Positions 1 through 26,928 of a stretch of DNA of 26,928 nt are shown one piece after another (the stretch's first letter is position 1; each line of letters starts with the position of its first letter). Source of the DNA: Nitrososphaerota archaeon (lineage in GTDB: Archaea > Thermoproteota > Nitrososphaeria > Nitrososphaerales > Nitrosopumilaceae). The stretch covers positions 1-26,928 of the forward strand of contig JAUWQG010000001.1 of the NCBI GenBank assembly GCA_030611185.1, read 5' to 3'. The notes under the pieces were generated by a model, which did not search any database, was not told where the DNA came from, and was given only the letters and a program-made list of their open reading frames with translations. The position numbers were made by a program, and so were the translations under genes.

Positions 1-48
1 ATGGGATACATAGAAGATTATTATCTAAAAAGTTATGTCAAGTATTAG
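1..48 (+). CDS. Possible 3' end of a gene entering from the left (partial)
   Basis: Frame 1 is open from base 1 to TAG at 46-48 (..MGYIEDYYLKSYVKY*) and overlaps the next ATG (35) by 14 nt. Too short to identify. Confidence 0.3.
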   Translation: MGYIEDYYLKSYVKY

Positions 49-142
49 ATTTTGTTTGATTTGTAAAAGGTCACTCAGTAAGAACACCGAATTTTGCAGC
101 ATTGAATGTGCAAGAAAGTTTCTTTCATTTAAAACGGAATAG
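35..142 (+). CDS. 35-aa Cys-rich microprotein, CxxC-x10-CxxxC (treble-clef/TRASH/DUF2116-like zinc binder)
   Basis: Manual translation MSSIRFCLICKRSLSKNTEFCSIECARKFLSFKTE*. ATG at 35 follows an in-frame TAA at 26-28. Contains an FCSxxC motif. Below the ORF-track cutoff. Confidence 0.6.
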   Translation: MSSIRFCLICKRSLSKNTEFCSIECARKFLSFKTE

Positions 143-276
143 TATAAATTCACACCTAGACTTTGTTGGTGCGTTAAACTAATTTTACAAAACTCTCGCC
201 CGGCAAAGGATTGTAATTAATACAGATATTTTTGTGACGTAGCTTACAGATATAATACTTATACGTAAAAAATCAG

Positions 277-936
277 ATGGAAATGAAAAAAATTCTACAA
301 GGAATGATGAATACAATGAATTCCGTTAAACCTCCAAGAATGACTGCTCTTAGAGAACTACACGAAGCAGAAACAGGTGGACCATTTAGTATTCTTATTG
401 GAACAATTTTATCTGCACGTACAAAAGATGAAAGTACAACAAAAGTTGTTAAAATGTTATTTTCTGAATACAAAAATGCAAAAGATTTAGCAAATGCAAA
501 ATTAAAAAATATTGAAAAAATTATCAGGCCCATTGGATTCTATCACGTCAAAGCTAAAAGAATTATTGAAGTTGCAAAAATTATTGATTCTAAATATAAA
601 GGCAAAGTTCCAGATAATCTTGAAAAATTAGTAGAACTTCCAGGGGTAGGTAGAAAAACTGCAAATTGTGTTTTGGTTTATGCCTATGACAAACCAGCAA
701 TACCAGTAGATATCCATGTTCACAGAATTTCAAATCGATTAGGATTAGTTGAAACAAAAAATCCAGAGGAAACTGAATTGGAATTGATGAAGAAAATTCC
801 TAAAAAATTTTGGCTTGAAATAAATGATACATTTGTAATGTATGGTCAGAATATTTGCAAGCCTATTTCTCCAATGTGTGATGTTTGTAAGATTAAAAAA
901 ATTTGTAAATATTACAAATCTAAGAGCGTTTCTTAG
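277..936 (+). CDS. nth: Endonuclease III (HhH-GPD DNA glycosylase/AP lyase with 4Fe-4S cluster)
   Basis: LSARTKD, HhH motif LPGVGRKTAN with catalytic Lys, VDIHVHRI with catalytic Asp, C-terminal C-x6-C-x2-C-x5-C (CKPISPMCDVCKIKKIC). Confidence 0.96.
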   Translation: MEMKKILQGMMNTMNSVKPPRMTALRELHEAETGGPFSILIGTILSARTKDESTTKVVKMLFSEYKNAKDLANAKLKNIEKIIRPIGFYHVKAKRIIEVAKIIDSKYKGKVPDNLEKLVELPGVGRKTANCVLVYAYDKPAIPVDIHVHRISNRLGLVETKNPEETELELMKKIPKKFWLEINDTFVMYGQNICKPISPMCDVCKIKKICKYYKSKSVS

Positions 937-1585
937 TCAAAATGAGGGCACCTACAAGAATTCCTAAAGCTGCAGCAATATAAAATGGGAAAAATGCAAA
1001 TACATTTTCTGCGGGGTCTCCAGAAAGAAATTCAACTATCATGCTTCCAGATTTTGCTGCCGGTGGATCAGAAGAGCCCTCCATTCCAAAAACAGAATAA
1101 GAATCGATTTCAAATGAACCAATATTTAGATTAGAAACCGTAATTCTTGCTCCATTGTTTACTGTCAATCCTCCTCGTTCTGTATATGAGATTATGATTT
1201 TTGTGGCAGGATACCAACCTCTTTCAAGGTCGCTTTGTACAACTACATATCCTTCTCTTTCAGTATTTGCTGCAACCCAAAATTTTTCATGAGGAGGAGC
1301 ACCCATGCCTATTTCTACAAATTTGTCAGAGTTTTTATCATAAAATTTGAAAACACCATTTCCATCTGGATTCGCATATACAAGATTGTTATCGATGGTT
1401 ATTTGCCAGCTTATTGCATGATCATTTTCTAAATCAACAACTATGGCATCTCGTGAAATTTTGTTAAACTCGTTAAACGGAATTTCTATTGTGTAGATAA
1501 TAATGGAAGGATTCTTGGCTTCTTGCGCAAATGCAGGTGTAATTAGAAATCCAAAGGTAAAAAGTAATACTAGTAAATATTTCAT
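920..1585 (-). CDS. Hypothetical exported protein with signal peptide and C-terminal membrane anchor
   Basis: N-terminal MKYLLVLLFTFGFLITPAFA signal peptide (AFA cleavage), beta-rich core, C-terminal hydrophobic helix followed by KKRS. Confidence 0.85.
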   Translation of the reverse strand: MKYLLVLLFTFGFLITPAFAQEAKNPSIIIYTIEIPFNEFNKISRDAIVVDLENDHAISWQITIDNNLVYANPDGNGVFKFYDKNSDKFVEIGMGAPPHEKFWVAANTEREGYVVVQSDLERGWYPATKIIISYTERGGLTVNNGARITVSNLNIGSFEIDSYSVFGMEGSSDPPAAKSGSMIVEFLSGDPAENVFAFFPFYIAAALGILVGALILTKKRS

Positions 1586-1593
1586 GAATCAAA

Positions 1594-1607
1594 TCACTCT
1601 TGAGTGA
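1594..1607. promoter_or_regulatory. Dyad TCACTC-TT-GAGTGA, candidate operator
   Basis: Perfect 6-bp inverted repeat with a 2-bp spacer, lying between a minus-strand TATA-like TATTTAT (1608-1614) and the ATG at 1585. Confidence 0.45.
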
Positions 1608-1615
1608 ATAAATAT

Positions 1616-2755
1616 CTAATCAACAAATGGATGAGGATGATCCAAAATTACTTTTGCTACCTCAGGTCTTAAAATGAATTCTGATGGTGCTTGACCGTTT
1701 TGAATCATTTCTCTTAGTTTTGTTCCACTGATTTGCTCTTTGGCATCATCATCATGTGGACATATTTTTGGATTTGTATATGTTAAACATTTCTTACAAT
1801 AGAAAAAGGCCGGGAAAAATACTGGTGTTATTTCTAATTCTGGGTAACCATCAAATATTTTTTGGGCTGCAAAAGGATCATAGAATTTTCCTACTCCTGC
1901 GTGATCTCGTCCTATTATGATATGTGTGCATCCATAGTTTTGCCTCATTATTGCGTGATGGATTGCCTCCTTTGGACCGGCATATTTCATTTCAGTATGT
2001 AAAGTTCCAAGTTTACATCTATTTTCTTGATAATAATTTTCAATCATGGTTTCATAGCATTTTATAATTACTTCATCTACAAAGTCTCCTGATTTTTTCT
2101 TTCCAATAATTGGATTGACAAAAACTCCGTCTCTGGTTGTAATGGAAGTTTTTTGAAGCATCTCATGGGCTACATGAGGTGGATTTCGTGTTTGAAATGC
2201 ACAAATTGTTTTCCACCCAGCTTGAGCAAAAGCCTCTCGAGTTTGTAAAGGAGTTAATCTATTTTTTCTTAGTTCAGTTTCTTCAGGTCTTTGAATATAA
2301 TCTATCTTGCCACCAACAAGAAAATCTTTCATGCCCATAGTTTTTGCAACACCTGGATGAGAAGTATCATTTGTTCCGTACACTCCCTGAACAGTTTTTT
2401 CTTTATCAAAGGAAAAAGTCTCCTCAACATGTAATACTGCTACTCCTAATCCCTGATGATTTTGTAATAAAACATCACCTGCTTCTTTCATTTTTGCAGC
2501 TGTTGATTCATCCACGTCTAAAACAATAGGAATTGTCCAAGCTAAGCCATTTGATAATCTTCCTTTGGATACAACATTCTCAAAATCTTGTTGTCCGAGA
2601 AATCCTTCTAGAGGGCTAAAAATTCCATCTGCAATATTTTCCACATCATTTGCAAGATCTTCTGAAATTGATATTGAAAATAATCCAGAGGTATCAATTT
2701 TATTAATTCGATTTACTAGTATTCCACCGTGTGGTTTGATTACTTCATTACTCAT
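1616..2755 (-). CDS. sat: Sulfate adenylyltransferase (ATP sulfurylase, Sat family)
   Basis: N-terminal PHGG, GFL and WTIPIVLDV motifs, catalytic [10 protein letters not shown] (HxxH), YAGPKEA, GRDHAG, and a Zn site CxxC...C...H. Confidence 0.97.
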
Positions 2756-2757
2756 AA

Positions 2758-3489
2758 TTATACTCCATCAGGTGTATGTAATCCACATTCTTTTGTATCA
2801 TCATTTTCCCACCACCAACGACCCGCTCTTAAATCTTCACCATCTTTTATTGCTCGAGTACAAGGTTCACATCCAATACTAGGATATCCTTTATCGATTT
2901 GAGAATTGTACGGGACATTTTTCTCTTTAATATAGGTCCAAACTTGTTCCCAATTCCAGTCAAGTAATGGATTTACTTTGACGATTCCATCATATTTTTC
3001 ATCAATTTCAAGCATTTTGGCGTTTTCTCGAGTAGAAGTTTGATCTCTTCGAATTCCAGTAATCCATCCATCCAAAGTCTCAAGCATTTTTCTTAAGGGT
3101 TTTACTTTTCTAATTCCACAACAAAGTCGTCTGTTTTCGATACTATCATAAAATAGGTTAATGCCTTTGGTTTGAACCATTTCTTTAACCTCTTCTGCGT
3201 CTGGAAACATTACCTCAAAAATCACATTATATTTTTTTGAGAGTATATCCATGATATCGTAAGTTTCTTGTGGTAATCTTCCAGTATCTAAAGTGAAAAA
3301 TCGAAATTTAGGATTAATTTTTGTCATCATATCGATTAGAAGTGAATCCTCAGCTCCAAAGCTTGAAGCTTTTGCAACTTTTGGGTGTAAATTATCTGAA
3401 GCCCAGTTTAAAGCATCTTCAGCATTTTTTAGAGTAGGATTAATCTCATCAAGTTCTCTTTGAGTGAATTTTACCACAATACCATTCAC
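2758..3489 (-). CDS. cysH: Phosphoadenylyl-sulfate reductase family (CysH), 4Fe-4S-type APS/PAPS reductase
   Basis: [41 protein letters not shown] and C-terminal ECGLH. GTG start; ends 2 bp upstream of sat. Confidence 0.95.
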
Positions 3490-3542
3490 TGTTTGTTGTT
3501 TTATATTGATTACCCGAGGATTTTATCCTAAATTATAAACAA

Positions 3543-4682
3543 GTGAATTTCAAAATAAAAAAGATGAAAGAAGTTTCTTATGTTGTAGTTTTTCCTACGG
3601 TGTTTTCCAAAAACAAAATTCCTCAATTGATTTCAAATATTAAAAAAATTCTAAAGATTAGAAATCAAGAATTCAAATCAATAAAAAGAGACGGAGATAT
3701 TATTCTTGTAGATTCAAGTGATCCTGTTTTTTCTTCTTCCGCAATCAATTTACTTTTTGGTATTGAAAAAGTAGCAATTGCTAGACAAGTAAAAAATGAT
3801 TTTAAAACAATTGTATCAGAAATTACTTCTTTAGGTGGAAATTTACTCCTAAAAGGGGAAAAATTTCTCGTAAAAGTTGAAGGAACATCAAAAGGATTTT
3901 TTCCTAAGGATGTTGAGATTGCAGCAACATCATCCATAATTGAAAAAAAATCTAACTTGGGAGCAAAACCTGGAACGGAGGAAAATTACAATAAGTTGCT
4001 TTATACTTATTTGACAAAAAATAATGCATACATTTGTATTTTTATAGATAAAGGGCAAGGTGGAATTACTTTTAATTCACCAAAACAAAATACTATTTGC
4101 AGTGTTTATGATGAAATATCAGCTGTTTCGTGTTTTGAAACAATAAAGCAAGGTTTTGACTCAAAAATAATTGTTTGTTATAGAAAAGATTCAGAGTTGA
4201 TGAATCTTGTTAAGATGATTAATCAAATAATTCCTAGACTAGCAAAAGAAAAAATTTCTCTAGACTTTTTTCAAATAAAGATAAATCCAACTGGAGTAAA
4301 AAATTATCAAACTTTCATAAGTTCAGTAATTGAAATTTTAATTCACGAAGCCAAATCAAACAAACTAGTTAACGTCTCTTTATCATTATCTCCACTGGCC
4401 TTTTCACAAGATTTTATTGAATATTCAATGAACAAAGTATTTCAAAATAATAAATTGCCAATCATGCCTCTTAGTGGGGTTGATGTCAAACTGTTTGAGG
4501 AAGCAAAAGAGATCGGATTAGAAAAGCAAATTCCAAAAATGAATAAAATGATTCTCATGAATTCAAAGGAAATTCCCAAAATAACAGGTAAGGATGTAAA
4601 ATCTGCCCTAAATACAAAGAAAACAGTAGATGTAGTAATTGGGCCAAATAATGTGCATGATATTCTAGATTCTTTGGAATAA
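3543..4682 (+). CDS. ThiI-like protein (ferredoxin-like + THUMP + degenerate PP-loop domain)
   Basis: ThiI-type N-terminus (..LFGIEKVAIA..), THUMP segment (FLVKV..GF...VE), GQGGIT corresponding to GxGGLP. The SGGxDS motif is not conserved. GTG start. Confidence 0.75.
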   Translation: MNFKIKKMKEVSYVVVFPTVFSKNKIPQLISNIKKILKIRNQEFKSIKRDGDIILVDSSDPVFSSSAINLLFGIEKVAIARQVKNDFKTIVSEITSLGGNLLLKGEKFLVKVEGTSKGFFPKDVEIAATSSIIEKKSNLGAKPGTEENYNKLLYTYLTKNNAYICIFIDKGQGGITFNSPKQNTICSVYDEISAVSCFETIKQGFDSKIIVCYRKDSELMNLVKMINQIIPRLAKEKISLDFFQIKINPTGVKNYQTFISSVIEILIHEAKSNKLVNVSLSLSPLAFSQDFIEYSMNKVFQNNKLPIMPLSGVDVKLFEEAKEIGLEKQIPKMNKMILMNSKEIPKITGKDVKSALNTKKTVDVVIGPNNVHDILDSLE

Positions 4683-4722
4683 AATCATTGAGAATTTAAA
4701 CAGCATCTACAGATTTCTTTAC

Positions 4723-5958
4723 ATGCATAAAATTGGGGAATTTATCTACCCATGGGGTAGTGGTCATTATTCTCGTATGATAAGATTTCATGAGGCATTC
4801 ATTGATTTAATGAAAGAAGATTTTGAGGCTCATTTTTCAAGCAAAGACCACGTTTACCATAAATTATTAGACAAATTTCCTGATCAACAAGATAAAATTC
4901 ACAATATTATGATGCCAACTCCAATTGATGGAAAATTTGGGCCAAGCATCATAAAATCTATGTTGAATTTTTTATTACCAATCGCACAAAATCCTCCACT
5001 TGTAAATCAAATTGTAGATTATTTGAGAGAAGAAAGAAAACTGTACAATAAAGAAAATTTTGATTTGGTAATCAATGATGGGGATATGGGTTCAAACATT
5101 TTGGCAAAAAATCGTAACATACCAAGCCTTTTCATAACAAATCAATTTAGACCAAAATTGTATAAATCAAAAGTCTATTTTTATCCTTCACTTTATTTTA
5201 TTGCAAAACAAATTGCAAAAGCTAGTAAAATTATTGTAGCTGATTCGCCTCCCCCATATACTTTATGTGAATTCAATCTAAATTTTACAAAGGAAGTACA
5301 ACCAAAAGTTTCTTACGTAGGTCATTTCATAAATAAGAAAAATATTCATAAAGATCCTCCCTCCGATCTTGAAAGAATTATTCAGGATAACGATTTTGGA
5401 TACTGGATGAGAACTGGGAATAAATCCACTAATGATGGAACAGGAGAAAGATATGAACAGGTTTTTCATCAGGAGGAAATGAAAAATGAAAAAAGAATAA
5501 TTTCTCATGCAAAAAATAATTCCTCTATTAATTCTGTTTTGGGGAAAAATGGAAAAAAATTTAGTATATCTGAAGCCCTTGAAAAAAAGATAGATTGGAT
5601 TCAAATAGATATTGGTTATCTTTCAGAGCAAGAAAAAGAAGAAGTGTTAGGTTTGAGTAAATATGCTGTTGTAAATGGTTCACATACTGTTATGGGAGAA
5701 ATACTTGGAGGAAAGGCAAAACCAATAATTGGCATCCCAATTTATGATGAACATACAAATAATATCAGATGGGCAGAAAAGAAAAATCTAGGTATTTTTG
5801 CAAGTAAAACCCAACATGTGATAAAAGGAATAAAAACAATAAAAGAGAATTATGATGAATTTGAGGGGAATTTACTGGATTTTTCCAAAAATTTTGTTTC
5901 AAATGGAGCAGAGAATACAGCAAAAATTGCAGCTGAGATCTTAGAAGAAAAGAGATAA
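4723..5958 (+). CDS. GT-B glycosyltransferase, GT28/MJ1255-like
   Basis: N-terminal GSGHYSR (GxGH), LVINDGD, C-terminal nucleotide-sugar-binding region VVNGSHTVMGE..KPIIGIP..EHTNN. Confidence 0.85.
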   Translation: MHKIGEFIYPWGSGHYSRMIRFHEAFIDLMKEDFEAHFSSKDHVYHKLLDKFPDQQDKIHNIMMPTPIDGKFGPSIIKSMLNFLLPIAQNPPLVNQIVDYLREERKLYNKENFDLVINDGDMGSNILAKNRNIPSLFITNQFRPKLYKSKVYFYPSLYFIAKQIAKASKIIVADSPPPYTLCEFNLNFTKEVQPKVSYVGHFINKKNIHKDPPSDLERIIQDNDFGYWMRTGNKSTNDGTGERYEQVFHQEEMKNEKRIISHAKNNSSINSVLGKNGKKFSISEALEKKIDWIQIDIGYLSEQEKEEVLGLSKYAVVNGSHTVMGEILGGKAKPIIGIPIYDEHTNNIRWAEKKNLGIFASKTQHVIKGIKTIKENYDEFEGNLLDFSKNFVSNGAENTAKIAAEILEEKR

Positions 5959-5978
5959 AGGATAATTTCTAGATTTTT

Positions 5979-6054
5979 AGATATCTGGCACGCGGGATTT
6001 CGATGGGCGAACGGACCGAAAGGGATGACGATAAAATCCGTGTGTCAGATATTT
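5979..6054 (+). ncRNA. Candidate structured small RNA containing a kink-turn
   Basis: GC-rich island in AT-rich intergenic DNA. About 20-bp closing stem with G-U pairs on the + strand, side hairpin UUCG/CGAA, and a K-turn (CC-GAAA-GG, GAU bulge, tandem G.A/A.G, C-G, G-C). Confidence 0.6.
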
Positions 6055-6115
6055 TGATAATCGATCAAAAAATATGTGGGAACGCTTTTATGGAAAAAAT
6101 TAAGCCAAATCATTA

Positions 6116-6430
6116 GTGCCTAACTGTCCAGAATGTACATCACGAGCAAAAAAGAAGATAGAAACAAAATACATGGAAGATTTTCCAGAGGAAGAGGACA
6201 GAAGTAGAGATGCTTTGTTCAAGTTATTTGATGAAATTGACATTCCAATGAAAATGGATGAGAAAAATAGAAGACATTTCATTTGTAACCGATGCGGATT
6301 ATACGCAACAAGAGAAGAAGTTTCAGATATTAGATTCAAGTTAAATCAAAGAGAAAGAACACGTGATGATAAACATGATGACTATCTTGAATGGTGGTCA
6401 AAAAGCAAAAAAGACAAAGAACTAAACTAG
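6116..6430 (+). CDS. Small zinc-finger protein (CPxC...CxxC), function unknown
   Basis: CPEC at the N-terminus and CNRCG internally; highly charged. GTG start with TTTTAT about 25 nt upstream. Confidence 0.85.
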   Translation: MPNCPECTSRAKKKIETKYMEDFPEEEDRSRDALFKLFDEIDIPMKMDEKNRRHFICNRCGLYATREEVSDIRFKLNQRERTRDDKHDDYLEWWSKSKKDKELN

Positions 6431-6441
6431 ATCTGATATTT

Positions 6442-6843
6442 ATGGTAAAAAAGAAAGATGAGATTCCTGATTGGGTTTCTGATGAAATTCAAAATGCAAA
6501 ATTTAAGAAACCTGAAAAGCTAAAAAAATCAGGATACATTTTAGAATTTTATCATGAAGACAATAAGATTGATGTCCAGTTGTATGATGCAGTAGAGGAT
6601 GGACGACATATTGTTACAATGGATGTTCCAAAAACAGTAAAGATTGATGATTTACTAAAAGGTCAAGTTTACGAATTTGTATTTGATCAACATAAAGCAC
6701 CGTTAAGCAAGAAAGTGGCAGAATTTCTTGAGAAAGAGAAAGAAATTGATATGAAAGCAATTTACCAATTTGATTTGAAATCTTTGGAATTACTAGATGT
6801 AGACTCCAGTGGATCTGCAGATAACGATTCAGAAGAAGATTAA
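6442..6843 (+). CDS. Hypothetical acidic protein (possible OB-like beta-barrel)
   Basis: The ORF track gives 6391-6843. ATG 6442 (MVKKKDEIPDWV) avoids a 40-nt overlap with the upstream gene. Alternating beta-strand pattern and acidic tail. Confidence 0.8.
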   Translation: MVKKKDEIPDWVSDEIQNAKFKKPEKLKKSGYILEFYHEDNKIDVQLYDAVEDGRHIVTMDVPKTVKIDDLLKGQVYEFVFDQHKAPLSKKVAEFLEKEKEIDMKAIYQFDLKSLELLDVDSSGSADNDSEED

Positions 6844-7640
6844 TCTTTTTTCATAGAATCTAATTGTTTTTTAAAAGACTTTCCTAGTATTGGATTGATG
6901 AAATATGGAAAAGTATTCTTCATCCATACTGCACCACGTACTACAGATGGGACTATAATTTCTAACCTTGGAGAATTTGCTGCTTTTAGAATTGCTTTTG
7001 CAACAGTTTTGGAACTAAGAGAAATTGGAGAAAATTTTGGCATTTTTTCAAATGATGGATGTTCAAAGAAATTAGTTCTAACCATAATTGGACTAACAAC
7101 AGTAATTCCAACTCCAGTATTTTTTAATTCATGTTTAAAACCTTCTGAAAATCCAAGCATTGCAAACTTTGATGCACAATAAGAGGCAATTCCTGGTAAA
7201 CCAAAACTTGCTGCAACAGATGCCACGTTTACAATATGACCTGATTTTTTATCTAGCATTGATGGAAGAAAATTTTTGATACAGTAAACCATTCCAAAAT
7301 AATTAGTCTCCATCTGAGATTCTATTTCATCAATAGTAAGATCAGATACAGAACCATAAATTGCAAAACCTGCATTATTTACTAAAATATCAACTGAATC
7401 AAATTTTTCTAAAACTATTCTTGACATTTCTTTGACTTGTTCTTTGTTAGATACATCACATTGACAAGTCAGAATAGTCACATTGAATTTTTTTAATTCA
7501 TCAGCAACTTGTTCAAGTTTCTCTTTTCTTCTTGCAACTAAAACTATGTTAGCACCTAATTTTGCAAATTCTATTGCAGAGTCTTTTCCAATTCCTGATG
7601 ATGCGCCAGTAATTAAAACAACTTTATTTTTAAAATTCAT
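6840..7640 (-). CDS. Short-chain dehydrogenase/reductase (classical SDR)
   Basis: TGASSGIG, NNAG, catalytic S and YCASK. ARR after beta-2 suggests NADP preference. Confidence 0.95.
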   Translation of the reverse strand: MNFKNKVVLITGASSGIGKDSAIEFAKLGANIVLVARRKEKLEQVADELKKFNVTILTCQCDVSNKEQVKEMSRIVLEKFDSVDILVNNAGFAIYGSVSDLTIDEIESQMETNYFGMVYCIKNFLPSMLDKKSGHIVNVASVAASFGLPGIASYCASKFAMLGFSEGFKHELKNTGVGITVVSPIMVRTNFFEHPSFEKMPKFSPISLSSKTVAKAILKAANSPRLEIIVPSVVRGAVWMKNTFPYFINPILGKSFKKQLDSMKKD

Positions 7641-7674
7641 AATTCAAAAAATCTCTTAAAAGATAAAGTGGTTT

Positions 7675-8691
7675 CTATGTTGTTTCAGTTTTATTATATT
7701 TACTTAAGGCTAGTTTTACCAATAAGATCCAAGTTACGGCAATTGGTACGTAATAAGTGGCAATTCTCCAACCAATTACTGTATTCCAAATAGTGTTTCC
7801 TTCAAGGATTTCTAAATCAAATGGATTTTGATTATTCAAATACCCTACAATTCCAAATTCAGCCAAACCAGAACCCCCAACTGTAATTGGTAAATTCCCA
7901 ATTGCATTAGCACCCATTACTGCCATTATTGATTCAAAGACGCCAATGACATATCCCGTTCCAAATGCAATTATCATAAAAGATATTCCATAAAATGACC
8001 AAGAAGCTAGAGAAATGAAGAATGTAATTGTAAATACTTTTTTGGATTCGTTAGTTCTAAGATTTTTTTTGCTCATTACACAAACTTCCTCCATCCAAGA
8101 ATTTGTTTTAGTAACTATGCTCTTACCTTTTTCTTTTCCAAACTTTTCTACTAAGATGGTAATAACTTTTGGAAGTTGAAATATTCTCTTTGATGATAAA
8201 AAGAATAAAACCATCCATAATGTTGTTACAAAAATACTTGTACCTAAAATAATGGCTCCTACAATATATGCACCACTCATTATTGCAATAATACCTGCCA
8301 TTATAGACAATAAGCCTCCAGCGAAAACTTCAGTTACTATATCCATAATTGCAATCCAAGTGGATTTAGAAGGAGGAGCTCCTTTTTTGTGGAGATAATA
8401 AATTACTATAAATTCTGCCCCTACAAACATTGGAGTTGTAAATTTAATAAATTCACTTCCAACTCTCACACCCACTAATTTCCAAAAGGAATCAAATTTT
8501 CCTAAATATCTTTGGGTAATGTACGCAAATTTTATTCCTTGAAGTCCTAATTTTATCATCATAGCAATTACTGCCAAAATAAATGGAAAAATCCCAACAG
8601 ACAAAACATCTTCAATTTTTATATCAAATTGTAACACAATAAACAGAATTGGAATAAGTGTAACTGGGATTATTATAATTCTCCAATTCAT
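7675..8691 (-). CDS. UPF0104 / lysylphosphatidylglycerol-synthase TM-domain (flippase-like) membrane protein
   Basis: About 8 hydrophobic segments, TPMFVGAE, PITVGGSGLAE, and WRIATYY motifs typical of the family. Confidence 0.85.
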   Translation of the reverse strand: MNWRIIIIPVTLIPILFIVLQFDIKIEDVLSVGIFPFILAVIAMMIKLGLQGIKFAYITQRYLGKFDSFWKLVGVRVGSEFIKFTTPMFVGAEFIVIYYLHKKGAPPSKSTWIAIMDIVTEVFAGGLLSIMAGIIAIMSGAYIVGAIILGTSIFVTTLWMVLFFLSSKRIFQLPKVITILVEKFGKEKGKSIVTKTNSWMEEVCVMSKKNLRTNESKKVFTITFFISLASWSFYGISFMIIAFGTGYVIGVFESIMAVMGANAIGNLPITVGGSGLAEFGIVGYLNNQNPFDLEILEGNTIWNTVIGWRIATYYVPIAVTWILLVKLALSKYNKTETT

Positions 8692-8803
8692 CTGAAAAAA
8701 TTTTCATGAATTCAAATATGAAAGTTGACCCAATTTTATGACTATAATTTCTATGCCTGCTTCTAGTTTGAAATATAAGCTAAACAAGGAAATTTAGAAA
8801 GTA

Positions 8804-9562
8804 TTGAAAACGATTTTTGTAACTGGGACAGCTGGAGCAGGAAAATCTCTACTAACCTCAAAATTATGTGATTATTACACTCAAAATGGCGCATTTGCTG
8901 CCGTTTTGAACATGGATCCAGGTGTTGAAAATATGCCTTATACTTGTGATGTCGATGTTAGGGATTATGTTGATATTGTCTCATTAATGAAACAATATGA
9001 TTTAGGACCAAATGGCGCCCTAATAATGGCAAATGATCTAATTGCGTCTAAAATTGATGACATAAGAAATGAAGTTGAAAGAGTAAATCCAGATTATTTG
9101 TTAGTGGACACACCAGGACAAATAGAATTATTTGCATATAGAACTAGTGGTAAATTTATTGTAGAAAATTTAACTGCTGAGGAAAAAACAAGTATTTTTT
9201 TATTTGATGGGTCACTAATTACCACACCAATCAATTTTGTGTCTATTGCTCTTCTTGCAACCTCAATTAGATTACGTCTAAATTTGCCAACCATAAATGT
9301 AATCACAAAAACAGATGTTATAGGTACAAAACTAAAAGACATCATCCAATGGTCAAGTAATATCAGATCATTAGAAAATGCAATAGCAAAAGATGCAGAT
9401 GGTGAAACATATACTTTGGCTACAAATATTTTACGAGGATTAAATCTAGGTGGTTTTGCTCAAGGATTAATTCCAGTTTCTAATGTGACAGGAGATGGAA
9501 TGGTAAATTTAGAAGGGGCATTAAGCAGAATTCTTAATTTGGGAGAAGAGGTAGAAGATTAG
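8804..9562 (+). CDS. GPN-loop GTPase
   Basis: GTAGAGKS P-loop, NMDPG, LGPNG, DTPGQIELF, TKTD. TTG start. Confidence 0.93.
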   Translation: MKTIFVTGTAGAGKSLLTSKLCDYYTQNGAFAAVLNMDPGVENMPYTCDVDVRDYVDIVSLMKQYDLGPNGALIMANDLIASKIDDIRNEVERVNPDYLLVDTPGQIELFAYRTSGKFIVENLTAEEKTSIFLFDGSLITTPINFVSIALLATSIRLRLNLPTINVITKTDVIGTKLKDIIQWSSNIRSLENAIAKDADGETYTLATNILRGLNLGGFAQGLIPVSNVTGDGMVNLEGALSRILNLGEEVED

Positions 9563-10486
9563 ATGGTTTCAAAAATTACTGTTGTTGCACCTTCATCCAC
9601 TGCAAATTTAGGTCCTGGATTTGATGTTTTTGGATTAGCGGTTAACGCATTTTATGATGAAATTACTTTAACAAAAAAGAAAGCAAAAGGAGTCAGTATC
9701 GTAACTGAAGATGACATACCAACAAATCCTGATAAAAATACAGCAGGATTAGTTGTAAAAAATATGATTAAAAAATTCAAAATTAACGATGGAATCGAAA
9801 TAATAATTAAAAAAAATATTCCTGCAGGTTATGGAATGGGTAGTAGTGCTGCTTCGGCAGCAGCTGCCGCTTTTGCATTTGATAAATTATACAAATTGAA
9901 ATTAGATGGAAATGCGCTTGTTGGATTTGCAGGAATTGGTGAAAAAGCAAGTGCTGGTTCAATTCATTATGATAATGTTGCAGCCTCAATTCTAGGAGGA
10001 TTTGTGATTGTGAAAACTGATCCTTTAGAGATCATCAAAATTGATCCACCTGCTAATCTAAGAATGTGTATTGCAGTTCCAAAATTAAAAGTTCCAAAAA
10101 AGAAAACCAAAGTATCAAGAGGTGTAATCCCAAAAAAAATCAGTTTAACATCTAGTATTACAAATCTATCAAATGCAACAGTAATTGTAGTAGGATTTAT
10201 GAAAAAAGATCCTGATTTGATTGGAAAATCAATAAAAGACGTGATAGTAGAGCCTGCCAGGAAGCATATGATACCCGGATTTTCAAAGGTTAAAGAAAAT
10301 GCATTAAAAGCAGGAGCATTAGGGGTCACAATTAGTGGAGCAGGTCCTTCAGTGATTGCCTTTTCAAAAAGTTCAGGGGATCTTAAAAAAATCAGTTTAG
10401 CGATGTCTAAGGGATTTAAATCGGCCAAAATAGACTGTCAAACTATTATTTGTAAACCCAGTATTGGTGCTAAAATTAAAAAATAA
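9563..10486 (+). CDS. thrB: Homoserine kinase (GHMP family)
   Basis: APSSTANLGPGFD, PAGYGMGSSAAS, HYDNVA, ISGAGPS. Confidence 0.95.
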   Translation: MVSKITVVAPSSTANLGPGFDVFGLAVNAFYDEITLTKKKAKGVSIVTEDDIPTNPDKNTAGLVVKNMIKKFKINDGIEIIIKKNIPAGYGMGSSAASAAAAAFAFDKLYKLKLDGNALVGFAGIGEKASAGSIHYDNVAASILGGFVIVKTDPLEIIKIDPPANLRMCIAVPKLKVPKKKTKVSRGVIPKKISLTSSITNLSNATVIVVGFMKKDPDLIGKSIKDVIVEPARKHMIPGFSKVKENALKAGALGVTISGAGPSVIAFSKSSGDLKKISLAMSKGFKSAKIDCQTIICKPSIGAKIKK

Positions 10487-10501
10487 CTTGGAGATAAATC
10501 G

Positions 10502-11176
10502 ATGAAAAAAGCAGTAGTAGTTTTTAGTGGTGGAATAGATTCAGTTTGTGCTGCATCCTACTTAAAATCAAAGTATGAACTATATGGAATTTCATTTTCT
10601 TATGGCCAAAAGGCTAGCAGAGAAATTATTGCAGCAAAATCTTTTGCAAAAAAAATAGGTCTTAAAAAACATAAGATTGTAGATATTGGTTTCATGAAAG
10701 AATTGTATGGAGATTCCAATGTATTAACAAGCTCAAAAAGAAAAATTCCAAGTAAATTTGAATACTCTATTGTTGTTCCTATTAGAAATGCTGTTTTTCT
10801 CTCGATTGCATCTGCGTGGGCCTTTACTCTAAATGCATCTTTAGTTGTATATGGAGCCCATACAGGTGATAAGAATTATCCTGATTGTAGACCTAATTTT
10901 GCAAAAAAATTGGAATCTTCATTTAATCAAGGAGAAATTGATGGTATAAATTCAGGTTTACGAAAAAAAATTGAGATTTGGTCTCCGTATAAAGAAGGAC
11001 TTTCTAAAAGTGATTTGCTAAAATTTGGCTACAAAACAATTGGTGATTCTATTTTCAAAACTTGGAGTTGTTATTCTAGTGGTAGATATCATTGTGGTGT
11101 TTGTGAATCATGTAATAATAGAAAAATTGCTTTTGATAAATCTGGAATTAAAGATAAAACAAAATATTTAAAATAA
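10502..11176 (+). CDS. queC: 7-cyano-7-deazaguanine synthase
   Basis: SGGIDS PP-loop, YGQ, VPIRN, YPDCR, TWSCY, CGVCESC Zn site. No GAT fusion. Confidence 0.96.
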   Translation: MKKAVVVFSGGIDSVCAASYLKSKYELYGISFSYGQKASREIIAAKSFAKKIGLKKHKIVDIGFMKELYGDSNVLTSSKRKIPSKFEYSIVVPIRNAVFLSIASAWAFTLNASLVVYGAHTGDKNYPDCRPNFAKKLESSFNQGEIDGINSGLRKKIEIWSPYKEGLSKSDLLKFGYKTIGDSIFKTWSCYSSGRYHCGVCESCNNRKIAFDKSGIKDKTKYLK

Positions 11177-11178
11177 TT

Positions 11179-11427
11179 TCAGTATTTGTTTCTAAGAATT
11201 TTTTTCTTAAGAATAAGACCTCTAATTATCATGTACCATACAAGAAAACATGCACCAAATGTCCCTGCCATAATCCAATTACCTACTTCTGGTGATACCT
11301 CAAAAAATTCGGCAACTTTGAAAGATAATGCAAATGAAAGAACGATTACAATCGTGACTTCTAAAACATACCATATCCATGATGGAAATGATTCTTTTGG
11401 AATATGGATATTATCATGAGCAACCAT
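11179..11427 (-). CDS. Small two-TM hypothetical membrane protein
   Basis: Two hydrophobic helices, basic C-terminus, 40 bp downstream of folE on the same strand. Confidence 0.75.
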   Translation of the reverse strand: MVAHDNIHIPKESFPSWIWYVLEVTIVIVLSFALSFKVAEFFEVSPEVGNWIMAGTFGACFLVWYMIIRGLILKKKILRNKY

Positions 11428-11467
11428 AGAATCTATGTCAAATATTGAATATTTAATTTTTCAGGTA

Positions 11468-12025
11468 CTAAAGTGAAGCATTGTAGGTATGTTTTCGTAT
11501 CATAGCCATGATACTTTCTTTTTCTTCCCTGTTTTCATAGATTCCACGATATGCAGCTGAAGTCAGAGTGGCATCATTTCTAACTCCCCTCATTTTCATA
11601 CAAAGATGTTCTGCATCAGTCACTACTACTACACCTTTTACCCCTTGAGCAAATAGCTCATCAGCTATATTTTTCGTTAGTCGTTCCTGAATTTGAAGTC
11701 GTTTAGAATATTTTTCAACTAGTCTGATCAGTTTTGATATTCCAAAGACTCTACCATTAGGAGAATAAGCAATATGGATCTTGCCAAAAAATGGCAACAT
11801 ATGGTGCTCACACATGGAATAAAACTGAATATCACGTGCAACAACTGTATCAGAATCTTCAGAGAACTGTACTGATAACTCAGAATCAGATTCATATCCA
11901 TTAAAGATTTCTTGGTACATTCGTCCAATTCGTTCTGGAGTATCTTTGAGTCCTTCACGAGTTGGATCTTCTCCAATTTCTATGATTAGTTCTCTAACCA
12001 ATTTTTTCACACGCTCTTGGTCCAT
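11468..12025 (-). CDS. folE: GTP cyclohydrolase I
   Basis: GEDPTREGLKDTPER, SMCEHHMLPFFG, GISK, RLQIQERLT, HLCMKMRG. Confidence 0.97.
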   Translation of the reverse strand: MDQERVKKLVRELIIEIGEDPTREGLKDTPERIGRMYQEIFNGYESDSELSVQFSEDSDTVVARDIQFYSMCEHHMLPFFGKIHIAYSPNGRVFGISKLIRLVEKYSKRLQIQERLTKNIADELFAQGVKGVVVVTDAEHLCMKMRGVRNDATLTSAAYRGIYENREEKESIMAMIRKHTYNASL

Positions 12026-12088
12026 TAGATATTCTGAGAGATTTTTTCTAGTATTTGAACCTAATCTAGTTTTTGACTAATGGTAAAT

Positions 12089-12802
12089 TTATGGAGCACC
12101 TATGAATTTATGGAGTTGGGGTACGACTTTAACATCCGGATAAAATGGAAATACAATATCATACAAATCTAGAAGTAGATCTAAAGATGGCTCTGCTATT
12201 CCGTAAGTTGGTTGTATAATGAATCCATCAATTTGATGCTTTGAAACAGAATTAAAAATACTTGAAACTAGATTAGTAAACTCACTTAATTCTGTTTTTG
12301 AGCTTACAACAATTTTGATGTAAGTTGTTTTTCTTTCAGATACAGATGATTTAAGACAATTCATTACATTTTCAATTAATTTTTCATAATGTTTAGAATC
12401 AACAAATTTAGAATCTTTTGTTTTAAATTCAATTTTTACAATATCAATAAACGGTAAAACATGATTAAATCTATCAGAATCAAAGCAAGATGATTCAAGA
12501 TATGTAGGAATTTTTTTACCTTGAACATATTTTGCTAGTTCGGCTACAGCTTCATGTTGGATTAAGGGATCTCCACCTGTAAAATTTACTTTGTATGTCT
12601 GTTTTTTGAGATTGGAATCAATTAGTTGACATGCTTCTTGAAGGTTGTATTCTTTTCCAGAATCAAGTGGAAGTGATTCTTTAGTGTCACAATAAAAACA
12701 AGTAAAGGGACAACCTGCTAATCTTACAAATAGAGTTTTAGTACCATAAAGAATTCCTTCTCCTTCAACTGATGTGAATATTTCAAATAATCTAATTTTC
12801 AA
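12089..12802 (-). CDS. queE: 7-carboxy-7-deazaguanine synthase (radical SAM)
   Basis: EIFTSVEGEG, FVRLAGC, CxxxCxxC (CPFTCFYC), TGGDP, and C-terminal PQLHK. Context with folE and queC. Confidence 0.93.
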   Translation of the reverse strand: MKIRLFEIFTSVEGEGILYGTKTLFVRLAGCPFTCFYCDTKESLPLDSGKEYNLQEACQLIDSNLKKQTYKVNFTGGDPLIQHEAVAELAKYVQGKKIPTYLESSCFDSDRFNHVLPFIDIVKIEFKTKDSKFVDSKHYEKLIENVMNCLKSSVSERKTTYIKIVVSSKTELSEFTNLVSSIFNSVSKHQIDGFIIQPTYGIAEPSLDLLLDLYDIVFPFYPDVKVVPQLHKFIGAP

Positions 12803-12847
12803 GTACTAGTAGTATTTTTTTTCATTATTTATTCAATGGGCTTTTAG

Positions 12848-13048
12848 TTAATGCATTACTGGTTCTTTTGTATAGAATAATCCAGAAATGAAAAATACTA
12901 CGCCCAAAATTCCAATCAAACTTCCGACAAATTCTACTATACTTTGCATCTCAGTTTCTAAAGGTGCCCATAACCAAGCCATTAAAGCGCCAACTATAAT
13001 CATTGGAATACCCACACCAACACTAATTTCTTTAGAAGCCATGCTCAT
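12848..13048 (-). CDS. Two-TM microprotein
   Basis: 66 aa with two hydrophobic helices; fits between co-oriented genes. Confidence 0.75.
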   Translation of the reverse strand: MSMASKEISVGVGIPMIIVGALMAWLWAPLETEMQSIVEFVGSLIGILGVVFFISGLFYTKEPVMH

Positions 13049-13089
13049 GATGTTAAGAAAATGTATATGAAGTTTATGATAATTTGTGA

Positions 13090-14085
13090 CTAGATTTGAA
13101 TTTGCTCAAGAACTGTTGCTAGTAATCGTAGTAACTCATTTGCGTTTTCAAATTCTTTTTTTGATATGTGATCTTTAATGGCTTGAAGGGATTCATTGAT
13201 TTCTTGCATAGTATCTTGATTTACCTGGTCTGAGTTAGATAGTTCAAGAATTACCTTTTCTGTTTGTATAATTCTTAAATCTAAAAGCTTATTTTCTGAT
13301 ATTTCAAATTGTTGTTGAAGTAACAGAATATTTCTTACTTCTTTAATTACCCCTGAAGGAGATGTTGCTAAGGTAAGATTTTCTCGTGAATATTCAAATT
13401 TTTGCATAATATCTTCAGGCATTCCAGTATTTTGTCCATGCTCAATTAATCTGTCAAGTTGTTTTAGATATTTTTGGGCAAATGCTTGAGCTCGATTTGA
13501 TTCTTGTTGTAATGCCTGGTGACGAAGTTCTGCATTAAATTCAATGATGATTTTTTTGATTTCATGAATTGTTTGTGTTGCTTCCTCAAATTGATTATTA
13601 TTAATTTGGTTTTTAGCAATTGTAAATGATTGATCGAGTGATGAAAAGTCTAATGATGCATTTTGGTTTTTAGCAATTACTTTTAGGCTGTTAACGTAAC
13701 TTTGCATTCGAAGAAGATCATTTGAGGGGTTGGGAACAGTTTGAATTGTATTAATTTCAGATTTAATGGTCTGAACTGTAGTTAGTTGATGTGAAATATT
13801 GGTAAAAATCTTCATTGAAGACAGAAAATGTTTTTTTGCCGAAGTTAAGTCATTATTTGAAAGAGATTCGTCTAAAGCCTCAACTTCATTTTTGCCTTCT
13901 TCAAATAATTTCTTTAATTCTTCAGAGGATTCATTAGACATTTGATTTTGAATTTGTTCTTGTGCACGAGTAGCTATTTGGGATAAAATGGAAGGATTTT
14001 CTTGAGCAAATACAGTGTTTGTCATGCCTCCCAAAGTCAAACTTGCCGTTAGAACCAATAATCCATAGATTACAATAGATTTCAT
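13090..14085 (-). CDS. Secreted all-alpha-helical protein with internal repeats
   Basis: Signal peptide ending VFA-Q; Q/E/N-rich amphipathic helices; ATGA overlap with the upstream gene's stop. Confidence 0.85.
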   Translation of the reverse strand: MKSIVIYGLLVLTASLTLGGMTNTVFAQENPSILSQIATRAQEQIQNQMSNESSEELKKLFEEGKNEVEALDESLSNNDLTSAKKHFLSSMKIFTNISHQLTTVQTIKSEINTIQTVPNPSNDLLRMQSYVNSLKVIAKNQNASLDFSSLDQSFTIAKNQINNNQFEEATQTIHEIKKIIIEFNAELRHQALQQESNRAQAFAQKYLKQLDRLIEHGQNTGMPEDIMQKFEYSRENLTLATSPSGVIKEVRNILLLQQQFEISENKLLDLRIIQTEKVILELSNSDQVNQDTMQEINESLQAIKDHISKKEFENANELLRLLATVLEQIQI

Positions 14086-15116
14086 TCCTCTTCCTCCAAC
14101 TTTTTCTTTAAGATTACGAGGTTTTGCATGTCTTTTTTGTTAATCTCAATTACTCCTAATCTTTCTAATCGTTTTACAGCTCTCCACATAGTGGTTCGTG
14201 GTTGAAGGAATTTTTTCCTTAAGTCGCTTTCAAAAACTTGTCCACCACTTTCAGAAATGAAATTAACAATTTTTTTATCATCTTCGCGCATATCAGGTCT
14301 AAAATCAAAAATAGCTTGTGGATTAACAAATTTTTCATCAGCTGGCTTGTCAGAAATTATTTCAGTTTGAACTGTTGATTGTGATGATTTTGATTTATTT
14401 TTCTTTATAATTATAGATGCTCCTGCGACTCCAGCTGCAATTATTCCACCAAAAATGATTGGTAAAGTATAATCTTCATCAGGATTAATTGGATCAGGTG
14501 GAGGAGTATCTATTGGGTTTTGAGGTGTACCAAGTATGTAATTTATCTCAGTCATCCCAGTTGATAATTCTAATTTAGTGTGGTCTTCAGTAATTTCCAT
14601 ATTTTTAGGAATGTTACTCATTCCGACAATTATAGAGCTAGTTGGCATAAGTAAAGTATAATCAGATGGGGATTCAAATGAGAAAGTCCAAACTCGTCCT
14701 TCTTTTGAAATTAAATCATGAATATCATAGTCTACAGAAATACTTGAAGAACCAAAAGTATCGATTGTAGCTTTATTTCCTATTACCTCACCGGATAACA
14801 AAAATCCATCTTCACCGACAGTGACAAAATTATCAACTGATGGGCCGAATAAATCAAGCTCAAAATCAGGTAATTGTGCATCTATATCCAATTGAGTAGA
14901 TACATGTGTAGAACCATCTGAATACATGGTTAGTTCTAAGGTTCTAGTAGAGCCGAATGAGGTTTGAATTGGCATTCCAATTGTTACAACGATTAATCCT
15001 GCAAGTATCAGGGGGATCTTAATCATTGTATTGAGGATACCTTCAGTCCTTACAAAAAGCATTCCATCTTCTACAAGAGATTCGTTCGTATGAAACGGTA
15101 CGATTTCGGGATTCAA
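14082..15116 (-). CDS. Membrane-anchored transcriptional regulator (extracellular beta domain, single TM, cytoplasmic winged HTH; COG2512-like)
   Basis: Signal-like segment MIKIPLILAGLIVVTIGMP (alternative ATG at 15026), Pro-rich linker, TM LPIIFGGIIAAGVAGASIII-KK, C-terminal wHTH VFESDLRK..PRTTMWRAVKRLERLGVIEI. Confidence 0.85.
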   Translation of the reverse strand: MNPEIVPFHTNESLVEDGMLFVRTEGILNTMIKIPLILAGLIVVTIGMPIQTSFGSTRTLELTMYSDGSTHVSTQLDIDAQLPDFELDLFGPSVDNFVTVGEDGFLLSGEVIGNKATIDTFGSSSISVDYDIHDLISKEGRVWTFSFESPSDYTLLMPTSSIIVGMSNIPKNMEITEDHTKLELSTGMTEINYILGTPQNPIDTPPPDPINPDEDYTLPIIFGGIIAAGVAGASIIIKKNKSKSSQSTVQTEIISDKPADEKFVNPQAIFDFRPDMREDDKKIVNFISESGGQVFESDLRKKFLQPRTTMWRAVKRLERLGVIEINKKDMQNLVILKKKLEEEE

Positions 15117-15119
15117 TGG

Positions 15120-15407
15120 TTAATACCTTAAATTCATGCTTTCAACGAGTTCCTGGAATCTCTTGAATTCCTGGAAAAATTGAAGTCCTTTTTCAGTAAT
15201 CAAAAAGACTCTATTTCTATCGTTTTTGACAGACTCGACTAAGCCAGCTTCTACCAGTTTCTCACATTTGTCTAGTACTGCATAGTGAGATAGGTTGGCT
15301 TTGCGAGATATTGCAGATATAATGATTCCATCACGTCCACCATTGGCGGTAACGTTAAGGATATCACCCATTATGCCCATTTCGGACCTGTATTGTTGTT
15401 TTGACAT
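15120..15407 (-). CDS. Winged helix-turn-helix transcriptional regulator (COG3432-like)
   Basis: YRS..IMGDIL, ISAISRKANLS, LVEAGLV, and wing FLITEKG pattern. Confidence 0.88.
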   Translation of the reverse strand: MSKQQYRSEMGIMGDILNVTANGGRDGIIISAISRKANLSHYAVLDKCEKLVEAGLVESVKNDRNRVFLITEKGLQFFQEFKRFQELVESMNLRY

Positions 15408-15453
15408 GTAATAGTATAGAATTAGTTTGCTTATGAGGAATATTCTGAAACCT

Positions 15454-15476
15454 CAAAGCGGAACACAAAGCGGAAC
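15454..15476. promoter_or_regulatory. Tandem direct repeat 2x CAAAGCGGAAC (12-bp period), candidate operator
   Basis: Exact 11-bp copies at 15454-15464 and 15466-15476; GC-rich within an AT-rich intergenic region; 47-69 nt upstream of the wHTH start. Confidence 0.6.
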
Positions 15477-15660
15477 GCCATTTTGACTCTCTAATTTTAC
15501 AAATTTTAGTAGTTTTCACCAAAGTAAGAAAATTTTCATTATTTTTTGTGCTTAAAATTTTAATACAAAAATTGTAATTTTTTAAAAAAAATCAAAAAAC
15601 ACATTTTTAAAAAATTTCAAGCATTTTGAAGCTTTTTTATTACATTTTTTCTATTTTTTG

Positions 15661-15667
15661 TATATAA
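15661..15667 (+). promoter_or_regulatory. TATA box candidate for the 15723 gene
   Basis: TATATAA preceded by phased T-tracts; about 55 nt upstream of the ATG. Confidence 0.45.
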
Positions 15668-15722
15668 GGAACAGGACGTTTCATTACCATACCTAAACTA
15701 TTATTTCAATTATCCTCATTTA

Positions 15723-16409
15723 ATGAAAAAAATCCGCAATGATACATTCAGAGTAGTTGCAATGCTGTTGATGTTATCAACAGCCCCATTAGGGGTTAGC
15801 TATTCTTATGCAGAAATTGAAGACAATCTTGAATTTGAGGAGATTCAAAATGACCCAAATTTACCGGAAAATGCTCATCTAGATAAGATTAGAACGATAC
15901 TTACTGAAAAAATGGTAAATGGAAAATTAGAAGTTGTGGAGATTATTTTACCAAAAAACACAGCAGATGAAGAGATTAATCGAATTCTTTCTTTAGAAGG
16001 AACTCCTGGTTGGTCATTCATTAATTTTCAAGAATATCATTCAGGAATAGTTCTTTTTGATGGAAAAGTCTCTAAAGTTGGAGAGAGGTATTGGAAAATT
16101 TCAGTACATGGGACTTTAGATTTATCCAAGGGGGCATTAAATCTCCATTTGAGTGGAAAATCTGATAATTCCGATCCTGAAATTATAGAAAATTCCTTGA
16201 ATGAGAACTATGATTATAGAGTCATATTTTCTGGTAAAATGGAAGAATCAGACAAAGAAAACGTATTTGCAATTGCATTTATGAATTCCACCCAAATTCC
16301 TGAAACGAGTCAAAATATCGAACTTTTGCAATTTGGAACTGAAAACTCAGAATATGTGTATACTACAGAATGTAATCAATTGGTAAGAAATCCCTGTTTG
16401 GTAATATAA
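15723..16409 (+). CDS. Hypothetical secreted protein with beta-rich C-terminal domain
   Basis: N-terminal basic-hydrophobic signal (..VVAMLLMLSTAPLGVSYSYA-E); divergent from the regulator operon. Confidence 0.8.
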   Translation: MKKIRNDTFRVVAMLLMLSTAPLGVSYSYAEIEDNLEFEEIQNDPNLPENAHLDKIRTILTEKMVNGKLEVVEIILPKNTADEEINRILSLEGTPGWSFINFQEYHSGIVLFDGKVSKVGERYWKISVHGTLDLSKGALNLHLSGKSDNSDPEIIENSLNENYDYRVIFSGKMEESDKENVFAIAFMNSTQIPETSQNIELLQFGTENSEYVYTTECNQLVRNPCLVI

Positions 16410-16509
16410 TTACCAATTTTTCTTTTTTTTATAAACAAAAAATCATTCACTAGTCAGTTTTGAGAATACATAATGACTTTTTATTCGTATTTTCTAAATA
16501 ATTTATAAA

Positions 16510-17001
16510 ATGTTTGACAAGTTCAAAAAGGAAGAAGGGGGAGAGATGGTAGAAGAAAAACCGGAGAAAGATACTAAGGTGGAATCAGAAGAGAGAGAAA
16601 CAATGGTTGAATCTTCATTTTCAGAAAATTCAAGTGAAATTGGAATTGGAGATCTGATGGCTAAACGAGCAAAATTAGATGAGGCCATTGATTATGTAGG
16701 TTTAATGATAAAAAATTTGAAAGATAAAAGGACAAGTTTGGAAAAGGATATTGAAGATGAGTCAGTTGATATTAAGAATTTAAAAGAAAAATTAGAAAAG
16801 GTTAGTGCTTACATTGATGAGGAAAATCAAGGAATTCAGGATTTAACTCGTAAGAGACAAGAAGTAGAAAATGAAGCTGATGAAGTAGGATCCCTGATTA
16901 ATACTCTGAAGGATAAATTATCTGGAATAGATAAAGTTGTAGACGGTGAGGGAGATAGAGTAAAGAAAATTAAAGAATCCAGAGAATCTCTAGAAAGTTA
17001 A
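16510..17001 (+). CDS. Acidic coiled-coil protein with 21-aa repeats
   Basis: Disordered acidic N-terminus followed by five exact 21-residue heptad units. Confidence 0.85.
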   Translation: MFDKFKKEEGGEMVEEKPEKDTKVESEERETMVESSFSENSSEIGIGDLMAKRAKLDEAIDYVGLMIKNLKDKRTSLEKDIEDESVDIKNLKEKLEKVSAYIDEENQGIQDLTRKRQEVENEADEVGSLINTLKDKLSGIDKVVDGEGDRVKKIKESRESLES

Positions 17002-17018
17002 TTTTAGAAAACTAATTT

Positions 17019-17663
17019 TTAAAGAAATTTTGATGTTGAAGGAGATGTTGTAGTTGATGTTGGAACAGATGGGAATAAATCTCCAGTAGAGTTTTCTGCA
17101 ACTGCTGCGGCTTCTTGCAAAATTTTATCTGATTCCATATTTGTTGATTCATCAATTCCAAAAGCACCATCTCCAGCGAAACTTTCAGTCATAAATCCAC
17201 CCAACATGTCTGCCATTTGACTTATTTCTTGTTCTGCTCCAGGCATTATTTTTCCAAGTGAGGACTTCAGATTTTTCATTAGACCCATAGTTGGCATTAT
17301 TGCCATTACGGTGTCTCCAATGTCATTAGTGGTAGTCAATCGAAGTTCAATTCGTTCTAGGGCCATTCTTGCATTGCTTAGAATCTTTGTAACTTTTCTA
17401 ATTTCAGCTAATTCACTTGATAAGACTTTACTTTTTTGAGTATCATGTTGTTGTGTTGCCTCTACTATTCTTTGGAAAATTTTTCCATCACGTTCTTTTA
17501 ATTTAACTAACATACCATCTAATTTTGAAATTTGTAAGCTTAATTTTTTAATTGCGTTTTGGACACGTGGTTTGAGAGAACCTTTTGGTTTAATTACATC
17601 ATTAAATTTCTCAGAAATACTTGGCTGTGGTTGTTTAGTCCATTTGTCTTCTAGATTTGGCAA
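17019..17663 (-). CDS. cdvB: ESCRT-III / Snf7-family cell division protein CdvB paralog
   Basis: Snf7 core (QISKLD..L.KLKERD..IFQRIV; ELAEIRK..ALE.IELRL.T..D.GD), PGAEQEI, ILQEA and C-terminal FPSVP. TTG start. Paralog number cannot be assigned. Confidence 0.9.
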   Translation of the reverse strand: MPNLEDKWTKQPQPSISEKFNDVIKPKGSLKPRVQNAIKKLSLQISKLDGMLVKLKERDGKIFQRIVEATQQHDTQKSKVLSSELAEIRKVTKILSNARMALERIELRLTTTNDIGDTVMAIMPTMGLMKNLKSSLGKIMPGAEQEISQMADMLGGFMTESFAGDGAFGIDESTNMESDKILQEAAAVAENSTGDLFPSVPTSTTTSPSTSKFL

Positions 17664-17752
17664 TGTTTCCGATTTTAAATTTAATACTTAATTCAGGGTG
17701 TAAAAATTGATTCACCGTAAATTAAAATCTCTTTACAAAACATACTCCAATA

Positions 17753-17778
17753 GTGCTTGAAAAAAGATTTTCAGGCAC
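17753..17778. repeat. 11-bp inverted repeat GTGCTTGAAAA-AAGA-TTTTCAGGCAC
   Basis: 10/11 Watson-Crick pairs plus one T-G pair, in the divergent intergenic region between cdvB and the 17822 gene. Confidence 0.55.
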
Positions 17779-17821
17779 CATTAGAAATTTATTTTTATAA
17801 TATTAGAAATAAAGTAGCGAA

Positions 17822-18253
17822 ATGAAAAAAATATTTCTAATAATTCCCATTAGTATAATAATTGGGGTTATAGTTTTAGGCTCCCAATCAGACCAACCTA
17901 ATACAAATAATGAACCTGTTTTTCATGTAACTCTAGCCAGTCCTGAACTATACGAAAATGGAGTTTACTCCAGTACATTTGATTTGGAAAATGGTGAATA
18001 TTACTTTCGATTTGTGCCTAATGGAGATAGTCCCCAAAATCTTACAATTTCATTAAATGGAGATGATTTTGCATTTTCTGAAGATTTCAAATTGAATGGA
18101 ACATTACATGATACAGGAATTTCTGAATATTATACATGGGATTATGATGGCCAAAAATCTATTCTAATTCCAACTCAAAAAGAAATATTCATTCAGATTA
18201 ATCCAAATGGGAATCTAAAGGGAAGTGTATCTGTAGATATTATAGGAAATTAA
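17822..18253 (+). CDS. Hypothetical N-terminally anchored or exported beta-rich protein
   Basis: MKK plus hydrophobic helix, then a beta-strand-rich domain. Confidence 0.85.
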   Translation: MKKIFLIIPISIIIGVIVLGSQSDQPNTNNEPVFHVTLASPELYENGVYSSTFDLENGEYYFRFVPNGDSPQNLTISLNGDDFAFSEDFKLNGTLHDTGISEYYTWDYDGQKSILIPTQKEIFIQINPNGNLKGSVSVDIIGN

Positions 18254-18381
18254 AAGGCGTGCCCCTCTGATTACAGAACTGTGAGAGATTTCCTCTCGTG
18301 GTCAGGGTTTTAGGACCTGATTGCCTTTTCCGTTCTGTAGGGCCACGCAGTTTAGTCGATAGGAATTATGTCCTTCGGCAT
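18252..18381 (-). ncRNA. Candidate multibranched structured RNA, family unassigned
   Basis: GC-rich island with nested stems GCGTG/CACGC, CCC/GGG, TACAGAAC/GTTCTGTA, GAGAG/CTCTC and TCAGG/CCTGA. Minus-strand TTAAATA box at 18404-18410 and a U4 run at the 3' end. Strand is uncertain. Confidence 0.55.
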
Positions 18382-18716
18382 GAAATATTATAGTAATTTT
18401 AACTATTTAATATTTAATGAAAATTTTTCTATAATTTTTGATATTTTTAGTAATTTTTATAATAATTTTTTTATGGATTTATTTATAAAAATTAAAAGCT
18501 AATTTTTTAAAAATTTTTAGAACCAAATGTCATGATATTTGAAAACTAAAATATTATTTTAGGAACTTTTCATTTGAGATTTCTATTTGATAATTTCTCT
18601 AAATAAAAATTCCATAAAATTATTTTGCAAAGTGACAATAGCTCAAATTTTTTACTTTAAAATTATTATCATTTTTTCAGAAATCCTTGAAGTATAAATT
18701 ACGAATTTTATGGAGA

Positions 18717-19466
18717 ATGGTATTGAAATTAAAGGGGAAAGTTGCGATAATAACTGGCGGAAGTAGAGGTATAGGATTTGAAACTGCCAAAATTTTTTCT
18801 AAAAACGGAGCAAGCGTAGTAATTACATCAAGTAATCGCCAACAGCTAGAAAATGCTGCCAATCAACTTACTAATACAATACCAATATCTGCAGACATTA
18901 CAAAAGAGGAGGAAGTAAAAATGGTAGTTGAAGAGACAGTTAAAAAATTTGGAAAATTAGATATTTTAGTAAATAATGCTGGGATTTTTCCAAAAATTAA
19001 ACAATTACATGAAATTTCAGAATTAGAATGGAATAAAGTTTTAGATGTAAATCTTAATGGTCCATTTAGATTTGCAAAATTTTCTATACCATATTTACAA
19101 AAAACTTCAGGTACAATCATTAATGTTTCATCAGATGCGGGACTAAAAGCTTATGAGGGATTCAACGCTGATGCCTATTCAGCATCCAAAGCGGCTTTAG
19201 TTATTCTAACAAAGTGTTGGGCATTAGAATATGCAAAAGATAAGATTCGAGTAAATTGTGTTTGTCCTGGTGTAGTAGATACAGAAATGACCAAGCCATT
19301 TTTGAAAACAGAAAAAGATAGAAAATTTATGGATAATGATCATCCAATAGGTAGAATTGGACAACCTGACGAGATTGCAAAGTCAGTTTTGTTTCTAACA
19401 TCTGAGGATTCCTCTTGGACTACTGGAGCAATCCTTGCTGTCGATGGAGGACAATCAACTAAATAA
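18717..19466 (+). CDS. Short-chain dehydrogenase/reductase (FabG-like)
   Basis: TGGSRGIG, NNAG, YSASK, VNCVCPG, PIGRIG, VDGG. The track start is 18687; ATG 18717 sits about 20 nt after TATAAA (18693-18698). Confidence 0.95.
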   Translation: MVLKLKGKVAIITGGSRGIGFETAKIFSKNGASVVITSSNRQQLENAANQLTNTIPISADITKEEEVKMVVEETVKKFGKLDILVNNAGIFPKIKQLHEISELEWNKVLDVNLNGPFRFAKFSIPYLQKTSGTIINVSSDAGLKAYEGFNADAYSASKAALVILTKCWALEYAKDKIRVNCVCPGVVDTEMTKPFLKTEKDRKFMDNDHPIGRIGQPDEIAKSVLFLTSEDSSWTTGAILAVDGGQSTK

Positions 19467-19506
19467 TTCACATGAGTTTAATACTGCTCAAAATGTACTT
19501 TATACG

Positions 19507-19713
19507 ATGCATGACAAGAAGAAAAAGGCCAAATTAATTATTTTACTTGGTATTATTTGGGTAGTTATCACTTTACCATTACCGTGGATTGTTAATAATC
19601 CCCAAGTTTCAGACTCTCAACTCAATATCATGTTAACAATTATTGGTGTATTGTCTATTCCATTTATCATGCTAGGAGTAGTATGGACTCTAAAGCCAGA
19701 ACTGACAACGTAG
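19507..19713 (+). CDS. Two-TM microprotein
   Basis: The track ORF is 19435-19713. ATG 19507 (MHDKKKKAK) removes the overlap with the SDR. Two hydrophobic helices. Confidence 0.75.
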   Translation: MHDKKKKAKLIILLGIIWVVITLPLPWIVNNPQVSDSQLNIMLTIIGVLSIPFIMLGVVWTLKPELTT

Positions 19714-19723
19714 GTAAAATTCA

Positions 19724-20539
19724 TTGAAAAACATACCAATTGTAGATCCTATTCCAGAATTAGATGTAGCCTTACAAGCAGTAATTGAAGCAAGGAAGGC
19801 AATTTTGTCTATTTACGGAGAAAAATATGAAACCTCAATTAAACAGGATAATTCCCCTATTACAGAAGCAGATCTAAAAAGTAATGAAATAATCAAGAGA
19901 TTTTTATCAAAAACAGAACATCAAATTTTATCTGAAGAAGACAAAGATGATCAAAGTAGATTATCACAAGAGACAATTTGGATTGTAGATCCGCTAGATG
20001 GAACTTCTGATTTTATAGATAAAACTGGTGAATTTACCGTGATGATTGCTTTGGTTAAAAACAAAAAACCTATCTTGGGAGTGATAGGCTGGCCAACAGA
20101 GAACACTATCTTTGCAGCTCAAAAAGGAAAAGGAGCATTTAGATATTCAAATGATGAGTGGAGTGAAATTTCTGTGACAAAAATTTCAGAACTATCAAAA
20201 TGTAAAGCGGTTGGTTCAAGGCATCATCTTTCAGATAAAGAAAAAATGTTTATAGAAAAATTAGGAATTGAGAATTTTACAAGTATTGGAAGTTCGTTAA
20301 AAGTTGGAAAAATCAGTTCTGGAGAAGCTGAGGCATACATTACAACTACAAACAAAATGAAAGAATGGGATTCAGCTGCTTCATATTGTATAATTTCTGA
20401 GGCTGGTGGAAAAATGACAGATATGTTAGGTAATGATCTTACCTACAACAATCAAATTGTAAATCATCAAAATGGGATTTTAGTTACTAATGGTTTAATT
20501 CATAATAAAATATTGGAAGAATTTAAAAAATTAGAGTAG
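19724..20539 (+). CDS. cysQ: 3'(2'),5'-bisphosphate nucleotidase CysQ (inositol monophosphatase family)
   Basis: SPITEAD, SEE, WIVDPLDGT, EWDSAA, and HQNG motifs; adjacent to cysC. Confidence 0.9.
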   Translation: MKNIPIVDPIPELDVALQAVIEARKAILSIYGEKYETSIKQDNSPITEADLKSNEIIKRFLSKTEHQILSEEDKDDQSRLSQETIWIVDPLDGTSDFIDKTGEFTVMIALVKNKKPILGVIGWPTENTIFAAQKGKGAFRYSNDEWSEISVTKISELSKCKAVGSRHHLSDKEKMFIEKLGIENFTSIGSSLKVGKISSGEAEAYITTTNKMKEWDSAASYCIISEAGGKMTDMLGNDLTYNNQIVNHQNGILVTNGLIHNKILEEFKKLE

Positions 20540-21046
20540 GTTTCTTCCTTTAAGGAATTCTTTAACTTTGTTTGCGCTGTCTGAAAGCGAGTCAACTTCT
20601 GTATCAACAATAAGATCTGCCTTTTCTGGTGCTTCATAAGGATCATCAATTCCTGTGAATCCTTTAATCTCACCTTTTCTTGCCTTGGCATACATACCTT
20701 TAACATCTCTTTCTTCACATTTGGCTAAAGAGCATTTCACAAAGCATTCTGCAAATTGGTCACCTGCACTGATGATTTCTCTGGCATTTTCCCTATTCTC
20801 AAGATATGGAGATACTAAAGAAACTGCACTTGGAACCCCATGCTTTAGCAAAAGTTTAGCTAAATGAGCCACTTTTTTGTTATGCTCATCTCTACCCTCT
20901 TTTGAAAAGTCTTTGGGAGAGAACCATTCTCTTAGCTCATCACCATCAAGCATTGCCAAATTTGGAATGTCTTTTTGCAAATCTTTAACGATTGTAGTCT
21001 TTCCTGAACAAGGAAGACCTGTCATCCAAAGAACAAATGGTTTCAT
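20531..21046 (-). CDS. cysC: Adenylyl-sulfate kinase
   Basis: WMTGLPCSGKTT P-loop, LDGDELR, VSLVSPY, RDVKGMY..A..GEIKGFTGIDDPYEAP. Confidence 0.96.
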   Translation of the reverse strand: MKPFVLWMTGLPCSGKTTIVKDLQKDIPNLAMLDGDELREWFSPKDFSKEGRDEHNKKVAHLAKLLLKHGVPSAVSLVSPYLENRENAREIISAGDQFAECFVKCSLAKCEERDVKGMYAKARKGEIKGFTGIDDPYEAPEKADLIVDTEVDSLSDSANKVKEFLKGRNLL

Positions 21047-21084
21047 ATTGTCTAATCGAGAAAATAGGACATAAAGAGTTTACG

Positions 21085-21627
21085 TTAAATTTGAAACCAA
21101 GGCTGATTTTCTAGAAAATCAATTTCTTTTATCATATCTTCTTTCTTTTTTGTTATGGCAGTAACCGATCGATATTGTTCATACATTTCAGTTTCTTCTT
21201 CTTTTGATAGAACTTCAGCCTCTGCTTGGTCAAAAAATTTGTTTTCTTTGTTCAGATGATCATAAAGATATACTGAGTAAGTTCTCAAAAATCTTGAAAC
21301 TGGTTCTCTTGCATCTTCACCTTTTTTCCATCTTTGCAAATGTTTTGTAATTTCTCTTGCAATATTTCTTCCAAATTCATGTTCAATCATAAATTTCCGA
21401 ATTTCTTCTTTTAAATTATCATAGCTTGCCACACATGGAAAGTAAGAATCTTCTTCTCTAGAATGATGTATCGTATCTACAAATTCATAGATAACGATTG
21501 TTATTTTTTCAATATCAGAAAATGGAATGTTTGAACCACTTGTTATCTTTTCTGCACATTTCTCAATTACTTTTTGTAAACGACGAACTTGGTCATGATC
21601 AGCCCGTAGTTCTCCAGTTGCACTCAA
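21085..21627 (-). CDS. Hemerythrin/HHE cation-binding domain protein
   Basis: Ligand pattern DH..., HHSREE..YFP, EH, H.NKEN. TTG start. Confidence 0.9.
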   Translation of the reverse strand: MSATGELRADHDQVRRLQKVIEKCAEKITSGSNIPFSDIEKITIVIYEFVDTIHHSREEDSYFPCVASYDNLKEEIRKFMIEHEFGRNIAREITKHLQRWKKGEDAREPVSRFLRTYSVYLYDHLNKENKFFDQAEAEVLSKEEETEMYEQYRSVTAITKKKEDMIKEIDFLENQPWFQI

Positions 21628-21755
21628 TATAGCATAAACTCAGAGGTGGGATTTAATTTGTTCTAAAGATATTTACAAAAACCATACCTAAACAATGACT
21701 CAATCAGGCTTGACTAATTTGACTTTTAATAGCTCTAAATTAAAATCAACAATAT

Positions 21756-23138
21756 ATGAATCCGGTTTTTTTTGGGATGTTAGAGCTAATTAGAGGACAG
21801 TTAGGTGATGTATTTTCTCTGGATGGTATCAATGCAAGTGTAATTTTAGAAAAATTCAACGAGTTTCAAGATTTTGTTGGGACGTTAAGCCAAGAAGGAC
21901 CTATTGCCTCAGCTCATGTAATATTACTTGCAGCAGGTGTAGTGATTTTTCTTGGAGTAGCAGGTGAGGCATTTTTTAAGAAAACAGGAATTCCTGATGT
22001 TGCATTTTTGATGATATTAGGTGTAATAATTGGACCTGTTCTAGGAATTATTCAACCCGATGCTGTAATACAAATTGTTCCATATTTTGCAGCTTTAGCT
22101 TTGATAATAATTATGTTTGATGGTGGATTAAATTTAGATCTAAAACAAATAATAAAAACTGCTCATTTTTCCTTTACTCTAGCCATACTTGGGTTTATTT
22201 TATCAGTAGTAATTGCAACACTAGCTATACACTATACTTTAGATTGGTCTTGGTTAGAAAGTATTCTGCTTGGCTCCATTGTTGGAGGAAGTAGTTCAGC
22301 CATTGTGTTTGGACTGGTTAGAAATATCAGAATTTCAGAGGAAACAAAAAACATGCTGAGTTTTGAATCGGCTTTAACTGATATTCTATCTACAATTATT
22401 GCGTTTATTCTATTTGAGGCGATTCTTGCAGGTCAATTTGACCTTCAGATTTTACAGGAAACTATAGGAAGAGCAGTAGTTGTTGGCTTGGTACTTGGTT
22501 TTGGAGTTGGAATTCCATGGATGTATGTTTCTACAAAACTTGGAAATACTCAACATGCCTACATGCTTACTTTGGGAGTTTTGTTTGTTCTATTCTTTTT
22601 GGCTAATTCGTTTGGAGAGTCGGGTGCTCTCACAGCATTAGTTTTTGGACTTATGTTGGGAAACAAGAATCACCTTGCAGGAATTCTAAAATTCAAACTT
22701 CCAAGAATAGAATTGGATGATCCTACTCATAACCAATTGACCTTTTTGGTAAGATCTTTTTTCTTTGTATTTGTAGGATTAATGGCAAGCATAGGACAGT
22801 TTGAATATGTAGTACTTGGAATTGGAATTACAATTGCAATTTACTTTGGAAGAATGATTGTAAGCAAAATTACTCTAACAAAAAAATTCTCTTTGCTGGA
22901 TAGAAAAGTTACTTATTCGATGATTCCAAGGGGTTTAGCTGCTGCAGTATTAGCTACTTTTCCCATAACTTTGGGATTACCTCATGCAGAAGCTTATCCA
23001 CAAATAATTTTCTTTATTATTTTATCGTCTGTAATAATTACTACCATTGGCCTAGGAAGATCAAAGAAAATTCCGCCTCCAGAATCAAAAGAAGGTGGTT
23101 TTATCAAAAAACCTCCAGAAAATACTCAAGAAGAATAA
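21756..23138 (+). CDS. Cation:proton antiporter (CPA1/NhaP-like)
   Basis: About 13 TM segments, IPDV, MFDGGL, FESALTD, PRGLAAAVLA. No RCK domain. Confidence 0.92.
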   Translation: MNPVFFGMLELIRGQLGDVFSLDGINASVILEKFNEFQDFVGTLSQEGPIASAHVILLAAGVVIFLGVAGEAFFKKTGIPDVAFLMILGVIIGPVLGIIQPDAVIQIVPYFAALALIIIMFDGGLNLDLKQIIKTAHFSFTLAILGFILSVVIATLAIHYTLDWSWLESILLGSIVGGSSSAIVFGLVRNIRISEETKNMLSFESALTDILSTIIAFILFEAILAGQFDLQILQETIGRAVVVGLVLGFGVGIPWMYVSTKLGNTQHAYMLTLGVLFVLFFLANSFGESGALTALVFGLMLGNKNHLAGILKFKLPRIELDDPTHNQLTFLVRSFFFVFVGLMASIGQFEYVVLGIGITIAIYFGRMIVSKITLTKKFSLLDRKVTYSMIPRGLAAAVLATFPITLGLPHAEAYPQIIFFIILSSVIITTIGLGRSKKIPPPESKEGGFIKKPPENTQEE

Positions 23139-23145
23139 TTTCTAA

Positions 23146-23505
23146 TCAAAAATTTCCGGATTGTATTTTTTTGTTTATAGTTTGAATGTATTTTTGGCTA
23201 TATTCAGTAAATAATTGAATTTTATCTTGTGCAAGAGCCATTGCACCTGGTCTACTATTAACATGTTTTTCTGCAATTTGTTGTTCCTCTAACAATTTTT
23301 GTAAATTCTCTTTGTTCTGTGATTCTAGTTGAGTAGTTAAATTTTGAAGCTCTGTATCAAGCAAATTTTTAGTATAGGGTACAGCTGGAGGAGACGCACC
23401 TATGATTTCTTTTGTTGTAATTTGCCCAAATATTTTTCTGTCCAGTTCTGTCAATATTTCTTTCTCCATTATTTGTATTATAAATTCAATTGGTAGGAAT
23501 TTCAA
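23146..23505 (-). CDS. Hypothetical helical protein
   Basis: 119-aa ORF (TTG start; ATG 12 codons in is an alternative); no recognisable motif. Confidence 0.7.
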   Translation of the reverse strand: MKFLPIEFIIQIMEKEILTELDRKIFGQITTKEIIGASPPAVPYTKNLLDTELQNLTTQLESQNKENLQKLLEEQQIAEKHVNSRPGAMALAQDKIQLFTEYSQKYIQTINKKIQSGNF

Positions 23506-23630
23506 TTTCCATAGTTTGAATTTGTATGTTGTAAAAAATTTTATTATTTATTCGACAAGGTAATTATCAACTCTGAGATTAGAATTTACAGTATAATATT
23601 ATCGATTTTGAAATTAATGATGAGTGAAAA

Positions 23631-23840
23631 ATGACTTATTGTATCGGAAAATGTAAGAATTACAAGGCTCAAAAACCACCACGAATTGGCAGATATGCTG
23701 CAGGGCAAAAAAGATGCAATCATTGTGAAGTTTTTGTAGATTATGAAGGGAATACTTGCCCTTGTTGCAATAGACAATTACGGTGTCTTCCTAGAAGCAG
23801 AAAAGGAAAAGAACGATACCTAGAACAAATTATTTCCTAA
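23631..23840 (+). CDS. Cys-rich microprotein (CxxxC, CxxC, CPCC)
   Basis: 69 aa with 8 Cys; basic; no signal peptide. Confidence 0.85.
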   Translation: MTYCIGKCKNYKAQKPPRIGRYAAGQKRCNHCEVFVDYEGNTCPCCNRQLRCLPRSRKGKERYLEQIIS

Positions 23841-23895
23841 AATTGTTCCTGAAATAAAAAGTGCTTATTTATGAGGACATAATACTAGAAATATT

Positions 23896-24168
23896 ATGCC
23901 AATTCCAGAAGATGTTAAGGAATATGTTGAAAAGCAAATAACTTTAATGATTTCCCAAACTGAAGCTTATTTACCCTTCATCAAAGTTGCATTTCCTTAT
24001 TCAAAAAATCTGGCTGACGCATGTTACAATCTAATTGTAGGAAGTGCAGTATCAGTTTTTGTAAATCAATATGCTATGAGATTAAAGTATCCTTCTGCCG
24101 AAGATTTTACTGAATTTGGAAAAATCACGGTAAAGTATAGAGATGAAATAGATCAGTTTTTCAAATAA
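23896..24168 (+). CDS. Hypothetical protein
   Basis: 90-aa ATG-started ORF filling the gap; plausible helical composition. Confidence 0.8.
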   Translation: MPIPEDVKEYVEKQITLMISQTEAYLPFIKVAFPYSKNLADACYNLIVGSAVSVFVNQYAMRLKYPSAEDFTEFGKITVKYRDEIDQFFK

Positions 24169-24561
24169 TTATTCAATTTTGATTTTATGACCTGATACCA
24201 TTTTTGGTATTGTTATTGTTAATCTCCCCTTGTTAAATTTAGCAAATGCCTTTTTGCTATCAATTTTCCCAGGAAGAGTAAGCATTTTTTTAAAATATTC
24301 AAATTTTGTTATTACACCAAATTTTTCTTCTGAATAAATTTCTTTTAATTTTGCTTCAACAGATATAGAATTTTCATCAAATATTATTTTGATATCTTTT
24401 TTATTTACAAGAGGAAGATCGAATTCTAGTAACCAATTTGTTTCAAATTCTTGTAAACAAGATAAAGGAGAAAGAATTTGTTTATCAATATCGTCATTTA
24501 GTAATGAGTTAATTGTTGAAGGGAATATTCGAATTTTAAATTCATCTTTATTTTTAACCAT
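24169..24561 (-). CDS. Small heat-shock protein (Hsp20/alpha-crystallin)
   Basis: LEFDLP.V.KKDI, F.K.LTLP..ID, A.F.KGRLTITIPK. Confidence 0.9.
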   Translation of the reverse strand: MVKNKDEFKIRIFPSTINSLLNDDIDKQILSPLSCLQEFETNWLLEFDLPLVNKKDIKIIFDENSISVEAKLKEIYSEEKFGVITKFEYFKKMLTLPGKIDSKKAFAKFNKGRLTITIPKMVSGHKIKIE

Positions 24562-24565
24562 AAAA

Positions 24566-25294
24566 TCACCTGTAAATTTGCGGAGTTCTTCCCGGCTTTT
24601 TTTCTTGTTGTCGTTGTTGAAGTGAATGGATTGTTTCTTCCATCAAGTTTCTATGCTGAATTCGTAACCATTCTATCTTCTTTTTAATATCAGTAGTATC
24701 TACCTTGACATTTAAGACTCTAGCAAGGGTTGTAATTGCAACAACAGAGGCTTCAGGATCAGGGAAAAACGGATGGCATTCAGCATATAAGGTTAAGGCT
24801 GGAATTCGTGACTTTCTGAATGCAGTTATCATAGCAGCATCTGTTCCAAAAATTGAACCTGCTAGAAACTTTGGAATTTCATAATCATAAAGAAGTTTTT
24901 CTAATGATTTGTGGGTAACTAGACCAAATATTTTTGGTAATTTGGGATCTCTGTTTACTGTTTCCATTCCACTAATCATGATAATTTTTTTAATTTGATT
25001 TTTTTTAGAATAATCCAATATTGATTCAGCAAAATCATATGCGATAAATGGATCAAAAGGAAGATCAGACATTATAACAAAAAGATTATTTTTTTTATAG
25101 ATTCGTATAGGGGGGAGTATTTCTCCATTTTCAACAAATAAAGTCGGAGGAAGATCTGGATGTTCTATTTCTCCAATTTGCTTCATTTTTAAATGATGAA
25201 CCAAATATGAAATGGTAAATGTGCCTACAAGACCGTTACTTGGGAATCCTACTAACAGTATGTTTTCTTTAGGTGATTTTTTACTAATTTGCAT
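24566..25294 (-). CDS. PAC2-family proteasome assembly chaperone/activator (PbaA/PbaB-like)
   Basis: LLVGFPSNGLVG..T..YL, LPP, P.RIY, I.GT.A, AE....FPDPEAS; C-terminus I-Y-R. Confidence 0.9.
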   Translation of the reverse strand: MQISKKSPKENILLVGFPSNGLVGTFTISYLVHHLKMKQIGEIEHPDLPPTLFVENGEILPPIRIYKKNNLFVIMSDLPFDPFIAYDFAESILDYSKKNQIKKIIMISGMETVNRDPKLPKIFGLVTHKSLEKLLYDYEIPKFLAGSIFGTDAAMITAFRKSRIPALTLYAECHPFFPDPEASVVAITTLARVLNVKVDTTDIKKKIEWLRIQHRNLMEETIHSLQQRQQEKKPGRTPQIYR

Positions 25295-25296
25295 AA

Positions 25297-26463
25297 TTAG
25301 AATACAGGTATTCCCATTTTTCTAATACTGGTTTTTGATCTTTGTTTTGCACGTTTGGATAAATTCCTCAATAATTTTTGGCTAAGTTCTTCTAAGACTT
25401 CACCTAGATCAAACCCTACAGATTTGTAAATTAACGGTGCATGATGAGATGTAGTAATCATAATTGTTACATCAAATTTTCCTTCTCTCTTTCCACCACT
25501 TCTTTGTTTTTTTATTGCAACTCTAGCTTCATGAATTTCAGAATAAGTTTGCTGCAATCTTTTGAGAGTTTTTTCAAATTTGGAGCTAATCAAATTAGAA
25601 TTTTTTTGATCTTCTGGCATTCCAACTATGAATAATGGAATTTGTGTTTCTATTTTGGATGCTAATAATCCTAGAACATCTTTGAATGTGATTATACCTT
25701 GTAGATTATCCCAGAGATTAACTAGACAACATGTTGTGTCGCTTTTCAGCATTAATTTGAGAATTTTGTTTAGATCATCGTTTGGTGAACATTGAGGAAT
25801 CCTTGTGCTTCCAGTATTTGCAATTTTAGATTCTAGTTTATGAATTCGGTTTGCACCTTTAGAAAAGCGCCCTAGACTTTCTTTTGGAATAATAGATTCA
25901 ATCAGGTGTGAAGAGGTCAAAACTTGTTTTATTTTGTCGTTATTGATTACTGGAAGATGATCTATTTTCTTACTAATCATTATTCGTTTTGCAGTACTTA
26001 GTGATTCATCTGAGCTGATTGTAATTGGATTTTGGGTATAAATCAAATTGGCTTTTATCCATTTGTTATCCTTTAAGGAAAGTAATTTGAGAATTTGTTT
26101 TGCAGTGACTACTCCAATGATTTTATTTTTGGTGACCACAGGAACTTCTCTTGTTCTGTAATGAGTCATGATATGGGATGCTTTTTGAATTGAATCATTT
26201 GGAGAAATGTATGGAACTGGAGAAAGGAAAGGCTCTACTTTCATAGTAGTGATATTTTTGGCATTTAGTAATGAAAGGATGTTAGTGGAAAGGGTAGTTT
26301 TACCATGAATACAAAATACATCATATGCCTTATTTCGAGTAATTTTATTGATTACTGAAGATAAAGTTTCAGTTGGTTCTATAATTGTAGGTTTTGTTAT
26401 AATGTTCTTTACTTTGGTGGATTGAAAATCTTTTAGATGCTCATGAATTGTATCAGTAATCAT
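25297..26463 (-). CDS. Four CBS repeats fused to a C-terminal HPF/RaiA-like domain (putative ribosome hibernation factor, Hib-like)
   Basis: Two CBS pairs (..VPVV..KIIGVVT..; HLPVI; LQGIITFKD). The last ~110 aa follow the HPF beta-alpha-beta-beta-beta-alpha pattern, including DL..L..L..KL.R.L.K. Confidence 0.85.
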   Translation of the reverse strand: MITDTIHEHLKDFQSTKVKNIITKPTIIEPTETLSSVINKITRNKAYDVFCIHGKTTLSTNILSLLNAKNITTMKVEPFLSPVPYISPNDSIQKASHIMTHYRTREVPVVTKNKIIGVVTAKQILKLLSLKDNKWIKANLIYTQNPITISSDESLSTAKRIMISKKIDHLPVINNDKIKQVLTSSHLIESIIPKESLGRFSKGANRIHKLESKIANTGSTRIPQCSPNDDLNKILKLMLKSDTTCCLVNLWDNLQGIITFKDVLGLLASKIETQIPLFIVGMPEDQKNSNLISSKFEKTLKRLQQTYSEIHEARVAIKKQRSGGKREGKFDVTIMITTSHHAPLIYKSVGFDLGEVLEELSQKLLRNLSKRAKQRSKTSIRKMGIPVF

Positions 26464-26583
26464 ATTCCTCAGTTGATAAACTACCCTATTTTAAATTAAA
26501 AGAAAGCCCTAGATTTTCAAATTTGATTTTCATGTGTGATATTAGAGTTCATGTATTTAACCACTAAAACCTGAGTTGAATTA

Positions 26584-26928
26584 TTGCTATTAAAAAATAC
26601 CAGCCTAAATCAGATAATAATTAAAAGAACAATCACAATTAGTCCAAATACTAGCTTGCTTGATGCAAGAGAAATTTTACTTCGACATAATTTAAAACGA
26701 CTAGTAGTTATTAACACTAAAAAATTTCCAGTAGGAATTATTACGGAAAAAGATATTGCAAAGACGATCTATGCCTTAGGTGACAAACCAATCAAGTCTG
26801 TAAAGGTTTCTGGATTTATGTCTAAAAAATTATTTACCGTAAAAAAAACTGCTTCTGTTTATAATTCTGCTAAATTAATGAAAAAACACCATATTAGTTC
26901 AGTTATAGTTTTAGGAAAAAATGGAGTT
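26584..26928 (+). CDS. CBS-domain protein (partial, runs off the window)
   Basis: Manual translation from TTG 26584 (in-frame TGA at 26572-26574): MLLKNTSLNQIIIKRTITISPNTSLLDAREILLRHNLKRLVVINTKKFPVGIITEKDIA...MSKKLFTV...HHISSVIV. Missing from the ORF track because it has no stop in the window. Confidence 0.88.
   Translation, partial: MLLKNTSLNQIIIKRTITISPNTSLLDAREILLRHNLKRLVVINTKKFPVGIITEKDIAKTIYALGDKPIKSVKVSGFMSKKLFTVKKTASVYNSAKLMKKHHISSVIVLGKNGV

Follow-up and report, generated by a model that had tools for sequence, protein, structure and literature searches.

An uncatalogued structured RNA family of Nitrosopumilaceae that carries a conserved, putatively leaderless nine-codon reading frame at its 5' end

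Background

Short reading frames are found next to RNA structure in a few well described systems. The bacterial dual-function small RNAs SgrS/SgrT, RNAIII/delta-haemolysin and SR1/SR1P encode functional peptides of 26-43 amino acids from a start with a Shine-Dalgarno site, and the RNA part of these transcripts acts by base pairing. In translation attenuation, the nine-codon leaders of cat-86 and cmlA and the leader of ermC regulate the gene that follows them in the mRNA by making its ribosome-binding site accessible. From the marine archaea of group II, Tan1 has been described, a structured small RNA of 229 nt with no function assigned to it (PMC5069720).

Few archaea are as abundant worldwide as the Nitrosopumilaceae, which drive nitrification in the sea, and RNA-based regulation in them is barely described. 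Here we report on an RNA gene of about 130 nt that runs on the minus strand from about position 18381 to about position 18250 of a 26,928-nt stretch of a Nitrosopumilaceae genome; this whole stretch is called the window throughout. Judged by sequence comparison the RNA is the founding case of a new family, and a further RNA of the same genome belongs to a sister family. Both carry at their 5' end a frame of mostly nine codons at a nearly fixed distance from the closing helix.

Results

The initial annotation of this locus had judged by eye that the element is not 5S, SRP, RNase P, tRNA or TPP, and had suggested a search of Rfam and a search for homologues in related genomes. The judgement was borne out: none of the 4227 models of Rfam 15 matched anywhere in the window at the gathering threshold, there was no Rfam tRNA match, and ARAGORN found neither a tRNA nor a tmRNA gene in the window. 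When the local 351 nt were searched at E <= 10 only four chance matches were obtained, with 13-15 bits against thresholds of 36-219, and 20 diverse homologous loci gave no match at E <= 0.1. No description of this RNA was found in the open-access literature, which is what our search covered.

Homologues were found throughout the family. When a 161-nt query was run through BLAST, another copy was detected on contig C150 of this genome, with 81% identity across the core. Each of the 18 genomes of the genus, and many further genera of Nitrosopumilaceae, gave matches over the full length at 70-90% identity. A covariance model, R1, built from an alignment of 39 copies (A1), matched 136 of 151 sampled Nitrosopumilaceae genomes and 25 of 27 genera, with 1-4 copies in each genome, some of them in tandem; the matched records include Nitrosopumilus, Nitrosarchaeum, Ca. 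Nitrosomaritimum, N. salarius BD31 and CSP1-1. The window copy scored 143.7 bits against R1 (E = 6.7e-33) over model positions 1-136, with P1-P4 and the 5' mini-ORF present. R1 was not found when the search was extended to 19 other families of the order, represented by 128 genomes (E <= 0.01, with the stricter filters of Infernal). A metagenome scan added 80 further copies from marine, sediment and groundwater samples; no metagenome contig marked a transcript end, as all 91 stretches lay within long genomic contigs. At the level of sequence these searches show an uncatalogued RNA family that is restricted to Nitrosopumilaceae and has one to four paralogues per genome.

The copy on contig C150 (1395-1530, minus strand, locus L002) is of a paralogue type that we call type B. 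Its mini-ORF reads MSLVVKSGD. Its neighbours are a convergent PurP-type gene (DUF1246/DUF1297) and, with the RNA copy on their upstream side, an 86-aa ORF and an HD-domain gene. Tandem copies about 180 nt apart occur in one genus (L099 at G170:C1:1604373-1604800, and G150:C184:10090-10522), and each of the tandem copies has its own mini-ORF, MPMIVKSIN and MPIVPTVD.

The features of the window copy are collected in Table 1. The 130-nt stretch folded better than its dinucleotide shuffles whichever strand was taken, with z = -3.8 for plus and z = -3.2 for minus. Every stem that had been drawn from the single sequence in the initial annotation was found in its place, together with the two hairpins inside P1 and P2 (18283-97 and 18301-21), and the compensatory changes that it had named as the test of such a fold were present in the homologues. 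In alignment A1 (39 homologues) 97.7% of the cells were paired and double changes occurred at 11 pairs, a level that was reached by 0 of 500 shuffles, and slid controls were 32-49% paired. When 99 distinct homologues were examined, double changes were seen at 25 of the 32 base pairs, a count from a model-fitted alignment that leans towards the structure. Five helices were backed by RNAalifold and by direct pair counts. The CAGAAC/GUUCUG of P2, the P4 hairpin and the 3' end ACGCC were almost invariant across the homologues. The comparative evidence shows a conserved domain, as predicted from the aligned copies, in which P1 is followed by P2 and then by a three-way junction that carries P3, with its variable loop, and P4. 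APC-corrected mutual information over 155 sequences returned the known helices and a signal of paralogue type only, with no pseudoknot or alternative conserved helix, and a search for conserved target complementarity of the RNA found none.

Table 1. Positions of the features of the window copy of the RNA gene
Feature	Position in the window	Strand	Evidence or remark
Predicted A-tract AAA at the BRE position, -34 to -32	18413-18415	minus	A at each position in 137-139 of 158 distinct homologues
Predicted TATA box TTAAATAG	18403-18410	minus	common to orthologues and paralogues
Promoter-proximal CTATA, -12 to -8	18389-18393	minus	T(-11) in 141 and A(-10) in 141 of 158; in all paralogue types
Putative mini-ORF ATG CCG AAG GAC ATA ATT CCT ATC GAC TAA, MPKDIIPID*	18352-18381	minus	conserved start, frame and stop
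P0, weak 5' hairpin within the mini-ORF, about -6 kcal/mol	18357-18377	minus	fold and covariation, e.g. one pair A-U to U-G or U-A
Spacer ACU, 3 nt, stop codon to P1	18349-18351	minus	3-4 nt in 142 of 153 homologues
P1 in plus-strand letters	GCGTG 18257-61 with CACGC 18344-48; CCC 18263-65 with GGG 18340-42		pairing in sequence
P1 5' strand GCGUG-G-CCC	18340-18348	minus	partner 18257-18265; double changes at 7 of 9 pairs
P2 in plus-strand letters	TACAGAAC 18272-79 with GTTCTGTA 18332-39		pairing in sequence
P2 5' strand UACAGAAC, CAGAAC nearly invariant	18332-18339	minus	alignment, pair counts
J2/3 junction strand GGAAAAGGCAA, A-rich, conserved	18321-18331	minus	A/G positions nearly invariant; GAAAAA part also in the sister family
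P3 hairpin UCAGG-loop-CCUGA	18302-18320	minus	covariation at all 5 pairs; loop length free to vary
P4 hairpin GAGAGG-AAA-UCUCUC, almost invariant	18283-18297	minus	loop closed by an invariant G-U pair
P2 3' strand GUUCUGUA	18272-18279	minus	alignment, pair counts
AUCAGA, A-rich asymmetric bulge on the 3' side between P2 and P1	18266-18271	minus	in all homologues; sequence and length variable
P1 3' strand GGG-G-CACGC, then an invariant C	18257-18265	minus	alignment, pair counts
Pyrimidine/U-rich tail UUUUAAUUUCC, likely archaeal oligo-U terminator	18245-18255	minus	shares bases with the stop codon of the plus-strand gene that converges on it

Several known RNA types were compared with this domain and set aside. 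A resemblance to twister that had been pointed out in the initial annotation did not survive, as no ribozyme family, twister or other small self-cleaving type, matched in Rfam even at E <= 10 and the candidate core on the plus strand, CUCUGAUUA, varies freely among the homologues; twister is likewise a compact multi-helix RNA of similar size, and the nucleotides on which the likeness was built are variable here. An archaeal H/ACA guide does not fit by eye, as the bulge between P1 and P2 is without conserved tandem G-A pairs and P1 is followed by C and a U-run and not by ACA. A C/D guide does not fit either, since no RUGAUGA or CUGA boxes were seen by eye at the ends and the guide-RNA models of Rfam gave no match. 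Readings as a K-turn, as a hammerhead or as a purine-riboswitch-like fold need conserved nucleotides that, by eye, were absent or variable. The segment ACGAGAGGA (18291-18299, minus strand; junction and 5' arm of P4) matches the sarcin-ricin loop of 23S rRNA at all of its nine bases; its ACG part varies among the homologues and the likeness is probably due to chance.

The orientation, which the initial annotation had left unresolved with G-U pairs slightly favouring the plus strand, could be settled. Only in the window sequence taken by itself do the pairs lean to the plus strand, where P3 can be extended by three G-U pairs, an extension that the family does not support. Family-wide, the consensus helices read on the minus strand contained 131 G-U cells and 16 A-C cells, whereas the best plus-strand structure had 96 and 62, respectively. 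The 5' stem of paralogue type B, GUCGUUAG/CUGGCGAU, requires three G-U pairs that exist on the minus strand only, being A-C on the plus strand. The minus-strand promoter and the U-run that had been noticed at the outset are both there: TTAAATA lies at 18404-18410 and UUUU at 18255-18252 directly after the closing stem, the promoter is invariant in orthologues and paralogues, the A-tract is upstream of the TATA box only in the minus-strand reading, and a run of at least four T beginning no more than 9 nt past P1 was found in 126 of 158 homologues. By the G-U and A-C counts, the upstream promoter and the U-run terminator, the strand of the RNA gene is the minus strand.

The neighbours of the RNA differ from one paralogue to the next. 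Window-type copies have a convergent gene for a 143-aa exported protein without a Pfam family on one side and a short-chain dehydrogenase upstream, and the convergent gene of type B copies is PurP (DUF1246/DUF1297); in nearly all copies the next downstream gene is convergent, and its end lies anywhere between an overlap of 4 nt and a distance of 48 nt. At locus L086 the downstream gene is co-oriented, and its ATG is preceded at about 30 nt by a TATA box that belongs to this gene. Because the neighbours are unrelated between paralogues and co-oriented followers have a TATA box of their own, the RNA is best taken as a free-standing gene and not as a leader or a 3' UTR; for the same reasons, the convergent position of the downstream gene in nearly all copies and the own TATA box of the L086 follower, a riboswitch or other cis-acting leader was rejected.

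In the window itself the 143-aa protein is encoded at 17822-18253 on the plus strand; it has an N-terminal hydrophobic segment and no Pfam match, and it is a conserved convergent neighbour across many genera. Inside the RNA gene the plus strand has a T-run (18325-18329), TTTT in the window (18326-18329) and TTTTT in most homologues, that is the complement of the A-rich junction strand. Transcription of the convergent mRNA could stop at this T-run, about 75 nt beyond the end of its reading frame, with the two transcripts then overlapping at their 3' ends. A search of the genome for a regulon defined by the promoter layout TATA-N9-CTATA returned the RNA copies and, apart from these, a single gene, which encodes a 40-aa zinc-ribbon protein. 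The latter is a leaderless zinc-ribbon-like ORF with two CxxC pairs on contig C83 (plus strand, about 415-570), and with its promoter, TTAAATAG-N9-CTATA-N7-ATG, it is the sole other gene in the genome that shares the layout of the RNA copies.

At the 5' end of the RNA the ATG at 18381-18379 coincides with the predicted start of the transcript, a start placed by promoter geometry alone; if transcription began at the G of the ATG, with T at -1, the ORF would be eliminated. In the long protein-coding ORFs of the same genome the distance from TATA to ATG has a sharp peak at 28-29 nt, which is the leaderless class, and a leaderless mRNA is expected to start about 28-30 nt past the first base of the TATA box. 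In the RNA, the distance from the first base of the TATA box to the A of the ATG was 29 nt in 143 of 158 distinct homologues. A start codon was found in all 158 of these (156 ATG and 2 GTG) and a frame of 8-10 codons in 153, with nine codons in 143, eight in at least 9 and ten in 1; the stop codon was TAA in 129, TAG in 14 and TGA in 10. The frame was broken in two divergent copies, L123 with 15 codons and L113 with ATG TGA. The ORF segment changed in length by multiples of 3 nt only, and in the internal control for indels, that is the P3 region (27-43 nt) and the 3' bulge region, both of which occur in many lengths, no three-base period was seen. Stops occurred in the +1 frame of 77 of 99 sequences and in the real frame of 1 of 99. 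An unbiased scan of the genome for a TATA box, an ATG 28-30 nt further on and a frame of 4-20 codons, ranked by the fold of the next 110 nt, placed three copies of the RNA at the top, each with nine codons. The conservation of start, stop and frame and the in-frame indels are indirect signs that the mini-ORF may be translated.

The sequence of the peptide is another matter. The ORF regions of 99 distinct sequences were joined in a minimum spanning tree, and the substitutions along it were sorted by their effect in each of the three frames. No synonymous excess was found in the mini-ORF, the synonymous fraction being 0.23-0.32 in frame and 0.14-0.33 in the shifted frames against 0.22 expected under uniform mutation, and therefore a functional peptide is not claimed. 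The 153 RNAs encode 68 different peptides, with MPKDIIPID coming from 50 distinct RNAs, and there are residue preferences for K at position 3, D at 4 and 9, and P or S at 7. The nucleotides of the ORF are also constrained by the pairing of P0, and what is conserved in the stop triplet could instead be a U-R-R motif of the RNA; about one UGG would be expected at this triplet in a sample of this size, so its absence weighs little. We rejected the idea that ribosomes read through the stop codon into the domain, as the spacer length differs by 1-2 nt between copies and no frame is maintained beyond the stop. The initial annotation had proposed an independently transcribed, stable and possibly undescribed non-coding RNA. 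The promoter, the covariation and the lack of any Rfam or tRNA match agree with this proposal, but in view of the leaderless nine-codon frame the RNA is perhaps not strictly non-coding.

A third copy in the same genome (contig C7:895-1027, minus strand; L046/L336) scored only 27.9 bits against R1. It is without the P2 helix (CAGAAC/GUUCUG) and has two other hairpins inside, and RNAs of this type are conserved in every one of the 18 genomes of the genus and, outside it, in a single further genus. The layout is that of the first family, with TATA at -28, a nine-codon frame (MINRANSNE in this genome), a spacer, a closing helix and a U-run. In members that are without the first ATG an eight-codon frame begins exactly one codon later, and the stop is TAA, TAG or TGA at the same position. 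The spacer is always UUU (3 nt), and the GC-rich closing helix ends in CGCGCC. That the frame and its distance to the closing helix outlast the replacement of the interior is the strongest argument for a functional frame.

Discussion

The reading that we prefer, and to which we would give a probability of roughly 55%, is that this RNA is a translation-gated structured riboregulator for which the act of translation matters and not the peptide. The transcript would be leaderless, with its 5' AUG loaded by ribosomes. A ribosome whose A site holds a stop codon extends over some twelve more nucleotides on the downstream side, and with the stop codon only 3-4 nt before P1 such a ribosome would be expected to leave P0 and most or all of the P1 5' strand unwound. 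When nucleotides 1-43 were masked in fold prediction, P1 was lost at a cost of about 11 kcal/mol and P2-P4 persisted. While the mini-ORF is under translation P1 would thus be open, and when there is no translation P1 would be closed and the domain clamped, so that the activity or the stability of the three-way-junction domain would be coupled to ribosome loading. Probably the conserved domain binds a partner, either a protein or a second RNA, and the invariant P4 together with the A-rich junction may be the contact; another possibility is that it protects against decay from the 3' end.

A wider proposal, which we regard as possible and put forward tentatively, is that such RNAs form a new class of archaeal regulatory RNA, in which a nine-codon leaderless frame serves as a landing pad, the transit of the ribosome opens the closing helix, and the activity or lifetime of the RNA reports translational capacity. 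The two sister families of these ammonia-oxidising archaea have one design with different interiors, and if the proposal were true, the arrangement of ORF, spacer and clamp, and not any one fold, would be the functional principle. The mini-ORF at a fixed distance from a conserved helix suggests that the structure of the RNA responds directly to the loading of ribosomes. The RNA is kept in nearly every genus of Nitrosopumilaceae, in several copies, with a sequence conservation above that of many proteins, and even on the most cautious view it adds a new family to Rfam and supplies a gene that is missing from the annotation of these genomes.

Four other explanations were weighed, and in falling order of probability they are an untranslated structured RNA, a peptide mRNA, an antisense or otherwise base-pairing RNA, and a plus-strand element or ribozyme. 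That the RNA is purely non-coding and never translated, for example as a scaffold or sponge for a lineage-specific protein, we hold to be unlikely, though it is the one among these four that deserves most attention. On this view the invariant AUG would serve as an initiator or as an element of the 5' end, with the frame a by-product of P0 and of AT-rich sequence, and such a view would account for a three-way-junction domain that is far more conserved than the ORF region, for the missing synonymous excess, for the covariation in P0 and for a stop triplet whose U-R-R pattern suits an RNA motif. It does not readily account for the length changes in the first 30 nt, which are all multiples of 3 whereas the other loops vary freely, nor for the fact that the only variants of the start are GTG or an ATG shifted by one codon; the fixed spacing from stop to P1, the same frame in a sister family with a different interior and the placement of the ATG exactly where leaderless genes have it are likewise left without a reason. 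The opposite view, in which the RNA is a tiny mRNA whose nine-residue peptide is the effector and whose 3' domain stabilises and terminates the transcript, would explain why start, frame and stop are conserved and why there are some residue preferences, with MPKDIIPID recurring in so many distinct RNAs. We consider it improbable, because the RNAs encode so many different peptides (68 in 153), with non-synonymous change at the level expected without selection, and because the invariant unpaired nucleotides and the invariant hairpin of the 3' domain far exceed what stability needs.

The remaining two explanations turn on the neighbourhood and on the strand. The RNA could act by base pairing, either as a cis-antisense RNA to the 3' end of the convergent gene (143 aa, 17822-18253) or as a trans-acting small RNA with a seed in its 5' region or junction. 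In nearly all copies a convergent gene does end close by, from the 4-nt overlap to the 48-nt distance given above, the tail of the RNA overlaps the stop codon of the 143-aa gene, and the plus-strand T-run could end the convergent mRNA and so bring about an overlap. The convergent partners are, however, unrelated between paralogues (a secreted protein without Pfam match, PurP and others) whereas the core of the RNA is invariant, and the 5' region differs among paralogues; we therefore rate base pairing below the peptide mRNA and think it a poor candidate. That the element belongs to the plus strand, as the 3'-UTR or terminator structure of gene 17822-18253 or as a self-cleaving ribozyme such as twister, appears very improbable to us. 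The window sequence alone folds slightly better on that strand, with P3 extendable by the three G-U pairs, and the element begins directly after the plus-strand stop codon. Against this stand the family-wide G-U and A-C counts, the promoter and terminator on the minus strand, the position of the paralogues 24-48 nt behind unrelated genes, and, for a ribozyme, the empty family search together with a twister-like segment that is not conserved. Translation gating remains the reading that we favour over these four.

Conclusions

When the RNA is set beside the systems described so far, it shares with Tan1 and with Yfr103 of the picocyanobacteria that it is short, predicted to be independently transcribed, has a fold backed by homologues, and belongs to one abundant marine lineage, sometimes with several paralogues. 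There is no match to either of them in sequence or structure, Tan1 comes from another phylum, no 5' mini-ORF has been described for them, and the present RNA is known from sequence. Like tmRNA it is a predicted stable structured RNA with a short frame, but here there is no tRNA-like acceptor end or CCA, and the frame is at the very 5' end with its own start codon. With the bacterial dual-function small RNAs it has in common a short ORF and a conserved structured part in one small transcript; compared to these its ORF has nine codons, is leaderless, is not detectably under selection for its sequence and lies 3-4 nt from the structured domain. The translation-attenuation leaders likewise have a very short ORF from which the ribosome melts the 5' arm of an adjacent helix, and in them too the length and position of the ORF outweigh most of the peptide sequence, whereas here a U-run comes right after the structure, no co-oriented gene follows next, and the RNA is archaeal and leaderless. 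As it has no Shine-Dalgarno site, selected peptide or downstream gene and is archaeal and leaderless, it belongs to neither of these two classes, and by analogy what it most resembles is a cross between a dual-function small RNA and a translation-attenuation leader.
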